A stretch of DNA of 12,807 nucleotides from the UHGV virus genome UHGV-1674620. One strand, 5' to 3'. Every line of letters begins with the position of its first letter. Within the stretch, counting starts at the first letter, position 1. The notes under the pieces are model-generated. The model had not been told where the DNA came from. It saw nothing but the letters and a program-made list of their open reading frames with translations, and did no database searches. Made by a program: the position numbers and the translations under genes. Below are positions 1 to 12,807 of this stretch, one piece after another. The DNA is from a virus.

Positions 1-77
1 CTAATCGCCTGATGCTTTCTTTTTCAGCAACGGGAAAGCAACAACCACCACACCCACCAGCCGCCCATTTACCACAA

Positions 78-103
78 ATAAAAAAGCCTTCACTGCGGAA
101 GGC
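78..103 (-). terminator. Putative rho-independent terminator
   Basis: Minus strand reads GCCTTC-CGCAGT-GAAGGC followed by TTTTTT (plus 80..85 is AAAAAA); the stem overlaps the TGA stop (92..90) of the upstream small ORF. Confidence 0.4.
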
Positions 104-287
104 GTCTGTAACAACCGAACTGATAGTCTGCCAGACCCGCCATAACCAGCTGGGTCAGTATTAACTGGCAGCGTTCGCGTGAAAGGTAAGTATTCTGCGC
201 AATCTCCCCGACTGTCGCCGGTTCGGTGGCACTTAATTCATTAAACACCACTCTGGCGGTTTCTGTCATATCCTGCTGTTTTAGCAT
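90..287 (-). CDS. Hypothetical small protein, about 65 aa from the second ATG (open frame extends to 311); not hydrophobic, so not holin-like
   Basis: Track ORF 90..311. The ATG at 287 is preceded by AAGGGA about 7 nt upstream; the ATG at 311 has no Shine-Dalgarno. A terminator hairpin sits at the stop. Confidence 0.4.
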   Translation of the reverse strand: MLKQQDMTETARVVFNELSATEPATVGEIAQNTYLSRERCQLILTQLVMAGLADYQFGCYRRLPQ

Positions 288-407
288 GTCTTTTTCCCTT
301 CTGGTTAACATGACATACCAATAACTCTTGTCTAAAAAGCCAGCAAGATAAAAAGTCAGTATTCACGACCACCAGCGTGTTTACTGTACTGCACCAAGTT
401 TACAGGT

Positions 408-434
408 ACAAAAAACCCGCTCAGTGGCGGGTTT
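408..434 (-). terminator. Rho-independent terminator downstream of the accessory gene 564..1181
   Basis: Perfect 8-bp stem AAACCCGC/GCGGGTTT (416..420 and 427..431 core) with a 6-nt loop; on the minus strand it is followed by TTTTTTG (plus 410..415 is AAAAAA). Confidence 0.5.
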
Positions 435-563
435 AAGTTGTGTGGCGAAGTAACCACTCTTAACACACTAATAGCATTTTTGTTATAACACAAGTAGCTC
501 ATTCAGTATTTTTAGAATCTTGACTTTCTTAAGCACGGCGAACTCTGAATACCAAACATAAAA

Positions 564-1181
564 TCAATTATCTTCCAGGCCGGATGCTATCAACGAAAGC
601 CTCTCAAAAAACGCTGTAGCAGCCTTGTCCAAAGTTGAATAAGTACTGTATTCTCCGTGTTCGGGACCAACCACTACCCATGGTCGTCTTTTTGGGATTC
701 GGGACTTCTCAGAAATCACTGTTCCAGATATACCAATATCAATTGTTACACCTGTTATTATTTTCTCTTCATCTCTTTCCCTGAACTCAATTGCCATAAA
801 TGCCGTTTTTTTTCGTTTCCCGTTTTTAAAAAAATCAAATAAAGCAAAGCGATGCTCATTAAAATCAACACCCCATCGTCCTTCAGGATAAAGGGCATGA
901 AAGTTGTCATTTACGCTCTGCATCGTCTCATAAGCTTTAACTTCTAAATCTCCATAGTGCATAGATATCGCGCAGGAGTCACTGGGTAACTGTATTTTCC
1001 CAAGATTGAAAACCTTTACTGCTCCAGAACTATGGCATCTTGCCCGCAATTTATCCCCATTTATACTAATCGGAGAAATATTCCTTAATGTTCCGGGCTG
1101 GCTCCCTCCTAAGTAAACGACTGTTAAAGATTGCTTATTTTCAATTGCATCAACTAATACATGCTCTACATTTTTATCCAT
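564..1181 (-). CDS. Hypothetical accessory (moron) protein, 205 aa from MDKNVEH; N-terminal region loosely resembles a WYL-type ligand-binding domain; AT-rich
   Basis: Track ORF 564..1208. The internal ATG at 1181 has GGGAGG 5 nt upstream, whereas the ATG at 1208 is preceded by CCTCC and no Shine-Dalgarno. Visibly lower GC than flanking phage genes. Lies directly downstream of the Q-like gene and has its own terminator. Segment VVYLGGSQPGTLRNISPISINGDKLRARC...AVKVFNLGKI recalls the WYL pattern Y..R.I.P...L.A.C...F.L..I (from memory, weak). Confidence 0.55.
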   Translation of the reverse strand: MDKNVEHVLVDAIENKQSLTVVYLGGSQPGTLRNISPISINGDKLRARCHSSGAVKVFNLGKIQLPSDSCAISMHYGDLEVKAYETMQSVNDNFHALYPEGRWGVDFNEHRFALFDFFKNGKRKKTAFMAIEFRERDEEKIITGVTIDIGISGTVISEKSRIPKRRPWVVVGPEHGEYSTYSTLDKAATAFFERLSLIASGLEDN

Positions 1182-1256
1182 AATAACCTCCCAATGAACA
1201 GGTATCATCAGGAGGTTATAATAAAATATGATTATTTACTTTGATTGAATTTATTA

Positions 1257-1628
1257 CTATATGTAACAATCAATTTCTAAAGATACCCCCAACATTGCCA
1301 GACAACCGTCAATAAACCCTTCAGCTTTCTGCAGTCTGATAACAACCTGATTAAGTGATATCCCCAGTTTTACCCCCAACACCCGTAATGTAACCCCATA
1401 CACATAATACATTTCCAGTAATTCGTATTGATACGGTTCCTTTTTCTTAAGAACTGTCATCGCAGAGCTAATGATCAAGCCATCGTCATCGCTACATTGC
1501 GGGCGGGATTTTACTTTCGAAGGAATTAATCCCTTAAAACCTGCAGCAACAGATGACCATTCCACATCCTCGTGATTATTTGCCACCCATGCCCCCCAAC
1601 GTTCAAGAACCATTTGAATATCACGCAT
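1257..1628 (-). CDS. Phage late-gene antiterminator Q (Q-like, short approx. 123-aa form resembling DLP12 QuuD)
   Basis: N-terminal MRDIQMVLERWGAWVANNHEDV...AAGFKGLI...KVKSRPQC matches my memory of short Q antiterminators of E. coli defective prophages. ATG at 1628 has GGAGA 6 nt upstream; the track start at 1643 is a TTG. Position after the nin-like genes is as expected. Confidence 0.75.
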   Translation of the reverse strand: MRDIQMVLERWGAWVANNHEDVEWSSVAAGFKGLIPSKVKSRPQCSDDDGLIISSAMTVLKKKEPYQYELLEMYYVYGVTLRVLGVKLGISLNQVVIRLQKAEGFIDGCLAMLGVSLEIDCYI

Positions 1629-1645
1629 CAACTTTCTCCACAAAA

Positions 1646-2641
1646 TCAGGCCAGCACGCCTATTGCCAGCGCACGATCGATAAAACGAAATATCAGCTCC
1701 AGCTGGGAGCCATACTTCTCTTCAAATGCCACGGTATCCGCATGCAGCTCGTCGTGATGCTTTCTGCACAAAGGCAGCACGAAGAGGTCATGCGCTTTTG
1801 TACCCATTCCCCCCTGACCGTGGCCTATCAGGTGGTGGGGATCATCAGCAGGCTTTCCACAACATGCACACGGCTGCGTCTTAACCCAGCGCGTGTACTT
1901 TTCGTTAACCCAGCGGCGACGTTTTGGGCGTAACATAAAAGACTCCGGCGACTCCGGATCCACTTTCAGCGCCAGCACCTTTTTCGCTTTATTCTGGATG
2001 ATGCTGGTGGCCGGAACCGAAGGCACAAGGTCACTCTCCCGGGTGACAGACGGCACAACAGGCTTCGGTAATCTCAGTGCCTTACGGGCTGCACTTTCCG
2101 GTAAGGCATCCGCCAGATCATTACGAACCAGCCACCAGCACAGTTCCGGCATTGTCACAACGTGACTGTCATCAAAACCGAGATCCCGACGCACAACAGA
2201 CAACACCCAGCGGGCACAGTTATCCGTTGCCATTGATTCCAGCCGTTCCGTGAACTGATCGCGCAGCTGGTTATCGCAGTGCCAGCACAGACGGATTGCG
2301 CCCGGCGCGTGTCGCATTGTGGTCATGTTCTCGCTGTGCCAGTCGGAATGAGGCCACTGGCAACCTTTTTCACGAAGTAACCAGCTTTCAAGACATTCCA
2401 CGCCACCAGCACGACGGATCACTGCCTCATTGCGGAACACGGCCCGAACGGCAGGATCATCCGCCAGCGGTTGTGATGCCGCCGGAACGGCACCACTGGC
2501 GAAAGATGAATAACGCTCCGGCTCAGGCTCCAGCAGGACACGCCCCTGCATAAACAGGGGCATCAGCTCTGAACCTGGCCTGAACAATACGATCCCCATA
2601 CGCGGGGCAATTTCAGGGGTCAGTAGTGCTCTCACAGTCAC
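1646..2641 (-). CDS. DUF968-type phage protein with C-terminal Cys/His (HNH or zinc-finger-like) motif
   Basis: C-terminal CACCGKPADDPHHLIGHGQGGMGTKAHDLFVLPLCRKHHDELH (C-x2-C, HH, C, HH-x3-H) as in nin-region DUF968 proteins of E. coli prophages (from memory). Start is GTG at 2641 or 2635; stop abuts the Q-like start. Confidence 0.65.
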   Translation of the reverse strand: MTVRALLTPEIAPRMGIVLFRPGSELMPLFMQGRVLLEPEPERYSSFASGAVPAASQPLADDPAVRAVFRNEAVIRRAGGVECLESWLLREKGCQWPHSDWHSENMTTMRHAPGAIRLCWHCDNQLRDQFTERLESMATDNCARWVLSVVRRDLGFDDSHVVTMPELCWWLVRNDLADALPESAARKALRLPKPVVPSVTRESDLVPSVPATSIIQNKAKKVLALKVDPESPESFMLRPKRRRWVNEKYTRWVKTQPCACCGKPADDPHHLIGHGQGGMGTKAHDLFVLPLCRKHHDELHADTVAFEEKYGSQLELIFRFIDRALAIGVLA

Positions 2642-2642
2642 C

Positions 2643-3458
2643 TCAATGAACGGTATCGAGCAGCTTTAACAGCTCAGGAAATCGGGATTCGAAGAAATGC
2701 GGCTGCGTCTCGCGCGGATTTGCAGGACTGGTGATGTTCTTGCCGAACATGCAGCCTTTCGCGGTCAGCGACCAGAATTTTTTGATGTTGTTAATCGCGG
2801 TACGGCTGTATCGTTCGCGTTGTTCAACGATCCCCAGCTTCGCCATCTGGTGATATGCCTGATTAGCCGTCAGGCGGATACCATACTGCTTCAGCAGTGC
2901 ACTCAGCGACAGCGTAGGGCGGCTTGAACCATCTGGCGCATCAGCAGGTGCATCAATGGCATAGATCGGCATAAGTTCAGGAAGACCAGCTACCTTTGAT
3001 AATTTCTGGTATGCACCAAGTTTCGAGGAGTTTGACAGATTTAGAGTCTTTGCTGCTGATTCAAGCAGAATGACCCCGGATTTAATTTTGTCGGATGTGG
3101 TTTCTTCTGGTGATGAATTATGAAGCGCATCAAAAGTACGTATCACTTTTAAGCTGAATGCCGGGCTGATCCACATTGCATATGCATAGACCAGCTCTTT
3201 ACAGACATACGTCCCACCATTGCGCCCCTGAATGGTGATGACAGGAATACTACGGGAATCTCCCGTAGTTTCTTCTTCCAATAATTCCACAAGAGCCTTC
3301 GTTTCAGGACGACGCATAAACTCGTGAACTTCCAGCGAACGGGAGGAGCGATTCTCACCAGCGGCAAGAAGAGCAGCTTTCTGAAGGTCGTTAAGACAGT
3401 AGTTAGATTCGAAGTACTGGCGCACAGAAACGCCATCAATTACAAGCAACTGATTCAT
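2643..3458 (-). CDS. KilA-N domain protein (antirepressor or regulator-like), about 271 aa
   Basis: N-terminal region contains GTYVCKELVYAYAMWISPAFSLKVI, the characteristic KilA-N signature (A.W.SP.F). ATG at 3458 has GGAG 6 nt upstream; the track start at 3470 is GTG. Confidence 0.7.
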   Translation of the reverse strand: MNQLLVIDGVSVRQYFESNYCLNDLQKAALLAAGENRSSRSLEVHEFMRRPETKALVELLEEETTGDSRSIPVITIQGRNGGTYVCKELVYAYAMWISPAFSLKVIRTFDALHNSSPEETTSDKIKSGVILLESAAKTLNLSNSSKLGAYQKLSKVAGLPELMPIYAIDAPADAPDGSSRPTLSLSALLKQYGIRLTANQAYHQMAKLGIVEQRERYSRTAINNIKKFWSLTAKGCMFGKNITSPANPRETQPHFFESRFPELLKLLDTVH

Positions 3459-3555
3459 TGGTTTCTCCACAAATTTTTATCCACGAGCGGGACTGCACTC
3501 CCTTTTCGTTGATGCAGGATGAACTTACTGCGATTTTTAATAGTTATCAAGGATA

Positions 3556-3575
3556 CACTGTTCATAAATACAGTA
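3556..3575. promoter_or_regulatory. Candidate LexA (SOS) box upstream of the KilA-N gene
   Basis: Plus strand cACTGTtcataaatACAGTa: perfect CTGT-N8-ACAG core with AT-rich centre and matching flanks, in the 150-bp intergenic spacer about 100 bp upstream of the KilA-N ATG. Adjacent minus-strand promoter-like hexamers are TTGATA (3550..3545), 17-bp spacer, TAAGTT (3527..3522). Confidence 0.55.
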
Positions 3576-3620
3576 TCTTTAACGAGGTAATACCCAAATT
3601 TAGGGTGTTGCTCAATTCCG

Positions 3621-4016
3621 TTACCGAGTTGCTAATTTGCAACTCGCTTTTTCGTACTTACTGATAGTGATCTCGACCTTCCCTTCCGGGATAACCGGTC
3701 CCCACTCCACCAGCATTCTTTTCACCTGGCTGTCGTCTTCCCACACACCCGCGTGGGTCAGGGCGTCAAACAGCGCCTTGTTATAGTTGTCCAGATCGCG
3801 GATCCGGTTATCCGGAGGAAACAACACGATCTCCACTGAAGCAGGTGCCGACGTTGGTTTCGGCAGACGACGTAACTGCTCAACTATTGCTGCACACGCC
3901 GCGCTCTGGAATTTTCGCCCCGCCGCGCTTATCAGGCTCTTACCAGCAAACGCCCCTTTGTTGGGGTGTCGCCAGTACGTGTTCACGCTGGGCGGAAAAG
4001 GCAGTATTAGCTTCAT
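3621..4016 (-). CDS. rusA: Crossover junction endodeoxyribonuclease RusA (Holliday junction resolvase)
   Basis: 131 aa; N-terminal MKLILPFPPSVNTYWRH and ...RDLDNYNKALFDALTHAGVWEDDSQV... match the RusA family (compare DLP12 RusA LPWPPSNNRYY...[27 protein letters not shown], from memory). Start overlaps the upstream stop by 4 nt. Confidence 0.85.
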   Translation of the reverse strand: MKLILPFPPSVNTYWRHPNKGAFAGKSLISAAGRKFQSAACAAIVEQLRRLPKPTSAPASVEIVLFPPDNRIRDLDNYNKALFDALTHAGVWEDDSQVKRMLVEWGPVIPEGKVEITISKYEKASCKLATR

Positions 4017-4666
4017 GCCACCATCTCCCTGACCAGTTTTTCCGCCTGCTGGCGAACCTGCGCCAGAAATGCCTCACCACATGCCTCAAGTTCATCGCGC
4101 CCGATGTAGCTGATTGCCGGTCCCTTCCAGGTCTTGTCGAAAACAGCAATAGCACCAGCGAAGAAAGCACCTGTTGGCACCTGCTTTTCGTCTTTCGGGA
4201 TAAACCAGGCAGGCAGTTCAAAACCAATACGCCCGCGAATAAAAGCAATATGATCTGCATCTTCCGGCCACCACACTTCGCTGGTGGCAGCTTTGATCAG
4301 GAAAACATAGCGCCCGCCTTTATCACGCATGGCAGTGGCATGCTTCATGATGTAACGCATGCCGGTGATGTATTGCCCCTCATGCTGACTGGCGCGGCTG
4401 TACGGGGGATTGCCAAAGGCAGCACCTTTAAGCTCCGCAAGACGTTCTGACCAGTCATGCGCCAGCGCGTTGTCTTCCGCCGTGTAATACGCGGCACATT
4501 TGGCGTTATCACCGTCAGTGAACAGATCCAGAACAAACGGACCAAACAAGGTGTTAATTCCCCAGAAAATGTTATCCGGCGTGCGCCACTGATCTCCCAC
4601 TTCCTTCAGTTCATGGGCTGGTTTATTCCGCAGTTCCACCAGCGCCTGGCAATATTTATTACTCAT
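4013..4666 (-). CDS. Phage DNA N6-adenine methyltransferase (Dam-family orphan methyltransferase)
   Basis: 217 aa with the catalytic (D/N)PPY motif in GAAFGNPPYS; size and position after the replication gene are typical of lambdoid orphan MTases. ATG at 4666 is preceded by GGGGG. Confidence 0.8.
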   Translation of the reverse strand: MSNKYCQALVELRNKPAHELKEVGDQWRTPDNIFWGINTLFGPFVLDLFTDGDNAKCAAYYTAEDNALAHDWSERLAELKGAAFGNPPYSRASQHEGQYITGMRYIMKHATAMRDKGGRYVFLIKAATSEVWWPEDADHIAFIRGRIGFELPAWFIPKDEKQVPTGAFFAGAIAVFDKTWKGPAISYIGRDELEACGEAFLAQVRQQAEKLVREMVA

Positions 4667-4758
4667 TAAGCCCCCACGTAAAAAGCATCCGCAATGTCTC
4701 CGGAAGTACAGCCAGGATGGGCTTCAATGAATTTCTGAACTTCATTCAAAAGACTCAT
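4666..4758 (-). CDS. 30-codon mini-ORF (MSLLNEVQKFIEAHPGCTSGDIADAFYVGA), translationally coupled on both sides
   Basis: Hand-translated, below the ORF-track threshold. ATG at 4758 lies 2 nt after the TGA of the O-like gene and has AGGGGGTGA upstream; its TAA stop (4668..4666) overlaps the methyltransferase ATG as TAATG. Confidence 0.3.
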   Translation of the reverse strand: MSLLNEVQKFIEAHPGCTSGDIADAFYVGA

Positions 4759-4760
4759 GA

Positions 4761-5744
4761 TCACCCCCTGAATCCTGCCGGAATCTGGCTGTAGTCCACG
4801 TTGTCGTAACTGGCTTTGAAGTACGGGTCCTCGCGTCTGGCTGCAGATACCGCAGGAACTTCCCAGGATTCTTCGAAATGACGATCCGGACCAAAGAACG
4901 TCGACGCCTGCTTCACGAACTGGGTACCGGTATTTCCAGAGACACGCACCCAGGCGGCATAGCGTTTCACACCGTCGAGCATGGTTTCGGGTGTCACACC
5001 TTCCCTGATTCGGGCTTTCCAGGCTTTAAAAGCGGCGGATTTTGAATTACCACCAGCACGTTTGGGATATTCCTGCCAGACCTGTTCAAATTCCGGTGAA
5101 TATTCCTGTCGGGCAGAACGCGCTGGCGCAGACGCGTCAGCGGATGCATCAATAGTGTTTTTAGTCTCCGTTGTAATCTCTGTAGTAATCTCTGTATTTG
5201 TATCAACATTCGGCGTATCCCCTGTTCCGTTATGACGTCGGGGGGTGTTCCGTTTTAACGTAATAGCTGTATCGCTGATTGCATTATTGCTGTTACTTTC
5301 TGGCGAAACAGAAGAAGGTGTGGTGATGGCCGCAATTGCCTGTGGGTTGATCCCGACAAACAAAATATTGCTGCATTTCACCCCATCGAGCATTTCCACC
5401 GTGCGTAAATCCAGAGTAATAAACCCTGCATCGCGCAGACGCTTCAGCGCATCTGCGGTTTCCCTTTTCCCGAAACCAAACTGCTCAGCAAACGCCTGGT
5501 AGCTTCTTTGCAGTTTGTCGCCCTGAAAACGCTTGCGATATCCCAGCAACGCTCCGGTGTGCTCATCCCTGACCTCTGTCGGGCGGTACCAGTAAACGAT
5601 CTCTGAAAGCAGAGCGATAGCCGTCGCATCCGGACGCCCACTGGGTAGTCGAATATATTTCCACCAGGTCGCAGGTGTAACATTGCCGGAAATATTAATT
5701 TGACCAATAGCCATAACTTCCGGTGTGGGGGCGTAACGGCTCAT
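4761..5744 (-). CDS. Putative phage replication initiation protein (O-like organiser) with low-complexity central linker
   Basis: 327 aa; winged-helix-like N-terminal region (...KRETADALKRLRDAGFITLD), a central S/T/N/D-rich linker including TEITTEITTE, and a C-terminal ...FEQVWQEYPKR...AFKAWKARIREGV... region. Sits where O lies in lambdoid phages. ATG is preceded by AAGGAGG and overlaps the upstream stop as ATGA. Family assignment is tentative. Confidence 0.55.
   Translation of the reverse strand: MSRYAPTPEVMAIGQINISGNVTPATWWKYIRLPSGRPDATAIALLSEIVYWYRPTEVRDEHTGALLGYRKRFQGDKLQRSYQAFAEQFGFGKRETADALKRLRDAGFITLDLRTVEMLDGVKCSNILFVGINPQAIAAITTPSSVSPESNSNNAISDTAITLKRNTPRRHNGTGDTPNVDTNTEITTEITTETKNTIDASADASAPARSARQEYSPEFEQVWQEYPKRAGGNSKSAAFKAWKARIREGVTPETMLDGVKRYAAWVRVSGNTGTQFVKQASTFFGPDRHFEESWEVPAVSAARREDPYFKASYDNVDYSQIPAGFRG
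5161..5196. repeat. Tandem 12-bp direct repeats (iteron-like) inside the O-like gene; candidate replication origin
   Basis: GTAATCTCTGTA at 5173..5184 and again at 5185..5196, preceded by a degenerate copy TTAGTCTCCGTT (5161..5172). A further pair of 15-mers, TGTTCCGTT(A/T)T(G/A)ACG, lies at 5223..5237 and 5246..5260. Confidence 0.4.
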
Positions 5745-6040
5745 ACAACCTCCTTCCGCAGCATGAGAATTGTGTAGCCACGCGCAGGTTGTAGTCTGGC
5801 TTTTGCATCAATAGTAAGCGTTGCAATTTTTCGGATATGAAGATAACCAGCTCTTTCCAGTGCCAGGGTTTCCCTGAATATCGCTTGCTTAGAACAACAG
5901 CAGAAATCAGCAAGCACCTGATGATCAATAACTCTCTCGCCTTCACCGTCTGAAGAACCCGACATCAAAACACGCAACATAATCAGGCGCTGAATCGGGT
6001 TATCGAAAGCACATCCGCACACAAACTGAAAACAGTTCAC
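5741..6040 (-). CDS. Hypothetical phage protein, 99 aa, possible winged-helix fold
   Basis: Track ORF; GTG start at 6040 is preceded by GGGAGG 6 nt upstream; its stop overlaps the O-like ATG (ATGA). Segment SKQAIFRETLALERAGYLHIRKI looks helix-turn-helix-like. Confidence 0.45.
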   Translation of the reverse strand: MNCFQFVCGCAFDNPIQRLIMLRVLMSGSSDGEGERVIDHQVLADFCCCSKQAIFRETLALERAGYLHIRKIATLTIDAKARLQPARGYTILMLRKEVV

Positions 6041-6261
6041 GCCACACCTCCCAGACGCTTAAACATTTTTCCGGAGCAAAAGGCTATAAGCGGCATACTG
6101 ATGCGGTAATTACGGCCCAGCGGTTCACAAATCACCTTCTGACATTCACGGTCAACCAGGCTGACACGTAGAACATGCCCTGCAGGCGTGGTGTACCACT
6201 GACCAGGACGAGGACAACGGAAAGTCTGATTGGTAAACCGTTTGAAAATATTCCGGATCAT
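6037..6261 (-). CDS. Hypothetical phage protein, 74 aa, four Cys
   Basis: Track ORF; ATG at 6261 overlaps the Rha-ORF stop (ATGA) and is preceded by a G-rich Shine-Dalgarno; its stop overlaps the next gene's GTG. Confidence 0.4.
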   Translation of the reverse strand: MIRNIFKRFTNQTFRCPRPGQWYTTPAGHVLRVSLVDRECQKVICEPLGRNYRISMPLIAFCSGKMFKRLGGVA

Positions 6262-7406
6262 TTGCGCCCCCTTACCTCTGAAGGGTTCAGCGACAAATTT
6301 ATGAGACTGGCCAGTAGCGCCGCGTCGTTGATGCGGTCATACAGACTTACAGCCAGCGGTGATTCGGCTTTTGCCAACATGGGATAAAGCTGCTGCAGCC
6401 AGACCTGATGAATTGATGAAATGTAGGAATAGAGAACGCTGGCGTTATGTGCAACGTCGCTCAGTACAGAGGGATTTGAAAGCTGTTTCTCCATCTGGTT
6501 AAAGGCATTGATGTATGCCTCTTTGAACTGGGCAGCACGTTTACCCGTGAAACCCATAGCAAGAAACGCAAAGCCGTCGCGGGTTATTTGATAGCAAGGT
6601 AGTTTGCGGCCTGTGCAATCGGTGTAATCACTCACCGAAAAATTGCGGGAAGTGAATGATGCAGAGCATTCAAGCGTGCGGATCTTTTTCAGTACATCGT
6701 CATGACGTTTGGAGAAGAAGTTGGCAACAGCCAGGGATGAAGTAACAGCCTGACCATCAACGATGGCAATTTCAGGTTGAGTGAGGGTTGGGATCGTAGC
6801 CATGATGGCAGCCTCCGTTGACTGTGGAAAACTTCCACCACCGGAGCTGCGAAACTCACTGGTGGCAGACTGAACAGGGTTCGCAGTACCGGCGTCAACG
6901 GAGACCGGCGAGCCTTTCGGCTCCCCTGCCCAGCCCACCATAATTCTGGCGTGCGTGAGCGCGGACGATAAAAAAGACGCTGGCGCGTCATATATCGCCG
7001 TTGACAATTCCGGGCTGCGACCCCCGGCACCCGCTTTATAAGGTGCCTGAGCAGTGTAACGTCCCGGAATTGCAGAATCAATATGCTGGTGGTCCTTCAC
7101 ACTCAACAAAATCACGCCTGAATTTCCACAAAGGACTAAAGCACTCATGCGGGTAGTCTTTGCGAAGATAGATAACGCGCTGTGTTTCTGGCTCCCAACG
7201 AATAACATGAACATAAAGTCCTCTTCCGTCACGAAACCAGCGGTTAAGTTCCTGCACAACTCGCCCCCCACAGTCAGGTAAAGTTCTCTGTGGTTACTTA
7301 CAGCCAGGTGATTTGGTAATCTGCATTCATGCCGTAACAACAGGTGTTCAGCGACGCTGACCACCAGCTGTTGCGACAAACGGTTATTTGCCGTTAAACT
7401 ATTCAT
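6258..7406 (-). CDS. Rha-family phage regulatory protein; the Rha domain is the C-terminal 181 aa (internal start at 6803), preceded by about 200 in-frame codons of unknown function
   Basis: MATIPTLTQPEIAIVDGQAVTSSLAVANFFSKRHDDVLKKIRTLEC is the characteristic Rha N-terminal signature (TSL.VA..F.KRHD.VL..I). The ATG at 6803 has GGAGG 8 nt upstream. The frame stays open upstream to an ATG at 7406 that overlaps the cII-like stop (ATGA). Confidence 0.6.
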   Translation of the reverse strand: MNSLTANNRLSQQLVVSVAEHLLLRHECRLPNHLAVSNHRELYLTVGGELCRNLTAGFVTEEDFMFMLFVGSQKHSALSIFAKTTRMSALVLCGNSGVILLSVKDHQHIDSAIPGRYTAQAPYKAGAGGRSPELSTAIYDAPASFLSSALTHARIMVGWAGEPKGSPVSVDAGTANPVQSATSEFRSSGGGSFPQSTEAAIMATIPTLTQPEIAIVDGQAVTSSLAVANFFSKRHDDVLKKIRTLECSASFTSRNFSVSDYTDCTGRKLPCYQITRDGFAFLAMGFTGKRAAQFKEAYINAFNQMEKQLSNPSVLSDVAHNASVLYSYISSIHQVWLQQLYPMLAKAESPLAVSLYDRINDAALLASLINLSLNPSEVRGRK

Positions 7407-7960
7407 GCGTTAGTTTCTCCACAACCAGAAGCAATCGACGCCACGACGCCCGGAGCTGCACACTCGCGGGCGTTACTATTTTCTGGAGCGCAGAAGATTT
7501 TGTAGACCAGTGCTGCATGCTCCTGGAGCTTCGAAATTGAGAGGTACAGCTCGTCGTTAATTGCTGTCTTCTCATGCGGTTCCACTACACCGTCTTCGAT
7601 TGCTGAACGAATCTGTCTGGAATAACTGCCGATCTGTTCAATGACTTCCAGCAGACGCTGGTTAATATCGGCGTTGTCCACATCCTCGACGTCAGGAAGA
7701 GACACAAAGACGCCATTTGCAGACTGCGCCACAGCGTCAGCAATGAAGTGAGTTCCACCAGCACGTTGTAAAATCATTGCCCATCCCAGCGGGAAAATCT
7801 GATCGCCATCGGCACGAAGGCGATTGAATAAAGCGTTCTCTGTTACATCCAGCCACTCAGCAGCTTCAGCGTAACCCCCCGGCAATGCCGCGATAGTTTT
7901 TCTGACAGCTTTCACGTACCACTCAGGTTGTTTTTCCACTTTCCAATGATGCTTACCCAC
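7403..7960 (-). CDS. CII-like phage regulatory protein (CP76-type), 185 aa
   Basis: Immediately downstream of cro, overlapping it by 8 nt; GTG start with AGGAGG 6 nt upstream. Weak resemblance by memory to the phage regulatory protein CII (CP76) family, which occupies this position in E. coli prophages. Confidence 0.5.
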   Translation of the reverse strand: MGKHHWKVEKQPEWYVKAVRKTIAALPGGYAEAAEWLDVTENALFNRLRADGDQIFPLGWAMILQRAGGTHFIADAVAQSANGVFVSLPDVEDVDNADINQRLLEVIEQIGSYSRQIRSAIEDGVVEPHEKTAINDELYLSISKLQEHAALVYKIFCAPENSNARECAAPGVVASIASGCGETNA

Positions 7961-8213
7961 GGCTTACCTCCTGTTCCTGTGGTTTAAACCCATTCTGGTT
8001 TTGGCTAGATTGAAAACGTGCCGGATAAAGAATCTGCATTTCGCTGATTTCACCCTTAAAAAAATTGGCCAGACGTTCTGCAAGGTCGATAGATGGAATT
8101 TGTTCCAGTCTTTCAATACGACTCAGCGTCGCTGGATTGACCTGAACGCCCGCAGCAACATGCTGCAAAGTAAATCCGTGCGCCTTACGCACATTCCGTA
8201 ATGGTGATTGCAT
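7953..8213 (-). CDS. Cro-like HTH repressor
   Basis: 86 aa with helix-turn-helix GFTLQHVAAGVQVNPATLSRIE; divergently transcribed from the cI-like gene across a 97-bp operator region; GGAGG upstream of the ATG. Confidence 0.75.
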   Translation of the reverse strand: MQSPLRNVRKAHGFTLQHVAAGVQVNPATLSRIERLEQIPSIDLAERLANFFKGEISEMQILYPARFQSSQNQNGFKPQEQEVSRG

Positions 8214-8310
8214 ATAACCTCCACATATTGCGTGATGAGCATATTATTTCACGCAAATATTTTGCGCAAGTTGATTTGCTTAACGCGCAATAAAGAAATG
8301 TAATAAACGC
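8214..8310. promoter_or_regulatory. Immunity operator/promoter region (OR-like) with divergent PR and PRM candidates
   Basis: Minus-strand PR candidate: -35 TTGCGC (plus 8264..8269), 17-bp spacer, -10 TAATAT (plus 8241..8246), then a leader with GGAGG. Plus-strand PRM candidate: -35 TTGCTT (8276..8281), 17-bp spacer, -10 TGTAAT (8299..8304), which would start transcription at or near the cI ATG (no Shine-Dalgarno upstream of cI). Dyad elements: TTGCTTAACGCGCAA (8276..8290), palindrome TTGCGCAA (8262..8269), TTGCGTGATGAGCAT (8228..8242). Confidence 0.55.
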
Positions 8311-9003
8311 ATGAACATAGGAAATCGAGTCAGACAACTTCGCCAGGCGAAGAACATGAAAATCGCCGATCTCGCTGAAGCAATAGGAGTGGATGCGGCG
8401 AATATCTCGCGCCTCGAAACAGGTAAGCAGAAACAATTCACTGAACAAGCCCTGAGTAATATTGCCAGGAGCTTAGGTGTTGATATTGCTGATCTCTTTA
8501 CCTCAGACCTCAAAAGTAATACTGTATGTAAAAACAGTATTAGTGAGGATGTTGCGCAGGTGAAGGATGTATTCCGTATTGAAATGCTGGATGTCAGTGC
8601 CAGTGCGGGAAATGGCCTTATCCAGGGCGGTGATGTCATTGATGTGATTCATGCCATTGAATACAGAACTGATAATGCTGTATCGATGTTTGGTGGACGA
8701 CCAGCAAATCACATTAAAGTTATCAACGTTCGTGGGGACAGTATGTGTCCAACCATTGAGCCAGGAGATCTCATCTTCGTTGATATCAGTATCAATCAGT
8801 TTGATGGGGATGGTATATATGTATTTGGTTTTGATGATAAAATTTACGTCAAACGACTGCAAATGATACCTGATAAACTGCTGGTAATTTCTGATAATCA
8901 GATTTACCGCGAATGGGGAATTACCAGCGAAAACGAACATCGGTTTATGGTCTTTGGAAAGGTCTTAATCAGTCAGTCACAAACCCTTAAGCGACACAAT
9001 TAA
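8311..9003 (+). CDS. CI-like prophage repressor (N-terminal XRE-type HTH, C-terminal S24 LexA-like autopeptidase domain)
   Basis: 230 aa; HTH MKIADLAEAIGVDAANISRLETGKQ; S24 motifs VRGDSMCPTIEPGDLIFVD (Ser) and IYVKRLQ (Lys), with a candidate Ala-Gly cleavage site in DVSASAGNG; divergent from cro. Confidence 0.9.
   Translation: MNIGNRVRQLRQAKNMKIADLAEAIGVDAANISRLETGKQKQFTEQALSNIARSLGVDIADLFTSDLKSNTVCKNSISEDVAQVKDVFRIEMLDVSASAGNGLIQGGDVIDVIHAIEYRTDNAVSMFGGRPANHIKVINVRGDSMCPTIEPGDLIFVDISINQFDGDGIYVFGFDDKIYVKRLQMIPDKLLVISDNQIYREWGITSENEHRFMVFGKVLISQSQTLKRHN
8520..8539. promoter_or_regulatory. Candidate LexA (SOS) box inside the cI coding sequence (linker between HTH and S24 domains)
   Basis: TACTGTATGTAAAAACAGTA: 20-mer with perfect TACTGT-N8-ACAGTA architecture (12 fixed positions matching the consensus TACTGT(AT)4ACAGTA); encodes NTVCKNS of CI. 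Confidence 0.45.
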
Positions 9004-9024
9004 CCCCCTACCTCAACATCAATT

Positions 9025-9046
9025 AGCCACCAGAAGGTGGCTTTTC
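9025..9046 (+). terminator. Putative terminator after cI
   Basis: AGCCACC-AGAA-GGTGGCT hairpin (7-bp stem) followed by TTTT, beginning 22 nt after the cI stop. Confidence 0.4.
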
Positions 9047-9059
9047 ATTACCCACCAAA

Positions 9060-9098
9060 TTGCATATCTCGCAATAAAAACACTTGCATAATGCGCAA
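9060..9098 (+). promoter_or_regulatory. OL-like operator pair, possible PL region
   Basis: Two 15-bp dyads with the same architecture as the OR element: TTGCATATCTCGCAA (9060..9074) and TTGCATAATGCGCAA (9084..9098), centres 24 bp apart. -10-like CATAAT at 9087..9092; no clean -35 at 17-bp spacing. Confidence 0.4.
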
Positions 9099-9542
9099 CT
9101 TCATTTTATCTTTCTTTCCAGACCTACAAACAAGGTACTAACAAAATTTGGTTGTAACACGGCGTATGGCACATGCGTCGTTAGCGGTCTGGGGACGTTA
9201 AAGGGGACAATCCACTCCTTGCTCGGGCAAACAAACCAGGTAGCCGGAATGTGCAAGTCAATGAGGATGCTGATAAGACGCCTAACCAGCGTGGCGATTC
9301 GGTTTGACGCCTGGGAAGAGACCAGGACGCAACGATGAGAGCATTTATGGAGCCGCGACAAAGTGTGGTGCCGTAACTGGCTAAGTGCTCTCAGCGTTGT
9401 GGTGAATGCGCAGGCTGATGCGCGAAAGACATTGCAGCTATTGCGGAAAAGAGCTGTTCGGCGGGGCAATTAAACGCCCGTGAGAGTCTGAAATAACCGC
9501 AAGCCGGAGATCAGCACCGGTCACCACAACAGCCACTGCTTT

Positions 9543-9589
9543 GGCGGTACCAGTTTGTACACTTGCTTCCGGCTGGTACCGCTCTTTTT
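9543..9589 (+). terminator. Putative intrinsic terminator at the end of the noncoding leader
   Basis: Arms GCGGTACCAG (9544..9553) and CTGGTACCGC (9573..9582), 10 bp perfect, followed by TCTTTTT (9583..9589). The 19-nt loop is long for a canonical terminator. Confidence 0.45.
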
Positions 9590-9590
9590 A

Positions 9591-9677
9591 CAAAACAGAG
9601 AAGAGCATCACCGGACGACGGGCTCATAACCCAATCCATCCGGGCGGCTGCCACCGCAGGTGTTCTTCTCTGTTTTG
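9591..9677. repeat. Perfect 14-bp inverted repeat (extendable to 17 bp with one G-U) flanking a 59-bp GC-rich spacer, upstream of the early-left operon
   Basis: CAAAACAGAGAAGA (9591..9604) and its exact reverse complement TCTTCTCTGTTTTG (9664..9677). Confidence 0.6.
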
Positions 9678-9726
9678 TGGAGAAACCAACCGACCTTGCA
9701 GGGTCGATATGATGAGGAGCAGCAAA

Positions 9727-10089
9727 ATGGCTAGCGTACGCAGTACTGATGTGCAGGTATTTATCGTAGAACTGGACGGCGGCGTATTTGAAACCAAACT
9801 CGGCGCAGTTCTCAGTGAAGTCGCTTCCGGTGTGATGAACACGAAAAACAAAGGTAAAGTCTCGGTCAATCTGGACATCGAACCGTTTGATGAGAACCGT
9901 GTGAAAATCAAACACAAACTCTCATATGTTCGCCCGACTAACCGCGGGAAAATTTCCGAAGAAGACACCACCGAAACGCCGATGTATGTCAATCGCGGTG
10001 GTCGCCTGACTATTCTGCAGGAAGACCAGGGACAATTACTGACTCTTGCCGGTGAACCTGACGGAAAACTCCGCGCAGCAGGTCATTAA
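9727..10089 (+). CDS. Hypothetical phage protein, 120 aa, first gene of the early-left operon (possibly YfdP-like)
   Basis: ATG at 9727 has GAGGAG about 9 nt upstream; the track ORF start at 9541 would run through the terminator hairpin and is rejected. The YfdP resemblance is from memory of the CPS-53 gene order and size only. Confidence 0.55.
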   Translation: MASVRSTDVQVFIVELDGGVFETKLGAVLSEVASGVMNTKNKGKVSVNLDIEPFDENRVKIKHKLSYVRPTNRGKISEEDTTETPMYVNRGGRLTILQEDQGQLLTLAGEPDGKLRAAGH

Positions 10090-10154
10090 TATCGTTCTTA
10101 ATTAACTGATTATTTATCTCATCACTGAATATCTTAATATAGTGAGGACTTATT

Positions 10155-10979
10155 ATGTCTCAGAACTTAGACGCAACCGCAATTAATCAAATCCATGCCC
10201 TTATTTCTGCTCAGGGTGTTAATGAAATTATCAGTAAGATTGGTGCCGATGCTGTGGCATTGCCTGAGAATTTCCGCATTCATGATCTGGAAAAATTTAA
10301 TTTAAATCGCTTCCGTTTCCGTGGTGCGCTTTCCACTGCCAGCATCGATGACTTTACCCGTTATTCTAAAGATCTTGCAGATGAAGGCACCCGCTGCTTT
10401 ATCGATGCCGATAATATGCGTGCCGTCAGTGTGCTTAACCTGGGTACTATTGGTGAACCAGGTCACGCAGATAACACCGCCACACTCAAACTGAAAAAGA
10501 CAGCACCGTTCTCTGCTCTGTTGTCTGTTAACGGCGAGCGTAACTCCCAGAAGTCACTGGCAGAATGGATTGAAGACTGGGCCGACTATCTTGTGGGCTT
10601 TGATGCTAATGGTGACGCTATTAAGGCAACAAAAGCGGCTGCGGCAGTCCGTAAAATCACGATTGAAGCAAACCAGACCGCTGATTTTGAAGATAATGAC
10701 TTCAGCGGCAAACGCTCTTTGATGGAGTCTGTCGAAGCGAAGACCAAAGACATTATGCCAGTGGTATTTGAATTTAAATGCGTTCCGTTTGAAGGCCTGA
10801 AAGAACGTCCGTTTAAATTACGCCTCAGCATTATCACTGGCGATCGTCCTGTACTGGTTCTGCGCATTATTCAGCTGGAAGCAGTGCAGGAAGAAATGGC
10901 TAACGAATTTCGTGATCTGCTTGTTGAGAAATTTAAAGACAGCAAAGTAGAAACCTTTATTGGTACTTTCACCGCCTGA
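10155..10979 (+). CDS. Hypothetical phage protein, 274 aa (YfdQ-like by size and context)
   Basis: Track ORF with GAGGA 6 nt upstream of the ATG; no recognisable catalytic motif (no Walker A, HNH or HD). Assignment rests on memory of the E. coli CPS-53 yfdP-yfdQ-yfdR-yfdS order and protein lengths. Confidence 0.65.
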
Positions 10980-10991
10980 TTTCATTACTGC

Positions 10992-11016
10992 AAATGCCCC
11001 TGCGGGGGCATTTATG
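10992..11016 (+). terminator. Hairpin, possible attenuator or terminator between the 274-aa gene and the HD-domain gene
   Basis: AAATGCCCC-TGCG-GGGGCATTT: perfect 9-bp stem with a 4-nt loop, followed by AT; no strong T-tract. Confidence 0.35.
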
Positions 11017-11107
11017 GAAACATAATTGACTCAATAATCGCCTGATGGCGAGGGTTTTCTTTAACCAAAATTCAGCGCGGTGCAGCGCATATAAAGTGGA
11101 GAACAAA

Positions 11108-11644
11108 ATGTCATTTATTAAAACTTTTTCCGGGAAGCATTTTTATTATGACAGGATAAATAAAGACGACATCGTGATTAACGATATCGCGGTTTCCCTT
11201 TCAAATATCTGTCGCTTTGCAGGACATCTTTCACACTTCTACAGCGTCGCCCAACATGCGGTGCTTTGCAGCCAGCTGGTACCGCAGGAATTTGCTTTTG
11301 AAGCGTTAATGCATGATGCAACAGAAGCGTATTGCCAGGACATCCCAGCTCCACTGAAACGCCTTCTTCCTGACTATAAACGGATGGAAGAAAAAATAGA
11401 CGCCGTAATCCGTGAGAAATACGGGTTACCTCCTGTTATGAGCACGCCTGTGAAATATGCCGATCTCATTATGCTGGCAACCGAACGTCGCGATCTCGGG
11501 CTTGATGATGGCTCTTTCTGGCCTGTACTGGAAGGTATCCCGGCGACAGAGATGTTCAAAGTTATTCCACTGTCACCAGGCCATGCCTACGGGATGTTTA
11601 TGGAACGTTTTAACGAGTTATCGGAGTTACGCAAATGCGCATGA
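11108..11644 (+). CDS. HD-domain phosphohydrolase (YfdR-like 5'-deoxynucleotidase family), 178 aa
   Basis: His and His-Asp motifs (SVAQHAV ... ALMHDATEAY) typical of HD-domain hydrolases. ATG at 11108 has GGAG 6 nt upstream; the track start at 11045 lacks a Shine-Dalgarno. Confidence 0.7.
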   Translation: MSFIKTFSGKHFYYDRINKDDIVINDIAVSLSNICRFAGHLSHFYSVAQHAVLCSQLVPQEFAFEALMHDATEAYCQDIPAPLKRLLPDYKRMEEKIDAVIREKYGLPPVMSTPVKYADLIMLATERRDLGLDDGSFWPVLEGIPATEMFKVIPLSPGHAYGMFMERFNELSELRKCA

Positions 11645-11997
11645 ATGTTTTCGAAATGGAAGGGTTTCTTCGCGGGAAATGTGTACCACGAGATCTGAAA
11701 GTGAATGAAACAAATGCTGAGTACCTGGTACGTAAATTCGATGCGCTTGAAGCTAAATGTGCGGCACTGGAAAACAAAATAATACCAGTGTCAGCTGAAC
11801 TGCCGCCAGCAAATGAAAGTGTTCTGTTATTTGATGCTAACGGAGAAGGCTGGCTAATTGGCTGGCGTTCTCTCTGGTACACCTGGGGACAAAAAGAAAC
11901 CGGAGAATGGCAGTGGACATTTCAGGTCGGGGACCTTGAAAACGTCAATATCACTCACTGGGCAGTAATGCCGAAAGCACCGAAGAATAAAAAATGA
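11635..11997 (+). CDS. Hypothetical phage protein, 120 aa, Trp-rich C-terminus (YfdS-like or DUF551-like)
   Basis: Start overlaps the HD-gene stop; C-terminal GWLIGWRSLWYTWGQKETGEWQW pattern of conserved tryptophans. Confidence 0.55.
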   Translation: MRMNVFEMEGFLRGKCVPRDLKVNETNAEYLVRKFDALEAKCAALENKIIPVSAELPPANESVLLFDANGEGWLIGWRSLWYTWGQKETGEWQWTFQVGDLENVNITHWAVMPKAPKNKK

Positions 11998-12197
11998 GCG
12001 TGATAAAAACTCATACAGGAATTGTTATCACCCGAGACGGTCCGCAGGTAAAAAAACTGCACCAGACAAAGCGGATGTGGGTCGTCGGAAAAAACGAGTT
12101 TTACCACAAAGAAACCGGACGCCGCCACTTTGCAGAAAATACTCGCCGCCGACTGCTGATCGATACCATCAAGCCTATCGAGGTGAAGCATGTTTAA
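11994..12197 (+). CDS. Hypothetical small basic protein, 67 aa
   Basis: ATG overlaps the upstream stop as ATGA; part of the coupled operon. Confidence 0.4.
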   Translation: MSVIKTHTGIVITRDGPQVKKLHQTKRMWVVGKNEFYHKETGRRHFAENTRRRLLIDTIKPIEVKHV

Positions 12198-12429
12198 ACA
12201 GAACGAAAAATCTATCGCTCAAATTGCTGAGTATATCCCGCGTGCGTGCCGGGATATGCAGTTGCAGGAAGCCAAAGCACGCCTGGAGAAAAAAATTGCG
12301 CTCTATATCGATGACGGCTGTGATGCCGCCGTTCTTAACGCGGCGTTCGCGCCAGCTCTTAACAGTCATACGCGAAAGTCTTTTTTTTCGTGCATCGCAG
12401 CGCAGATCCGTAAAGGAGGCAACCAGTGA
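12190..12429 (+). CDS. Hypothetical small protein, 79 aa
   Basis: ATG at 12190 preceded by GAGGTGA; overlaps the upstream stop by 8 nt. Confidence 0.4.
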   Translation: MFKQNEKSIAQIAEYIPRACRDMQLQEAKARLEKKIALYIDDGCDAAVLNAAFAPALNSHTRKSFFSCIAAQIRKGGNQ

Positions 12430-12807
12430 GCAACATTAACTATCAGGTACTGCGTGAAAAGGCAGAGAAAGCAACTAAAGGAAGCTACATCGTAGGGCAT
12501 ACATCTGTTAACCAGCACGGCAATTTAACAGGAGTTTTTGTTTGTCAAAAATGGAAAGGAGAACCCGGTGGCGTGATTGCCGAATGTCATGTTAACTGCC
12601 TGATTGAATCAGATGCTCAGGCTTATGCAAACGCTGAATTTATAGCAGATGCTAACCCAGCTACCGTACTGGCGCTACTGGATGAACGGGAAAGAAACCA
12701 GCAATACATCAAACGCCGCGACCAGGAGAACGAGGATATTGCGCTTACGGTTGGGAAGCTGAGAGTTGAGCTTGAGGAAGTAAAACAACACGCTGAAGAA
12801 TTATCCG
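12426..12807 (+). CDS. Ead/Ea22-like early protein, 5' partial (continues beyond window end)
   Basis: GTG start overlapping the upstream TGA (GTGA), GGAGG 6 nt upstream. Hand translation VSNINYQVLREKAEKATKGSYIVGHTSV... resembles the N-termini of Ead/Ea22-family proteins (from memory). Confidence 0.45.
   Translation, partial: MSNINYQVLREKAEKATKGSYIVGHTSVNQHGNLTGVFVCQKWKGEPGGVIAECHVNCLIESDAQAYANAEFIADANPATVLALLDERERNQQYIKRRDQENEDIALTVGKLRVELEEVKQHAEELS

Follow-up and report, generated by a model that had tools for sequence, protein, structure and literature searches.

A Stand-Alone WYL-Family Protein Encoded Between the Antiterminator Q and a Putative Late Promoter in a Lambdoid Prophage

Introduction

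A gene of 205 codons adjoins the antiterminator gene Q in the virus genome UHGV-1674620, of which a stretch of 12,807 nucleotides (hereafter, the window) was analyzed. Lambdoid phages carry variable cargo such as stx near Q, and this likeness raises the questions of whether the gene is cargo of the same kind, when it is expressed, and what its product does. A preliminary description of the locus took it for an accessory gene expressed from the late promoter, with a WYL-like N-terminus. WYL domains serve as the ligand-sensing parts of transcription factors by which DNA-damage responses and anti-phage systems (CBASS, BREX) are activated.

The gene itself is already on record: some copies bear the RefSeq name "WYL domain-containing protein", and the family is listed in PHROGs with unknown function. 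New here are the combination of a WYL sensor lacking HTH and WCX with a novel domain, and the unusual slot of the gene inside the cassette that runs from Q to the Q-binding element (QBE).

Genomic Setting and Reading Frame

The minus strand of the window reads as the early-right arm of a lambdoid prophage similar to SfV and CPS-53. A plus-strand CI gene (S24 peptidase and HTH) is followed by cro, cII (CP76), an Ash/Rha gene, replication genes, a Dam-type methylase, RusA, KilA-N, DUF968, and Q, after which the WYL-family gene is located. The Q gene (1257..1643, minus strand) belongs to the Q21/933W family (PF06530, E 1.5e-47). In the same prophage of E. coli E189, the region past the window contained the small winged-helix gene, a DNA methyltransferase, holin, lysin, and head genes. 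The early Ash/Rha gene (6258-7406, minus strand) encoded a protein of 382 aa with Ash (PF10554) and Rha (PF09669) domains; its N-terminal part of about 115 aa had no match.

According to the ORF list and the translation, the WYL-family gene occupies 564..1181 of the minus strand, 75 nt downstream of Q: the start codon is the ATG at 1181, and the frame closes after 205 codons with the stop codon at 564-566. An alternative in-frame ATG at 1208 would give a protein of 214 aa and is not preceded by a Shine–Dalgarno sequence. An identical 618-nt CDS is present in RefSeq (WP_000360285.1), where the names "hypothetical protein" and "WYL domain-containing protein" are used; the 205-aa ORF reported next to Q was thus confirmed.

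Compared with a 73%-identical variant, the gene had a dN/dS of 0.22 at a dS of 0.83, and the N-terminal part encoding the WYL domain alone had a dN/dS of 0.15. We regard the ORF as a real gene, under purifying selection as judged from these comparisons, because of the dN/dS value of 0.22 together with the 955 homologue clusters described below. The G+C content was 39.5% in the gene (GC3 32%), 48% over the window, and 56.5% in the DUF968 gene. The claim that its GC lies below that of its neighbors holds in this respect, but the low-GC block (about 300..1500) is wider than the gene and also spans the two intergenic regions and two-thirds of Q at its 3′ end (39.4% GC).

The whole protein matched PHROG 8498, annotated as "unknown function" (E 4.3e-126; residues 1-205 on profile positions 1-205), while a search of NCBIfam returned nothing meaningful. 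In PADLOC-DB v2, the protein matched no system model; weak matches to generic Cas-associated WYL models were obtained (E 1.4e-3 and 6.3e-3). The view that the gene belongs to no characterized family therefore stands. We failed to find a secretion signal, toxin domain, or enzymatic domain in the protein. In the literature searched, the accession was not mentioned and an HTH-less phage WYL protein was not described.

Late Promoter, Terminator, and Timing of Expression

In the canonical cassette, Q is directly followed by pR′, a sigma-dependent pause element, and a terminator (10.1101/651190); in phage 21, the QBE lies between the -35 and -10 elements of pR′ (PMC6606751). The preliminary description had placed a terminator downstream of the WYL-family gene, and an intrinsic terminator was indeed present there (410..434, minus strand), with a stem formed by AAACCCGC and GCGGGTTT followed by a T-run. 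From its fold and from the annotation of SfV, in which a terminator is placed after Q at the matching site, it is best read as the backbone tR′. This terminator and about 30 nt before it were common to 1720a-02, PhiR40_1, and SfV, none of which carries the WYL-family gene; therefore, the terminator is not the gene's own, contrary to the dedicated terminator first proposed.

The same phages allowed the sequence between the gene and the terminator to be subdivided. Homology to the window restarts at 482 in 1720a-02, 20 bp after its Q stop codon; at 465 in PhiR40_1, past an unrelated reverse-oriented ORF; and at 433, the annotated terminator site, in SfV, which has a different Q family. In three phages of the Q21 family, an xAxxxT hexamer immediately precedes the common GTTAAGAGTGG...terminator segment, and the sequences diverge upstream of the hexamer. 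Alignment with 1720a-02 and PhiR40_1, both without the gene, delimited a probable initial transcribed region of pR′ (GTTAAGAGTGGTTACTTCGCCACACAACTT; 435..464, minus strand). Upstream of it, a putative late promoter pR′ of this Q lineage was assigned by comparison to 465..493 (minus strand), comprising TTGTGT (493-488), the palindrome TGTTATAACA (490-481), and TAGTGT (470-465); the hexamers taken as -35 and -10 are both weak (3/6 each). The block TTGTGTTATAACAAAAA-N6-TA-N4-GTTAAGAxTGG...terminator was kept in a diverged Q/gene lineage, 27 nt past the stop codon of the 73% variant; phages that carry another Q allele have a different promoter block.

Between the putative -35 and -10 hexamers, TGTTATAACA (481-490, minus strand) forms a perfect 10-bp palindrome followed by an A-run. 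The palindrome was conserved in the diverged Q lineage (L074 8649-8665), and 1720a-02 and PhiR40_1 had other inverted repeats with an A-run at the equivalent place. Such inverted repeats with an A-run may be Q-allele-specific binding elements; the Q-binding element of phage 21 is a direct repeat, whereas the repeat found here is inverted.

From these comparisons, we infer that 493..465 is pR′ with the QBE, 464..435 the initial transcript, and 434..410 tR′. The WYL-family gene would then lie between Q and its cognate late promoter–terminator pair, outside the late operon; most simply it would be delayed-early, and it is probably the last gene of the pR transcript. Expression from the late promoter, as initially supposed, does not agree with a lineage-specific promoter block and a common terminator that are both located downstream of the gene.

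No sigma-70 promoter was detected upstream of the WYL-family gene at the scan threshold, and inspection of 1182..1330 by eye revealed only weak hexamers. Because no promoter reached this threshold, expression in the lysogen, which a defense gene would need, is not evident in this phage. A moron would have a promoter of its own and a terminator of its own immediately after it; here, the sole terminator is the common tR′, which follows 130 nt after the gene, past the putative pR′. Cargo of the Stx type lies downstream of both pR′ and tR′, and by the comparative assignment the WYL-family gene does not. In 1720a-02, stx is located downstream of the putative pR′-tR′ cassette, past two further genes, whereas the WYL-family gene stands between Q and that cassette, and the analogy with the Stx/porin slot thus fails. 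Late-promoter-driven cargo or a virulence effector with its own terminator in such a slot could be suspected from the adjoining Q, the AT-rich composition, and the terminator downstream. This account is nevertheless extremely improbable: the terminator and the segment before it are backbone present in phages without the gene, the promoter block follows the gene, the stx gene of 1720a-02 lies elsewhere, and, with neither secretion signal nor toxin or enzymatic domain, nothing points to a virulence effector. The Q-to-promoter interval seems, on the aligned sequences, to be a recurrent cargo slot.

In PhiR40_1 (L001), the interval between Q and pR′ contained the unrelated reverse-oriented ORF (3323-3769, minus strand), which encodes 148 aa without a Pfam match. 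The first gene after tR′ in the window (90..311, minus strand) encodes a small winged-helix protein similar to orf47 (phrog_331, E 2e-37; weak TrmB/MarR matches). Genes of this group (67-73 aa, SfV orf47-like) are the first late genes in many lambdoid prophages. This 73-aa winged-helix protein was considered as a split HTH partner of the WYL-family protein and rejected: its gene lies beyond the terminator and also occurs in phages without the WYL gene. A search of Rfam with positions 1..2000 yielded only sub-threshold matches. One of them, to the Salmonella sRNA STnc130, scored 30.1 bits (E 0.053; gathering score 55) and lies at 306-442 on the plus strand, in antisense orientation to the tR′ region.

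Linkage to the Q Allele

The Q allele is a distinct one, with a best identity of at most 65% to any Q among 50,697 phage records. Its 3′ 304 nt were found at 99% identity or more in 52 of the 5,426 complete E. coli genomes, and the WYL-family gene with its flanks in 51 of the 5,426, which corresponds to a linkage of about 1:1. Some part of 300..1300 was matched by 1,463 E. coli genomes, and at least 80% of it by only 51. In IMG/VR, all 47 loci with a near-identical gene carried the same Q upstream and the same promoter/terminator segment downstream, while coverage of their 3-kb flanks ranged from 0 to 100%. Such variable flanks around a constant cassette indicate that the cassette moves as a unit between backbones. 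The homology breakpoints (1470-1580 and 465-482) and the G+C content delimit a low-GC mosaic segment at 483..1470 (minus strand), which consists of the 3′ part of Q, the WYL-family gene, and the promoter block; on this sequence evidence, the three move together between prophage backbones. The proposal of an accessory, horizontally mobile gene adjoining Q is thereby supported. Related phages with other Q alleles lacked the gene, and the 50,697 phage records contained no close homologues and only two distant ones.

The linkage is also seen in a diverged lineage, with Q 85% identical (dS 0.77) and the WYL-family gene 73% identical (dS 0.83). Its simplest reading is that recombination splitting the gene from Q and the cognate QBE would break the late switch; the near 1:1 association would then arise because the gene sits inside a co-adapted Q-to-QBE cassette. 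A role within the phage itself would account for the fixed place between Q and its target site in another way, the protein being an ssDNA- or RNA-binding factor for replication, recombination, or the late switch (e.g., timing Q action or pR′ read-through). We consider this improbable. The association with one Q lineage in two diverged versions, the Sm/Hfq-like character of the WYL fold, and the hairpin-controlled translation described below are consistent with such a factor, but most homologues occupy unrelated positions without an adjacent Q, related phages with other Q alleles do without the gene altogether, and trapping between Q and the QBE explains the linkage more simply.

Trapping also suggests a functionless hitchhiker that persists only through lodging in the Q-to-QBE cassette. 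Three disrupted copies were found in IMG/VR: in L048, an insertion of about 780 bp separates Q from the WYL-family gene; in L078, an insertion lies within the gene, and residues 79-205 alone are contiguous; in L079, the gene is frameshifted or truncated. These copies and the 1:1 linkage are what a passenger would lead one to expect, but 47 of the 50 E. coli-type IMG/VR copies were intact, the dN/dS values are low both overall and in the WYL domain, and nearly a thousand homologue clusters share the same invariant residues. We hold a functionless gene to be very improbable. Both the phage-internal role and hitchhiking are less likely than a role in defense or in its suppression, considered below.

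Ribosome-Binding Site

A Shine–Dalgarno sequence GGAGG is located at 1187..1191 (minus strand), 5 nt before the ATG. The strong ribosome-binding site noted earlier is thus real in sequence and spacing, but it is buried in a 15-bp RNA hairpin (1183..1219, minus strand; MFE -23.4 kcal/mol, z -2.85), the 3′ arm of which holds the Shine–Dalgarno sequence and the 5′ arm the complementary CCUCC. An equivalent hairpin occluding the Shine–Dalgarno sequence (-19.4 kcal/mol) was predicted for the 73% variant L074. This arrangement suggests that translation of the WYL-family gene is restrained or conditional.

N-Terminal WYL Domain

Codons 1-65 (987..1181, minus strand) encode a WYL-like ligand-binding domain composed of a helix and an SH3/Sm-like barrel, with the motif Y23-x-G-G-S27-x-P-G-x-x-R33. 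A five-stranded Sm/SH3-like barrel after a helix, superposable on solved WYL domains, defines the WYL fold structurally, and the N-terminal domain has this fold. The Pfam profile WYL (PF13280), proposed earlier as a check, gave 16.5 bits (E 0.0086) and fell short of its gathering threshold of 21.8 bits. Sub-threshold matches were also obtained for five of the six homologues tested, the best at 20.0 bits, and none of the six reached the gathering score. A family profile built from 98 sequences was more sensitive: it matched the WYL domain of DriD with E 1.2e-4 and that of BrxR with E 3e-3. Together with the structure, the match to DriD bears out the suggestion of a WYL-like N-terminus.

The likeness to DriD extends to the loop motif Y-x-G-G-S-x-P-G-x-x-R. 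In the profile alignment, Y23, S27, and R33 fall on Tyr168, Ser172, and Arg178 of DriD, the residues that form hydrogen bonds to ssDNA phosphates (PMC9186387). Across the 98 homologues, Y23 was conserved in 99%, S27 in 91%, and R33 in 100% of the sequences. The fourth loop contact of DriD, Arg176, aligns with Thr31, which is not conserved in the family. The position of the WYL tripeptide is taken by L45-R46-A47 by positional reading, and only A47 is conserved; the tripeptide of DriD is also degenerate (NYL). A trailing motif K56-x-F58-x-x-x-K62-I63 was conserved in the family, and we take it to resemble the R-x-F-x-x-x-R-I end of WYL domains in the Pfam consensus. The N-terminal domain is basic, with a pI of about 9.1-9.4.

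The regulators of wHTH-WYL-WCX type (DriD, CapW, BrxR, PafBC) contain an N-terminal winged HTH and a WCX domain, whereas the protein studied here starts at the WYL domain and has neither. No Pfam HTH match was found in it or in the homologues examined, those with extensions included, in agreement with the missing HTH partner of the preliminary description. Lacking both HTH and WCX, the protein is unable to serve as a repressor or activator bound to DNA. WYL1, an accessory protein of Cas13d, contains an RHH domain and is a partner of the Cas13d effector. The present protein differs from WYL1 in lacking both an RHH domain and a conserved neighbor.

C-Terminal Domain and Variant Architectures

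Codons 87-205 (567..923, minus strand) encode an alpha-beta5-alpha domain with a lineage-specific insert at about residues 134-167. Modeled alone from 37 sequences, the domain had a pLDDT of 85.8 and consisted of a helix, three strands, the variable insert, two strands, and a helix. A fold search of BFVD with this domain returned nothing below E 0.03. Alpha/beta sandwiches of the Frataxin/CyaY and PsiB types resemble it at the fold level only, with 8-13% identity and no shared functional residues, and show no evidence of homology. The C-terminus is hence a conserved alpha/beta domain without a known structural relative, as unrecognized as it had first appeared. It was also considered as a WCX dimerization domain, and this assignment was rejected.

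The conserved residues of the C-terminal domain are G/W103, K119, N120, G121, K125, P167, W168, A187, and F191; conserved Asp, Glu, His, Ser, or Cys was absent from the family alignment. Because acidic residues, histidine, and nucleophiles are not conserved at any position, we infer a non-enzymatic binding or oligomerization module.

Several homologues are larger. An N-terminal extension that looks by eye like a single transmembrane anchor was present in some of them, and further variants carried C-terminal zinc ribbons and transmembrane segments, a tandem WYL domain, or an extension of about 170 aa. The latter was conserved at the C-terminus of PY3 gp2 (L006 2006-3115), P0068, and P0194, corresponding to positions of about 200-370 of phrog_31886. 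For PY3 gp2 and P0068, it had no match in PDB, Pfam, or annotated PHROGs, and it is a second unrecognized domain.

Distribution of the Family

At E<=1e-3, a profile search among 1.84 billion representatives retrieved 955 homologue clusters, of which 607 remained at E<=1e-10. Almost every cluster is 190-205 aa in length, matches end to end, and has the same two domains. About 20 genomic contexts were inspected out of about 950 family representatives, and no conserved partner gene was found among 13 diverse loci. A recurrent "138-aa neighbor" was dismissed as a set of unrelated proteins, except within one phage group.

In marine prophages of the YfdP/YfdQ type, the homologue is located directly downstream of, or tail-to-tail with, a CI-type repressor gene. 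This placement beside the repressor resembles that of lambda rexAB, but neither sequence nor structure relates the protein to RexA/B, and the E. coli gene sits at the far end of the pR operon. In the Pseudoalteromonas phage PY3, the homologue is fused to an extra domain and lies between an integrase and a LexA-like repressor. Single homologues were found after tail-fiber genes and adjoining Rha, upstream of a terminase, next to an integrase, and in a 209-kb cyanophage.

Two chromosomal defense islands also contained homologues. In the first, the gene adjoins Mrr-nSTAND3 and an SMC-like ATPase. In the second, from a Leucothrix mucor MAG (L024 673-7425), an OLD-like AAA_15 ATPase (PADLOC NsnB), an FRG-domain protein, GmrSD_N, and a RiboL-PSP HEPN gene are followed by the WYL-family gene, a glyoxalase, and a NERD nuclease with a zinc ribbon. 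The family is thus a large, uncharacterized group of two-domain proteins of about 200 aa, found mainly in prophages, other mobile elements, and defense islands; association with defense loci is a further likeness to DriD, CapW, BrxR, and PafBC.

Proposed Function

By analogy with DriD, the WYL loop would bind short ssDNA, or another nucleic-acid or nucleotide ligand. The protein would be neither a transcription factor nor an enzyme and would act stoichiometrically via its C-terminal domain, by oligomerization or partner binding. On induction, the gene would be transcribed as the last of the delayed-early pR operon, with the hairpin at the ribosome-binding site throttling translation.

The explanation that fits the comparative data best is a stand-alone, HTH-less WYL protein that senses ssDNA without enzymatic activity and takes part in phage–phage or phage–host conflict, likeliest as a single-gene sensor for exclusion or abortive-type defense. 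We favor it tentatively, with somewhat less than even confidence, because homologues adjoin repressors and sit in defense islands. Several observations weigh against this explanation. None of the six homologues tested reaches the gathering score of Pfam WYL, the Arg176 contact of DriD is not conserved, and the tripeptide reads LRA here. The protein has no effector-like domain and fits no PADLOC system model, no upstream sigma-70 promoter at the scan threshold makes lysogen expression evident, and the homologue in the 209-kb cyanophage fits a benefit in the lytic cycle better than defense of a lysogen. The placement of the gene ahead of the late operon, in turn, depends on a pR′ assigned by comparison, with weak hexamers.

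The cyanophage homologue also speaks for the main rival, a counter-defense decoy: a sensor-only WYL protein that soaks up an ssDNA or nucleotide alarm during lytic growth, keeping host wHTH-WYL-WCX repressors (CapW, BrxR) on their operators or blunting DNA-damage signaling. Host WYL repressors sense ssDNA or restricted infection (PMC11662680; PMC13622015), and a small, non-enzymatic protein that has kept the ssDNA-contact loop without an HTH, and whose gene lies in a delayed-early operon and lacks an evident promoter, would suit such a part. However, homologues reside in chromosomal defense islands, and some are apparently membrane-anchored, which would be superfluous for a cytosolic sponge; expression distal to Q would come late for blocking an early defense, and no such decoy has been reported in the literature searched. 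A decoy is therefore a doubtful account, though it is the strongest competitor of an exclusion or defense sensor.

A broader proposal would treat the roughly 1,000 clusters as sensor-only WYL proteins that work without a DNA-binding domain, with the present protein as the founding member; they would serve either as a single-gene, ssDNA-triggered exclusion or abortive system, including the apparently membrane-anchored variants, or as a phage sponge for an ssDNA or nucleotide alarm; in E. coli, the cassette of Q and its target site would enforce inheritance of the gene. In this full form, the proposal is unlikely to hold.

Significance

The locus cautions that a gene adjoining Q is not automatically cargo of the late promoter. 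When cargo sits between Q and the cognate late promoter, its expression is expected at a different time, and it is tied to a single Q allele. The family presents a sensor that stands apart from any DNA-binding domain and is combined with an unrecognized, non-catalytic one, and this combination recurs in prophage immunity regions, moron slots, and defense islands. Its ligand and partner would show either that ssDNA sensing drives immunity directly, without transcription, or that phages mute that signal.

What the first reader, a model, noticed from the sequence alone, without database searches (positions are those of the whole stretch)
3471..3620. LexA box in front of the KilA-N gene suggests an SOS-controlled antirepressor-type circuit
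A near-consensus SOS box (cACTGTtcataaatACAGTa, 3556..3575) lies in the only sizeable intergenic gap of the nin-like region, next to promoter-like hexamers facing the KilA-N gene. LexA-repressed antirepressors are established for Gifsy prophages and coliphage 186 (Tum). Here the repressor also carries an S24 autocleavage domain, so the prophage may have two SOS inputs. A perfect CTGT-N8-ACAG core is expected only about 0.2 times by chance in this window, and two occur.
Basis: partly seen in the sequence, partly recalled or inferred. Interest (0 to 1): 0.6.

Follow-up and report, generated by a model that had tools for sequence, protein, structure and literature searches.

The report
SOS box before prophage KilA-N gene
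A strong binding site for LexA, the bacterial DNA-damage repressor, sits next to a likely promoter in front of the KilA-N, DUF968 and Q genes of an E. coli lambda-like prophage, so DNA damage probably switches these genes on directly; nothing here shows that the KilA-N protein is an antirepressor.

Summary
A 20-bp LexA box (3556..3575) lies in the 162-bp gap between rusA and the KilA-N gene. It scores like the recA, sulA and dinI boxes. The window has three CTGT-N8-ACAG cores, not two (0.18 expected); two are high grade.

The box ends 5 nt upstream of the best promoter-like hexamers facing KilA-N (TTGATA-17-TAAGTT). A diverged Raoultella locus has the same geometry. LexA-like boxes recur upstream of KilA-N homologs in five genera wherever a gap exists (5 of 19 loci against 0.7% background). 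I conclude the gap most likely holds a LexA-repressed secondary promoter for the KilA-N–DUF968–Q block.

The antirepressor reading is not supported:
- Most homologs, at 53–70% identity, sit 16–21 bp behind rusA with no promoter or box.
- The gene is always paired with DUF968/HNH and usually followed by Q.
- The protein has no antirepressor domain.
- Both alleles occur with the same six or more S24 (self-cleaving) repressor types.

A rival or additional reading is a plus-strand, terminator-ended structured RNA beside the box.

Seen in passing:
- A near-consensus LexA box conserved inside the repressor gene.
- A recurrent hairpin with a TGCAG loop just upstream of ribosome-binding sites.

The parts
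3556..3575 (.). LexA (SOS) box: CACTGTTCATAAATACAGTA on the plus strand, TACTGTATTTATGAACAGTG on the minus strand
   Evidence: exact CTGT-N8-ACAG core and own heterology index 4.7. Retained in the four E. coli genome copies aligned and in all 41 IMG/VR copies of this allele; the gap holding it is in 186 E. coli genomes and 5 phage records.
3522..3550 (-). Promoter-like hexamers facing KilA-N: -35 TTGATA (3550..3545), 17-nt spacer, -10 TAAGTT (3527..3522). The predicted transcription start is near 3515.
   Evidence: score 10.2, above the 90th percentile of background. Raoultella L015 has the same layout (box, 5 nt, TTGAAG, 17 nt, TAATCT). The hexamers are also kept in Kluyvera L013.
3489..3502 (-). 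Leader hairpin GGGA-GTGCAG-TCCC, 31 nt upstream of the KilA-N start codon
   Evidence: A hairpin stands at this position in KilA-N homologs from many genera, including box-less ones. The stems covary. The loop is (G/T)TGCAG in most and a different loop (such as TGTACGG) in Proteus, Morganella and Providencia.
2643..3458 (-). KilA-N domain protein gene (271 aa, ATG at 3458, GGAG at 3468..3465)
   Evidence: PF04383 with E 1.3e-15 over residues 10-114, and phrog_129 'transcriptional regulator'. The C-terminal half has no Pfam match.
1646..2635 (-). DUF968/HNH-like gene, 7 nt after the KilA-N stop
   Evidence: The KilA-N then DUF968 gene order is nearly universal.
1257..1643 (-). Q-type antiterminator gene (ATG at 1628 or TTG at 1643), last gene of the block
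   Evidence: (PF06530, E 1.5e-47). Only weak terminator-like hairpins lie between KilA-N and Q.
3621..4016 (-). rusA, the gene upstream of the gap. Its last 9 codons belong to the allele-specific segment.
3586..3652 (+). Plus-strand structured segment. Hairpin 3586..3612 has 10 pairs, 3 of them G·U. Terminator-like hairpin 3625..3646 is followed by a T-run.
   Evidence: terminator-like site; z -4.5; z -5.2; minus strand z -3.0. The variants are mixed.
8311..9003 (+). CI-like repressor with an HTH and an S24 self-cleavage domain (Ala-Gly in VSASAGNG, Ser in GDSM, Lys in YVKRL)
8520..8539 (.). Second high-grade LexA box, TACTGTATGTAAAAACAGTA, inside the repressor gene (linker codons about 70-76)

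Best explanation
The 162-bp gap between rusA and the KilA-N gene belongs to one allele of this module. It carries a secondary sigma-70 promoter (TTGATA-17-TAAGTT, start near 3515) that reads into KilA-N, DUF968/HNH and probably Q. A strong LexA operator abuts the -35 hexamer on its upstream side.

Proposed mechanism:
- In an undamaged lysogen, the prophage repressor shuts off the early rightward promoter, and LexA holds this internal promoter off.
- After DNA damage, LexA is cleaved. The KilA-N–DUF968(–Q) block is then transcribed directly, independently of repressor cleavage and of read-through from the early promoter.

Shown: the box, its quality, the hexamers, the conserved geometry, the recurrence of LexA-like boxes upstream of homologs, and the gene order.

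Inferred: LexA binding, promoter activity, repression from a box centred near -50, and read-through to Q.

The function of the KilA-N protein is open. The evidence points to a DNA-binding partner of the DUF968/HNH protein in the late-early programme, not to a dedicated antirepressor.
For: - Box quality: HI 4.7, in the range of recA, sulA and dinI (calibrated). The core is 17-fold over chance in the window.
- Promoter: the best promoter-like site on the KilA-N strand scores above the 90th percentile of background, and the box ends 5 nt from its -35 hexamer.
- Comparative footprint: Raoultella L015 is diverged across the spacer yet keeps the box (HI 7.8), a 5-nt gap, TTGAAG, a 17-nt spacer, TAATCT, then CAAACGAAAC and the hairpin. 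Kluyvera L013 keeps the hexamers.
- Erwinia L035 has a LexA-like box over the -10 of a strong promoter, TTGCCA-17-TATATT.
- Recurrence: among 19 homolog loci from other genera that have no short junction to the upstream gene (18 with a 66–387 bp gap, one with no upstream ORF called), 5 have a box with HI of 10.1 or less within 200 nt upstream. Only 0.7% of background 200-nt windows do (binomial p about 2e-7).
- Loci with a 16–21 bp junction have none.
- Gene order: KilA-N is followed at short spacing by DUF968 in nearly all loci, with a recognisable Q after it in about half. No strong terminator lies between them in the window.
- Precedent: the Gifsy prophages carry a LexA-controlled operon in the same region, 1.3 kb downstream of the replication genes (PMC3121763). 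The antQ transcript of Gifsy-1 starts 1.6 kb upstream of antQ (PMC4825925).
Against: - The tool's strict promoter scan finds no promoter in the gap. The -10 hexamer TAAGTT matches only 3 of 6 positions.
- With that promoter the box spans about -60 to -41. It lies upstream of the -35 hexamer rather than over the -35, the -10 or the start, which is the usual place for LexA repression.
- The box is decayed in several relatives that keep the gap (L013, L212, L213), so LexA control is dispensable.
- Sequence variation among the E. coli copies is too low to show selection on the box itself.
- Weak terminator-like hairpins lie just before Q.
- There are no expression or binding data.
Confidence: 0.55

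Rival explanations
1. KilA-N is a LexA-repressed antirepressor. After LexA cleavage it binds and inactivates the CI-like repressor, giving a second route to induction beside repressor self-cleavage.
For: - The LexA box and promoter-like hexamers lie in front of the gene.
- An annotated 'ant' of a P22-like phage shares the KilA-N domain (43% identity over residues 5-121), and the last ~90 residues match proteins annotated as Rha-like regulator or antirepressor in Ruminococcus phages.
- LexA-controlled antirepressors exist in Gifsy, 186 and N15 (PMC3121763).
- That paper also shows that antirepressors can act on non-cognate repressors.
Against: - Only a KilA-N domain is detected. The protein falls in phrog_129 'transcriptional regulator', has no ANT, AntA or Bro match, no match to solved structures, and no family for the C-terminal half.
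- Most homologs are promoterless members of the early operon, 16–21 bp after rusA.
- The pairing with DUF968/HNH is nearly invariable.
- The same S24 repressor types occur with both alleles, and at least six repressor types occur with the box-bearing allele.
- The repressor is self-cleaving, so an antirepressor is not needed.
- In Fels-1, a prophage with a cleavable repressor, the antirepressor plays no apparent role in induction (PMC3121763 abstract).
Confidence: 0.12
2. The box controls, alone or in addition, a plus-strand small RNA of roughly 70–110 nt. This RNA would start at or just upstream of the box and end at the intrinsic terminator at 3625..3652. It would be antisense to the rusA 3' end and to the rusA–KilA-N junction of the early transcript. 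The gap would then be an inserted, self-contained transcription unit in reverse orientation.
For: - A terminator-like hairpin with a T-run exists on the plus strand only.
- Plus-strand RNA 3540..3660 folds at -35.3 kcal/mol with z -4.5, and 3578..3655 at z -5.2. The minus strand gives z -3.0.
- Hairpin 3586..3612 has three G·U pairs that would be A·C mismatches on the other strand.
- Four of seven substitutions in E. coli variants keep plus-strand pairing through G·U or U-A.
- Plus-strand promoter-like sites exist: TTGATG-17-GATTTT (with TG, score 8.2) upstream of the box, and TTATCA-19-TACAGT with its -10 inside the box.
- The last codons of rusA are encoded by this allele-specific segment.
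Against: - The plus-strand promoter candidates are mediocre, with a 19-nt spacer or a 3-of-6 -10 hexamer.
- Three of seven substitutions break pairs, and one copy weakens the T-run.
- The segment occurs only in the E. coli and Shigella allele. The feature common to all box-bearing loci in other genera is the KilA-N gene.
- There is no Rfam match.
- Part of the hairpin is coding sequence.
Confidence: 0.2
3. The box binds LexA, or once did, but has no regulatory consequence here. It would be a relic carried along at a mosaic junction, and KilA-N would be expressed only from the early rightward promoter.
For: - The box lies upstream of the -35 hexamer, an unusual place for a repressor.
- Relatives with the same gap have decayed boxes (L013, L212, L213).
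- The same repressor types are found with box-less alleles.
Against: - The site is near-consensus and unchanged in all copies of the allele that were read (4 genome copies, 41 IMG/VR copies), and one variant moves it closer to consensus.
- LexA-like boxes recur upstream of this gene in five other genera, far above background.
- The box-to-promoter spacing is conserved in a diverged locus.
Confidence: 0.12

Closest known systems
Gifsy-1/-2/-3 LexA-controlled dinI–antirepressor operon (gfoA, gftA) of Salmonella (Lemire et al. 2011, PMC3121763)
   Same: - A LexA box in the nin-like region of a lambdoid prophage, downstream of the replication genes and upstream of Q.
- The box is preceded by a terminator-like palindrome.
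- It gives a LexA-gated transcription unit inside the early right operon.
   Different: - Gifsy repressors are short and non-cleavable, and they need the antirepressor. Here the repressor has a full S24 domain.
- The gene behind the box encodes a 271-aa KilA-N protein paired with DUF968/HNH, not a dinI homolog plus a small antirepressor.
- There is no DNA similarity.
Coliphage 186 Tum and N15 AntC (LexA-repressed antirepressors; from established knowledge, cited in PMC3121763)
   Same: Host LexA directly represses a prophage gene that acts in induction.
   Different: - In those phages the antirepressor is the only SOS input.
- No sequence or domain relation to the KilA-N protein was found.
- The function is not shown here.
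P1 KilA and the KilA-N domain family (PF04383)
   Same: The N-terminal KilA-N DNA-binding domain (37% identity to P1 and P7 KilA over residues 4-109; Pfam E 1.3e-15).
   Different: - The C-terminal half is different.
- The genomic context is different.
- I know of no LexA control for P1 kilA.
Gifsy-1 IsrK–orf45–AnrP–AntQ circuit (Hershko-Shalev et al. 2016, PMC4825925)
   Same: - A prophage regulator gene next to Q whose expression raises Q.
- It has a structured RNA leader and control at the level of translation.
   Different: - The gene order and orientation differ.
- Control is by an sRNA, not by LexA.
- No homology was tested.
Chromosomal SOS promoters with one LexA box (recA, sulA, uvrA/ssb)
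   Same: The box sequence class and strength. uvrA/ssb shows that one box can serve divergent promoters (established knowledge).
   Different: Here the box abuts the -35 hexamer from upstream rather than overlapping the core promoter elements.

Membership tests
E. coli-type LexA (SOS) box | Palindrome CTGT-N8-ACAG with an AT-rich spacer, close to TACTGTATATATATACAGTA | tested here: met
   exact core. 15 of 20 positions match the consensus on the plus strand.
E. coli-type LexA (SOS) box | Heterology index in the range of sites that bind LexA (published functional sites run from about 1.8 to 13) | tested here: met
   4.7, with a matrix built from recalled sites. The matrix's leave-one-out values agree with published HI values.
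E. coli-type LexA (SOS) box | The operator overlaps or adjoins a promoter so that LexA can block RNA polymerase | tested here: inconclusive
   the box ends 5 nt upstream of the -35 hexamer of the best candidate. Weaker candidates have their -10 inside the box. No transcription start data.
E. coli-type LexA (SOS) box | LexA binding, and lexA-dependent induction by DNA damage | not testable with these tools
   Needs EMSA or ChIP, and expression assays.
LexA-controlled prophage antirepressor (Tum, GfoA, AntC type) | The protein binds and inactivates the prophage repressor | not testable with these tools
LexA-controlled prophage antirepressor (Tum, GfoA, AntC type) | The cognate repressor lacks self-cleavage, so the antirepressor is the SOS sensor | tested here: not met
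   S24 domain (E 5.9e-19), Ala-Gly site, Ser and Lys motifs. All repressors found with this allele are 208–253-aa S24 types.
LexA-controlled prophage antirepressor (Tum, GfoA, AntC type) | Sequence or domain relation to a characterised antirepressor | tested here: not met
   only KilA-N and phrog_129 'transcriptional regulator'. Nothing in the PDB at E up to 1. The only links are to proteins annotated, not characterised, as antirepressors: the KilA-N domain with a phage 'ant', and the C-terminal ~90 residues with Ruminococcus phage proteins.
LexA-controlled prophage antirepressor (Tum, GfoA, AntC type) | The gene travels with a particular immunity type or is needed by it | tested here: not met
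   six or more repressor types occur with the box-bearing allele, and the same types occur with the box-less allele.
KilA-N domain protein | Match to PF04383 above the gathering score | tested here: met
   57.6 bits against a cut-off of 23.8.
Rho-independent-terminated small RNA (plus strand) | G+C-rich hairpin followed by a U-run, a stable strand-specific fold, and its own promoter | tested here: inconclusive
   the terminator and the fold are present and favour the plus strand. The promoter is weak and the variants are mixed.

The most novel reading that the evidence does not exclude
This widespread E. coli prophage family is wired to host LexA at several points, beside repressor self-cleavage.
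- A LexA-gated internal promoter would let DNA damage switch on KilA-N–DUF968–Q without passing through the immunity switch.
- A near-consensus LexA operator is kept under selection inside the repressor gene itself. This repressor type occurs in about 19% of complete E. coli genomes.
- A shared TGCAG-loop RNA hairpin in front of the ribosome-binding sites of KilA-N and other early genes would act as a common translational operator.

Together these would form a host-read control layer over early and late gene expression that has not been described for lambdoid phages.
Probability: 0.15. Interest if true: 0.75.

Novelty: new variant of a known kind. Interest (0 to 1): 0.45.

Why it matters
- If the promoter is real, DNA damage reaches the Q-proximal genes of a common E. 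coli and Shigella prophage type by a route that bypasses the CI/Cro switch. The gap is in 186 of 5426 complete E. coli genomes, including O104:H4, O157:H7, O111:H8 and S88, and in phage SfIV.
- LexA is cleaved more readily than phage repressors (established knowledge). Such a route could therefore turn on Q-dependent late genes, or a KilA-N/HNH function, at sub-inducing damage. This bears on lysis and on toxin or cargo expression under SOS-inducing antibiotics.
- It would also give a first regulatory handle on the conserved but uncharacterised KilA-N–DUF968 gene pair.
- By itself a LexA box in a prophage is not surprising. The interest is moderate.

Tried and rejected
- Strict consensus promoter scan of 3350..3750: no promoter found. 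I replaced it with a weighted scan and a background distribution.
- Rfam on 3300..3800, both strands, E up to 10: only a chance Ysr209 match.
- The third CTGT-N8-ACAG core at 7288 scores about 15, and its left half is not kept in a relative (L288). I rejected it as a LexA site.
- A sigma-54 reading of the TTGCA-containing hairpin fails on GG-to-GC spacing (by inspection).
- A nut/boxB reading of the TGCAG-loop hairpins is unlikely. There is no boxA, the loop is not GNRA-like, and there are many sites, one per gene start.
- The search for diverged homologs of the repressor in IMG/VR returned only copies at 99% identity or more. The test of the intragenic box therefore rests on 21 close variants plus one diverged copy.
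- Solved structures and Pfam gave nothing for the KilA-N C-terminal half. I did not run structure prediction, because a fold would not settle the antirepressor question.
- Literature searches found nothing specific. Terms tried: LexA with KilA-N, DUF968 with KilA-N, SfIV, intragenic SOS box in cI, and GUGCAG/UUGCAG loops.
- Small plus-strand ORFs in the gap (for example the 19-codon GTG ORF at 3605) lack a ribosome-binding site. I rejected a LexA-controlled toxic-peptide reading.

Full report
**Context.** The window is part of an E. coli lambdoid prophage. The 501 bases around the finding are 100% identical to many E. coli chromosomes, where RefSeq annotates RusA and a KilA-N domain protein. 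The gene order follows from ORFs, Pfam and RefSeq.
- Plus strand: a CI-like repressor with HTH and S24 domains (8311..9003).
- Minus strand, in order: cro-like (7953..8213), a CII/YmfL-like gene (7403..7960), a Rha/Ash regulator (6258..7406), replication genes, Dam (4013..4666), rusA (3621..4016), the gap, KilA-N (2643..3458), DUF968/HNH (1646..2635) and Q (1257..1628 or 1643).

**The observation.** The sequence CACTGTTCATAAATACAGTA is at 3556..3575. The core CTGT-N8-ACAG occurs three times, at 3558, 7288 and 8522. Shuffles give 0.18 expected, and none of 200 shuffles reaches three.

I built a heterology-index matrix from 27 E. coli LexA sites that I recalled from the literature. This is a stated limitation.
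- Its leave-one-out values agree reasonably with the published values listed in PMC11228462 Table 1. Mine against published: umuDC 1.1 against 2.1, dinI 4.9 against 4.8, sulA 4.7 against 5.4, dinB 9.2 against 9.4.
- The site at 3556 scores 4.7.
- The site at 8520 scores 2.4.
- The site at 7288 scores about 15.
- Nothing else in the window scores below 11.7.

So the box is real, strong, and not a chance event. The gap is 3459..3620 if the gene starts at ATG 3458, as in RefSeq, with GGAG at 3468..3465.

**Promoter.** The strict consensus scan finds no promoter in the gap. A weighted scan gives TTGATA (3550..3545), a 17-nt spacer, then TAAGTT (3527..3522) on the KilA-N strand. It scores 10.2, above the 90th percentile (8.6) of the best score per 250 nt across the window. 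The box ends 5 nt upstream of this -35 hexamer, so it would span about -60 to -41. This is not the usual overlap with -35, -10 or +1, and it is the main weakness of the model. Weaker candidates have their -10 inside the box (TTGGGT-16-TACTGT).

**Distribution of the gap.**
- The 162-bp gap, or a 151-bp version with an 11-bp deletion near the start codon, is in 186 of 5426 complete E. coli genomes. These include O104:H4 C227-11, S88, and O157:H7 and O111:H8 strains. It is also in phages SfIV and PhiR49_1.
- The box is unchanged in the four genome copies I aligned and in all 41 IMG/VR copies of the allele, except that one strain changes its last base toward the consensus.
- KilA-N homologs at 53–70% identity (SfII, mEp460, ST64B, PhiR40_1, Stx2c phages, a Morganella phage) follow rusA by only 16–21 bp. 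They have no LexA-like site within 400 bp; the best HI is above 19.
- The gene is therefore normally a promoterless member of the early right operon. The gap with its box and hexamers is a feature of one allele.

**Comparative support for LexA control.** I scanned one genome per species and kept 80 loci.
- Nineteen of the full-length homolog loci have no short junction to the upstream gene: 18 have a gap of 66–387 bp and one has no upstream ORF called. Five of the 19 carry a LexA-like site with HI of 10.1 or less within 200 nt upstream. They are from Raoultella, Serratia, Rosenbergiella, Edwardsiella and Erwinia.
- The same threshold is met by 0.7% of background 200-nt windows in these loci (binomial p about 2e-7). 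The loci are not fully independent, but the five box sequences differ.
- In Erwinia L035 the box lies over the -10 of a strong promoter, TTGCCA-17-TATATT, score 13.
- In Raoultella L015 the layout is colinear with the window although the spacers have diverged. It reads box, 5 nt, TTGAAG, 17 nt, TAATCT, then CAAACGAAAC and the hairpin.
- Kluyvera L013 keeps the hexamers but has lost the box. An IMG/VR relative (L212) keeps only the right half-site.

This pattern supports a real promoter with an adjoining LexA operator that is retained in some lineages and lost in others.

**What the promoter would drive.**
- KilA-N is followed at short spacing by DUF968/HNH in almost every locus from Escherichia to Proteus and Gilliamella. 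A recognisable Q gene follows in about half.
- In the window the three genes are tightly packed. Only weak terminator-like hairpins precede Q.
- The predicted start is about 1.9 kb upstream of Q.
- In the Gifsy prophages the LexA-controlled operon lies 1.3 kb downstream of the replication genes (PMC3121763). The antQ transcript of Gifsy-1 starts 1.6 kb upstream of antQ (PMC4825925).

The geometry is therefore familiar. The inferred consequence is SOS-dependent, repressor-independent expression of KilA-N, DUF968 and possibly Q.

**Is KilA-N an antirepressor?** I found no support.
- Pfam gives only KilA-N (residues 10-114). The C-terminal half matches nothing even at E 10.
- PHROGs places the whole protein in phrog_129 'transcriptional regulator'.
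- There is no match to solved structures.
- The repressor is self-cleaving by every sequence criterion.
- I could locate the immunity region in most of the 41 IMG/VR contigs that carry the box-bearing allele. In those, the repressor is one of at least six S24 types of 208–253 aa. The same types occur with the box-less allele, sometimes with an identical repressor.
- No short non-cleavable repressor was seen.

A dedicated antirepressor would be expected to track an immunity type, or to accompany repressors that cannot sense RecA. Neither holds. The possibility is not excluded, because antirepressors can act on several repressors (PMC3121763), but it is the less likely reading.

**A rival on the other strand.**
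- The plus strand between the box and rusA folds unusually well. Region 3540..3660 gives -35.3 kcal/mol, z -4.5, with no shuffle as stable. Region 3578..3655 gives z -5.2. The minus strand gives z -3.0.
- The fold has a 10-pair hairpin (3586..3612) with three G·U pairs, which would be mismatches on the other strand.
- It also has a terminator-like hairpin (3625..3646) followed by CTTTTT.
- The last nine codons of rusA are encoded by this allele-specific segment.
- Plus-strand promoter candidates exist upstream of the box and over it, but they are mediocre.
- Seven substitutions in E. coli variants split four to three for and against plus-strand pairing.

A LexA-controlled antisense small RNA is thus possible, alone or together with the KilA-N promoter. 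It is confined to the E. coli allele, whereas the feature common to all box-bearing loci is the KilA-N gene.

**The leader hairpin.**
- A hairpin stands at the same place in KilA-N homologs from many genera, including the box-less ones, where it occupies the last codons of rusA (GGCGG-GTGCAG-CCGCC-TGA).
- The stems differ (GGGC/GCCC, TCAT/ATGA, GTCAG/CTGAT and others). The loop stays (G/T)TGCAG. Proteus, Morganella and Providencia use another loop.
- Over all sequence fetched, TTGCAG is the most frequent hexaloop of hairpins with stems of 5 bp or more.
- Twenty-five of 36 unique GTGCAG or TTGCAG hairpins are followed within 18 nt by a Shine-Dalgarno motif and a start codon. The figure is 3% for other hexaloop hairpins and 0 of 25 for the reverse-complement loops (p 2e-29).
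- In the window two more copies precede genes: 9691..9706 before the gene at 9727, and 7246..7262 before the probable true start (7214) of the Rha/Ash gene.
- The pair counts on the trimmed alignment show many stem types, but those sequences were selected for pairing. The independent evidence is the link to start sites and the conserved position.

I could not identify the element. There is no Rfam or literature match. It looks like a strand-specific RNA element at translation starts.

**The second box.**
- TACTGTATGTAAAAACAGTA (8520..8539) lies inside the repressor gene, in the linker between the HTH and S24 domains.
- I compared 21 distinct variants from 118 copies. Four of the 20 box columns vary, against 34 of 60 flanking columns. 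The CTGT and ACAG cores never vary. One variant is the exact umuDC-type site (HI 0.85).
- A more diverged repressor gene keeps a box at the same place.
- This repressor type occurs in 1040 of 5426 complete E. coli genomes.
- Promoter-like hexamers with their -10 in the box exist on both strands but are unremarkable.

The role of this box is unknown.

**Verdict.**
- The thing is best described as a LexA-gated secondary promoter for the KilA-N–DUF968–Q block of one allele of a mosaic lambdoid module. It is a variant of a known kind of circuit.
- Interest is moderate. The intragenic LexA box and the hairpin motif are the less expected items.

Noticed in passing
window 8520..8539 (inside the repressor gene 8311..9003, plus strand): A near-consensus LexA box, TACTGTATGTAAAAACAGTA (HI 2.4), lies in the linker-coding part of the S24 repressor gene. 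Across 21 sequence variants the box is an island of conservation: 4 of 20 columns vary against 34 of 60 in the flanks, and the cores never vary. One variant equals the umuDC-type site. This repressor type is in 1040 of 5426 E. coli genomes. Function unknown; it could control an internal sense or antisense promoter, or act as a roadblock.
   Followed up: partly
window 3489..3502 (-), 7246..7262 (-), 9691..9706 (+), 1760..1773 (-); many fetched loci: Hairpins with the loop (G/T)TGCAG and covarying G+C-rich stems lie 5–30 nt upstream of a Shine-Dalgarno motif and start codon. They precede KilA-N, the Rha/Ash regulator, the first early-left gene, yfdR-like and rdgC-like genes, and others. 25 of 36 such hairpins precede a start site, against 3% of other hexaloop hairpins and 0 of 25 reverse complements. 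No Rfam or literature match. The loop begins like the anticodon loop of tRNA-Cys as I recall it (UUGCA; an untested remark).
   Followed up: partly
window 3586..3652 (+): A plus-strand-specific stable fold (z -4.5 to -5.2) ends in a terminator-like hairpin and a T-run, antisense to the 3' end of rusA. It may be a LexA-controlled small RNA.
   Followed up: partly
window 7288..7303: A third exact CTGT-N8-ACAG core (GGCTGTAAGTAACCACAGAG on the minus strand) scores poorly (HI about 15). It lies 25 nt upstream of the TGCAG-type hairpin that precedes the probable real start (ATG 7214) of the Rha/Ash gene. Its left half is not kept in a relative. Probably not a LexA site.
   Followed up: partly
window 6258..7406 (-): The 382-aa ORF annotated as a Rha family protein matches its PHROG family only from residue 61. 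It has a hairpin, a Shine-Dalgarno motif and an ATG at 7214. The first 64 codons may be untranslated leader or a separate small gene.
   Followed up: no
window 3458..3470 (-) and 9677..9689 (+): The 13-mer GTGGAGAAACCAA occurs twice. One copy is the ribosome-binding region and start of KilA-N. The other lies just before the early-left hairpin. It may be a shared translation-initiation context or a recombination joint.
   Followed up: no
L251 13893..13912 and equivalents in about 15 loci (about 3.9 kb downstream of the KilA-N start; beyond position 1 of the window): Another conserved high-grade LexA box (TACTGTAAAAATAAACAGTG and variants, HI 3.9–6.1) lies downstream of the Q region in related prophages. 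A further one is at L304 16872. These prophages carry several LexA boxes.
   Followed up: no
L001 10714..11040, also L002-L004 and L008-L010; absent from the window (Dam 4013..4666 abuts rusA): Many relatives carry a 108-aa gene between Dam and rusA that is annotated as 'LexA family transcriptional regulator' or 'similar to LexA'. The window lacks it, and it also lacks the PerC/YfdN-like gene.
   Followed up: no

What the first reader, a model, noticed from the sequence alone, without database searches (positions are those of the whole stretch)
5161..5260. Iteron-like direct repeats inside the O-like gene mark a probable replication origin
Tandem 12-mers GTAATCTCTGTA (two exact copies plus a degenerate third) and a pair of 15-mers TGTTCCGTTnTnACG lie within the linker-coding part of the O-like gene, followed by a more AT-rich stretch. 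This mirrors lambda, where the ori iterons sit inside O. The repeats also generate the TEITTEITTE protein repeat.
Basis: partly seen in the sequence, partly recalled or inferred. Interest (0 to 1): 0.45.

Follow-up and report, generated by a model that had tools for sequence, protein, structure and literature searches.

The report
Replication origin inside phage initiator gene
The repeats are real and very probably form the replication origin of an E. coli prophage, embedded in the gene of its own initiator protein as in phage lambda. One repeat, a 12-base unit, is kept letter for letter in related phage genes from many bacterial phyla.

Summary
The interpretation, an origin inside the initiator gene, is supported by comparison with related sequences but not by experiment.

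The gene (window 4761-5744, minus strand, 327 aa) has a winged-helix N-domain, a disordered linker (aa 145-212) and a helical C-domain. The repeats lie in the linker and are two different elements:
- **Iterons.** Their core is ACGTYnnAACGK, an imperfect palindrome.
- **12-mer array.** TACAGAGATTAC occurs twice exactly plus one degenerate copy (5161-5196). An 8-nt spacer separates it from the last iteron, and it sits on the least stable DNA of the gene.

Homologues chosen by N-domain protein alone, from many phyla, keep both elements. 66 of 70 carry the 12-mer in frame. Upstream repeats have a 21-23 bp period in 64 of 66 genes.

Codon use shows selection on the DNA, not the peptide: Thr ACA 71/72, Glu GAG 55/57, Ile ATT 36/36. 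In 47 close relatives the origin core has 1 of 38 variable third positions, against 62/144 and 49/83 in the flanking domains.

It works like lambda ori/O, P22 gene 18, SPP1 oriL/G38P and probably TP901-1 ORF13, but the protein has no Pfam match to lambda O. The origin is a new member of a known kind. I found no published description of the conserved 12-mer.

The parts
4761..5744 (-). Replication initiator gene (327 aa), whose product is a 'replisome organizer' type protein
   Evidence: ORF. Matches phrog_270 'replication initiation protein' at E 3.6e-77. No Pfam or NCBIfam match. RefSeq names close homologues 'replication protein'.
5313..5744 (-). Coding region for the N-terminal winged-helix domain (aa 1-144), the presumed iteron-binding part
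   Evidence: AlphaFold2 pLDDT of about 73-94 over 10-residue blocks, with a helix/strand pattern typical of a winged helix. Foldseek gives only weak matches to generic winged-helix proteins, DnaD-NTD among them. Homologues at 41-54% identity occur in Geobacillus, Acinetobacter and Bacillus phages. Same superfamily as the N-domains of other genes that carry the 12-mer (hhalign 96.6%, E 6.7e-10).
5109..5312 (-). Coding region for the disordered interdomain linker (aa 145-212), which holds the origin
   Evidence: pLDDT below 50 over aa 145-212. Only 6 of 68 third codon positions vary here, against 62/144 in the N-domain and 49/83 in the C-domain, among 47 unique relatives.
5250..5272 (-). Iteron 1 (sense strand ATACAGCTATTACGTTAAAACGG; core TACGTTAAAACGGA)
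   Evidence: In register with the 22-bp iterons AAYASSSSYTACGTTGAAACGT of Serratia, Yersinia, Xenorhabdus and Providencia relatives.
5227..5249 (-). Iteron 2 (sense strand AACACCCCCCGACGTCATAACGG; core GACGTCATAACGGA)
   Evidence: Its core lies 23 bp from the core of iteron 1.
5205..5226 (-).
   Evidence: By my own count it matches the relatives' 22-mer consensus at 16 of 22 positions, in the same register. Its core lies 22 bp from the core of iteron 2.
5197..5204 (-). Conserved 8-nt spacer GATACAAA between the last iteron and the 12-mer array
   Evidence: The family consensus gAGACAAA directly precedes the first 12-mer, with information content of 0.6-2.0 bits per position.
5161..5196 (-). 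12-mer array: TACAGAGATTAC twice, then the degenerate AACGGAGACTAA. It encodes TEITTEITTET. Proposed DNA unwinding and helicase entry element.
   Evidence: Lies within the least stable 50-nt stretch of the gene, 5152-5201. Unit conserved in 66 of 70 homologues chosen by protein. Synonymous codons are fixed. Copy number is 1-4 in close relatives.
4851..5108 (-). Coding region for the helical C-terminal domain (aa 213-298), the presumed interface with helicase or loader
   Evidence: pLDDT of about 77-95 over 10-residue blocks. Shares about 86% nucleotide identity with the replication genes of SfV, cdtI, mEp460 and Stx phages, which have a different N-domain and different repeats. Matches PHROG families labelled 'DnaD-like helicase loader' and 'primosomal protein'.
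4764..4850 (-). Coding region for the disordered C-terminal tail (aa 299-327), which is replaced by a different tail in many relatives
   Evidence: pLDDT below 50. Most relatives match the window gene only up to gene nt 885. L002, the one such relative whose annotation I inspected, is followed by DnaC-like ATPase and DnaB helicase genes. The window has no such genes.

Best explanation
Window 5161-5272 is the vegetative replication origin of a lambdoid-type E. coli prophage. It is embedded in the linker-coding part of its own initiator gene.

**Proposed mechanism** (only the layout in step 1 and the DNA instability in step 2 are shown by data; everything else is inferred):
1. The winged-helix N-domain of the encoded protein binds, probably as dimers, to three iterons spaced 22-23 bp apart, about two helical turns. 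Each iteron has an imperfect palindromic core, ACGTYnnAACGK. The layout is shown; the binding is inferred.
2. The resulting nucleoprotein complex strains the DNA and melts the neighbouring element. That element is an 8-bp spacer followed by tandem TACAGAGATTAC units, which sit on the least stable DNA of the gene. The instability is shown; the melting is inferred.
3. The 12-mer sequence is read specifically, most likely as single or double strand by a conserved surface of this initiator superfamily. The parallels are the DUE 13-mers of plasmid RK2 and the DnaA-trios of oriC. This step is inferred.
4. The C-terminal domain then recruits the replicative helicase. In this phage that would be the host DnaB/DnaC, because no phage helicase or loader gene lies in the window. 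This step is inferred.

Because the array period is 12 nt, exactly 4 codons, slippage changes the copy number without breaking the reading frame. The TEITTEITTE peptide is a by-product of the DNA element.
For: **Anatomy.** The repeats lie in a disordered linker between two folded domains. Two iterons exceed every codon-shuffle control. The third is in register with the four-iteron arrays of relatives. The 12-mer array coincides with the least stable 50 nt of the gene, about 3 sd above the gene mean.

**Comparison with homologues chosen by protein alone.** The scan used N-domain peptide patterns only.
- 66 of 70 unique full-length genes carry at least one in-frame unit within 2 mismatches of the 12-mer. 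Hosts include Enterobacterales, Bacillota, Cyanobacteria, Chloroflexota, Rickettsiales and Armatimonadota, and gene GC ranges from 0.30 to 0.63. My own estimate of the chance expectation is about 0.04 per kb.
- The 100 nt upstream of the array shows its best self-match at lag 22 (49 of 66 genes), 23 (12) or 21 (3). 77% of these windows exceed the 95th percentile of control windows (Mann-Whitney p = 7e-30).

**Selection acts on nucleotides.** Iteron periods of 22-23 bp shift the reading frame from one copy to the next. In 12-mer units defined at the protein level, Thr is ACA in 71 of 72 cases (39% elsewhere in the same genes) and Glu is GAG in 55 of 57 (41% elsewhere). Lys is AAG 13/13, Ile ATT 36/36 and Asn AAT 23/23. 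Meanwhile the peptide varies sharply through single-base changes, E/K at one position and I/N/T/S/V at another.

**Close relatives.** The origin core (aa 158-195) has 1 of 38 variable third positions, against 62/144 in the N-domain and 49/83 in the C-domain (Fisher p = 2e-7 and 4e-11 for the whole linker).

**The 12-mer occurs only in this setting.** All 120 returned IMG/VR matches to the double 12-mer lie in frame; apart from a few ORFs cut short, they sit in the middle of 240-480 aa ORFs. In the 51 non-redundant genes inspected, most have family-specific repeats of about 20-24 bp just upstream.

**Precedents.**
- Lambda ori lies within O (PMC3349717; PMC5043065).
- SPP1 oriL is embedded in gene 38, with iterons plus a DUE, and a 356-bp fragment is sufficient in vitro (PMC5737612).
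- The P22 origin is annotated within gene 18.
- DUE repeats are sequence-specific in RK2 (PMC10797057; PMC5043065).
Against: - No experiment was possible: no replication, binding or melting data exist for this element or, as far as I could find, for any member of its N-domain family.
- The window's iteron array is weaker than its relatives'. It has 3 units, one of them degenerate, against 4 good ones. Its self-match of 0.40 at lag 23 falls below the control 95th percentile of 0.428, so the origin could be weak or decaying.
- The drop in variation could partly reflect a recently exchanged mosaic segment rather than purifying selection.
- The role of the 12-mers as the unwinding element rests on position, instability and analogy. 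Their binding partner is unknown.
- Copy number of 1-5 is tolerated, unlike the strict need for all four 13-mers in RK2.
Confidence: 0.75

Rival explanations
1. The origin is a relic. The element descends from a functional origin, but in this prophage lineage it is decaying or only weakly active, having lost one iteron and degraded another. It would no longer drive efficient replication.
For: Relatives in Serratia, Yersinia, Xenorhabdus and Providencia have four well-matched 22-bp iterons. The window has two good ones and one weak one. Its periodicity score lies below the control 95th percentile. No helicase or loader gene is present in the window.
Against: The same three-iteron arrangement is almost invariant in 47 unique genes from 82 related loci and is far more conserved than the flanking coding sequence, which argues for continuing constraint. 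The gene is intact in 219 complete E. coli genomes (at least 80% coverage). SfV-type phages with the same C-domain also lack helicase genes.
Confidence: 0.12
2. The 12-mer array is not an unwinding element. It is a conserved recombination linker, or an RNA-level signal in the mRNA. The iterons, together with generic AT-richness, would make up the whole origin.
For: The mosaic junction with the SfV-type C-domain lies just downstream of the array, at about window 5156. N- and C-domains are shuffled freely among genes that carry the 12-mer. The element is always transcribed as part of the mRNA.
Against: Second-order selection for the ability to exchange modules is unlikely to hold 10 of 12 positions fixed across genes with GC from 0.30 to 0.63. 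The spacing to the last iteron is fixed at 8 nt. The array coincides with the stability minimum. The SfV-type family has its own, different conserved 12-bp tandem repeat at the same place, so the element tracks the N-domain superfamily and not the junction. There is no Rfam match.
Confidence: 0.1
3. The repeats have no function in the DNA. They are slippage products and low-complexity sequence in a tolerant, disordered protein linker, and any conservation reflects a peptide motif (TTExTT).
For: The 12-mer is in frame and encodes a repetitive Thr/Glu peptide in a disordered linker. Copy number varies as in a minisatellite.
Against: The iterons have a 22-23 bp period, so successive copies are read in different frames. 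Synonymous positions of the 12-mer are almost fixed, while the encoded residues change between E and K and among I, N and T. A disordered linker should evolve fastest, yet here it is the least variable part of the gene, including at third positions.
Confidence: 0.03
4. The repeats are operator-like sites for autoregulation or copy control by the initiator, and replication starts at a different site.
For: In plasmids, iterons also serve in autoregulation and copy control (PMC10797057). In SPP1 the organizer binds a second site, oriR (PMC5737612).
Against: The sites lie mid-gene, about 470 nt from the start codon, and are not at a promoter; the promoter scan found nothing there. The window holds no second cluster of either motif. 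The adjacent unstable repeat array is the signature of an origin.
Confidence: 0.05

Closest known systems
Phage lambda ori within gene O (and the P22 origin within gene 18)
   Same: The origin lies inside the initiator gene, in the part between the DNA-binding N-domain and the C-domain that recruits the helicase. It has an array of initiator-specific repeats with internal dyad symmetry at roughly two-turn spacing. Next to these, on the downstream side in the direction of transcription, lies an unstable A+T-rich element (PMC3349717; PMC5043065). In P22 the A+T-rich part is itself a short tandem repeat, ACAAAAGACAATAT twice. The gene sits in the early operon downstream of cro/cII-like genes.
   Different: The protein has no Pfam Phage_rep_O match. 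There are three iterons of 22-23 bp rather than four 18-19 bp ones. No P-like loader gene follows. The lambda A+T-rich region shows no significant similarity to the 12-mer consensus. Here the unstable element is a sequence-conserved 12-mer shared across phyla.
Bacillus phage SPP1 oriL within gene 38 (replisome organizer G38P)
   Same: The origin is embedded in the organizer gene. Repeats bound by the organizer lie next to an A+T-rich DUE, and the protein is a two-domain, non-AAA+ initiator. A 356-bp fragment is necessary and sufficient in vitro (PMC5737612; sequence). Six of the 37 scanned genes that carry the 12-mer have the same C-domain family as G38P, PF09524.
   Different: The SPP1 repeats are about 11-mers (GACACGAAAAA) and its DUE has other short repeats; no TACAGAGAnTAC is present. 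The window protein matches neither PF09681 nor PF09524. SPP1 encodes its own loader and helicase.
Lactococcus phage TP901-1 ORF13 (rep), annotated 'replication protein, experimental'
   Same: Mid-gene direct repeats (TTTTCCAGATGTGG twice) are followed by an A/T-rich stretch encoding an N/T/K-rich peptide, ahead of a DnaD-like C-domain.
   Different: The N-domain is different, the repeat has a 15-bp period, and there is no conserved 12-mer.
Iteron plasmids (RK2 oriV/TrfA, F/RepE, R6K/pi) and oriC DnaA-trio or 13-mer DUEs
   Same: Winged-helix initiators bind about 22-bp iterons next to a DUE made of short repeats. The sequence of those repeats matters, and the initiator binds them in a strand-specific way (PMC10797057; PMC5043065).
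   Different: Plasmid Rep proteins bind iterons as monomers, and their origins lie outside the rep gene. The window protein has no Rep_3 match. The units here are 12 nt, in frame and coding.
SfV, mEp460 and Stx-phage type replication gene (HTH_36 N-domain)
   Same: The C-domain is the same (about 86% nucleotide identity) and so is the layout: variable iterons followed by a conserved 12-bp tandem repeat in the linker.
   Different: The N-domain, the iterons (GGTAGTGCAGGAGATTCAC-like) and the 12-mer (GAACCAGTCAAn, peptide EPVKEPVNEP) are all different.

Membership tests
Origins embedded in the initiator gene (lambda ori/O type layout) | The repeats lie inside the initiator ORF, in the segment between the DNA-binding domain and the recruitment domain | tested here: met
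   The repeats cover aa 158-195, within the disordered linker aa 145-212, between folded domains 1-144 and 213-298.
Origins embedded in the initiator gene (lambda ori/O type layout) | Three or more direct repeats at about two-helical-turn spacing with internal dyad symmetry | tested here: met
   Three units with cores 23 and 22 bp apart and an imperfectly palindromic core ACGTYnnAACGK. Relatives have four units with the perfect core TACGTTnnAACGTA. The third unit in the window is weak.
Origins embedded in the initiator gene (lambda ori/O type layout) | An adjacent A+T-rich, easily melted region on the downstream side | tested here: met
   5152-5201 is the least stable 50-nt stretch of the gene (-58.8 against a mean of -71.8 kcal/mol, sd 4.2). 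GC is 0.367.
Origins embedded in the initiator gene (lambda ori/O type layout) | The initiator binds the repeats and the fragment supports initiator-dependent replication | not testable with these tools
   Needs EMSA or footprinting and a suicide-vector replication assay.
Lambda O protein family (Pfam PF04492 Phage_rep_O) | Sequence match to the O N-terminal domain | tested here: not met
   No Pfam family at E <= 0.01. There are only weak matches to PHROG families labelled 'O-like' (phrog_391 at 2e-8, phrog_678 at 1e-4), against phrog_270 at 4e-77.
SPP1 G38P replisome organizer (PF09681 N-domain, PF09524 C-domain) | Match to either domain model | tested here: not met
   No Pfam match. Some other genes that carry the 12-mer do have PF09524.
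DnaD/DnaB_2 family (PF07261) | A DDBH2-type C-terminal domain | tested here: inconclusive
   No Pfam match. The C-domain does match PHROG families annotated 'DnaD-like helicase loader' (phrog_1701, 2.5e-38) and 'primosomal protein'. Foldseek matches concern only the N-domain winged helix.
Phage initiators with a winged-helix N-domain carrying a conserved Tyr-Trp (YW) motif and a TACAGAGAnTAC array (group defined here) | N-domain homologous to alignments A2 and A5 (motif LSEIVYW / LSQxxYW) | tested here: met
   41-68% identity to members across phyla. hhalign of A2 against an independent alignment of other 12-mer carriers gives 96.6% probability, E 6.7e-10.
Phage initiators with a winged-helix N-domain carrying a conserved Tyr-Trp (YW) motif and a TACAGAGAnTAC array (group defined here) | Iterons of 21-23 bp, then the spacer gAGACAAA, then in-frame TACA[G/A]AGAnTAC units | tested here: met
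   The window has iterons at 5205-5272, the spacer GATACAAA at 5197-5204 and the units at 5161-5196.
Iteron plasmid Rep proteins (PF01051 Rep_3) | A WH1-WH2 Rep fold or sequence match, with the origin outside the rep gene | tested here: not met
   No Pfam match. There is one winged-helix domain plus an unrelated helical C-domain. The origin lies inside the gene.

The most novel reading that the evidence does not exclude
The tandem 12-mer TACA[G/A]AGAnTAC, with its fixed 8-nt spacer, is a previously undescribed, sequence-specific core origin element. It is shared by a very large superfamily of phage and prophage winged-helix initiators in at least eight bacterial phyla. In this reading it is the defined site of first melting and helicase entry. 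It would be read by a conserved surface of the initiator, marked by the invariant Tyr-Trp motif, rather than by a host factor, while the neighbouring iterons supply replicon specificity. A parallel initiator family (SfV type) uses a different conserved 12-bp repeat, GAACCAGTCAAn. This suggests a general rule for phage origins: variable iterons plus a short-repeat element specific to the initiator superfamily. The 12-mer would then pinpoint the origin in thousands of uncharacterised phages.
Probability: 0.4. Interest if true: 0.65.

Novelty: new member of a known kind. Interest (0 to 1): 0.5.

Why it matters
For this prophage the result is ordinary but useful. It locates the origin and assigns roles to the parts of an unannotated 'hypothetical/replication protein' gene that is present, at 80% coverage or more, in 219 of the 5,426 complete E. 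coli genomes.

The wider point is that coding sequence here is under stronger selection as DNA than as protein. One 12-base unit is conserved letter for letter in initiator genes from hosts with GC content between 30% and 63%. If it is the unwinding or helicase-entry element, three things follow:
- It is a one-line sequence signature for predicting origins in a large fraction of temperate phages.
- It gives a tractable system for asking how initiators that are not AAA+ proteins open DNA.
- It warns against synonymous recoding of phage genomes in this region.

Tried and rejected
- **Homology between the lambda A+T-rich region and the 12-mer.** Local alignment of the 12-mer consensus against gene O found only a chance 11-mer at the gene start and nothing at ori. 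Rejected.
- **A known RNA family at the repeats.** The Rfam scan in E-value mode over 4000-9200 found nothing in 5100-5300.
- **A promoter or terminator inside the origin.** None beyond chance.
- **Second copies of either motif in the window, such as a second origin or operators.** None.
- **First genome-contig scan with exact peptides of the window protein.** No confirmed relative. The scan with the N-domain alignment worked.
- **Solved structures by sequence.** Only marginal GntR-type helix-turn-helix matches for the N-domain profile, and none for the full protein. Foldseek against the PDB gave only generic winged-helix matches at E >= 0.005, so no structural family could be assigned.
- **Pfam on 37 diverse genes that carry the 12-mer.** Largely unannotated; the only recurring families were PF09524 in 6 and HNH in 2.
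- **Literature.** I searched for the 12-mer, the peptide and the concept and found no description of the conserved 12-mer. The main review of phage replication modules (Weigel and Seitz 2006) is not held in the library, so prior description cannot be excluded.
- **A peptide-level explanation of the 12-mer.** Rejected by the codon test.
Full report
**1. What is there**

The finding lies in a 327-aa ORF on the minus strand, window 4761-5744. On the plus strand, GTAATCTCTGTA is exact at 5173-5184 and 5185-5196. A degenerate copy, matching 8 of 12 bases, sits at 5161-5172. A 16-mer pair at 5223-5238 and 5246-5261 shares 14 of 16 bases at a spacing of 23. Both features exceed chance. With up to 2 mismatches the window holds 4 matches to the 12-mer against 0.69 expected, and 0 of 200 shuffles reached 4. 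No codon-shuffled version of the gene gave a 16-nt direct match better than 13 of 16, in 300 shuffles.

**2. The gene and its setting**

The window is an E. coli lambdoid-type prophage. On the minus strand the order is:
- a cro-like gene (the cI-like repressor is divergent, on the plus strand)
- a YmfL/CII-like gene
- Ash/Rha
- two small ORFs
- this gene
- Dam, RusA, KilA-N and DUF968

At 80% coverage or more, the gene is present in 219 of 5,426 complete E. coli genomes.

The protein has no Pfam or NCBIfam match. It matches phrog_270 'replication initiation protein' at E 3.6e-77, and RefSeq names close homologues 'replication protein'. An AlphaFold2 model built from 29 sequences gives four parts:
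- a confident N-domain, aa 1-144, with a winged-helix pattern
- a disordered linker, aa 145-212
- a confident helical C-domain, aa 213-298
- a disordered tail, aa 299-327

Foldseek returns only generic winged-helix matches, the DnaD N-domain among them, at E >= 0.005. The repeats encode aa 158-195, so they lie inside the linker.

The C-domain DNA (window 4700-5155) is about 86% identical to the replication genes of SfV, cdtI, mEp460 and several Stx phages. That similarity stops at the edge of the repeats. No helicase or loader gene is in the window. Some relatives with a different C-terminal tail are followed by DnaC-like and DnaB genes.

**3. Two different elements, not one**

Homologues of the N-domain alone (41-54% identity) occur in phages of Geobacillus, Acinetobacter and Bacillus. 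All four that I examined have the same layout straight after the N-domain coding part. First come 3-4 direct repeats with a 22-23 bp period, whose sequence differs from phage to phage. Then come tandem units of TACA[G/A]AGAnTAC, the same 12-mer as in the window.

In Enterobacterales relatives the iterons are four copies of AAYASSSSYTACGTTGAAACGT, with the palindromic core TACGTTnnAACGTA. Read in that register on the sense strand, the window contains:

| Element | Window coordinates | Sense-strand sequence |
|---|---|---|
| Iteron 1 | 5250-5272 | core TACGTTAAAACGGA |
| Iteron 2 | 5227-5249 | core GACGTCATAACGGA |
| Iteron 3 (degenerate) | 5205-5226 | AACAGGGGATACGCCGAATGTT |
| Spacer | 5197-5204 | GATACAAA |
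| 12-mer array | 5161-5196 | TACAGAGATTAC x2, then AACGGAGACTAA |

The 12-mers are a separate element.

**4. A test on homologues chosen without regard to the repeats**

I scanned one genome per species with peptide patterns from an N-domain alignment only. This returned 80 loci. Hosts include Enterobacterales, Bacillota (many Lachnospiraceae), Cyanobacteria, Chloroflexota, Atribacterota, Armatimonadota, Thermodesulfobacteriota and Rickettsiales.

- Of 70 unique full-length genes (GC 0.30-0.63), 66 carry at least one in-frame unit within 2 mismatches of the 12-mer, at gene nt about 480-700. My own estimate of the chance expectation is about 0.04 per kb.
- The unit consensus is T-A-C-A-[G/A]-A-G-A-n-T-A-C, preceded by a conserved gAGACAAA. 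Copy number is 1-5, most often 2.
- The 100 nt upstream of the array has its best self-match at lag 22 in 49 of 66 genes, lag 23 in 12 and lag 21 in 3. Of these windows, 77% exceed the 95th percentile of control windows from the same genes (Mann-Whitney p = 7e-30).
- The window's own score, 0.40 at lag 23, is below that percentile (0.428). This reflects its smaller and partly degenerate iteron set.

**5. The constraint is on the DNA**

- A period of 22 or 23 bp is not a multiple of three, so successive iterons are read in different frames. They cannot be a peptide repeat.
- For 12-mer units defined purely at the protein level (T-[EKQD]-x-T in tandem; 33 genes, 72 units), synonymous sites are almost fixed:

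| Residue in the unit | Codon use in the unit | Use elsewhere in the same genes |
|---|---|---|
| First Thr | ACA 71/72 | ACA 39% |
| Glu | GAG 55/57 | GAG 41% |
| Lys | AAG 13/13 | not counted |
| Ile | ATT 36/36 | not counted |
| Asn | AAT 23/23 | not counted |
| Last Thr | ACT 41, ACA 28, ACG 3, ACC 0 | not compared |

- The peptide itself changes sharply through single-base changes: E or K at one position, and I, N, T, S or V at another. At 40-68% N-domain identity, synonymous sites should be saturated.
- Among 47 unique genes from 82 close relatives, variable third positions number 62/144 in the N-domain, 6/68 in the linker and 49/83 in the C-domain. In the origin core (aa 158-195) the figure is 1/38. 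Fisher tests of the linker against the N-domain and the C-domain give p = 2e-7 and 4e-11. A disordered linker would normally be the fastest-evolving part of a protein.
- The one frequent change is the copy number of the exact 12-mer: one copy in 1 locus, two in 69, three in 11 and four in 1. Because 12 nt is four codons, this slippage keeps the reading frame.

**6. How widespread the 12-mer is, and what it travels with**

Every match is in the T-E-x-T frame. Apart from a few ORFs cut short, the matches sit in the middle of 240-480 aa ORFs. These reduce to 51 genes at 60% identity or less, with GC 0.30-0.62. Most have their own iteron-like repeats of about 20-24 bp just upstream.

Many of their N-domains are not detectable by BLAST from the window. 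A profile comparison against an alignment that excludes the window's family nevertheless gives 96.6% probability, E 6.7e-10, aligned on the LSEIVYW / LSQxxYW motif and the helix-turn-helix. PHROGs label them replication initiation, O-like or DnaD-like proteins. Their C-domains vary.

The SfV-type gene shares the window's C-domain but has an HTH_36 N-domain, different iterons and a different conserved 12-bp tandem repeat, GAACCAGTCAAn, at the same position. The short repeat therefore tracks the N-domain superfamily. It does not track the C-domain or the host. This favours recognition by the initiator itself.

**7. Physical property**

The least stable 50-nt stretch of the gene is 5152-5201, which is the 12-mer array plus its 3' flank. 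Its duplex energy is -58.8 kcal/mol, against a gene mean of -71.8 with sd 4.2.

**8. Most likely mechanism**

What is shown:
- the layout of the elements
- selection at the DNA level
- the instability of the array
- conservation across phyla

What is inferred:
- The N-domain binds the iterons as dimers, as lambda O does on its inverted-repeat iterons (PMC5043065).
- The adjacent 12-mer array melts and is captured in a sequence-specific way. The parallels are the RK2 13-mers with TrfA and the DnaA-trios (PMC10797057; PMC5043065).
- The C-domain recruits the host DnaB/DnaC.

The nearest precedents are these:
- Lambda ori lies within O and has four 18-bp iterons plus a 38-bp A+T-rich segment (PMC3349717).
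- The P22 origin is annotated within gene 18.
- SPP1 oriL is embedded in gene 38, and a 356-bp fragment is sufficient in vitro (PMC5737612).
- TP901-1 ORF13 has the same layout.

**9. Membership and novelty**

The element works like a lambda-type origin, but its protein is not a member of the Phage_rep_O, Phage_rep_org_N/Phg_2220_C or Rep_3 families. As an origin it is a new member of a known kind.

I found no description of the cross-phylum, nucleotide-level conservation of the 12-mer in the searchable literature. The key subscription review could not be read, so prior description cannot be excluded.

**10. Caveats**

- There is no functional data.
- The window's iteron array is weaker than its relatives'.
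- The drop in variation could be sharpened by mosaic exchange.
- The codon statistics ignore shared ancestry, though the genes span many phyla.
- The role of the 12-mer as the unwinding element, and its binding partner, are inferences.

Noticed in passing
window 6858-6945 and 6970-7046 (minus strand): Rfam finds a C4 antisense RNA (RF01695, 78.8 bits, E 7e-15) and an isrK Hfq-binding RNA (RF01394, 58.7 bits, E 4e-11). Both lie inside the mechanical 382-aa ORF 6258-7406, which carries Ash and Rha Pfam matches. That ORF is probably not a single gene. It looks like a P1/P7-style RNA-controlled leader ahead of a Rha-type antirepressor.
   Followed up: no
L288 1562-2380 (SfV orf39, minus strand) and loci L292-L398: Replication genes of the SfV, mEp460 and Stx-phage type share the window's C-domain. 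Their N-domain is HTH_36, their iterons differ (GGTAGTGCAGGAGATTCAC-like), and they have their own conserved 12-bp tandem repeat, GAACCAGTCAAn (peptide EPVKEPVNEP), preceded by AGAACCAGTCACTCTTTT. In IMG/VR, six non-redundant initiator groups, each with different iterons, keep this repeat.
   Followed up: partly
window 4764-4860; L002 (NZ_OU342919) 613-3882: Many relatives match the window gene only up to gene nt 885 and then carry a different C-terminal tail. In L002 such a gene is followed by a DnaC-like ATPase gene and a DnaB helicase gene. The window variant is followed by Dam and has no helicase or loader. The tail may specify which helicase system is used.
   Followed up: partly
window 5741-6040 (minus strand): A 99-aa ORF whose end overlaps the start of the initiator gene. 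It matches only the N-terminal part (positions 3-93 of 223) of phrog_4617 'replication initiation protein'. It may be a truncated or accessory replication protein.
   Followed up: no
L291 820-985 (P22 gene 18 origin); L286 620-665 (lambda ori): In P22 the A+T-rich part next to the iterons is itself a short tandem repeat, ACAAAAGACAATAT twice. Lambda has the related ACAAAAGACAC...TACAAAAGA. Short tandem repeats next to iterons may be general in phage origins.
   Followed up: partly
window 8631-8660: A period-9 tandem repeat, TGATGTCAT 3.3 times, lies within the cI-like repressor ORF 8311-9003. Its function is unknown.
   Followed up: no
window 5260-5271 (minus strand): A near-copy of the 12-mer (TACAGCTATTAC, 2 mismatches) sits inside iteron 1. 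It is probably coincidental, but it misled an automatic anchoring step.
   Followed up: no
L206-L285, e.g. L228, L241, L266, L282: In many Lachnospiraceae homologues the array is reduced to about one unit (peptide ETNTENT...), followed by a recurring R/K-D-Y peptide. This may show the minimal form of the conserved element.
   Followed up: no

What the first reader, a model, noticed from the sequence alone, without database searches (positions are those of the whole stretch)
6258..7406. Rha-domain gene carries a 200-codon in-frame upstream extension with an internal ribosome-binding site
The Rha signature begins at the ATG at 6803, which has its own GGAGG. Yet the frame is open for another 603 nt up to an ATG at 7406 that overlaps the cII-like stop. 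A stop-free run this long is unlikely to be noncoding (chance roughly 1e-4 for random sequence). The extension has an N-terminal part that looks protein-like and a G/S/A/P-rich linker. This could be a two-domain protein with nested full-length and short isoforms, or a fusion created by loss of a stop codon.
Basis: seen in the sequence. Interest (0 to 1): 0.5.

Follow-up and report, generated by a model that had tools for sequence, protein, structure and literature searches.

The report
RNA immunity switch inside Rha's long frame
The "extension" of this prophage Rha gene is not a protein domain: it holds two known small regulatory RNA genes and a small gene in another frame, all inside a stop-free frame that looks deliberately kept open, an arrangement already described for satellite phage P4.

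Summary
ORF 6258..7406(-) is 382 codons. The Rha domain starts at ATG 6803, which has its own GGAGG. A 603-nt stop-free lead has a chance of about 1e-4.

The extension is not a protein domain. It contains:
- an intergenic spacer (7402-7258);
- a DUF4222 gene in another frame (7257-7078), which is under purifying selection;
- a conserved internal promoter (7081-7053);
- the isrK/seqA-type sRNA with its terminator (7046-6970);
- the C4/CI-type antisense RNA (6945-6858).

The two specificity elements of C4 are complementary to sites in isrK and to the Rha Shine-Dalgarno. These elements and their targets co-vary across 35 related modules.

The frame still looks deliberately kept open. Twenty diverged enterobacterial modules have 0 frame-0 stop sites, against 10 and 10 in the other frames. 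In some loci the frame stays open antisense through a toxin-antitoxin pair.

This matches phage P4 eta/kil. There, a long ORF that starts upstream of the internal promoter is translated across seqA-CI to prevent termination, and a short in-frame gene is nested at its end.

Verdict: a new member of a known regulatory architecture. The nested long and short ORFs are plausible. A folded N-terminal domain or a stop-loss fusion is not.

The parts
7403..7960 (-). cII-like / YmfL gene; its TGA stop (7405-7403) overlaps ATG 7406 of the long ORF as ATGA
   Evidence: Pfam Phage_CP76 4.6e-14; phrog_101 CII-like activator 9.5e-72; RefSeq 'protein YmfL'
6258..7406 (-). Long stop-free frame (382 codons): eta-like ORF, with the Rha gene nested in frame at its 3' end
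   Evidence: annotated WP_001530587.1; stop depletion; P4 eta analogue
7258..7402 (-). Spacer between cII/YmfL and DUF4222; no recognisable feature; no significant codon periodicity
   Evidence: 30% variable columns, 13/20/10 by long-frame codon position, p=0.16; no Pfam hit
7078..7257 (-). DUF4222 gene (59 aa, GTG start), read one base out of phase with the long ORF
   Evidence: Pfam PF13973 9.4e-14; phrog_1343 1.9e-36; variable sites 8/5/22 by its codon positions, p=9e-4; dN/dS 0.21; annotated by PGAP in relatives; intact in 29/29 unique homologues
7053..7081 (-). Internal promoter PisrK: -35 TTGATT 7081-7076, 17-nt spacer, -10 TACACT 7058-7053, start about 7046; the -35 overlaps the DUF4222 stop codon
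   Evidence: By eye, at the same position as the mapped Gifsy-1 isrK promoter; -35 and -10 are positionally conserved in 36 unique upstream sequences; the strict consensus scan found none
6970..7046 (-). isrK / P4 seqA-type sRNA, containing C4 target a1 (7020-7015), target b1 (7005-6998), and an intrinsic terminator (stem 6989-6976 plus U6)
   Evidence: Rfam RF01394 58.7 bits, gathering score 50; terminator; covariation in hairpin 1 and a U-run in 31/31 homologues; target coordinates
6858..6945 (-). C4 / P4 CI-type antisense RNA; b' loop CUCCGUUGAC 6903-6894; a' CUGCGAA 6886-6880; AUG 6941-6939 equals the start of Gifsy-1 orf45, here in frame with Rha
   Evidence: Rfam RF01695 78.8 bits, gathering score 45; 21 of 26 base pairs show compensatory changes in 33 sequences
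6804..6857 (-). 54-nt leader with C4 target a2 UUCGCAG (6853-6847), target b2 GUCAACGGAG (6822-6813) and Shine-Dalgarno GGAGG (6816-6812)
   Evidence: the MFE fold pairs the b' loop with the SD region, z = -5.4; loops and targets co-vary in 35 modules
6258..6803 (-). Rha-domain gene, short form (181 aa): the C4-controlled start
   Evidence: Pfam Phage_pRha 1.5e-30; an SD-preceded ATG lies 45-57 nt after C4 in 43 of 44 unique modules; homologues align from residue 1; phrog_518/373 Rha-like or anti-repressor
6037..6261 (-). Next gene (74 aa, phrog_1153); its ATG overlaps the Rha stop (ATGA); replication-initiation genes follow at 5741-6040 and 4761-5744

Best explanation
The 603-nt 'extension' houses a P4/P1-type antisense-RNA immunity module. 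The module sits in the early-right operon of a lambdoid prophage, between cII/YmfL and the replication genes.

Shown from sequence and comparison:
- An internal promoter (7081-7053) precedes the isrK/seqA-type sRNA, which ends at its own terminator (7046-6970).
- Beyond that terminator lies the C4/CI-type RNA (6945-6858).
- The b' and a' elements of C4 are complementary to b1/a1 inside isrK, and to b2/a2 in the leader. b2 covers the Shine-Dalgarno of the Rha gene, whose ATG is at 6803.
- A DUF4222 gene (7257-7078) is read in another frame.

Inferred from phage P4 (eta/kil), P1 (c4-icd-ant) and Gifsy-1 (isrK-orf45-anrP):
- In the lysogen, the internal promoter makes IsrK and C4. C4 masks the Rha ribosome-binding site. 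Rha and the downstream replication genes stay off, because untranslated RNA is terminated.
- After induction, transcripts from the upstream early promoter carry the whole stop-free frame. Its ATG overlaps the cII/YmfL stop. In some relatives the frame instead starts at the end of DUF4222.
- Ribosomes reading this frame run through the promoter, terminator, C4 and the target sites. That overrides the termination and masking, and yields a long product ending in the Rha domain.
- The extension therefore matters as a translated track, not as a folded domain.

Sub-confidences: identity of the RNA module about 0.95; ATG 6803 as the regulated start about 0.9; the long frame being kept open for eta-like translation about 0.6.
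For: - Both RNAs score above the Rfam gathering thresholds. The same fixed geometry (isrK, C4, about 54 nt, SD-ATG) occurs in 43 unique modules from Enterobacterales to Marinomonas, Aeromonas and Vibrio, and in Gifsy-1 and P4.
- In C4, 21 of 26 base pairs show compensatory changes.
- The b' loop matches its own b2 site over 8.4 nt on average, against 4.1 nt for non-cognate sites. The a' element behaves the same way. Each module has its own loop sequence with matching b1/b2 and a1/a2 sites.
- The module is only 62-80% identical between prophages whose flanks are 97-100% identical.
- The promoter is positionally conserved. The terminator is found by the scan and its U-run is conserved.
- The DUF4222 frame is under purifying selection and the long frame is not.
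- Frame 0 is kept open. In 20 modules with a median identity of 66%, there are 0 stop sites in frame 0 against 10 and 10 in the other frames (p = 3e-4). In the isrK part the counts are 1 against 9 and 7 (p = 0.01).
- In five loci the frame stays open for 225-330 more codons, antisense through a TumE/HTH toxin-antitoxin pair, while the other frames carry 10-23 stops.
- The same long frame runs into a different 77-aa gene in L003.
- P4 ORF 8168..8812 spans isrK and C4 and ends in the 65-aa kil. It aligns with the window ORF at E = 3e-14.
- The P4 mechanism is summarised in PMC10111431. The Gifsy-1 mechanism is described in PMC4825925.
Against: - There are no expression data for this element.
- The long frame overlaps the whole DUF4222 gene, so two frames would have to be translated from one mRNA.
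- The frame that lies +1 to DUF4222 is intrinsically poor in stops. It is open in 24 of 29 cores.
- Spacer A is too conserved among relatives to test.
- Frame 0 is interrupted in Gifsy-1, L013, L016, L065 and L101, and in all 17 non-enterobacterial modules, so the RNAs function without it.
- The related modules are not phylogenetically independent.
- The original P4 paper (Forti et al. 1999) could not be read. I rely on a secondary summary and on memory.
- The biochemical role of this Rha protein is only inferred from family names.
Confidence: 0.62

Rival explanations
1. Passive by-product. The frame is never translated upstream of 6803. It is open only because the GC-rich, sequence-constrained RNAs and the +1 frame of DUF4222 happen to lack stops. 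The 382-aa annotation is purely an artefact.
For: There is no codon periodicity in the RNA part, and dN/dS is at or above 1 in the long frame. The ORF contains a promoter and a terminator. The frame is broken in several relatives and in all non-enteric modules. The +1 frame of DUF4222 is open in 24 of 29 cores. Pfam Phage_ASH also matches the P4 'cI' ORF lying over the CI RNA.
Against: Stop sites number 0-1 in frame 0, against 7-10 in each other frame, across modules that are 52-100% identical. The frame stays open antisense through a diverged toxin-antitoxin pair, with P(0 stops) of 0.02-0.36 for the HTH gene and no TTA/CTA/TCA codons in TumE. Start and stop overlaps with the upstream gene occur in several lineages. 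P4 provides a precedent.
Confidence: 0.25
2. Only a short leader ORF is translated. It starts at AUG 6941, the equivalent of Gifsy-1 orf45. Here it is fused in frame to Rha, giving a 227-aa isoform beside the 181-aa one, or it simply couples ribosomes into Rha.
For: In Gifsy-1, orf45 starts at the same conserved UUAUGG, is translated, and is needed for anrP translation. The AUG is in phase 0 with the gene ATG in 32 of 42 modules that have such an AUG (20 of the 26 enterobacterial ones), and there are no stops between them in the enterobacterial ones.
Against: It does not explain the stop depletion upstream of 6941, or the openness through the toxin-antitoxin cassette. There is no Shine-Dalgarno before 6941. 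From my own knowledge of P1 and P4, RNase P processing of C4 cuts at this AUG.
Confidence: 0.1
3. A genuine two-domain protein with a folded N-terminal domain, or a recent fusion made by loss of a stop codon.
For: The long ORF is annotated as such in RefSeq, and PHROG and Pfam profiles cover long forms.
Against: There is no amino-acid-level constraint. Residues 1-116 have no Pfam hit and no PDB match with E below 0.1. The 'domain' hit, Phage_ASH, lies exactly over the two RNAs. The open frame is shared by distant relatives that have different downstream genes.
Confidence: 0.03

Closest known systems
Phage P4 immunity region: PLE, seqA, CI RNA, seqC, and the nested genes eta and kil
   Same: An isrK/seqA-type RNA and a C4/CI-type RNA lie inside a long ORF. 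That ORF starts upstream of the internal constitutive promoter and next to the upstream gene. A short gene is nested in frame, starting at an SD-ATG about 54 nt after CI. Even the junction peptide EAAIMAT is shared. In P4, translation of eta prevents termination.
   Different: Here the module sits in a lambdoid early-right operon, between cII/YmfL and the replication genes. The nested gene is a 181-aa Rha-domain protein, not the 65-aa Kil. The long frame also overlaps a DUF4222 gene in another frame. No experiments exist for this element.
Salmonella Gifsy-1 isrK-orf45(STnc1160)-anrP locus (PMC4825925)
   Same: The geometry and Rfam families are the same: promoter, IsrK with its terminator, the C4-like RNA, a 54-nt leader, and an SD-ATG of an antirepressor-like gene.
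   Different: AnrP is unrelated to this Rha by BLASTP. In Gifsy-1 the leader ORF orf45 is out of frame and stops on the anrP start (AUGA), and frame 0 has 3 stops. That locus lies next to antQ, not after cII.
Phage P1/P7 immI operon (c4, a1/b1, a2/b2, icd, ant1/ant2)
   Same: The C4 RNA has two specificity elements that pair with one target pair upstream and one at the ribosome-binding site of the antirepressor operon. Specificity changes by co-variation. The Rfam c4-a1b1 motif overlaps isrK in relatives. From my own knowledge, P1 ant also gives nested in-frame Ant1 and Ant2.
   Different: In P1 the controlled ribosome-binding site belongs to icd, which is coupled to ant. As far as I know, no long ORF has been reported across c4.
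E. coli K-12 e14 ymfL-ymfM
   Same: ymfM starts at the same ATGA overlap with ymfL and is the positional homologue of the first 112 or so codons of the long ORF.
   Different: e14 lacks isrK, C4 and rha at this position, and the frame stops after 112 codons. The literature treats YmfM as a division-inhibitor protein.

Membership tests
C4 antisense RNA / P4 CI RNA (Rfam RF01695, clan CL00128) | Covariance-model score above the gathering threshold | tested here: met
   78.8 bits against 45, full length 1-87
C4 antisense RNA / P4 CI RNA (Rfam RF01695, clan CL00128) | Long closing stem with two internal hairpins, supported by covariation | tested here: met
   21 of 26 pairs have compensatory changes in 33 homologues
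C4 antisense RNA / P4 CI RNA (Rfam RF01695, clan CL00128) | Two specificity elements (a', b') complementary to one target pair upstream and one at the downstream ribosome-binding site | tested here: met
   b' matches b2 over 10 nt (covering the SD) and b1 over 8 nt; a' matches a2 over 7 nt and a1 over 6 nt; co-variation in 35 modules
C4 antisense RNA / P4 CI RNA (Rfam RF01695, clan CL00128) | Stable RNA processed from the leader transcript; represses translation and causes termination | not testable with these tools
   Needs northern blots, dRNA-seq and reporter fusions
isrK / P4 seqA sRNA (Rfam RF01394) | Covariance-model score above the gathering threshold | tested here: met
   58.7 bits against 50
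isrK / P4 seqA sRNA (Rfam RF01394) | Own promoter and Rho-independent terminator | tested here: met
   Terminator at 6989-6970; -35 and -10 conserved at a fixed distance in 36 sequences. The consensus scan did not call the promoter, so it rests on conservation.
P4 eta/kil-type nested ORFs | A long ORF starts upstream of the internal promoter, spans both RNAs, and is in frame with the first gene after the C4 target | tested here: met
   P4 comparison
P4 eta/kil-type nested ORFs | The start of the long ORF is coupled to the upstream gene | tested here: met
   ATGA overlap with the cII/YmfL stop, GGAG 10 nt upstream; GTGA overlap with the DUF4222 stop in L012. This is sequence evidence only.
P4 eta/kil-type nested ORFs | The open frame is maintained by selection (nonsense codons are deleterious) | tested here: met
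   Frame-0 stop depletion in enterobacterial modules and through the antisense toxin-antitoxin genes. Not seen in non-enteric modules.
P4 eta/kil-type nested ORFs | Translation of the long ORF prevents termination of upstream-promoter transcripts | not testable with these tools
   Needs nonsense mutants, Rho inhibition and transcript mapping
Rha family (Pfam PF09669) | Phage_pRha domain above the gathering score | tested here: met
   106 bits against 29.9
Pfam PF10554 Phage_ASH, taken as a protein domain | Profile match | tested here: met
   1.3e-17, residues 117-212
Pfam PF10554 Phage_ASH, taken as a protein domain | Protein-level constraint, as expected of a real domain | tested here: not met
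   Variable sites fall 48/46/46 by codon position. The match lies exactly over isrK plus C4. The same profile matches the P4 'cI' ORF lying over the CI RNA.
DUF4222 (Pfam PF13973) | Profile match and purifying selection in its own frame | tested here: met
   9.4e-14; dN/dS 0.21; third-position bias p = 9e-4
Gifsy-1 isrK-orf45-anrP | Leader ORF that ends on the antirepressor start codon; AnrP homologue downstream | tested here: not met
   Here the leader AUG is in frame with no stop; there is no similarity to AnrP

The most novel reading that the evidence does not exclude
Keeping a 'junk' reading frame open may be a general device of e14-like lambdoid early operons. Translating that frame across an RNA-immunity module would shield early transcripts from termination. 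The frame is maintained even through an antisense-inserted toxin-antitoxin cassette. On this reading, E. coli K-12 ymfM is the decapitated 5' remnant of that frame, and the SfiC division inhibitor may actually be the DUF4222 peptide nested in ymfM.
Probability: 0.3. Interest if true: 0.55.

Novelty: new member of a known kind. Interest (0 to 1): 0.37.

Why it matters
- **Misleading annotation.** RefSeq calls the whole 382-aa frame a Rha protein. Other genomes annotate a 297-aa form or an 'ash family protein'. The two sRNAs are not annotated in any of the annotated records examined here. The Pfam family Phage_ASH largely models the translation of an RNA module.
- **How common it is.** About 40% of complete E. 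coli genomes have a match to some part of this region, and about 10% (569) a match covering at least 80% of it.
- **What the module probably does.** It appears to gate the antirepressor-like Rha and the replication genes. Its hypervariable, co-varying loops look like an immunity-specificity determinant in lambdoid prophages, including Stx-converting phages.
- **An experiment it suggests.** The stop-depletion signal offers a testable link between translation and termination control outside P4.

Tried and rejected
- My first working conclusion was that the ORF is purely spurious. I revised it after the frame-specific stop counts, the antisense toxin-antitoxin analysis and the P4 eta/kil comparison.
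- The consensus promoter scan found nothing in 6700-7500. The promoter call rests on positional conservation instead.
- Gifsy-1 AnrP is not a homologue of this Rha.
- Residues 1-116 have no Pfam family. They give only chance-level PDB hits with E of 0.16 or higher. PHROGs matches only long-form and YmfM-like annotation families.
- Spacer 7402-7258 has no significant periodicity in any frame, and the DUF4222 frame has stops there (and reading).
- The Forti et al. 1999 paper (PMC94026) is not held.
- I did not attempt structure prediction. A single-sequence model of an unconstrained translation would not be informative.
- duplexfold on long segments overestimates pairing, so I replaced it with exact loop-target matching.
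Full report
**Observation**

The window carries a 382-codon ORF at 6258..7406 on the minus strand. The Phage_pRha domain covers residues 222-307 of this ORF. An ATG at 6803 is preceded by GGAGG at 6816-6812. The frame stays open for 603 nt upstream, as far as an ATG at 7406. That ATG overlaps the TGA stop of a cII-like/YmfL gene as ATGA. In shuffles of the 603 nt, the frame stays open in 1.2e-4 of trials.

**What the 603 nt contain**

Rfam gathering-threshold matches lie inside the extension:
- C4 antisense RNA at 6858-6945, 78.8 bits against a threshold of 45.
- isrK at 6970-7046, 58.7 bits against a threshold of 50.

A 59-aa ORF in another frame (7078-7257) is a DUF4222 protein, with Pfam E = 9.4e-14 and phrog_1343 E = 1.9e-36. 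PGAP annotates it in related genomes.

The isrK match ends in an intrinsic terminator, with its stem at 6989-6976 followed by U6. Upstream of isrK lie a -35 element TTGATT (7081-7076) and a -10 element TACACT (7058-7053). They sit where Gifsy-1 has its mapped isrK promoter. The strict consensus scan did not call this promoter. However, both hexamers are conserved at a fixed position in 36 unique upstream sequences from many genera.

The only protein-family hit in the extension is Pfam Phage_ASH, at residues 117-212. It lies exactly over isrK plus C4. Residues 1-116 have no Pfam match and no meaningful PDB match.

**Comparative evidence for the RNAs**

The Rha protein was used to collect 154 related loci. 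Among them are 43 unique modules with the same geometry: isrK, then C4, then an SD-preceded ATG 45-57 nt after C4. Gifsy-1 and P4 have the same arrangement.

- In C4, 21 of 26 base pairs show compensatory double changes across 33 sequences.
- In isrK, hairpin 1 co-varies, and every homologue ends in a hairpin followed by a U-run.
- The window RNA (isrK to the ATG) folds with a z-score of -5.4. In that fold the C4 hairpin-2 loop pairs with the Rha Shine-Dalgarno region.
- The b' loop CUCCGUUGAC (6903-6894) is exactly complementary to b2, GUCAACGGAG (6822-6813), which overlaps the SD. It also matches b1 (7005-6998) inside isrK.
- The a' element CUGCGAA (6886-6880) matches a2 (6853-6847) and a1 (7020-7015).

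Across 35 modules the loops differ, and the targets change with them. The cognate b'-b2 match averages 8.4 nt, against 4.1 nt for non-cognate pairs.

Between prophages whose flanking genes are 97-100% identical, the module is only 62-80% identical. This is what one expects of an immunity-specificity determinant, as with P1 versus P7.

**No protein-level constraint in the extension**

Among 46 unique close relatives, I sorted variable sites by codon position:
- In the RNA part they fall 48/46/46, with no periodicity (p = 0.97).
- In 7257-7078 they fall 8/5/22 in the DUF4222 frame (p = 9e-4). The favoured position is codon position 2 of the long frame.

dN/dS was computed for the window against Citrobacter (L004) and K-12:
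- The DUF4222 frame gives 0.21 against L004. dS is saturated against K-12, where amino-acid identity is 61%.
- The long frame gives 1.07 and 1.79. Amino-acid identity against K-12 is 35%.

The DUF4222 ORF is intact in 29 of 29 unique homologues. The extension is therefore not a conserved protein domain, and ATG 6803 is the conserved, C4-targeted start.

**The frame is nevertheless kept open**

I first took the ORF to be spurious, but frame-specific counts argue otherwise.

- The frame in phase with the downstream ATG is open across the whole 81-codon module in 21 of 26 enterobacterial modules. The other two frames are open in no more than 2 and 4 modules.
- I counted distinct alignment sites where any sequence carries a stop trinucleotide, using 20 modules with a median identity of 66%. 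Between the C4 AUG and the gene ATG there are 0 such sites in frame 0, against 10 and 10 in the other frames (p = 3e-4). In the isrK part the counts are 1 against 9 and 7 (p = 0.01).
- In five loci (three Edwardsiella species, Izhakiella, and a contig labelled Martelella), a TumE toxin and HTH antitoxin pair is inserted on the opposite strand between DUF4222 and isrK. Frame 0 stays open for 225-330 further codons through this pair, while the other frames carry 10-23 stops.
- TumE has no TTA, CTA or TCA codon in any of the five loci. Codon-order shuffles of the HTH gene give P(no stop) of 0.02-0.36.
- In L012 the long frame starts with GTG overlapping the DUF4222 stop (GTGA).
- In L003 the same long frame, starting at the YmfL ATGA, runs through the module into a different 77-aa gene.
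- By contrast, frame 0 is never open in the 17 Marinomonas, Endozoicomonas, Aeromonas and Vibrio modules. It is also interrupted in Gifsy-1, L013, L016, L065 and L101. The RNAs are the universal feature, and the open frame is a lineage-specific addition.

**Known precedent**

In phage P4 the homologous RNAs are seqA (isrK-like) and CI (C4-like). P4 ORF 8168..8812 (214 aa) starts within the 3' end of the upstream ORF88 gene. It spans both RNAs and ends in '...EAAIMATTLTPSHPE...', which is the 65-aa kil. It aligns with the window ORF at E = 3e-14 over the module translation. The window has the same junction, '...EAAIMATIPTLTQPE...'.

PMC10111431 summarises the P4 experiments as follows:
- The constitutive promoter is internal to eta.
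- Kil, the truncated form, is translated on read-through.
- Eta translation prevents termination.

From memory of Forti et al. 1999, nonsense mutations in eta restore termination. I could not retrieve that paper.

In Gifsy-1, IsrK, orf45 (which overlaps the C4-like STnc1160) and the antirepressor-like AnrP form the same module. There, orf45 is translated and is coupled to anrP. AnrP is unrelated to this Rha, and orf45 is out of frame with anrP.

**Mechanism proposed**

*Shown:* the anatomy, the co-varying complementarity of C4 to the Rha ribosome-binding site and to isrK, the conserved promoter and terminator, and the stop depletion.

*Inferred:*
- In the lysogen, the CI-type repressor (8311-9003) silences the early promoter. 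The internal promoter makes IsrK and C4. C4 masks the Rha Shine-Dalgarno.
- Rha then stays off, along with the coupled downstream genes: phrog_1153 at 6037-6261 and the replication initiators at 5741-6040 and 4761-5744.
- After induction, early transcripts carry the whole open frame. Ribosomes enter at ATG 7406, coupled to YmfL, or near the end of DUF4222.
- They translate across the terminator, C4 and the target sites. This overrides termination and masking, and produces a long product ending in the Rha domain.

**Verdict**

The idea of nested long and short ORFs is plausible and has a direct precedent. A folded N-terminal domain or a stop-loss fusion is not supported. This is a new member of a known regulatory architecture, of moderate interest. 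Its value lies mainly in correcting annotation and in two side observations: what Pfam Phage_ASH really models, and the ymfM/DUF4222 overlap in K-12.

Noticed in passing
L160 (E. coli K-12 NC_000913 1199000-1208000) 4823-5181; window 7078-7406: The annotated e14 gene ymfM ('cell division inhibitor YmfM', SfiC) contains an unannotated, intact 59-aa DUF4222 ORF in another frame (L160 5002..5181). The DUF4222 frame is under purifying selection and the YmfM frame is not: dN/dS is 1.07 and 1.79, and amino-acid identity to the window is 35% against 61%. The published evidence (the ORF cloned in pBAD24, and a ymfM deletion) does not separate the two frames. The real inhibitor could therefore be the DUF4222 peptide.
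   Followed up: partly
window 6771-7058; L159 (phage P4) 8329-8521: Pfam PF10554 (Phage_ASH, 'ash family protein' in PGAP) models the frame-0 translation of the isrK-C4 RNA module. It matches the window exactly over the two RNAs. It also matches the historical P4 'cI gene product (AA 1-137)' ORF lying over the CI RNA. A hit to this family is not evidence of a protein domain.
   Followed up: yes
window 6804-7058 against L002, L087, L113 and others: The RNA module is 62-80% identical between prophages whose flanking DUF4222 and Rha sequences are 97-100% identical. The loops and their targets change together. This looks like exchange or diversification of immunity specificity.
   Followed up: partly
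L007, L008, L009, L010, L012 (about 500-1190 in L009): A TumE toxin and HVO_A0114/HTH antitoxin pair is inserted on the opposite strand between DUF4222 and isrK. The Rha frame stays open through it, giving ORFs of 549-584 aa. TumE has no TTA, CTA or TCA codons.
   Followed up: partly
L015 (299-493 and 1258-1446), L065, L113, L116: Some loci carry two tandem isrK-C4 modules, each in front of its own gene and each with its own loop specificity.
   Followed up: no
L101 1257-1446: This copy has four single-base deletions in the module, and its b'/b2 complementarity is reduced to 6 nt. Its Rha is 98% identical to the window's. It is either a decaying module or sequencing error.
   Followed up: no
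L014 1367-1453 (Providencia alcalifaciens): At the position where other loci have C4, the Rfam hit is sRNA-Xcc1 (RF02221, 72 bits). This suggests that family is related to C4, or overlaps it, in this context.
   Followed up: no
window 1257-4666: The rest of the operon is typical lambdoid early and delayed-early content: Dam methylase (4013-4666), RusA (3621-4016), a KilA-N protein (2643-3470), DUF968/HNH (1646-2641) and a Q antiterminator (1257-1643).
   Followed up: no

Follow-up and report, generated by a model that had tools for sequence, protein, structure and literature searches.

A conserved LexA box in the linker codons of a lambdoid cI repressor gene and a candidate nested start for a C-terminal isoform

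The best explanation that we can offer for a 20-bp palindrome at positions 8520-8539, inside the cI-type repressor gene of the viral genome UHGV-1674620, is that it is a LexA operator placed on a plus-strand internal promoter of cI, from which a short antirepressor isoform of the repressor would be produced; judging from the sequence comparisons, we give this reading a probability of about 0.5. The preliminary description of this DNA had considered several roles for the palindrome, and it stands in part: its option of an internal promoter is the best fit to the comparative evidence, whereas its alternative of a relic left at a recombination junction had to be rejected.

The window, that is, the whole stretch of 12,807 nucleotides that was analysed, is the early region of a lambdoid prophage. 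In addition to cro and the cII/YmfL-like gene, its minus strand carries an Ash/Rha gene, replication genes, dam, rusA, a KilA-N gene, a DUF968 gene and Q. The features of the immunity region and of the repressor gene are as follows:

7403-7960, minus strand: cII/YmfL-like gene
7953-8213, minus strand: cro, divergent from cI
8226-8292: OR-like operator cluster with TTGC-N7-GCAA motifs, between cI and the divergent cro
8311-9003, plus strand: cI-type prophage repressor gene, 230 aa, with Pfam HTH and peptidase S24 domains
8605-8610, plus strand: codons of the Ala99-Gly100 cleavage site of cI
8740-8742, plus strand: codon of Ser144 of cI
8851-8853, plus strand: codon of Lys181 of cI
9025-9042, plus strand: intrinsic terminator-like hairpin, 3' of the cI stop codon
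9060-9098: OL-like operators TTGCATATCTCGCAA and TTGCATAATGCGCAA

This immunity region carries the annotation cI/cro in the Escherichia phages PhiR47_1 and mEp460, in the Stx2a-converting phages Stx2a_WGPS2/1447 and in Shigella phage SfII. A query of 1.3 kb comprising cro, cI and OL was covered to at least 80% in 1040 of 5426 complete E. coli genomes, such that the region can be called common in the genomes of this species. The ORFs downstream of cI contain no polymerase domain and include no umuC-like gene, and no known RNA family of Rfam was found at the site of the palindrome. The string TTGCGCA at 8552-8558, within cI, looks like a half-site of a cI operator; it lies in a hypervariable stretch and was taken as a chance occurrence.

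The repressor is composed of an HTH at residues 7-64 (Pfam HTH_3/HTH_26/HTH_31, 3-64), an inter-domain linker of about residues 65-98 and a Peptidase_S24 domain at residues 104-218 (Pfam, E = 6e-19). A99-G100, S144 (in GDSM) and K181 (in VKRLQ) are invariant in 27 homologues, and the motifs of Ser144 and Lys181 align with the Ser and Lys motifs of UmuD; in fact, UmuD/UmuD' is, by sequence, the closest solved structure to the C-terminal domain. The product of 8311-9003 has the features of a self-cleaving repressor of the CI/LexA type, with RecA-stimulated autocleavage as its putative activity. An AlphaFold model of moderate quality (mean pLDDT 66), which we used solely for the low confidence of the linker, gave pLDDT values <50 for residues 67-85, and this segment is probably flexible.

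A near-perfect LexA box had been described in this linker, and its position and match hold: TACTGTATGTAAAAACAGTA lies at 8520-8539, 210 bp from the cI start, and both of its 6-bp arms, TACTGT and ACAGTA, are perfect at the 12 fixed positions (12/12). Compared with the full LexA consensus TACTGTATATATATACAGTA, 17 of the 20 positions match, and none of 200 dinucleotide-preserving shuffles contained a site with three or fewer mismatches to that consensus. The box codes for N70(3rd base)-T71-V72-C73-K74-N75-S76-I77(1st base) and thus falls between the two domains, as had also been claimed, since the HTH ends at residue 64 and the S24 domain begins at residue 104. The key bases of the LexA operator are CTG and CAG (PMC9621596), and TACTGTATGTAAAAACAGTA agrees with the gammaproteobacterial SOS box, TACTG-(TA)5-CAGTA, with the CTG and CAG triplets 10 bp apart. 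Its spacer is A/T-rich; in a frequency table of 45 lineages, box positions 7, 9, 10, 11, 13 and 15 are mostly A or T. The site had been counted as the second of its kind in the window, and a weaker box, CACTGTTCATAAATACAGTA, is indeed present at 3556-3575, in the gap upstream of the KilA-N gene. The core CTGT-N8-ACAG occurs three times in the window against 0.18 expected; a third match to it, at 7288-7303, has poor flanks and looks like a chance match. A heterology index of the boxes was discarded, its reference list of SOS boxes, with duplicates in it, being unreliable.

We then compared the box among homologous repressor genes. These were gathered by protein similarity alone from species-representative genomes, viral contigs, named phage genomes and metagenomes, so that the sample of alleles is blind to the presence of the box. 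Clade 1 consists of 173 distinct nucleotide alleles whose proteins are 67-100% identical; they come from Escherichia, Shigella, Citrobacter, Klebsiella, Salmonella, Pseudescherichia, Buttiauxella, Trabulsiella and other hosts. The motif (T)ACTGT-N8-(A/C)CAGT is found at the same place in all 173 of them, a count that overstates the number of independent events because the sequences are phylogenetically related, and several cI alleles carry the exact 20-mer of the umuD operator, TACTGTATATAAAAACAGTA. Clade 2 takes in Cronobacter phage ENT47670 together with numerous contigs of viral and metagenomic origin, and its proteins share about 50% identity with that of the window. The box occupies the corresponding linker site in all full-length clade-2 alleles that were recovered with a minimum of 64% identity to the ENT47670 repressor; it is present in a third lineage (L454) as well. 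Two members of the box-bearing group, P0017/L341 and L455, have lost it. Among the more distant relatives examined, at 39-44% identity, CTG-N10-CAG is absent from the linkers of the P22-type ST160 c2, HK022 cI, Turner, RAH1, Providencia and Mannheimia alleles. YmfK of e14 in E. coli K-12, considered as a further carrier of the site, is an unrelated repressor with no box.

The linker around the box is the most variable part of the gene and the box itself is the least variable. In 36 clade-1 representatives <93% identical, the mean third-position entropy is 0.10 bit for the seven box codons vs. 1.22 for the gene, and on a neighbour-joining tree the 7-codon box window takes 4 third-position parsimony steps vs. 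a median of 70, the fewest of all (rank 1/225). Of 129 columns that are conserved and degenerate, only five use a single codon, and two of these are Thr71, always ACT, and Ser76, always AGT. The residue before Thr71 can be N, T, S, F, D, P, A or I, and its codon ends in T in 172 of the 173 alleles; residue 75 can be N, H, Y, D, T, S or P, and the third base of its codon is invariably the C of CAG. As read from these alleles, the constraint on the box acts on nucleotides and not on amino acids. The preliminary description had proposed a comparison of synonymous sites in related cI alleles as a check, and its outcome is strongly positive, both in the number of alleles and in the parsimony steps. 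The palindrome at 8520-8539 is almost certainly a DNA element under selection, and we regard it as very probable that the element is a LexA operator, with binding predicted. The hosts of the box-bearing alleles are all Enterobacterales, and LexA of Enterobacterales recognises this SOS-box motif.

Seen from its sequence, the neighbourhood of the box is laid out as the start of an SOS gene, with the same anatomy as umuD and sulA of K-12. The elements that we propose are the following:

8497-8502, plus strand: candidate -35 hexamer TTTACC, 17 bp before TACTGT, read from the sequence
8520-8525, plus strand: candidate -10 hexamer TACTGT, the left arm of the box (TAnnnT), assigned by geometry only
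8545-8549, plus strand: Shine-Dalgarno (SD)-like GAGGA, 10 nt before GTG 8560, anti-SD duplex of -6.3 kcal/mol
8560-9003, plus strand: predicted nested in-frame ORF with a GTG start, 147 aa, equal to cI residues 84-230

The order in the window cI is TTTACC, 17 bp, TACTGTATGTAAAAACAGTA, 20 nt and the in-frame GTG; in umuD (K-12) it is TTGATC, 17 bp, the 20-mer given above, 19 nt and ATG, and in sulA (K-12) it is TTGATC, 17 bp, TACTGTACATCCATACAGTA, 22 nt and ATG. TACTGT is the working -10 at umuD and sulA. For cI, the predicted start of transcription is at about 8531-8534 on the plus strand. The match of TTTACC-17-TACTGT to a promoter is weak (7/12), and a consensus promoter scan of 7900-9300 gave no site at the box on either strand, with TTTACC-17-TACTGT falling below the threshold; the promoter is thus proposed from geometry and comparison. 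The Phe63 codon within TTTACC is TTT in 36 of the 36 representatives and is another of the five single-codon columns. The conserved Leu-Phe-Thr/Ser residues also dictate the -35-like TT(T/C)(A/T)C, whose conservation is thus inseparable from a constraint on the protein, and the clade-2 counterpart of the hexamer is only TTCTCT.

The predicted short product, of 16 kDa, includes the cleavage site and the S24/dimerisation domain and has no HTH. A single fixed internal start was ruled out, the Val of 'DVF' being encoded by GTG, GTA, GTT or TTG; as no position is fixed, we changed the criterion to at least one SD plus start per allele. By this we mean a GTG or ATG in the cI frame that lies between the box and Ala-Gly and follows an SD with a duplex energy of -5.5 kcal/mol or stronger against the anti-SD. 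Such a start is present in each of the 36 clade-1 representatives and in 159 of the 161 distinct box contexts, with -5.4 for the remaining two, against a background of 5% of the in-frame start-like codons elsewhere in the gene. It lies 16, 13 or 5 codons ahead of the Gly, and the non-redundant set divides into 31 alleles with an upstream start only, 5 with both, 9 with a downstream start only and 0 with neither. Wherever the -13 Val is GTA or GTT, the allele has a GTG at -5 that GAGG precedes by 8 nt, and in L405/L406 the Val is changed to Met (GTG to ATG) with the start codon retained. The position of the predicted start turns over in the non-redundant set and is never lost, and one event may account for the move from -13 to -5.

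Rare codons make up the SD in clade 2: at the SD position, 26 of 31 Gly codons are GGG vs. 9.6% elsewhere, and 24 of 24 Arg codons are AGA or AGG vs. 26% elsewhere; clade-2 alleles with different residues at this site still keep a purine-rich SD. Five of seven box-less relatives (39-49% identity) lack an SD plus start, namely Turner, RAH1, the P22-type ST160 c2, HK022 and Providencia, and it is present despite the missing box in the Mannheimia and Omnitron relatives and in allele P0017. Val is a common residue and GTG a frequent codon, and linkers rich in Glu, Gly and Lys yield purine-rich, SD-like strings. From the layout and its conservation we infer an active promoter and a protein, and we put the chance that the box controls a nested gene for a C-terminal isoform at slightly better than even.

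The following sequence of events is proposed. In the undamaged lysogen, LexA sitting on the -10/+1 region would hold the internal promoter off, and full-length cI would be expressed from the upstream maintenance promoter. Upon cleavage of LexA, the internal promoter would be turned on, with a start near 8532, and the short mRNA would be translated from GAGGA at 8545-8549 and GTG 8560, in the cI frame, into the protein of 147 aa; the hairpin at 9025-9042 would terminate full-length and internal transcripts alike. Operators differ in strength, and the umuD-type operator is tightly repressed and derepressed late; the umuD-like operator within cI suggests, by analogy, the same behaviour. The sequence of the isoform is that of the domain by which the repressor oligomerises, so it would be expected to join intact cI in mixed dimers or oligomers, and these would bind the operators more weakly. 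The isoform would then be a built-in, SOS-inducible dominant-negative antirepressor that works alongside RecA-stimulated cleavage. This last part is more tentative, for the effect on the repressor is one that we infer, and we see a dominant-negative inducer as a possibility somewhat short of even odds. The repressor genes with the box include those of Stx2a-converting prophages, of Shigella serotype-converting ones and of many resident E. coli prophages, and the general proposal, that a widespread family of lambdoid repressor genes holds a complete internal SOS gene that makes a dominant-negative antirepressor devoid of DNA binding when LexA is cleaved, is put forward with equal reserve.

An isoform under LexA control need not poison the repressor. 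It could compete for activated RecA, and in this way dampen induction and set a threshold of damage, or it could be a UmuD'-like factor of damage tolerance. Hex of phage 434, which blocks RecA-stimulated cleavage of the repressor (PMC3564112), is a precedent for protection; the predicted isoform would retain both the Ala-Gly site and an S24 fold, UmuD' is the best solved match, and the geometry of the operator equals that of umuD. However, a umuC-like partner is missing and cI is followed by the terminator and the OL/PL region, mixed oligomers seem unavoidable for a protein identical to the dimerisation domain of the repressor, and those phage genes under LexA control whose part in the switch is known act as inducers (PMC3121763), so we hold an isoform with one of these other roles to be unlikely. 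We judge equally unlikely that LexA bound within cI acts as a roadblock or modulator of transcription from the maintenance or establishment promoter, with the output of cI going up upon LexA cleavage, no promoter inside the gene and no short protein being made. A strong operator in a transcribed region, 210 bp from the start of cI, would suit this role, the match of the internal promoter is weak, and the conservation of the box at the nucleotide level fits equally well. Nevertheless, a roadblock leaves unexplained the SD plus in-frame start (159/161 contexts), its rare codons and its absence in most box-less relatives, as well as the spacing identical to that of umuD and sulA, and more repressor during the SOS response runs counter to induction.

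The palindrome could also serve the opposite strand, its ACAGTA being TACTGT when read there, as the operator of a LexA-repressed minus-strand promoter with an antisense transcript that crosses the 5' half of cI and continues into cro and the lytic operon. Transcription in the direction of cro upon SOS induction would be biologically sensible, but the 30 nt in which its -35 should lie are the most variable of the gene (5-15 parsimony steps per position), and of the 45 lineages, 19 have A and 25 have G at box position 20, the first base of its -10, whereas 44 have T at box position 1. Because the would-be -35 flank is hypervariable and position 20 is variable, and with no promoter-like site in the consensus scan, we consider the antisense option raised in the preliminary description to be unsupported and improbable. 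Hardly credible, finally, is a box that is there by chance, by constraint on a T-V-x-x-x-S motif in the protein or as the leftover of a recombination junction between repressor modules. The box does lie at a domain boundary, and related phages do shuffle repressor domains, as seen in C-terminal-only matches to ST-29 and Omnitron. Against these readings stand the 0 of 200 shuffles, the fixed synonymous sites, the bases that are kept while the amino acids change, a conservation that spans clades 50% identical, the hypervariable flanking linker and the low-confidence, probably flexible residues 67-85 of the model. A relic would not stay invariant at synonymous sites across clades about 50% identical in protein, and for this reason the suggested trace of a recombination junction is rejected; chance and a constraint at the protein level are contradicted by the comparative data as well.

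A LexA-controlled internal start for a short isoform remains our preferred reading. The literature that we consulted, including PMC6206680, PMC9621596 and PMC8951638, is an incomplete coverage and no proof of novelty; in it we found neither a LexA box within a cI gene nor a nested C-terminal isoform. SOS-wired induction of prophages is already known, and it is the compact form inside the repressor gene that we rate as new. If true, the arrangement would add a third path by which DNA damage induces prophages, beside the autocleavage of repressors and the separate antirepressor genes, and the induction of prophages with this region would depend on LexA directly in addition to RecA-stimulated cleavage. 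For Stx2a phages, the dependence on LexA would extend to the release of Shiga toxin after SOS-inducing antibiotics. It would also be a clear case, in a bacterial virus, of an internal promoter that gives a dominant-negative isoform of a regulator, and it would mean that linker codons can conceal working operators and gene starts, which annotation pipelines overlook.

Several known systems resemble parts of this arrangement. As in the cI unit, a TT-rich hexamer precedes the left arm TACTGT of umuD and sulA by 17 bp, and the start codon follows the box by 19-22 nt; the umuD product is, like the predicted isoform, an S24-fold protein with no DNA-binding domain and with a short N-terminal arm before the cleavage site. 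The cI unit differs from both genes in being nested in frame within a larger repressor gene, in its GTG start and in the weaker -35-like TTTACC, and from umuDC in having no umuC partner. Among LexA-controlled phage antirepressors are Tum of phage 186 and AntC of N15. GfoA and GfhA of the Gifsy prophages belong there as well, and with them a phage gene under an SOS box links induction to LexA cleavage (PMC3121763). The predicted cI unit would likewise wire prophage induction to LexA cleavage through an SOS-boxed phage gene. The genes of the GfoA/GfhA/Tum type, however, are separate and small, lie outside the immunity region, are unrelated in sequence to the repressors that they serve, which are non-cleavable, whereas the candidate ORF at 8560-9003 is inside cI and in the cI frame, and hence is no separate gene, and cI keeps the cleavage site and the catalytic dyad.

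Hex of phage 434 is encoded by a different, partly overlapping ORF on the mRNA of the maintenance promoter, is constitutive in lysogens and stabilises them (PMC3564112). It shares with the candidate isoform that a second protein, within or overlapping the repressor gene, modulates SOS induction; in contrast to the isoform, it is read in another frame, with no LexA control reported. The Tnp/Inh pair of Tn5 includes an N-terminally truncated in-frame inhibitor, made from an internal promoter and start without the DNA-binding end, that forms mixed oligomers with the full-length protein; the likeness to the cI isoform is one of logic only, in another protein family and another setting. The gene as a whole resembles those of lambda-type cI, P22 C2 and HK022 cI, which have the same domain architecture, the same divergent cI-cro switch with OR and OL, and C-terminal domains 39-44% identical to that of the window cI.

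The LexA-like box in the linker codons of the window cI is lost from the homologous repressor allele L341 (protein P0017, 73% identical to the window protein), whose linker reads NNIIRGHNNN and in which VSVSAG replaces VSASAG; its neighbour on the Logan SRR28408694 contig, which is 1.9 kb long, is a HigB toxin / HTH pair. Two further alleles come from metagenome contigs. L457 retains a degraded box, TACTGGGGTTTTATCCAGTA, and has FAANEG at the Ala-Gly site, and L455 is without both the box and the Ala-Gly site; box and cleavage site may decay jointly. The allele L407 (IMGVR_UViG_646311918_000001) is a copy of the gene type found in the Cronobacter phage ENT47670, 1 nt shorter, with the frame broken directly 5' of the box such that the in-frame remainder consists of the box and the C-terminal part only. 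The break may be a sequencing error, or it may reflect a natural C-terminal-only gene.

Another LexA-like box of the window, CACTGTTCATAAATACAGTA, is found near a KilA-N gene, in the following arrangement:

2643-3470, minus strand, KilA-N domain gene
3556-3575, LexA-like box, in the gap between the rusA-like and KilA-N genes
3621-4016, minus strand, rusA-like gene

Reading the minus strand, the stretch TTGAGC-17-TATTAC directly precedes this predicted box, and because of this placement the KilA-N gene may be under SOS control through it. At the equivalent place, CTGT-N8-ACAG is absent from strain G1/2 and from phage mEp460. Elsewhere in mEp460, two LexA-like boxes lie side by side at 18310-18357, CACTGTTTATCCATACAGTT and TACTGTATACAAACACAGTA, preceding a DinI-like gene, and a further one is located at 572-591, near a DNA methylase gene; therefore, there are several SOS-box candidates in phages of this group. 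The e14 prophage of E. coli K-12 has a CTGT-N8-ACAG match at 5580-5599, TTCTGTACCAGAAAACAGTT, within ymfI; its repressor, YmfK, does not carry the box and is unrelated to the window cI.

In the immunity region, operator-like 15-mers of the form TTGC-N7-GCAA recur between cI and cro (8226-8292) and after the cI terminator (9060-9098), and these clusters are probably OR and OL of the window's immunity type. In the approximately 440 bp past the OL/PL-like operators (9100-9540), neither an Rfam match nor an ORF with a Pfam match was found, and the annotation of the mEp460 counterpart lists small hypothetical ORFs only. Antitermination signals, nut- or put-like, could lie within this stretch.

A third CTGT-N8-ACAG match, CTGTGGTTACTTACAG, at 7288-7303, has poor flanks (CT...CC) and a spacer with G/C, and is probably a chance match. 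It falls within this ORF:

6258-7406, 382 aa, annotated as Rha, also with an Ash domain

The annotated start of this ORF may lie too far upstream. Two Rfam families match the minus strand inside it, namely C4 antisense RNA (RF01695; 78.8 bits, 6858-6945) and isrK (RF01394; 58.7 bits, 6970-7046). This C4/isrK region, positioned directly after cII, resembles the c4/antirepressor module of P1 immI.

What the first reader, a model, noticed from the sequence alone, without database searches (positions are those of the whole stretch)
9004..9726. About 640 bp with no credible ORF downstream of cI where rexAB or N would be expected
By analogy to lambda (cI, rexAB, tImm, OL/PL, nutL, N), the stretch after the cI terminator should hold PL and an N-type antiterminator. 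It has operator-like repeats at 9060..9098, but the only ORFs are short, lack an Arg-rich motif, and start at TTG. The stretch is moderately GC-rich and ends in a strong hairpin plus T-tract at 9543..9589. It may therefore encode a structured RNA: a long leader, a put-like cis-acting antitermination RNA as in HK022, or an sRNA.
Basis: inference. Interest (0 to 1): 0.6.

Follow-up and report, generated by a model that had tools for sequence, protein, structure and literature searches.

The report
Phage leader made of structured RNAs
The gene-free stretch after the phage repressor gene is a string of conserved, folded non-coding RNA modules; one is a published small RNA (sRNA-17) that belongs to a very widespread, apparently undescribed phage RNA family sitting where tRNA genes sit in related phages.

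Summary
Window 9004-9726 has the cI terminator, two repressor operators with a putative PL, no credible ORF, about 54% GC, and a strong terminator at 9543-9589.

The stretch is non-coding, structured RNA on the + strand, built from portable modules. These are A (9146-9337), A2 (9330-9399), B (9396-9530), the terminator, and hairpin C (9590-9678) before yfdP.

B plus the terminator (9395-9588) is the published 193-nt sRNA-17 of an mEp460-like prophage in E. coli K1.

B belongs to a family found in phages and prophages across Proteobacteria and beyond. It has a closing stem and two hairpins with complementary, near-invariant loops (GCUGA/UCAGC). An optional arm adds 6-172 nt. Of 24 pairs, 15 show compensatory changes, and 0 of 500 shuffles reach the observed value.

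In relatives the same slot holds a real tRNA-Arg. Elements near tRNAs are always co-oriented with them.

There is no Rfam match and no similarity to HK022 put. No second copy lies in the right operon.

Most likely this is an array of stable small RNAs transcribed from PL or by cI read-through, ending at a terminator that insulates the early-left genes. The trans function is unknown, and antitermination is not excluded.

The parts
9025..9042 (+). cI (immunity-transcript) terminator hairpin AGCCACC-AGAA-GGUGGCU with a weak, interrupted U-tract
   Evidence: scan. Read-through is inferred from the poor T-tract (TTTCATT).
9060..9098 (.). Two OL-type repressor operators, TTGCATATCTCGCAA (9060-9074) and TTGCATAATGCGCAA (9084-9098)
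   Evidence: 4 matches against 0.53 expected, and one more copy at 8276-8290 between cI and cro. repeat D3.
9084..9112 (+). Putative PL promoter: -35 TTGCAT (9084-9089), 17-nt spacer, -10 TATCTT (9107-9112); start near 9119
   Evidence: Inference only. It scores 7 of 12 to consensus and was not called by the scanner. The same layout, with the operator over the -35 and a TATCTT or TAATTT -10, is seen in phiNP and ST64B.
9146..9337 (+). Module A, a structured RNA of about 190 nt. Helices are at 9188-9192/9236-9240, 9278-9281/9289-9292 (loop CUAACCA) and 9310-9314/9322-9326 (loop GAAGAGA). An invariant stretch GGUAGCCGGAAUGUGCAAG lies at 9239-9257.
   Evidence: Shared with P1 (directly after trnI), with Uetakevirus phages and with lambdoid prophages. 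On 9 sequences, 97.6% of cells pair and 6 pairs show compensatory change. 0 of 500 shuffles reach the observed covariation score, and slid controls pair 31-37%.
9330..9399 (+). Module A2, a hairpin closed by an 18-bp stem (9330-9347 with 9382-9399) that abuts module B
   Evidence: inverted repeat I5 (89% complementary). The closing stem covaries with the versions in swi2 and P1: GAGAGCA/UGCUCUC, AAGAGCA/UGCUCUU and GAGAACA/UGUUCUC. Longer versions with T-loop hairpins sit in the same place in phiNP, Kp4866-6 and EPP-1.
9396..9530 (+). Module B, a multi-way junction RNA. P1 is 9396-9404/9522-9530. P2 is 9408-9412/9419-9423, with loop GGCUGA at 9413-9418. P3 is the variable arm, 9424-9502. P4 is 9503-9507/9517-9521, with loop AGAUCAGCA at 9508-9516. 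Loops GCUGA (9414-9418) and UCAGC (9511-9515) are complementary.
   Evidence: 93 sequences, 15 of 24 pairs compensatory, 0 of 500 shuffles as high. The covariance model hit is 45.7 bits, E 3e-11, and it is the only hit in the window.
9395..9588 (+). Published sRNA-17 (193 nt), made of module B, a 12-nt linker and the terminator
   Evidence: The full-length primers and Northern probe of PMC7719688 map here on the + strand.
9543..9589 (+). Intrinsic terminator (11-bp GC-rich stem, then CUUUUU)
   Evidence: Fold. The 3' RACE end of sRNA-17 lies here. Relatives keep a hairpin plus T-tract at this place with different sequences. yfdP gave about 0.5 reads in the wild-type lysogen.
9590..9678 (+). 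Module C, a long hairpin with an outer helix of about 24 bp. It encloses the conserved core CACCGGACGACGGGCUCAUAACCCAAUCCAUCCGGGCG and is followed by the invariant GGAGAAAC (9679-9686).
   Evidence: -58.2 kcal/mol, z -4.67; the outer helix is 95.8% paired with 4 compensatory pairs, and the whole model has 0 of 500 shuffles as high, on 6 sequences. It is present in every yfdP leader examined.
9727..10089 (+). yfdP, first gene of the early-left operon (alternative in-frame starts at 9709 and 9712), followed by yfdQ (DUF2303) at 10155
   Evidence: Annotations. Context clustering.

Best explanation
The ORF-less stretch is the operator/promoter region of the early-left operon followed by a non-coding leader of about 470 nt. 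The leader is an array of independently mobile, folded RNA genes (A, A2, B) ending at an efficient intrinsic terminator. A conserved long hairpin (C) follows, ahead of yfdP.

Shown:
- The modules are RNA-level structures on the + strand.
- B plus the terminator accumulates as the stable 193-nt sRNA-17 in lysogens.
- B occupies the place that a tRNA-Arg gene occupies in related A-A2-X-terminator units.
- B belongs to a very large phage and prophage family.

Inferred:
- The array is transcribed from PL on induction. In lysogens it is transcribed by read-through of the weak cI terminator, or from an internal promoter.
- It is cut into stable small RNAs the way tRNA arrays are. The mapped 5' end of sRNA-17 lies at the base of B's closing stem.
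- The terminator keeps lysogenic transcription out of the early-left genes.
- Hairpin C is a processing or translation-control element for yfdP, possibly an RNase III substrate.
- The small RNAs act in trans on a conserved host partner. The two loops of B hardly vary while the stems covary, which points to a specific tertiary contact or ligand.

What that trans function is remains unknown.
For: Non-coding:
- No Pfam hit for any leader ORF.
- Annotators disagree, and the E. coli genome rows listed carry no annotation there. 2063 of 5426 complete E. coli genomes match the query.
- The variable arm of B has 55 different lengths with no 3-nt periodicity (30/34/40 by length mod 3).

RNA structure:
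- B: 93.4% of cells paired, 15 of 24 pairs compensatory, 0 of 500 shuffles as high, slid controls 26-50%.
- Many single-side changes are G-U, which would be mismatches on the other strand.
- A. C.

Strand and RNA product:
- All 17 B elements with a tRNA within 1 kb share its strand, and 13 have the tRNA downstream.
- 41% are followed by a terminator-like site within 200 nt, against 14-18% in controls.
- RACE and Northern data for sRNA-17 map to 9395-9588 on the + strand.

tRNA slot:
- In Uetakevirus-type units, A-A2 is followed by tRNA-Arg starting where B's P1 starts.
- Other prophages have a different insert with the same closing stem.
- P1 carries three A2+B units right after tRNA-Asn and tRNA-Thr.

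Tight terminator in lysogens:
- yfdP gave 0.49 reads in the wild type while sRNA-17 was detectable.

Distribution:
- More than 120 viral contigs and more than 120 species genomes carry the exact 21-mer.
- All 80 genome loci searched with the model have model hits.
- The commonest context is downstream of an S24 repressor and upstream of yfdP/yfdQ/yfdR.
Against: - No transcript mapping exists for A, A2 or C.
- The 5' end of sRNA-17 was interpreted by its authors as a transcription start driven by an ArcA-regulated promoter inside what is here called module A. Processing is therefore an inference.
- RNase P or RNase III involvement is untested.
- B is not recognised as a tRNA by ARAGORN or the Rfam tRNA model, so 'tRNA-like' refers to position and topology only.
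- The conserved order cassette-terminator-C-yfdP across five immunity types could equally mean a cis-regulatory role.
- How the phage passes the strong terminator during lytic growth is unexplained.
- Loop invariance is partly inflated because sequences were collected with exact matches to one or other box.
Confidence: 0.6

Rival explanations
1. Cis-acting processive antiterminator RNA, working like HK022 put. One or more leader modules (B just before the terminator, or C just after it) would bind the transcribing RNA polymerase and let it read through the 9543-9589 terminator and later ones, replacing an N protein.
For: - No N-like ORF is present.
- A strong terminator sits between PL and the first gene.
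- The order cassette-terminator-C-yfdP is kept in mEp460, SfV, ST64B, phiNP, LLS and Kp4866-6 although their repressors differ.
- B is most often found between an S24 repressor and yfdP-type early genes, and next most often ahead of lysis genes. Both places are promoter-proximal leaders.
- Near-invariant loops across phyla would fit a universal partner such as RNA polymerase.
Against: - No sequence similarity to HK022 putL or putR.
- put is about 70 nt, has two open stem-loops, and comes as a left/right pair (PMC9378689). Here there is a single copy and none in the right operon.
- B also lies beside tRNA genes in virulent T1-like phages, in tandem arrays, and in P1.
- B is interchangeable with a tRNA gene.
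- B accumulates as a terminated stable RNA while yfdP is silent.
Confidence: 0.15
2. Factor- or ligand-sensing attenuator (riboswitch-like). B would be an aptamer whose state decides whether the adjacent terminator forms.
For: - The three-way junction with kissing hairpin loops recalls purine-riboswitch architecture.
- 41% of family members have a terminator a median of about 60 nt downstream.
- Loops and junction are near-invariant.
Against: - No alternative anti-terminator pairing between B's 3' strand or linker and the terminator arm was visible by eye. This was not tested computationally.
- Many members are followed by tRNAs or by another B copy rather than a terminator.
- The junction between P2 and P4 varies from 6 to 172 nt, which does not suit a ligand pocket.
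Confidence: 0.07
3. DNA-level or decaying sequence: recombination boundary sequences, or relics of tRNA genes and mobile elements, with no RNA function.
For: The region is a mosaic, with sharp homology breakpoints at module borders. Such conserved junctions could promote module exchange.
Against: - Compensatory changes keep the helices.
- G-U wobble is tolerated on one strand only.
- Co-orientation with tRNAs is strict.
- A stable RNA is detected.
- Exact loop sequences are kept across bacterial classes.
Confidence: 0.05
4. Small protein genes: one of the short ORFs (84 aa at 9084-9338, 122 aa on the minus strand at 9101-9469, 49 aa at 9563-9712) would be the real product.
For: These ORFs have been annotated as hypothetical proteins in some phage records.
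Against: - No family match.
- They start at TTG, and the 84-aa ORF starts inside the operator, upstream of the likely transcript start.
- Homologues differ by 1-nt and other non-triplet indels.
- Insert lengths show no codon periodicity.
- The E. coli genome rows listed carry no annotated gene under the full-length matches.
Confidence: 0.03

Closest known systems
sRNA-17 of E. coli K1 RS218 (Front Microbiol 2020;11:574833, PMC7719688)
   Same: It is the same locus. The published full-length primers and Northern probe match window 9395-9588 on the + strand, in an mEp460-like prophage. It is a 193-nt RNA ending at the terminator.
   Different: The paper treats it as a lone ArcA-repressed trans-acting sRNA with its own promoter. 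It reports no structure family and no Rfam relative. It does not note the tRNA-slot position, the upstream RNA modules, or that its top 'targets' yfdP and yfdR are the adjacent downstream genes.
HK022 putL/putR antiterminator RNAs
   Same: Both lie in the leader of a lambdoid early operon that lacks N, as folded RNA upstream of early genes.
   Different: No sequence similarity. put is about 70 nt with two open stem-loops and occurs as a pair, one per early operon. Here there is a closed multi-way junction, a single copy, and many occurrences outside early leaders.
tRNA genes in phage tRNA arrays
   Same: B occupies the same slot as tRNA-Arg after A-A2 and before the terminator. It is co-oriented with and adjacent to tRNAs. 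It has a 7-9-bp closing stem, a 5-bp (or 4-bp) first hairpin, a 5-bp last hairpin stacked on the closing stem, and a loop-loop contact in the place of the D-loop/T-loop elbow.
   Different: It is not detected by ARAGORN or the Rfam tRNA model. It has no anticodon arm; that arm is absent or 6-172 nt. It has no consistent CCA end. The elbow is a 5-6-bp Watson-Crick kissing pair with its own near-invariant sequence.
phi29 pRNA, and the large phage-associated ROOL and GOLLD RNAs
   Same: All are phage-borne non-coding RNAs. pRNA is a three-way junction whose two hairpin loops are complementary and pair between molecules. ROOL and GOLLD sit in prophages, often near tRNA genes, and assemble through kissing loops (general knowledge; PMC12286853 was listed but not read).
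   Different: There is no sequence or covariance-model relation (no Rfam hit). B is much smaller (about 52-230 nt). Whether its loops pair within or between molecules is unknown. The host phages package DNA without a pRNA.
P1 c4 / isrK-type prophage regulatory RNAs
   Same: All are small structured RNAs embedded in phage immunity or early operons and processed from longer transcripts. Both c4 and isrK are present elsewhere in this window.
   Different: They are different families with different structure, and they lie in the right operon (6858-7046, minus strand). The leader modules match neither model.

Membership tests
sRNA-17 (published prophage sRNA) | Sequence identity with the RACE-defined 193-nt RNA and its Northern probe | tested here: met
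   Primers CGTTGTGGTGAATGCGCAGGCTGATGCGCGAAA (window 9395-9427) and the reverse complement of AAAAGAGCGGTACCAGCCGGAAGCAAGTGTAC (window 9557-9588). The probe is antisense to 9459-9508.
HK022-type put RNA | Sequence similarity to putL/putR | tested here: not met
   Short-word BLAST of the leader against the HK022 immunity region gave only 9-11-nt chance matches.
HK022-type put RNA | Two related copies, one downstream of PL and one downstream of PR | tested here: not met
   The repeat search found no second copy. The covariance model for B hits the window once.
HK022-type put RNA | An RNA of about 70 nt with two stem-loops that binds RNA polymerase and suppresses termination | not testable with these tools
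   The architecture differs (closed junction, or an 89-nt branched hairpin). Activity needs transcription assays.
lambda N / nut antitermination | N-type protein with an arginine-rich motif encoded just downstream of PL | tested here: not met
   No such ORF and no Pfam match.
lambda N / nut antitermination | Conserved boxA followed by a boxB hairpin | tested here: not met
   The boxA-like CGCTCTTT at 9580-9587 is the terminator arm and is not kept in relatives (CGCCCTT, CGACCTT, GCACCTT). The boxB-like hairpin at 9310-9326 (loop GAAGAGA) has no boxA before it and also occurs in P1 and in Uetakevirus phages.
tRNA | Recognised by tRNA detectors (cloverleaf with anticodon arm, canonical D and T loops) | tested here: not met
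   ARAGORN found none, even at relaxed settings except for implausible intron calls. There was no Rfam tRNA hit at E up to 10, although real tRNAs in related loci are found.
tRNA | Position in tRNA arrays, same strand | tested here: met
   17 of 17 co-oriented. Same slot as tRNA-Arg. Follows tRNA-Asn and tRNA-Thr in P1.
Any Rfam 15 family | Covariance-model match in 9004-9726 or in homologous leaders | tested here: not met
   The gathering scan of the window gave only C4 and isrK, both elsewhere. The E up to 10 scan of 8950-9800 gave only two chance hits. Eight related loci gave only tRNAs.
Terminator-ended (Hfq-type) trans-acting sRNA | Intrinsic terminator with U-tail at the 3' end and a single-stranded stretch before it | tested here: met
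   Terminator at 9543-9589 and a 12-nt linker at 9531-9542.
Terminator-ended (Hfq-type) trans-acting sRNA | Chaperone binding and base-pairing with defined targets | not testable with these tools
   The paper does not mention Hfq (0 occurrences of the term) and leaves direct targets as future work. Its strongest expression changes are cis-linked genes.

The most novel reading that the evidence does not exclude
Module B would define a new, cross-phylum class of phage RNA that stands in for a tRNA in phage tRNA arrays. Its two near-invariant complementary loops would do one of two things. Either they build a tRNA-elbow mimic that captures a universal host factor (RNase P, a tRNA-modifying or tRNA-cleaving defence enzyme, the ribosome, or RNA polymerase). 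Or they pair between molecules so that the RNA self-assembles, as in pRNA, ROOL or GOLLD. In this reading the variable arm is a cargo or specificity domain. The early-left leaders of many lambdoid prophages would then be 'RNA islands' of such cassettes (A, A2, B, B', B'', C, D), expressed in lysogens and early in infection.
Probability: 0.25. Interest if true: 0.85.

Novelty: new variant of a known kind. Interest (0 to 1): 0.62.

Why it matters
This leader or parts of it occur in about 38% of complete E. coli genomes. That includes Stx-converting, cdt and uropathogenic or K1 prophages.

- The one published RNA from this locus (sRNA-17) would need re-reading as a tRNA-slot cassette RNA, not a lone regulator.
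- The family has stems that covary and loops that are near-invariant from Enterobacterales to Beta- and Alphaproteobacteria and beyond. It is absent from Rfam, so it is a well-defined target for structure and partner hunting.
- It bears on how N-less lambdoid phages control early-left transcription.
- It suggests that some annotated phage 'genes' lie over RNA genes (P1 plp and upl, and the Ash part of Rha-type antirepressors).

Tried and rejected
- Rfam: gathering and permissive scans of the window and of eight related loci found nothing in the leader.
- tRNA and tmRNA detection: none in the window. An ARAGORN 'tmRNA' call in phage swi2 is an artefact that borrows the 3' end of tRNA-Met.
- HK022 put: no similarity.
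- boxA: the resemblance at the terminator tail is not conserved in relatives.
- Encoded CCA end after B: the recurring 'CCAA' after the closing stem is, in one subgroup, the complement of an upstream UUUGG that lengthens the stem. The idea was dropped.
- HNH-endonuclease remnant, suggested by the 25-aa ORF with CSYCGK: rejected because that part is the hypervariable arm.
- Universal A2/T-loop association: only 20 of 244 contexts have a canonical T-loop hairpin upstream.
- Right-operon partner of hairpin C: one 28-nt match at 71% and one 16-nt match lie in the right operon (7125-7152 inside the Rha/Ash ORF; 7409-7424 at that ORF's start and RBS). They were judged to be chance.
- Literature: searches for the motif sequences, for yfdP plus sRNA, and for tRNA-like phage RNAs found only the sRNA-17 paper.
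- RS218 genome record: not available in the collection.
- Derepression of yfdP and yfdR in the published deletion mutant: not used as evidence for or against antitermination. The resistance cassette or scar may drive or permit read-through.
Full report
**What the window is.** The window is an mEp460-like lambdoid phage. The finding's 723 bases are 99.4% identical to JQ182728.

On the + strand lies the repressor cI (8311-9003, HTH plus Peptidase_S24). On the minus strand lie cro (7953-8213) and a CII-type gene. So the + strand corresponds to lambda's leftward direction: cI, terminator, OL/PL, then the early-left operon. That operon starts here with yfdP (ATG 9727) and yfdQ/DUF2303 (10155).

**Observation check.**
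- The cI terminator hairpin is at 9025-9042.
- Two operators of the form TTGC-N7-GCAA lie at 9060-9074 and 9084-9098. Another lies between cI and cro at 8276-8290. That is 4 matches against 0.53 expected, with no shuffle reaching 4 (repeat D3).
- A PL promoter with its -35 inside the second operator (TTGCAT, 17 nt, TATCTT at 9107-9112) is only inferred. It was not called by the consensus scan. The same arrangement recurs in phiNP and ST64B.
- The ORFs are short, start mostly at TTG, and have no family match.
- Two phage records annotate different ORFs on opposite strands. The E. coli genome rows listed carry no annotation under the full-length matches.
- GC rises to 0.54.
- The hairpin at 9543-9583 followed by CUUUUU is a strong terminator.

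**The stretch is a mosaic.** A sensitive BLAST against phage genomes broke the region into pieces shared with unrelated phages.
- 9146-9323 matches phage P1, directly after its tRNA-Ile gene and before ban.
- 9159-9402 matches Uetakevirus phages, directly upstream of a tRNA-Arg.
- 9384-9531 matches T1-like phages, P1 and many Klebsiella, Salmonella, Erwinia and Edwardsiella phages, in stretches without genes.
- 9542-9726 matches SfV, SfIV, ST64B and others.

I call these pieces A (9146-9337), A2 (9330-9399), B (9396-9530), the terminator, and C (9590-9678).

**Module B: sequences and architecture.** The exact 21-mer GTGAATGCGCAGGCTGATGCG is present in more than 120 viral contigs and more than 120 species genomes.

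Lining up the copies shows four parts:
- a 5' box, GGUGAAU-GCGCA-GGCUGA-UGCGC;
- a region of 6 to 172 nt that is unrelated between copies;
- a 3' box, AA-GCCGG-AGAUCAGCA-CCGGC-CACC;
- flanks that pair with each other.

**Module B: covariation.** I aligned 93 distinct sequences with the variable region removed.
- The model (P1 9 bp, P2 5 bp, P4 5 bp, plus a 5-bp loop-loop pairing GCUGA/UCAGC) pairs 93.4% of cells.
- 15 of 24 pairs show changes on both sides, in 145 cells.
- No shuffle out of 500 reaches the observed values, and sliding the partners drops pairing to 26-50%.
- All three stems covary. Examples are GUGUAGG/CCUACAC and GGAAGGG/CCCUUCC in P1, GCGUA/UACGC and GUCCA/UGGAC in P2, and GCAGG/CCUGC in P4.
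- The two loops stay almost constant.
- Many single-side changes are G-U pairs, which would be mismatches on the opposite strand.
- Insert lengths take 55 values with no triplet bias.
- The shortest members lack the extra arm altogether (the shortest model hits are about 52 nt).

The core is therefore a three-way junction with two kissing hairpins.

**Module B: model searches.**
- A covariance model built from this alignment finds one copy in the window (9392-9536, 45.7 bits).
- It finds hits in all 80 genome loci searched, often in tandem. These include Beta- and Alphaproteobacteria and, in metagenome bins, Geobacteraceae, Acidobacteriota, Phycisphaerales and Coriobacteriia. Bin assignments may be contaminated. 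The spread over proteobacterial classes rests on isolate genomes.
- It also recovers, more weakly, the variant in ST64B, SfV and P1. That variant has the same closing stem and other loops, GCUCAG or GCUAAG with AGGCA or AAGCA.

**It is an RNA, and it is already partly known.** A full-text search for mEp460 led to PMC7719688. That paper mapped a 193-nt 'sRNA-17' by 5'/3' RACE and Northern blotting in an mEp460-like prophage of E. coli K1 RS218.
- Its primers and probe place the RNA at window 9395-9588 on the + strand. That is B, the linker and the terminator.
- Its 'promoter fragment' is my modules A and A2 (9146-9394).
- The authors found no Rfam relative.

Independent support for the strand:
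- Every one of the 17 B elements with a tRNA gene within 1 kb shares its strand.
- 41% are followed within 200 nt by a terminator-like site, against 14-18% for controls.

**The tRNA slot.** In Uetakevirus-type units, A and A2 are followed by a genuine tRNA-Arg(UCU). Its first base falls where B's closing stem begins, and a similar terminator follows.

In other lambdoid prophages with the same A, A2 and terminator, the slot holds a different insert closed by the same GUUGUGG/CCACAAC stem.

In P1, tRNA-Asn and tRNA-Thr are followed by three A2-hairpin-plus-B units on the same strand.

B also has tRNA-like proportions. It has a 7-9-bp closing stem, a 3-nt linker, a 5-bp first hairpin with a 6-nt loop (or 4 bp and 8 nt), and a 5-bp last hairpin stacked on the closing stem. 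A loop-loop contact sits where the D and T loops meet.

Even so, B is not a tRNA by any detector, and it has no consistent CCA end.

**Modules A, A2 and C.**

*Module A.* A aligns across the window, P1, four Uetakevirus phages and prophage variants.
- The consensus fold pairs 97.6% of cells, and six pairs show compensatory changes.
- No shuffle reaches the covariation score, and slid controls pair 31-37%.
- Three hairpins with constant loops and covarying stems stand out: 9188-9192/9236-9240, 9278-9292, and 9310-9326.

*Module A2.* A2 is a hairpin closed by an 18-bp stem (I5).
- The stem covaries with the versions in swi2 and P1.
- Its interior is replaced in other phages by a longer insert with two T-loop hairpins.

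*Module C.* C is an 89-nt hairpin (z -4.67).
- It is kept in all yfdP leaders examined: mEp460, SfV, ST64B, phiNP, LLS and Kp4866-6.
- The outer helix is 95.8% paired, with four compensatory pairs and a constant inner core.
- This rests on only six sequences.

All these phages share the layout repressor, 630-1000 bp of leader, cassette closed by GUUGUGG/CCACAAC, terminator, C, yfdP, yfdQ. The layout holds although repressors and operators differ.

**How it most likely works.**

Shown:
- The stretch is non-coding and folded on the + strand.
- Its 3' part accumulates as a terminated RNA in lysogens.
- In the wild-type lysogen, yfdP directly downstream is essentially silent (0.49 reads), so the terminator is efficient.

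Inferred:
- The array is transcribed from PL after induction. In lysogens it is transcribed by read-through of the weak cI terminator or from an internal promoter.
- It is cut into stable small RNAs as tRNA arrays are. The mapped 5' end is at the base of B's stem.
- The terminator insulates the lytic early-left genes.
- C, a long near-perfect helix next to the yfdP start region, is a processing or translation-control site.

The near-constant complementary loops argue for a specific tertiary contact, or a conserved partner for B, acting in trans. I cannot say what that partner is.

**Rivals.** A put-like cis antiterminator remains possible (0.15). There is no N gene, a strong terminator stands in front of the operon, and the cassette-terminator-C order is conserved. 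Against it:
- There is no similarity to HK022 put.
- There is no second copy in the right operon, whereas put elements come in pairs.
- B occurs beside tRNAs in virulent phages and in tandem arrays.
- B is interchangeable with a tRNA.

A riboswitch-like attenuator (0.07), DNA-level or decaying sequence (0.05) and small proteins (0.03) fit the data less well.

The published derepression of yfdP (about 96-fold) and yfdR in the sRNA-17 deletion concerns the adjacent genes. It may be a polar effect of the inserted cassette, so I do not use it either way.

**Novelty and limits.** The locus-level RNA is published. I found the family-level picture neither in Rfam 15 nor in the searchable literature. 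That picture comprises the kissing-loop junction, the tRNA slot, the cross-class distribution, and the companion modules A, A2 and C. Subscription-only papers were not searchable.

Loop invariance is partly inflated, because sequences were gathered with exact words from one or the other box. However, sequences gathered with the 3' box still keep GGCUGA while the P2 stem varies.

Function, processing enzymes and the way the phage passes the terminator are untested.

Noticed in passing
window 6858-7046 (minus strand), inside ORF 6258..7406: A C4 antisense RNA (78.8 bits) and an isrK-like RNA (58.7 bits) lie inside the 382-aa ORF annotated as Rha/antirepressor. The isrK-like RNA ends in its own terminator, GACGCGCCAGCGUC-UUUUUU. 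The Pfam Phage_ASH match of that ORF (aa 117-212) covers the same DNA as the two RNA hits. The 'Ash' part may therefore be a translation of RNA genes, or an overlap.
   Followed up: partly
L004 (phage P1 AF234173) 4571-4638, 4804-4915, 5065-5198, + strand (record 69261-69888): Three A2-hairpin plus B-type units follow tRNA-Asn and tRNA-Thr in the P1 ban operon. They lie under the annotated minus-strand genes plp and upl, which may be mis-called over an ncRNA array.
   Followed up: partly
L324 (phiNP) ~1195-1310; L325 (Kp4866-6) ~1170-1295; L127 (EPP-1) ~1385-1510: A longer version of module A2 has the same closing stem but contains two canonical T-loop hairpins (CUGGUUCGAUUCCAG and GUCCGUUCAAUUCGGAC). 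No Rfam family or tRNA detector recognises it.
   Followed up: partly
L328 (SfV) ~495-560; L323 (ST64B) ~945-1010; L324 (phiNP) ~835-900: Another conserved leader module (AACAGGCAGGACGCCCACGAAGUAGCCGCC...GGAUGAUUCG) lies directly after PL in SfV, ST64B and phiNP. It is absent from this window.
   Followed up: no
window 9310-9326: A hairpin of module A (CCUGG-GAAGAGA-CCAGG) has a loop resembling lambda nutL boxB (GAAGA). The stem covaries and the loop is constant in P1, Uetakevirus and lambdoid copies. No boxA precedes it and no N protein is present.
   Followed up: partly
window 9727-10089 and downstream; PMC7719688 Table 1: The strongest expression changes in the published sRNA-17 deletion are yfdP (0.49 to 47 reads) and yfdR (0 to 8.5). 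These are the genes immediately downstream in cis, not distant targets.
   Followed up: partly
genome loci L329, L333, L334, L337, L338, L341, L343, L351, L354, L370, L378, L379: B-type elements occur as two copies, mostly adjacent and a few tens of nt apart (hundreds of nt apart in L341), in at least 12 of 80 bacterial genome loci. In other contexts they lie just upstream of phage lysozyme and Rz genes.
   Followed up: partly
window 9709-9729: The yfdP start is ambiguous. ATG 9709, 9712 and 9727 are in frame, and different records use different starts. GAGGAG at 9714-9719 favours 9727.
   Followed up: no
window 1-2100 compared with L001: Outside the immunity and leader region, the window's ORF pattern does not line up with the mEp460 gene coordinates (for example around the Q-type late regulator). 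The window is therefore a mosaic relative of mEp460, not that phage itself.
   Followed up: no

What the first reader, a model, noticed from the sequence alone, without database searches (positions are those of the whole stretch)
9591..9677. Perfect 14-bp inverted repeat bracketing a 59-bp spacer just before the first early-left gene
CAAAACAGAGAAGA and TCTTCTCTGTTTTG are exact reverse complements (17 bp if one G-U is allowed). They start one base after the terminator T-tract and end about 50 nt before the ATG at 9727. A stem this long is unlikely to be accidental. It could be a 5'-UTR regulatory hairpin, a processing site, a dimeric protein-binding site, or the terminal inverted repeats of a miniature inserted element.
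Basis: seen in the sequence. Interest (0 to 1): 0.5.

Follow-up and report, generated by a model that had tools for sequence, protein, structure and literature searches.

The report
Conserved phage leader RNA with tRNA-like tip
The inverted repeat is real: it is the 20-base-pair closing stem of a conserved, unannotated three-armed RNA structure in front of the early-left genes of mEp460/SfV/e14-type phages, and one inner arm ends in a copy of the initiator-tRNA anticodon loop; what it does has not been shown.

Summary
The perfect repeat is 15 bp (9590-9604 / 9664-9678). As RNA it forms a 20-bp helix (P1, 9590-9609 / 9659-9678). It is the only such repeat in the window, and 1 of 300 shuffles gives one.

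The window is phage mEp460. P1 closes a three-way junction:
- P2 (9611-9643) is nearly invariant. Its tip, CGGGCUCAUAACCC, matches the E. coli initiator-tRNA anticodon stem-loop.
- P3 (9644-9657) is hypervariable.

More than 200 related loci keep the fold: 96.9% of cells are paired and 12 pairs changed on both sides. Frequent U·G pairs put it on the + strand. There is one copy per prophage, always between the repressor gene and the early-left genes. I found no empty site and no Rfam family.

The "terminator" on its left is the 3' end of the published sRNA-17 (9395-9588).

"Leader hairpin or processing site" fits best. My best guess, with moderate confidence, is a double-stranded processing stalk (RNase III type) that separates sRNA-17 from the early-left mRNA and displays the tRNA-like hairpin. 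A decoy role for the tRNA-like tip is the most novel reading still open.

The parts
9590..9609 (+). P1 5' arm (ACAAAACAGAGAAGAGCAUC) of the 20-bp closing helix. This is the left copy of the reported inverted repeat.
   Evidence: Sequence, MFE fold, RNAalifold. Pair counts: helix 1 is 97.6% paired and 6 pairs changed on both sides.
9611..9643 (+). P2, a rod-like inner hairpin CCGGA-CGAC-GGG[CUCAUAA]CCC-AAUCCA-UCCGG. The tip at 9619-9632 (CGGGCUCAUAACCC) equals the anticodon stem-loop of E. coli tRNA-fMet.
   Evidence: helix 2 is 97.7% paired; the base pairs CCGGR/YCCGG covary. metY sequence read. The tip stays conserved when the family is collected with an anchor on the arms only.
9644..9657 (+). 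P3, a short hairpin GCGG-CUGCCA-CCGC. It is hypervariable in sequence and length across the family; some members carry about 40 nt here.
   Evidence: Alignments. Helix 3: all 3 pairs changed on both sides.
9659..9678 (+). P1 3' arm (GGUGUUCUUCUCUGUUUUGU). This is the right copy of the reported inverted repeat.
9679..9686 (+). Conserved single-stranded tail GGAGAAAC. It can pair weakly, with G·U pairs, to the upstream U-tract at 9585-9589.
   Evidence: Fold; alifold columns 6-9 with 128-131; pair 6:160 shows UA 27, CG 25, UG 13.
9691..9706 (+). D3, a small hairpin CGACCU-UGCA-GGGUCG between the element and the Shine-Dalgarno sequence. The stem varies across the family; the loop keeps (U/G)GCA or GUGCAG(A).
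   Evidence: Python/RNAfold survey of 83 distinct downstream sequences.
9544..9589 (+). Upstream terminator hairpin GGCGGUACCAG...CUGGUACCGC plus UCUUUUU. It is the 3' end of the published sRNA-17 and is usually inherited together with the element.
   Evidence: the repeat finder I5. sRNA-17 primers and Northern probe from PMC7719688. The stem has a different sequence in Salmonella phage As1 (GTCGGCGTC/GACGCCGAC).
9395..9588 (+). sRNA-17 (published, 193 nt). It is the left neighbour of the element, not part of it.
   Evidence: PMC7719688 Table S2: the full-length primers map to window 9395-9427 and to the reverse complement of about 9557-9588. The Northern probe is antisense to + strand 9448-9497.
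9727..10089 (+). yfdP-type ORF, the first gene of the early-left operon in this phage.
   Evidence: Annotation of homologous records; PHROG 204. A yfdP homologue follows the element in 142 loci, all on the same strand.

Best explanation
The inverted repeat is the closing helix (P1, 20 bp) of a conserved three-way-junction RNA domain of about 90-135 nt. The domain is transcribed on the + strand as part of the leader of the early-left (pL-type) operon of mEp460/SfV/e14-type lambdoid phages. It lies directly after the terminator of sRNA-17 and about 50 nt before the first early-left gene.

**Shown here:**
- The structure, its strand, its conservation and its fixed position.
- The identity of the P2 tip with the initiator-tRNA anticodon stem-loop.

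**Inferred:**
- P1 is a double-stranded processing stalk, most likely cut by RNase III, in transcripts that read through the sRNA-17 terminator.
- Cleavage would separate the upstream structured RNAs from the early-left mRNA. It would give that mRNA a defined 5' end next to the small D3 hairpin.
- It would also free or expose the inner P2/P3 'cargo', whose invariant tRNA-like tip is then available to a trans-acting partner that is still unidentified.
For: **Structure and strand**
- The fold is far more stable than shuffles (z = -7.8).
- Across 79 distinct sequences, 96.9% of cells are paired, against 42-55% when the 3' partners are slid by 1-3 columns. Twelve pairs changed on both sides, in 164 cells, and 0 of 500 shuffles reach the observed score.
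- Clear swaps occur inside P1: CG 41 / GC 37, AU 52 / GC 25, AU 68 / GC 9.
- Conserved U·G pairs (69 of 79 and 71 of 79 at two positions) fit only + strand RNA.

**Position**
- There is one strong copy per locus in 85 sources.
- Orientation is always the same: the repressor homologue lies upstream on the same strand (61/61), yfdP downstream (142/142), and the CII-like ymfL diverges (162/162).
- The first downstream gene differs between members (yfdP, xisE in e14, others). The element therefore serves the operon rather than one gene.
- In L079 it lies about 130 nt after the repressor stop, just after an operator/promoter-like stretch and with no terminator between.

**Processing idea**
- The P1 helix length is kept near 20 bp while its sequence changes.
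- Related long hairpins carry other inserts and stand in tandem next to tRNA genes in P1-like phage JL22 and before a tRNA gene in phiEt88.
- The RACE-mapped 5' end of sRNA-17 (C9395, from the primers) falls inside the 3' arm of the upstream related long hairpin D0 (9328-9401). A cut within such a stem would leave exactly that kind of end.
- From my own knowledge, not tested here: the lambda N leader, T7 early RNA and the metY-nusA operon use RNase III hairpins in the same kind of position.
Against: - No cleavage data exist for this element, and none could be generated here.
- An RNase III site does not need an almost invariant interior. The P2 tip is the most conserved part of the family and recurs on hairpins whose closing stems are only about 6 bp (L090, L157). 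Those stems are too short for RNase III.
- The authors of PMC7719688 read the sRNA-17 5' end as a transcription start, not a processing site.
- Many family members carry a mismatch in the middle of P1 (alignment column 22:115).
- In their delta-sRNA-17::cat mutant, which keeps this element, yfdP rose about 95-fold. The element therefore does not block downstream expression.
Confidence: 0.4

Rival explanations
1. The element is a display scaffold for a mimic of the initiator-tRNA anticodon arm. The P2 tip (three G-C pairs plus the loop CUCAUAA) acts in trans as a decoy or sponge for something that recognises tRNA-fMet. Candidates are a VapC-type PIN nuclease that cuts the tRNA-fMet anticodon loop, the 30S P site with IF3, or MetRS. 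P1 only provides stability or release.
For: - There is 14-nt identity (CGGGCUCAUAACCC) with E. coli metY, in the same structural setting: a 3-bp G-C stem and a 7-nt loop.
- UCAU is invariant in every member, even when the family is collected with an anchor on the arms only.
- The extended motif GACGGGMUCAUWMCCCAAUCC recurs on hairpin tips in prophage regions of other phyla. Examples: Planctomycetes (between a gpA-type terminase and a lambda-type portal), Acidobacteria, Deltaproteobacteria, and also Saccharibacteria. That fits a universally conserved partner.
- Related long hairpins carry T-arm-like GGUUCGAAUCC inserts and sit beside tRNA genes.
- No complementary cis site of 8 nt or more lies nearby.
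Against: - About 30% of members have CUCAUUC, with U at the tRNA '37' position, which real tRNAs do not have.
- The stem below the three G-C pairs differs from the tRNA (C·A opposition, AAUCC conserved).
- ARAGORN and the Rfam tRNA model see no tRNA.
- No partner has been identified. The roles of VapC, IF3 and the P site are recalled from the literature, not tested here.
Confidence: 0.2
2. It is a cis-acting RNA that modifies the transcription complex, giving processive antitermination in the manner of HK022 put or a nut-like site. This would let RNA polymerase started at pL transcribe the long early-left operon in phages that have no N gene.
For: - It is the first conserved element of the pL transcript in some members (L079).
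- High sequence conservation of the interior would be expected for an RNA that binds a host machine.
- No N-like ORF lies between the repressor gene and yfdP in mEp460 or phiNP. The annotated ORF 9101-9469 has no PHROG match and a junk-like translation.
Against: - There is no sequence similarity to the HK022 pL/pR region.
- put is about 70 nt, with two stem-loops in a V shape and no long closing helix, and occurs after both pL and pR (PMC9378689). Here there is a single copy and none on the pR side.
- In most members it lies after, not before, the only strong terminator of the leader.
- The 3' arm matches only 6 of 11 positions of the BoxA consensus GYTCTTTAANA (PMC5725501).
Confidence: 0.1
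3. It is a C4-like antisense or regulatory RNA, or the binding site of a phage-encoded RNA-binding protein, that controls translation of the first early-left gene.
For: - It has the same architecture as C4 RNA: a long closing stem around two hairpins. Compare the C4 consensus line with the fold. A genuine C4 is present elsewhere in this window.
- In many yfdP-type members the start region reads AUGAG(C/U), which is complementary to the loop GCUCAU.
- D3 has a variable stem and a conserved loop, like a protein-binding hairpin.
Against: - No Rfam C4-clan score appears even at E <= 10.
- No conserved complementary site of 8 nt or more lies within -500 to +400.
- The AUGAG match is absent from the window's own start codon and from members whose first gene is different.
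- The first gene varies.
Confidence: 0.1
4. It is a DNA-level feature: terminal inverted repeats of a miniature mobile element, or a palindromic binding site for a phage DNA-binding protein such as the CII-like YmfL.
For: - The repeat is long and perfect in this phage.
- YmfL homologues co-occur with the element in nearly all loci.
Against: - No empty site was seen, and there is no target-site duplication.
- There is one copy per prophage at a fixed position.
- U·G pairs dominate at several positions and would break DNA symmetry.
- The inner hairpins covary independently.
- Co-occurrence with YmfL is as expected for a shared phage lineage.
Confidence: 0.03

Closest known systems
RNase III processing hairpins in phage and operon leaders (lambda N leader, T7 early R sites, metY-nusA-infB leader). 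Recalled from the literature, not re-read here.
   Same: An irregular hairpin with about two turns of dsRNA in the leader of a polycistronic early transcript. It sits just upstream of the first gene and, as in metY-nusA, follows a small stable RNA and its terminator.
   Different: Cleavage has not been shown. The interior (P2) is far more conserved than an RNase III site requires. It recurs on hairpins with short stems and in phages of other phyla.
C4 antisense RNA of P1/P7 (Rfam RF01695, clan CL00128)
   Same: The same secondary-structure plan: a 17-20-bp closing helix around two hairpins, embedded in a longer phage transcript. A true C4 is present in this window at 6858-6945 (-).
   Different: There is no covariance-model similarity, no nearby complementary target sites, and no icd/ant-type genes downstream. 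It lies in the pL operon, not the antirepressor operon.
HK022 put RNAs (PMC9378689)
   Same: A protein-independent, highly conserved structured RNA near the start of a lambdoid early transcript in a phage without N.
   Different: The fold differs (three-way junction with a long closing helix, against two stem-loops). There is no sequence similarity. It is present in one operon only and is usually downstream of a terminator.
sRNA-17 of E. coli K1 RS218 (PMC7719688)
   Same: It lies in the same intergenic region of the same prophage type.
   Different: sRNA-17 is window 9395-9588. The element starts at 9590 and was not described in that paper.
Initiator tRNA (metY/metZWV) anticodon arm, and mRNA operators that mimic tRNA anticodon arms (thrS operator; recalled from knowledge)
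   Same: A 14-nt identity that includes the three G-C pairs and the CAU loop, presented at a hairpin tip.
   Different: There is no cloverleaf, acceptor arm or T arm. Position '37' is U in about 30% of members, and the lower stem differs.

Membership tests
RNase III processing site | About 20 bp or more of near-continuous dsRNA | tested here: met
   P1 is 20 bp, plus up to 5 weak pairs with the U-tract. Many members have one central mismatch.
RNase III processing site | Staggered cleavage by RNase III in vivo or in vitro | not testable with these tools
   There is only an indirect hint: the sRNA-17 5' end (C9395) lies inside the stem of the related hairpin D0.
HK022 put RNA | About 70 nt, two stem-loops, no closing helix (PMC9378689) | tested here: not met
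   The fold is a three-way junction with a 20-bp closing helix. put features were read.
HK022 put RNA | Sequence similarity to putL/putR | tested here: not met
   blastn-short against the HK022 immunity region gave only chance words of 8-11 nt.
HK022 put RNA | Copies downstream of both early promoters | tested here: not met
   The covariance model finds one copy per locus and none on the pR side.
C4 antisense RNA (RF01695 / CL00128) | Score at or above the Rfam gathering threshold | tested here: not met
   No C4-clan hit at 9000-9800 even at E <= 10. The true C4 at 6858-6945 scores 78.8 bits.
C4 antisense RNA (RF01695 / CL00128) | Loop sequences complementary to target sites in the same transcript | tested here: not met
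   Complements of 8 nt or more to the P2 tip were found in about 19 of 204 loci, at no consistent position.
Miniature inverted-repeat mobile element | Empty sites, target-site duplication, dispersed copies | tested here: not met
   Junction-query hits that cover both flanks come as two pieces with about 87-89 extra bases. The flanks TTTTT/GGAGAA are not a duplication. There is one copy per prophage at a fixed position.
tRNA / tRNA-like gene | Cloverleaf detectable by ARAGORN or the Rfam tRNA model | tested here: not met
   No tRNA in the window. No tRNA hit at E <= 10.
tRNA / tRNA-like gene | Anticodon stem-loop identical to a cellular tRNA | tested here: met
   CGGGCTCATAACCC at window 9619-9632 equals the metY anticodon arm. 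UCAU is invariant in the family.
Intrinsic terminator | G+C-rich hairpin followed by a U-tract | tested here: not met
   P1 is followed by GUGGAGAAAC on the + strand and by A-rich sequence on the - strand. The scan does not list it.
BoxA / nut site | BoxA consensus GYTCTTTAANA (PMC5725501) | tested here: not met
   The 3' arm GCTCTTCTGTG (window GTTCTTCTCTG) matches only the first 6 positions, and it is base-paired.
sRNA-17 | Lies within the RACE-mapped 193-nt transcript | tested here: not met
   sRNA-17 maps to 9395-9588. The element starts at 9590.

The most novel reading that the evidence does not exclude
Phages from several bacterial phyla carry a hairpin whose tip copies the initiator-tRNA anticodon arm. 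In enterobacterial lambdoid phages it is mounted on a 20-bp stalk in the early-left leader. The RNA would be a decoy or sponge for a host factor that reads or cuts tRNA-fMet, such as a VapC-type PIN toxin, IF3 with the 30S P site, or MetRS. That would make it a non-coding anti-defence or translation-takeover RNA of a kind not yet described.
Probability: 0.15. Interest if true: 0.85.

Novelty: new variant of a known kind. Interest (0 to 1): 0.6.

Why it matters
Homologues of the 97-nt stretch that contains this element occur in about half of 5,426 complete E. coli genomes, yet it has no Rfam family and I found no description of it. In K-12 the e14 copy is hidden under the protein annotation 'ymfH'.

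It marks the start of the early-left operon in a large group of N-less lambdoid phages. These include SfV and SfII of Shigella, Stx2c phages, e14 and CPS-53 relatives. How their early transcription and mRNA processing are controlled is not known.

If P1 is a processing stalk, it defines how sRNA-17 and the early-left mRNA are separated. If the tRNA-fMet-like tip is functional mimicry, it would be a new class of phage RNA acting on initiation or on tRNA-directed defence. It could be tested directly with simple loop and compensatory stem mutants.

Tried and rejected
- **Rfam.** The gathering search on the whole window and the E <= 10 search on 9000-9800 found nothing at the element. The only weak hits were chance matches to the hairpin ribozyme and rydB. 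Five related loci also gave nothing.
- **HK022 put.** There is no similarity.
- **tRNA detection.** ARAGORN found none.
- **The minus-strand ORF 9101-9469 (mEp460_037) as a lipoprotein gene.** I raised this because short stretches of the region hit 'plp lipoprotein' in P1-like phages. The ORF has no PHROG match and a junk-like translation. The P1-like hits are RNA-hairpin units next to tRNA genes.
- **BoxA likeness of the 3' arm.** Rejected against the published consensus.
- **Loop pairing with the start codon (GCUCAU with AUGAGC).** It holds for many yfdP-type members but not for the window or for other first genes, and no conserved complementary site exists.
- **ops/RfaH likeness of GGCGGTA in the upstream hairpin.** The sequence is not conserved in the family, so I dropped it.
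- **Empty-site search.** None seen.
- **Genome-contig scan.** My pattern was too degenerate: I estimate about 200 chance hits. Most non-enteric hits are noise, and only those with long flanking helices were kept.
- **The RS218 genome.** It is not in the local collection, so I mapped sRNA-17 through the paper's primers instead.
- **Literature searches.** Searches for ymfH, yfdP, xisE with RNase III, and initiator-tRNA mimics found no description of the element.

Full report
**1. The observation**

The window reads ACAAAACAGAGAAGA at 9590-9604 and TCTTCTCTGTTTTGT at 9664-9678. The repeat finder extends it to 25-nt arms at 84% complementarity.

As RNA, the stretch 9585-9685 folds at -51 kcal/mol, against -24.8 +/- 3.4 for 200 dinucleotide shuffles (z = -7.8). 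The window holds no other perfect inverted repeat of 14 bp or more with a spacer of 100 nt or less, and only 1 of 300 shuffled windows contains one. The repeat begins one base after the T-tract at 9585-9589 and ends 49 nt before ATG 9727.

**2. Where we are**

The window is 100% identical to phage mEp460 over the region tested (JQ182728). mEp460 is a lambdoid phage of the SfV / e14 / CPS-53 type.

The + strand is the 'leftward' direction:
- The cI-like repressor gene is at 8311-9003.
- Its terminator is at 9025-9042.
- Two TTGC-N7-GCAA palindromes, resembling those in the cI-cro intergenic region, lie at 9059-9097. I read them as oL/pL from the sequence alone.
- A stretch of about 630 nt without a credible gene follows.
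- Then come yfdP (9727), yfdQ and yfdR.

The annotated minus-strand ORF 9101-9469 has no PHROG match and a junk-like translation.

**3. Anatomy**

The repeat is only the outer helix of a three-way junction:
- **P1** is 20 bp (9590-9609 / 9659-9678) with G9605·U9663 and U9608·G9660.
- **P2** (9611-9643) is a rod: CCGGA/UCCGG, an internal loop, GA/UC, an internal loop, then GGG-CUCAUAA-CCC.
- **P3** (9644-9657) is GCGG-CUGCCA-CCGC.
- A conserved tail GGAGAAAC follows.
- A small hairpin **D3** (9691-9706) comes next, then the Shine-Dalgarno sequence and the ATG.

**4. Relatives and covariation**

Homologues of the 97-nt stretch 9586-9682 are present in 2,808 of 5,426 complete E. coli genomes, with a median of one copy per genome and a maximum of five. 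They include the K-12 e14 prophage at 83.5% identity. There the element lies upstream of xisE-intE and, together with the neighbouring RNA domains, is annotated as the protein gene 'ymfH'.

Pattern scans collected more than 200 loci from IMG/VR, GTDB genomes and metagenomes. Hosts include Escherichia, Shigella, Salmonella, Citrobacter, Klebsiella, Enterobacter, Kosakonia, Mixta, Atlantibacter, Trabulsiella, Buttiauxella, Mangrovibacter, Phytobacter and Yersinia.

RNAalifold recovers the same three helices. On a model-based alignment of 79 distinct sequences:
- 96.9% of cells are standard pairs, against 42-55% when the 3' partners are slid by 1-3 columns.
- 12 pairs show changes on both sides, in 164 cells.
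- None of 500 shuffles reaches the observed score.
- P1 holds clean swaps: CG 41 / GC 37, AU 52 / GC 25, AU 68 / GC 9.
- The base of P2 swaps G-C with A-U.
- P3 is replaced wholesale, including inserts of about 27-30 nt.

Several positions are U·G in most sequences (69 of 79 and 71 of 79). They would be A·C mismatches on the other strand and asymmetric in duplex DNA. The functional form is therefore + strand RNA.

One caveat applies. That alignment was fitted to the model, and the sequences are related, so the shuffle control overstates significance. The slid-partner control and the independent MAFFT/alifold result do not share that weakness.

**5. Context is fixed**

- In 203 oriented loci the repressor homologue, where recognisable, is upstream on the same strand (61/61) and yfdP is downstream on the same strand (142/142).
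- The gene after cro, ymfL, diverges in all 162 loci where a homologue was found. It belongs to Pfam Phage_CP76, the phage 186 CII family.
- The covariance model finds exactly one strong copy per locus and nothing on the pR side.
- The first gene after the element differs between members (yfdP, xisE, several others).
- In L079 the element follows the repressor stop by about 130 nt, right after an operator/promoter-like stretch and with no terminator in between.
- A junction query made of the two flanks gave, wherever a listed hit covers both flanks, two pieces with about 87-89 extra bases between them. No empty site appeared in the 40 E. coli rows shown.
- There is no target-site duplication.

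The mobile-element reading is therefore rejected.

**6. The left neighbour is a published sRNA**

Sun et al. 2020 (PMC7719688) mapped a 193-nt RNA, sRNA-17, by RACE and Northern blotting. It lies in the intergenic region of more than 1 kb of an mEp460-like prophage of E. coli K1 RS218.

Their primers place it at window 9395-9588 on the + strand:
- One full-length primer equals 9395-9427.
- The other is the reverse complement of about 9557-9588.
- The Northern probe is antisense to + strand 9448-9497.

Their deletion keeps the terminator and the element and raises yfdP about 95-fold (Table 1). That is most simply read-through from the resistance cassette, which is my inference. It shows that the element does not by itself prevent expression of downstream genes. 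The paper does not describe the element.

**7. Related hairpins**

The model gives a weak hit (E = 0.16) to a second long hairpin in the same leader, D0. It spans about 9328-9401, with arms CAACGAUGAGAGCAU / GUGCUCUCAGCGUUG that resemble P1.

D0-type hairpins followed by a D1-type domain occur in very different phages:
- in the late leader of HK620, between qut and the late terminator;
- before a tRNA gene in Erwinia phage phiEt88;
- in an Ackermannviridae Klebsiella phage;
- as tandem units directly after tRNA-Asn and tRNA-Thr in P1-like phage JL22. The model scores four hits there, one of them on the opposite strand, and they lie under the 'plp' annotation and the small ORF next to it.

Two JL22 units carry the same P2 motif (ACGGGGUCAUAUCCCAAUCU, ACGGGUUCAUAUCCCAAUCU). 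Another JL22 unit, and D0 of phiNP, carry T-arm-like GGUUCGAAUCC / GGUUCGAUUCC.

The mapped 5' end of sRNA-17 (C9395) lies inside the 3' arm of D0.

**8. The tRNA-like tip**

The P2 tip CGGGCUCAUAACCC (9619-9632) is identical to the anticodon stem-loop of E. coli initiator tRNA (metY, read). The match includes the three consecutive G-C pairs and the CAU loop, and the tip has the same shape: a 3-bp stem and a 7-nt loop.

My first family sample was selected on this motif. I therefore recollected the family with an anchor on the arms only. UCAU and the G/C stem remain invariant, but the two following loop bases vary: AA in about two thirds of members, UC in about 30%, and AU in the P1-like units. 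The tip is therefore anticodon-arm-like, not a strict copy.

No complement of 8 nt or more to the tip lies at a consistent position within -500 to +400.

The P2(+P3) core also occurs with short closing stems of about 6 bp (L090, L157/L229).

The extended motif sits at the tip of long helices in phage-like regions of other phyla:
- a Planctomycetaceae genome, between a gpA-type terminase and a lambda-type portal;
- an Acidobacteriaceae genome, next to Dam methylase and a glucosaminidase;
- a deltaproteobacterial contig, between an AAA/SMC-like ATPase and a GP88 protein;
- Saccharibacteria, and a few metagenome contigs.

Flanking helices of 9-12 bp in four independent cases far exceed what chance hits should give. 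My rough estimate is about 0.2 such cases expected among about 85 chance hits.

**9. How it most likely works**

Shown here: a conserved + strand RNA three-way junction at a fixed place in the early-left leader.

Inferred: P1 is a double-stranded processing stalk, probably for RNase III, in transcripts that pass the sRNA-17 terminator. Three things support this:
- The helix length of about 20 bp is kept while its sequence changes.
- The same stalk design carries different inserts and stands in tandem next to tRNA genes, where multi-RNA precursors must be cut apart.
- An experimentally mapped RNA end lies inside the sister stalk D0.

From established knowledge, the lambda N leader, the T7 early transcript and the metY-nusA-infB leader use RNase III hairpins in the same kind of position.

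This model does not explain the invariant P2 tip, which points to a separate trans-acting partner. I give the processing-stalk model about 0.4. The rivals are:
- a tRNA-fMet mimic or decoy function as the primary role, about 0.2;
- a put- or nut-like action on RNA polymerase, about 0.1;
- a C4-like or protein-operator control of the first gene, about 0.1;
- DNA-level readings, about 0.03.

**10. Comparison and novelty**

The element is not a member of any Rfam family. It is not put. It is not C4, either by model or by target logic. It has no BoxA. It is not part of sRNA-17.

It works most like a leader processing hairpin and looks most like C4 in outline. What is new is the family itself: it is very common yet unannotated, it combines a stalk with a tRNA-fMet-like tip, and the tip motif reaches into phages of distant phyla. 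I rate it a new variant of a known kind, with interest 0.6. The mimic or decoy reading would deserve much more if it proved true.

Noticed in passing
window 6858-6945 (-) and 6970-7046 (-): A C4 antisense RNA (RF01695, 78.8 bits) and an isrK RNA (RF01394, 58.7 bits) lie in tandem in the rightward operon, just upstream of the Rha-type antirepressor gene. The listed ORF 6258-7406 runs over both RNAs, so its true start is probably downstream of 6858.
   Followed up: partly
window 9395-9588 (+): This stretch equals the published sRNA-17 of E. coli K1 RS218 (PMC7719688). Its mapped 5' end (C9395) lies inside the 3' arm of the long hairpin D0, which suggests a processed end rather than a primary one.
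   Followed up: partly
window 9328-9401 (+) and 9396-9530 (+): A second long hairpin (D0; arms CAACGATGAGAGCAT / GTGCTCTCAGCGTTG) resembles P1 of the target element. It is followed by a domain closed by GTTGTGGTGA/TCACCACAAC. About 40 nt (9384-9425) are roughly 90% identical to short stretches in very different phages: the HK620 late leader, P1-like JL22, Erwinia phiEt88, and Ackermannviridae Klebsiella phages.
   Followed up: partly
L129 (P1-like phage JL22) 1924-2721: Directly after tRNA-Asn and tRNA-Thr lie tandem long-hairpin units. The model scores four hits here, one of them on the opposite strand. One unit has a T-arm-like insert and two have the ACGGGNUCAUAUCCCAAUCU tip. They lie under the annotated 'plp' lipoprotein ORF and the small hypothetical ORF next to it, so those ORF calls may deserve a second look.
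   Followed up: partly
L002 (K-12 e14) 3819-4130: The annotated protein gene ymfH coincides with the e14 copies of the sRNA-17-like domain, its terminator and the target element. It is probably not a protein-coding gene. The e14 copy has a mutated tip (UUAAUAA) and a mismatch in P2.
   Followed up: partly
window 9101-9469 (-): The ORF annotated in mEp460 as mEp460_037 has no PHROG match and a low-complexity, junk-like translation. NCBI's pipeline does not call it in homologous prophages. It is probably spurious.
   Followed up: partly
window 9059-9097 and 8225-8300: TTGC-N7-GCAA palindromes (ATTGCATATCTCGCAAT, TTGCATAATGCGCAA; TTGCTTAACGCGCAA) lie on both sides of the repressor gene. They are likely the oL and oR operators of this immunity type. 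The simple scan did not pick up a clear sigma-70 pL.
   Followed up: no
window 9691-9706 (+) and the same position in about 80 distinct relatives: The small hairpin D3 has a freely varying stem but a conserved loop, (U/G)GCA or GUGCAG(A). That pattern is typical of a protein- or RNA-recognised hairpin.
   Followed up: partly
L248 5560-5720; L281; L286; L244; L379: The motif GACGGGMUCAUWMCCCAAUCC sits at the tip of long perfect hairpins. L248 (Planctomycetes), L281 (Acidobacteria) and L286 (Deltaproteobacteria) have phage-type neighbouring genes. L244 (Saccharibacteria) and the metagenome contig L379 were not checked for phage genes.
   Followed up: partly
L081 9203-9336: This is a natural chimera. 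The 5' arm is of the window type and the 3' arm is of another subtype, which leaves mismatches in P1. Recombination therefore seems to occur inside the conserved P2 core.
   Followed up: no
window 7403-7960 (-): The gene after cro (ymfL type) belongs to Pfam Phage_CP76, the phage 186 CII family. A homologue is present in essentially every locus that carries the element, although repressor and cro types differ.
   Followed up: partly

What the first reader, a model, noticed from the sequence alone, without database searches (positions are those of the whole stretch)
9727..12429. Early-left operon resembling the CPS-53 yfdP-yfdQ-yfdR-yfdS cluster, with an HD-domain hydrolase
Gene lengths and order (120, 274, 178 and 120 aa, then small ORFs) and the HD motif match what I recall of the E. 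coli CPS-53 cluster. There, YfdR is an HD-domain 5'-deoxynucleotidase reported to bind DnaA, and overexpression of the cluster inhibits replication initiation. The 120-aa and 274-aa proteins have no recognisable motifs. Their place in the immunity-proximal early operon is typical of host-takeover, superinfection-exclusion or anti-defence functions.
Basis: partly seen in the sequence, partly recalled or inferred. Interest (0 to 1): 0.5.

Follow-up and report, generated by a model that had tools for sequence, protein, structure and literature searches.

The report
Prophage yfdP-yfdQ-yfdR-yfdS early-left operon
This stretch is the already catalogued yfdP-yfdQ-yfdR-yfdS gene cluster of E. coli lambda-like prophages, sitting just downstream of the phage repressor gene; one of its proteins (YfdR) is known to bind the host replication initiator DnaA, so the finding is correct but ordinary, although two of the genes still have no known function.

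Summary
ORFs of 120, 274, 178 and 120 aa at 9727-11997 are 93%, 98%, 98% and 99% identical to E. coli K-12 CPS-53 YfdP, YfdQ, YfdR and YfdS. They lie in the same order, co-directional with and downstream of a cI-type repressor. After yfdS the window diverges from CPS-53: there is no yfdT, and two small ORFs and an ead/Ea22 gene follow. The same module occurs in thousands of E. coli genomes and in plaque-forming phages such as mEp460. Published work shows that YfdR binds DnaA domain I, and that multicopy yfdQ plus yfdR plus yfdS or yfdT blocks initiation at oriC.

- yfdP and yfdQ form a near-obligate adjacent pair (79 of 80 loci). This holds in Xanthomonas, Vibrio and Marinobacter phages, where the pair sits next to recombination genes.
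- yfdR is a facultative companion found only in Enterobacterales loci.
- The YfdR HD motif is conserved.
- A YfdQ homologue has a 36-chain PDB entry (9O7M); I found no paper for it.
- A structured RNA leader with covariation (9574-9729) precedes yfdP across enterobacterial genera. It matches no Rfam family.

YfdP and YfdQ function remains unknown. Verdict: already known, low to moderate interest.

The parts
8311..9003 (+). cI-type prophage repressor (context: defines the immunity region upstream of the operon)
   Evidence: Pfam HTH_3/HTH_26 plus Peptidase_S24. Annotated as XRE family regulator, prophage repressor or cI in matching records.
9025..9042 (.). GC-rich hairpin with a T-run directly after the cI stop codon (terminator-like)
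   Evidence: Terminator scan, 7 pairs, AGCCACCAGAAGGTGGCT followed by TTTTCATT.
9060..9098 (.). Two operator-like palindromes TTGC-N7-GCAA (candidate OL). Matching sites lie at 8228 (one mismatch) and 8276 between cro and cI (candidate OR).
   Evidence: Pattern search; direct repeat D2, 8276-8294 with 9060-9078, 84%. The pattern as a whole is not enriched in the window (12 matches against 9.9 expected); the argument rests on where the four sites lie. The promoter itself was not pinned down (one search found no consensus promoter here).
9544..9590 (+). Terminator-like hairpin GGCGGTACCAG...CTGGTACCGC followed by TCTTTTT, immediately 5' of the leader
   Evidence: 12-bp stem in the MFE fold. The same GC-stem plus T-run arrangement is visible in most genera in alignment A3. 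The function is inferred.
9574..9729 (+). Conserved structured 5' leader of yfdP. It comprises a long hairpin (arms 9590-9614 and 9654-9678), the motif TTGTGGAGAAAC, a short hairpin (about 9691-9706), the Shine-Dalgarno sequence and the ATG.
   Evidence: Inverted repeat I1. The 688-nt leader folds with z = -4.6. Covariation on 42 sequences from many genera: 79.8% of cells paired against 37-60% for slid controls, 15 pairs changed on both sides, score 0.199 against 0.101 for shuffles (0 of 500). Model R1 scores the window at 104.5 bits (E 3e-25) and gives one strong + strand hit per locus, abutting yfdP in all but two loci, with none elsewhere. No Rfam match.
9727..10089 (+). yfdP (120 aa), Pfam PF27127 family, function unknown
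   Evidence: 93.3% identical to K-12 YfdP; phrog_204, E 2.5e-48; homologues carry PF27127; start supported by alignment A2. Directly upstream of yfdQ in 79 of 80 loci.
10155..10979 (+). yfdQ (274 aa), DUF2303/PF10065, function unknown
   Evidence: 98.2% identical to K-12 YfdQ; Pfam DUF2303, E 1.4e-90; phrog_210; PDB 9o7m 'YfdQ Protein', E 3e-44. The family has 1,710 clusters at 50% identity, almost all 265-285 aa.
10991..11051 (+). yfdQ-yfdR spacer holding two hairpins: AAATGCCCC-TGC-GGGGCATTT at 10994-11014, and TCGCC-TGAT-GGCGA followed by GGGTTTTCTT at 11038-11051. Possibly a weak internal terminator.
   Evidence: Sequence; terminator scan hit at 11038-11051. The function is inferred. The SrsR study's target table lists yfdPQ as a separate operon (PMC9181523).
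11108..11644 (+). yfdR (178 aa), HD-domain 5'-deoxynucleotidase and DnaA-binding protein
   Evidence: 97.8% identical to K-12 YfdR; phrog_318, E 6e-110; PDB 2gz4, E 2e-13, with the HD residues aligned. H50, H69, D70, D78 and D119 are at least 97% conserved in 54 homologues. The RBS GTGGAGAACAAAATG supports the start.
11635..11997 (+). yfdS (120 aa), C-terminal DUF551-like domain; overlaps the yfdR stop by 10 nt
   Evidence: 99.1% identical to K-12 YfdS over 117 aa; phrog_583, E 3e-82; Pfam DUF551 scores 21.8 bits against a cut-off of 22.
11994..12197 (+). 67-aa ORF (phrog_1226, unknown function); start overlaps the yfdS stop (ATGA)
   Evidence: Annotated as a hypothetical protein in RefSeq and in mEp460. 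Not YfdT.
12190..12429 (+). 79-aa ORF (phrog_1344, unknown function); overlaps the previous ORF by 8 nt
12426..12807 (+). Start of an ead/Ea22-like gene (GTG start overlapping the previous stop); runs off the window, so the operon continues
   Evidence: Pfam Ead_Ea22, E 1e-33; annotated as such in matching genomes.

Best explanation
The region is the repressor-proximal part of the early-left (pL-type) operon of an mEp460/SfV/LLS-type lambdoid prophage of E. coli. It is kept silent in the lysogen by the adjacent cI-type repressor and transcribed early after induction or infection.

It encodes three units:
- The YfdP-YfdQ pair. This is a near-obligate two-gene unit of unknown biochemistry, translated behind a dedicated structured RNA leader.
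- YfdR, an HD-domain 5'-deoxynucleotidase.
- YfdS and two small proteins whose ORFs overlap end to end with yfdR and with each other.

The most likely working model is host takeover at the level of DNA replication. YfdR binds domain I of the host initiator DnaA at the Phe46 patch that DiaA and DnaB use. Together with YfdQ and YfdS it then blocks new initiations at oriC while the phage replicates. Its conserved catalytic site also hydrolyses dNMPs.

Shown: the orthology, the operon context, the conserved HD site, the conserved P-Q pairing and the leader structure. Taken from the literature on the 98%-identical K-12 proteins: DnaA binding and inhibition of initiation on overexpression. Inferred: that this is the natural role during the phage cycle, and what YfdP and YfdQ do in it.
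For: - Orthology and synteny with CPS-53.
- The same module is present in plaque-forming phages mEp460, phiSTEC1575-Stx2k, 1720a-02 and Stx2a phages, and in 3,968 of 5,426 complete E. coli genomes, at least in part.
- cI/Cro/CII context and operator-like sites flanking cI.
- The order cII-cro-cI-yfdP-yfdQ-(yfdR)...xis-int recurs in dozens of species.
- Published work on K-12 (PMC4776307): purified YfdR binds DnaA, and DnaA Phe46 is important for this. [quoted passage not shown] The minimal gene set that inhibits initiation is yfdQ plus yfdR plus (yfdS or yfdT). Extracts inhibit oriC replication in vitro. The authors themselves propose a role in the ancestral phage analogous to lambda P.
- The HD residues are at least 97% conserved across 54 homologues that are 43-98% identical.
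- Overlapping stop and start codons from yfdR onward.
Against: - All functional data come from multicopy overexpression. Deleting yfdQRST had no effect on initiation, and the authors concede a possible artefact.
- yfdR is absent from every non-Enterobacterales locus that carries yfdPQ, and from 22 of 81 loci overall. The conserved core, yfdPQ, therefore cannot depend on YfdR or on DnaA binding.
- In distant phages yfdPQ sits among recombination genes, which suggests another primary role.
- YfdQ, YfdS and YfdT did not co-purify with YfdR or DnaA.
- No promoter was identified, and a terminator-like hairpin lies between the operator-like sites and yfdP with no antiterminator found.
Confidence: 0.45

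Rival explanations
1. YfdP-YfdQ is an accessory DNA-transaction module. It would be a DNA-binding, higher-order assembly acting on recombination or replication intermediates or on DNA ends. It belongs functionally with phage Rec modules, and inhibition of initiation on overexpression is a side effect of DNA or replisome binding. YfdR would then be an independent nucleotide-metabolism add-on.
For: - P and Q are adjacent on the same strand in 79 of 80 loci, including distant ones.
- Xanthomonas phage CP2: yfdP, yfdQ, a DUF1351-like gene, Erf, exonuclease, endonuclease, SSB.
- Kistimonas locus L156: a YqaJ exonuclease lies directly upstream.
- Pontibacterium locus L163: RecT plus YqaJ lie directly upstream.
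- Locus L158: SSB lies downstream.
- The PDB entry 9o7m of a YfdQ homologue holds 36 chains, suggesting a large oligomer.
- The DUF2303 protein gp10 of Burkholderia phage JC1 was detected in virions (PMC9144972).
- The family is large and of strictly conserved length, with no fusions.
Against: - The Genome Research 2025 survey argues that these genes occur both with and without canonical Rec modules, so are unlikely to be hidden recombinases (PMC12315714).
- The AF2 models are of only moderate confidence (pLDDT 74 and 67).
- Gene neighbourhood is only association.
Confidence: 0.3
2. The operon's selected function is nucleotide-pool manipulation or counter-defence. YfdR would act as a phosphatase on dNMPs, as the pre-early phage T5 5'-deoxyribonucleotidase does, or on a nucleotide signal. 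YfdP, YfdQ and YfdS would be anti-defence or superinfection-exclusion factors. DnaA binding would be an overexpression artefact.
For: - The HD catalytic residues are strictly conserved.
- PHROG families 318, 6402 and 8467 are annotated as deoxyribonucleoside 5'-monophosphate phosphatase.
- 5'-deoxynucleotidase activity is reported for K-12 YfdR (Zimmerman 2008, as cited in PMC4776307).
- Repressor-proximal early genes of lambdoid phages often serve such roles (general knowledge).
- The original authors admit a possible artefact.
Against: - No PADLOC hit for any of the six proteins, though that library models defence systems, not anti-defence proteins.
- The DnaA interaction is specific to one residue (Phe46) and was shown with purified proteins.
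- I found no published anti-defence or exclusion phenotype.
Confidence: 0.15

Closest known systems
E. coli K-12 cryptic prophage CPS-53 (KpLE1) yfdP-yfdQ-yfdR-yfdS-yfdT
   Same: Orthologous genes in the same order: 93%, 98%, 98% and 99% protein identity and 96.6% DNA identity over 2.28 kb. The published DnaA-binding and initiation-inhibition data were obtained on these proteins (PMC4776307).
   Different: K-12 has lost the immunity region and the leader. Homology starts only 19 nt before the yfdP ATG, and a truncated O gene (yfdO) with SrsR boxes abuts yfdP instead. K-12 has yfdT and ypdJ after yfdS. The window has unrelated 67-aa and 79-aa ORFs and an ead/Ea22 gene.
Functional lambdoid phages mEp460 (gp35-gp30), Shigella phage SfV (orf29-31), LLS (gp37-39), ST64B (gp35-37)
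   Same: The same early-left module downstream of cI. mEp460 is 97.4% identical over window 9000-12454, leader included. These phage types lack an N homologue and, in many cases, a Rec module and a helicase loader (PMC12315714).
   Different: None in kind. Mosaic junctions in the leader (about 9140, 9390, 9540) and after yfdS differ between phages.
E. coli YfbR / Agrobacterium Atu1052 (PDB 2gz4): HD-domain 5'-deoxynucleotidases
   Same: The H...HD...D metal-binding motif is aligned and conserved. K-12 YfdR is reported to be a 5'-deoxynucleotidase.
   Different: The relationship is distant. Pfam YfbR-like scores 24.3 bits against a cut-off of 25.9, and the NCBIfam equivalog scores 19.9 against 122. 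YfdR has reported lower nucleotide affinity and an extra DnaA-binding activity that is not known for YfbR.
Phage and cellular inhibitors of DnaA: lambda P, B. subtilis SirA, Dps, DiaA/HobA competition
   Same: A proposed way of working. A protein binds DnaA to stop initiation at oriC (YfdR, SirA and Dps on domain I; lambda P on domain III), as discussed in PMC4776307 and PMC12122000.
   Different: No sequence relationship. Lambda P targets domain III and is also the helicase loader. YfdR needs YfdQ and YfdS or YfdT in vivo, for unknown reasons.
Cis-acting leader RNAs of lambdoid pL operons: HK022 putL/putR and the RNase III-sensitive hairpin of the lambda N leader
   Same: A conserved structured RNA between the early-left promoter region and the first gene, in a phage type that lacks N.
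   Different: This is not a put RNA. There is only one copy, always abutting yfdP. Model R1 gave no hit in HK022, and no second copy was found in the pR operon. It lies downstream of, not upstream of, the terminator-like hairpin. Comparison with the lambda N leader rests on my own knowledge and was not tested.

Membership tests
CPS-53-type yfdPQRS(T) cluster | Proteins orthologous to K-12 YfdP, YfdQ, YfdR and YfdS | tested here: met
   BLASTP 93.3%, 98.2%, 97.8% and 99.1% identity over full or nearly full length.
CPS-53-type yfdPQRS(T) cluster | Same gene order and strand (P-Q-R-S) | tested here: met
   collinear DNA match of window 9708-11985 with K-12.
CPS-53-type yfdPQRS(T) cluster | yfdT downstream of yfdS | tested here: not met
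   No ORF in the window matches YfdT. The 67-aa and 79-aa ORFs give only chance hits. yfdS can substitute for yfdT in the published assay.
HD-domain phosphohydrolase (YfbR-like 5'-deoxynucleotidase) | H...HD...D metal-binding residues | tested here: met
   H50, H69-D70 and D119 (also D78) align with PDB 2gz4 and are at least 97% conserved in 54 homologues.
HD-domain phosphohydrolase (YfbR-like 5'-deoxynucleotidase) | Score above the curated family thresholds | tested here: not met
   Pfam YfbR-like scores 24.3 against 25.9; HD_3 scores 17 against 22.5; NCBIfam PRK03826 scores 19.9 against 122. PHROG 318 matches strongly (E 6e-110). YfdR is therefore a distant HD-domain relative, not a YfbR equivalog.
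HD-domain phosphohydrolase (YfbR-like 5'-deoxynucleotidase) | dNMP phosphatase activity | not testable with these tools
   Reported for the 98%-identical K-12 YfdR (Zimmerman 2008, cited in PMC4776307).
DnaA domain I binding inhibitors of initiation | Direct, Phe46-dependent binding to DnaA and inhibition of oriC initiation | not testable with these tools
   Published for K-12 YfdR and YfdQRST. Four amino-acid differences separate the window's YfdR from that of K-12.
DUF2303 / YfdQ family (PF10065) | Full-length match above the Pfam gathering score | tested here: met
   303.6 bits against 26.6, profile positions 2-269 of 269.
YfdP family (PF27127) | Match to the family model | tested here: inconclusive
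   The local Pfam copy lacks the model (0 hits). All homologues, including the 93%-identical K-12-type protein, carry a precomputed PF27127 hit. phrog_204, E 2.5e-48.
DUF551 (PF04448) | Match above the gathering score | tested here: inconclusive
   21.8 bits against a cut-off of 22, residues 50-117. K-12 YfdS is described as a DUF551 protein.
Lambdoid early-left (pL) operon | Co-directional with and downstream of the cI repressor gene, with repressor operators in between | tested here: met
   cI at 8311-9003. TTGC-N7-GCAA sites at 9060 and 9084 match those between cro and cI. The order recurs in many species. Binding to these sites was not tested.
Lambdoid early-left (pL) operon | Identified promoter and antitermination device (N/nut or put) | tested here: not met
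   No consensus promoter in 8900-9700. No N-like protein hit. No paired nut-like or put-like elements.
HK022-type put antiterminator RNA | Two related copies (putL, putR), one downstream of each early promoter, each about 70 nt with two stems | tested here: not met
   Model R1 finds a single copy per locus and nothing in HK022. There is no Rfam family to test against.
Phage recombination (Rec) module proteins (SSAP, exonuclease, RecBCD inhibitor) | Sequence or fold similarity to RecT/Erf/Rad52/Sak4, YqaJ/lambda Exo, or Gam/Abc2 | tested here: not met
Known anti-phage defence systems (PADLOC) | Match to a defence-system protein model | tested here: not met
   0 families for all six proteins.

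The most novel reading that the evidence does not exclude
yfdP-yfdQ, not yfdR, is the conserved functional unit. On this reading it is a widespread two-protein module of temperate-phage early operons: about 1,700 clusters at 50% identity, found from E. coli siphophages to Xanthomonas podophages. It would form a large assembly (the 36-chain PDB entry) and act on DNA alongside recombination and replication functions. In Enterobacterales its expression would be gated by a previously undescribed structured RNA leader, placed directly behind a terminator-like hairpin. That leader could be a processing, translational-control or antitermination element specific to this gene pair. The DnaA-directed activity of YfdR would then be a lineage-specific add-on.
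Probability: 0.4. Interest if true: 0.55.

Novelty: already known. Interest (0 to 1): 0.3.

Why it matters
As posed, the finding re-identifies a catalogued prophage gene cluster, so it changes nothing by itself. The module is worth some attention for three reasons. First, it is extremely common: it is at least partly present in about three quarters of complete E. coli genomes, including Stx-converting phages. Second, it is carried by lambdoid phages that lack N, a Rec module and a helicase loader, and whose replication and early gene control are not understood. Third, two of its genes still have no assigned function ten years after the only functional study. The near-obligate YfdP-YfdQ pairing, their neighbourhood among recombination genes in distant phages, and the conserved leader RNA give concrete, testable handles on that gap.

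Tried and rejected
- **Hidden recombinase idea for YfdP/YfdQ.** No family or fold support, and it is argued against in PMC12315714. I kept it only as "associated with Rec genes".
- **Search for a paper on PDB 9O7M, DUF2303 or YfdQ structure.** None found. The Xanthomonas phage Xacm4-11 cryo-EM preprint does not mention it.
- **Scan of viral contigs with the YfdQ alignment.** It returned only 99%-identical E. coli copies, useless for diversity.
- **RNAalifold on the MAFFT leader alignment.** It predicted zero pairs, because the hairpin tops are variable and gappy. I took the stem from the window's MFE fold and counted pairs instead.
- **put-like or nut-like explanation for the leader.** There is no second copy of the leader, or of the 9396-9423 block, in the pR operon, and model R1 gave no hit in HK022.
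- **ORFs in the 9003-9727 gap.** The ORFs at 9084-9338 (+) and 9101-9469 (-) have no PHROG hit. The - strand ORF at 9511-9915 and the 49-aa + strand ORF at 9563-9712 hit only 'unknown function' PHROGs. I took these for over-called ORFs lying over the leader and yfdP.
- **Plasmid carriage.** Only 14 PLSDB records, mostly phage-sized circles or mislabelled chromosomes.
- **Defence systems.** No PADLOC hits.


Full report
**1. What is there**

The window is the immunity and early region of an E. coli lambdoid prophage. On the - strand lie these genes:
- Q antiterminator (1257-1643)
- DUF968, KilA-N and RusA genes
- Dam methylase (4013-4666)
- an O-like replication gene (4761-5744, whose C-terminus matches K-12 YfdO)
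- an Ash/Rha regulator (6258-7406)
- a CII-like gene (7403-7960)
- a Cro-like gene (7953-8213)

| Coordinates | Length |
|---|---|
| 9727-10089 | 120 aa |
| 10155-10979 | 274 aa |
| 11108-11644 | 178 aa |
| 11635-11997 | 120 aa |
| 11994-12197 | 67 aa |
| 12190-12429 | 79 aa |

An ead/Ea22-like gene then starts at 12426 and runs off the window.

**2. Check of the observation**

BLASTP against the K-12 MG1655 CPS-53 proteins gives the following:

| Window ORF | K-12 protein | Identity |
|---|---|---|
| 120 aa | YfdP | 93.3% over 120/120 aa |
| 274 aa | YfdQ | 98.2% over 274/274 aa |
| 178 aa | YfdR | 97.8% over 178/178 aa |
| 120 aa | YfdS | 99.1% over 117/120 aa |

The DNA is 96.6% identical over window 9708-11985. 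The homology ends there: the 67-aa and 79-aa ORFs are not YfdT. Most codon differences from K-12 in yfdQ, yfdR and yfdS are synonymous.

RefSeq annotates the matching stretch as yfdP, YfdQ family, yfdR 5'-deoxynucleotidase and phage protein. At least part of window 9400-12807 matches in 3,968 of 5,426 complete E. coli genomes. Window 9000-12807 matches 439 phage records. They include plaque-forming mEp460 (97.4% over window 9000-12454), phiSTEC1575-Stx2k, 1720a-02 and several Stx2-converting phages.

**3. Check of the recalled literature**

Noguchi and Katayama 2016 (PMC4776307) isolated yfdQRST as a multicopy suppressor of hda-185 over-initiation. Their main results were:
- The minimal set is yfdQ plus yfdR plus either yfdS or yfdT. 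yfdP is not needed.
- Purified YfdR binds DnaA, and DnaA Phe46 (domain I) is important for this.
- Extracts with YfdQRST inhibit oriC replication in vitro.
- Deletion has no phenotype for initiation.
- The authors allow that the effect might be an overexpression artefact, and suggest a lambda-P-like host-shut-off role in the ancestral phage.

Later papers from the same field treat YfdR as an inhibitor that competes with DnaB for DnaA domain I (PMC12122000).

**4. The individual proteins**

*YfdR.* It matches the HD-domain models only weakly: Pfam YfbR-like scores 24.3 bits against a cut-off of 25.9, and the NCBIfam equivalog is far below threshold. It strongly matches phage families annotated as deoxyribonucleoside 5'-monophosphate phosphatase (phrog_318, E 6e-110). 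It also matches the solved HD protein Atu1052 (PDB 2gz4, E 2e-13), with the H...HD...D residues aligned. In 54 homologues that are 43-98% identical, H50, H69, D70, D78 and D119 are at least 97% conserved. The catalytic site is therefore under selection, whatever the role of DnaA binding.

*YfdQ.* It is a full-length DUF2303 protein (E 1.4e-90). A profile search of 1.84 billion representatives finds 1,710 clusters. Nearly all are 265-285 aa, single-domain and without fusions. One homologue, about 38% identical, has a solved structure: PDB 9o7m, 'YfdQ Protein', 36 chains. Its sequence is 98.8% identical to a protein of Xanthomonas phage MET23-P3, a relative of podophage CP2. I found no paper describing it.

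*YfdP.* It belongs to the new Pfam family PF27127 (precomputed hits) and to phrog_204.

*YfdS.* It has a near-threshold DUF551 C-terminal domain.

*Defence.* None of the six proteins matches a PADLOC defence model.

**5. Which genes belong together**

I collected 80 loci from different species (GTDB genomes, YfdQ identity 43-98%) plus Xanthomonas phage CP2. I then searched them with iterated profiles.
- A YfdP homologue lies immediately upstream of yfdQ on the same strand in 79 of the 80 loci that include upstream DNA. The gap is typically 14-66 nt.
- This holds in CP2 (38% identity for both proteins) and in Marinobacter, Photobacterium, Vibrio, Kistimonas and Pontibacterium.
- YfdR follows yfdQ in 59 of 81 loci. 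It is absent from every non-Enterobacterales locus.
- YfdS-like genes occur in only 5 loci.

yfdPQ is therefore the conserved unit, yfdR a frequent lineage-specific companion, and yfdS local.

In Enterobacterales the usual order is cII-like, cro, cI, (0-2 small ORFs), yfdP, yfdQ, (yfdR), variable genes, xis, int. In the distant loci the pair sits among recombination genes:
- CP2: a DUF1351-like gene, Erf, exonuclease, endonuclease and SSB lie downstream.
- L156: a YqaJ exonuclease lies directly upstream.
- L163: RecT and a YqaJ protein lie directly upstream.
- L158: SSB lies downstream.

A 2025 survey of lambdoid phages notes that the yfdR/yfdQ/yfdP cluster is common in early-left operons. It states that yfdQ and yfdP have no known function. 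It argues they are not cryptic recombinases, because they occur both with and without Rec modules (PMC12315714). Other scattered reports:
- weak MMS and H2O2 sensitivity of delta-yfdQ
- virion association of a DUF2303 protein in Burkholderia phage JC1
- an effect of YfdQ on production of phage SW1 (bioRxiv 10.1101/413146)

**6. The region between cI and yfdP**

A hairpin with a T-run follows cI (9025-9042). Two exact TTGC-N7-GCAA palindromes at 9060 and 9084 resemble the sites at 8228 and 8276 between cro and cI. They are plausible OL operators. No consensus promoter was found.

The 688-nt leader is unusually structured (z = -4.6). A 12-bp hairpin with a U-run (9544-9590) is followed at once by these elements:
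- a long hairpin with 25-nt arms at 9590-9614 and 9654-9678
- the motif TTGTGGAGAAAC
- a short hairpin
- the Shine-Dalgarno sequence and the yfdP ATG

The segment around 9575-9690 is conserved at 70-93% nucleotide identity in genera where YfdQ is only 55-70% identical in protein.

I tested the stem on an alignment of 42 sequences from about 25 genera:
- 79.8% of cells are paired, against 37-60% when the partners are slid.
- 15 pairs show changes on both sides (94 cells).
- The covariation score is 0.199, against 0.101 for shuffles; 0 of 500 shuffles reach it.
- G-U pairs are tolerated on the + strand only.

A covariance model built from this alignment finds one strong + strand hit per locus in about 66 loci. 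These include many sequences not used to build the model. All but two of these hits end at the yfdP start codon; in the two Xenorhabdus loci the hit lies about 500 nt upstream. The model finds nothing elsewhere in 1.04 Mb. It also finds nothing in HK022, in K-12 CPS-53 (which has lost the leader), or in the non-Enterobacterales loci. Rfam has no match.

This phage type has no N homologue, and a put-like mechanism has been suggested for it. The element is single-copy and lies downstream of the terminator-like hairpin. It is therefore not a put-like pair. It is a dedicated yfdP leader whose function is unknown. Processing, translational control or local antitermination are all possible.

A further 28-nt block (9396-9423) is 100% identical across distant genera and remains unexplained.

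**7. How it most likely works**

*Shown.* The genes are intact, under purifying selection, repressor-proximal and co-directional with cI. From yfdR onward the ORFs overlap stop to start.

*From the literature on near-identical proteins.* YfdR is a dNMP phosphatase that binds DnaA domain I, and the set yfdQ plus yfdR plus yfdS blocks initiation at oriC.

*Inferred.* After cI inactivation the operon is transcribed early. Its products then stop new rounds of host replication and act on the nucleotide pool while the phage replicates. This fits a phage type that, according to PMC12315714, often encodes only an O-like initiator and no helicase loader.

I give this model 0.45. Its support is overexpression only, and the conserved core (yfdPQ) exists widely without yfdR. 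The main rival, at 0.3, is that yfdPQ is an accessory DNA-transaction assembly and yfdR an independent add-on. The nucleotide or anti-defence reading gets 0.15.

**8. Novelty and verdict**

The finding as stated is correct and already known. The cluster is named, annotated, widespread and the subject of a dedicated paper. Three points go beyond that record: the near-obligate P-Q pairing with its Rec-gene neighbourhood in distant phages, the facultative status of yfdR, and the conserved leader RNA. They are modest but testable. Overall interest is 0.3.

Noticed in passing
window 9574-9729 (+), with the hairpin at 9544-9590 just upstream: A structured RNA leader directly upstream of yfdP, made of a long hairpin and a short hairpin. 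It is conserved with compensatory base changes across about 25 enterobacterial genera. It occurs once per locus, abutting yfdP in all but two loci, matches no Rfam family and is absent from K-12 CPS-53. It lies immediately after a terminator-like hairpin.
   Followed up: yes
window 9384-9427 (+): The 28-mer GTTGTGGTGAATGCGCAGGCTGATGCGC is 100% identical in Kosakonia, Rahnella, Citrobacter and Serratia loci where the neighbouring proteins are only about 55-65% identical. It contains a small boxB-like hairpin preceded by a boxA-like GTGCTCTCA. No second copy occurs in the window, so a nut pair is not shown.
   Followed up: partly
window 6858-6945 (-) and 6970-7046 (-): Rfam hits above gathering score to C4 antisense RNA (78.8 bits) and to the isrK Hfq-binding RNA (58.7 bits). 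Both lie inside the 5' third of the 382-aa 'Ash/Rha' ORF (6258-7406). This suggests a P1/P7-type antisense-controlled antirepressor region, and that the long ORF call may be over-extended.
   Followed up: no
L005 (Xanthomonas phage CP2) 2639-3892; L156, L158, L163: The yfdP-yfdQ pair is conserved as neighbours far outside Enterobacterales. There it sits beside Erf or RecT, YqaJ exonuclease, DUF1351-like and SSB genes, and yfdR is absent.
   Followed up: yes
PDB 9o7m (a homologue of window 10155-10979): A solved structure named 'YfdQ Protein' with 36 chains exists for a Xanthomonas CP2-like phage homologue about 38% identical to the window protein. I found no publication, and the entry did not appear in the results from the fold-search libraries.
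   Followed up: partly
window 1633-1644 (-), 3462-3473 (-), 7414-7425 (-), 9674-9685 (+), 11094-11104 (+): The motif (T)TGTGGAGAA(A/C) recurs as the ribosome-binding context of the Q, KilA-N, Rha and yfdR genes: 7 matches against 1.8 expected. It also forms the 3' foot of the yfdP leader hairpin, where no start codon follows it.
   Followed up: partly
window 4761-6040 (-): The replication module seems to consist of an O-like gene (no Pfam hit; its C-terminus matches K-12 YfdO) and a 99-aa ORF. No helicase or helicase-loader gene lies before the Dam methylase. This matches the 'O-only' lambdoid type that PMC12315714 describes as not understood.
   Followed up: no
L163 4029-5615 (+): A 528-aa protein combines an N-terminal YqaJ exonuclease domain with a C-terminal match to the phage T7 gp5.9 RecBCD-inhibitor family (E 2e-13). 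It lies directly upstream of yfdP-yfdQ in a Pontibacterium prophage.
   Followed up: no
loci L099, L106, L110-L117, L123-L130, L144-L151 (upstream of yfdP): In many non-E. coli genera the terminator-like hairpin 5' of the leader carries a conserved loop motif, GAAGATAATGTTCTG, preceded by GCTGTGTGTAGTC. The window's version lacks it. In L113 the long hairpin and this hairpin are in the reverse order.
   Followed up: no
window 9709-9729 (+): Two in-frame ATG codons (9709, 9712) lie 6 and 5 codons upstream of the annotated yfdP start. Homologue alignments and the GAGG at 9714-9717 favour 9727. The mechanical ORF (TTG at 9541, 182 aa) covers the whole leader and is not a real extension.
   Followed up: partly
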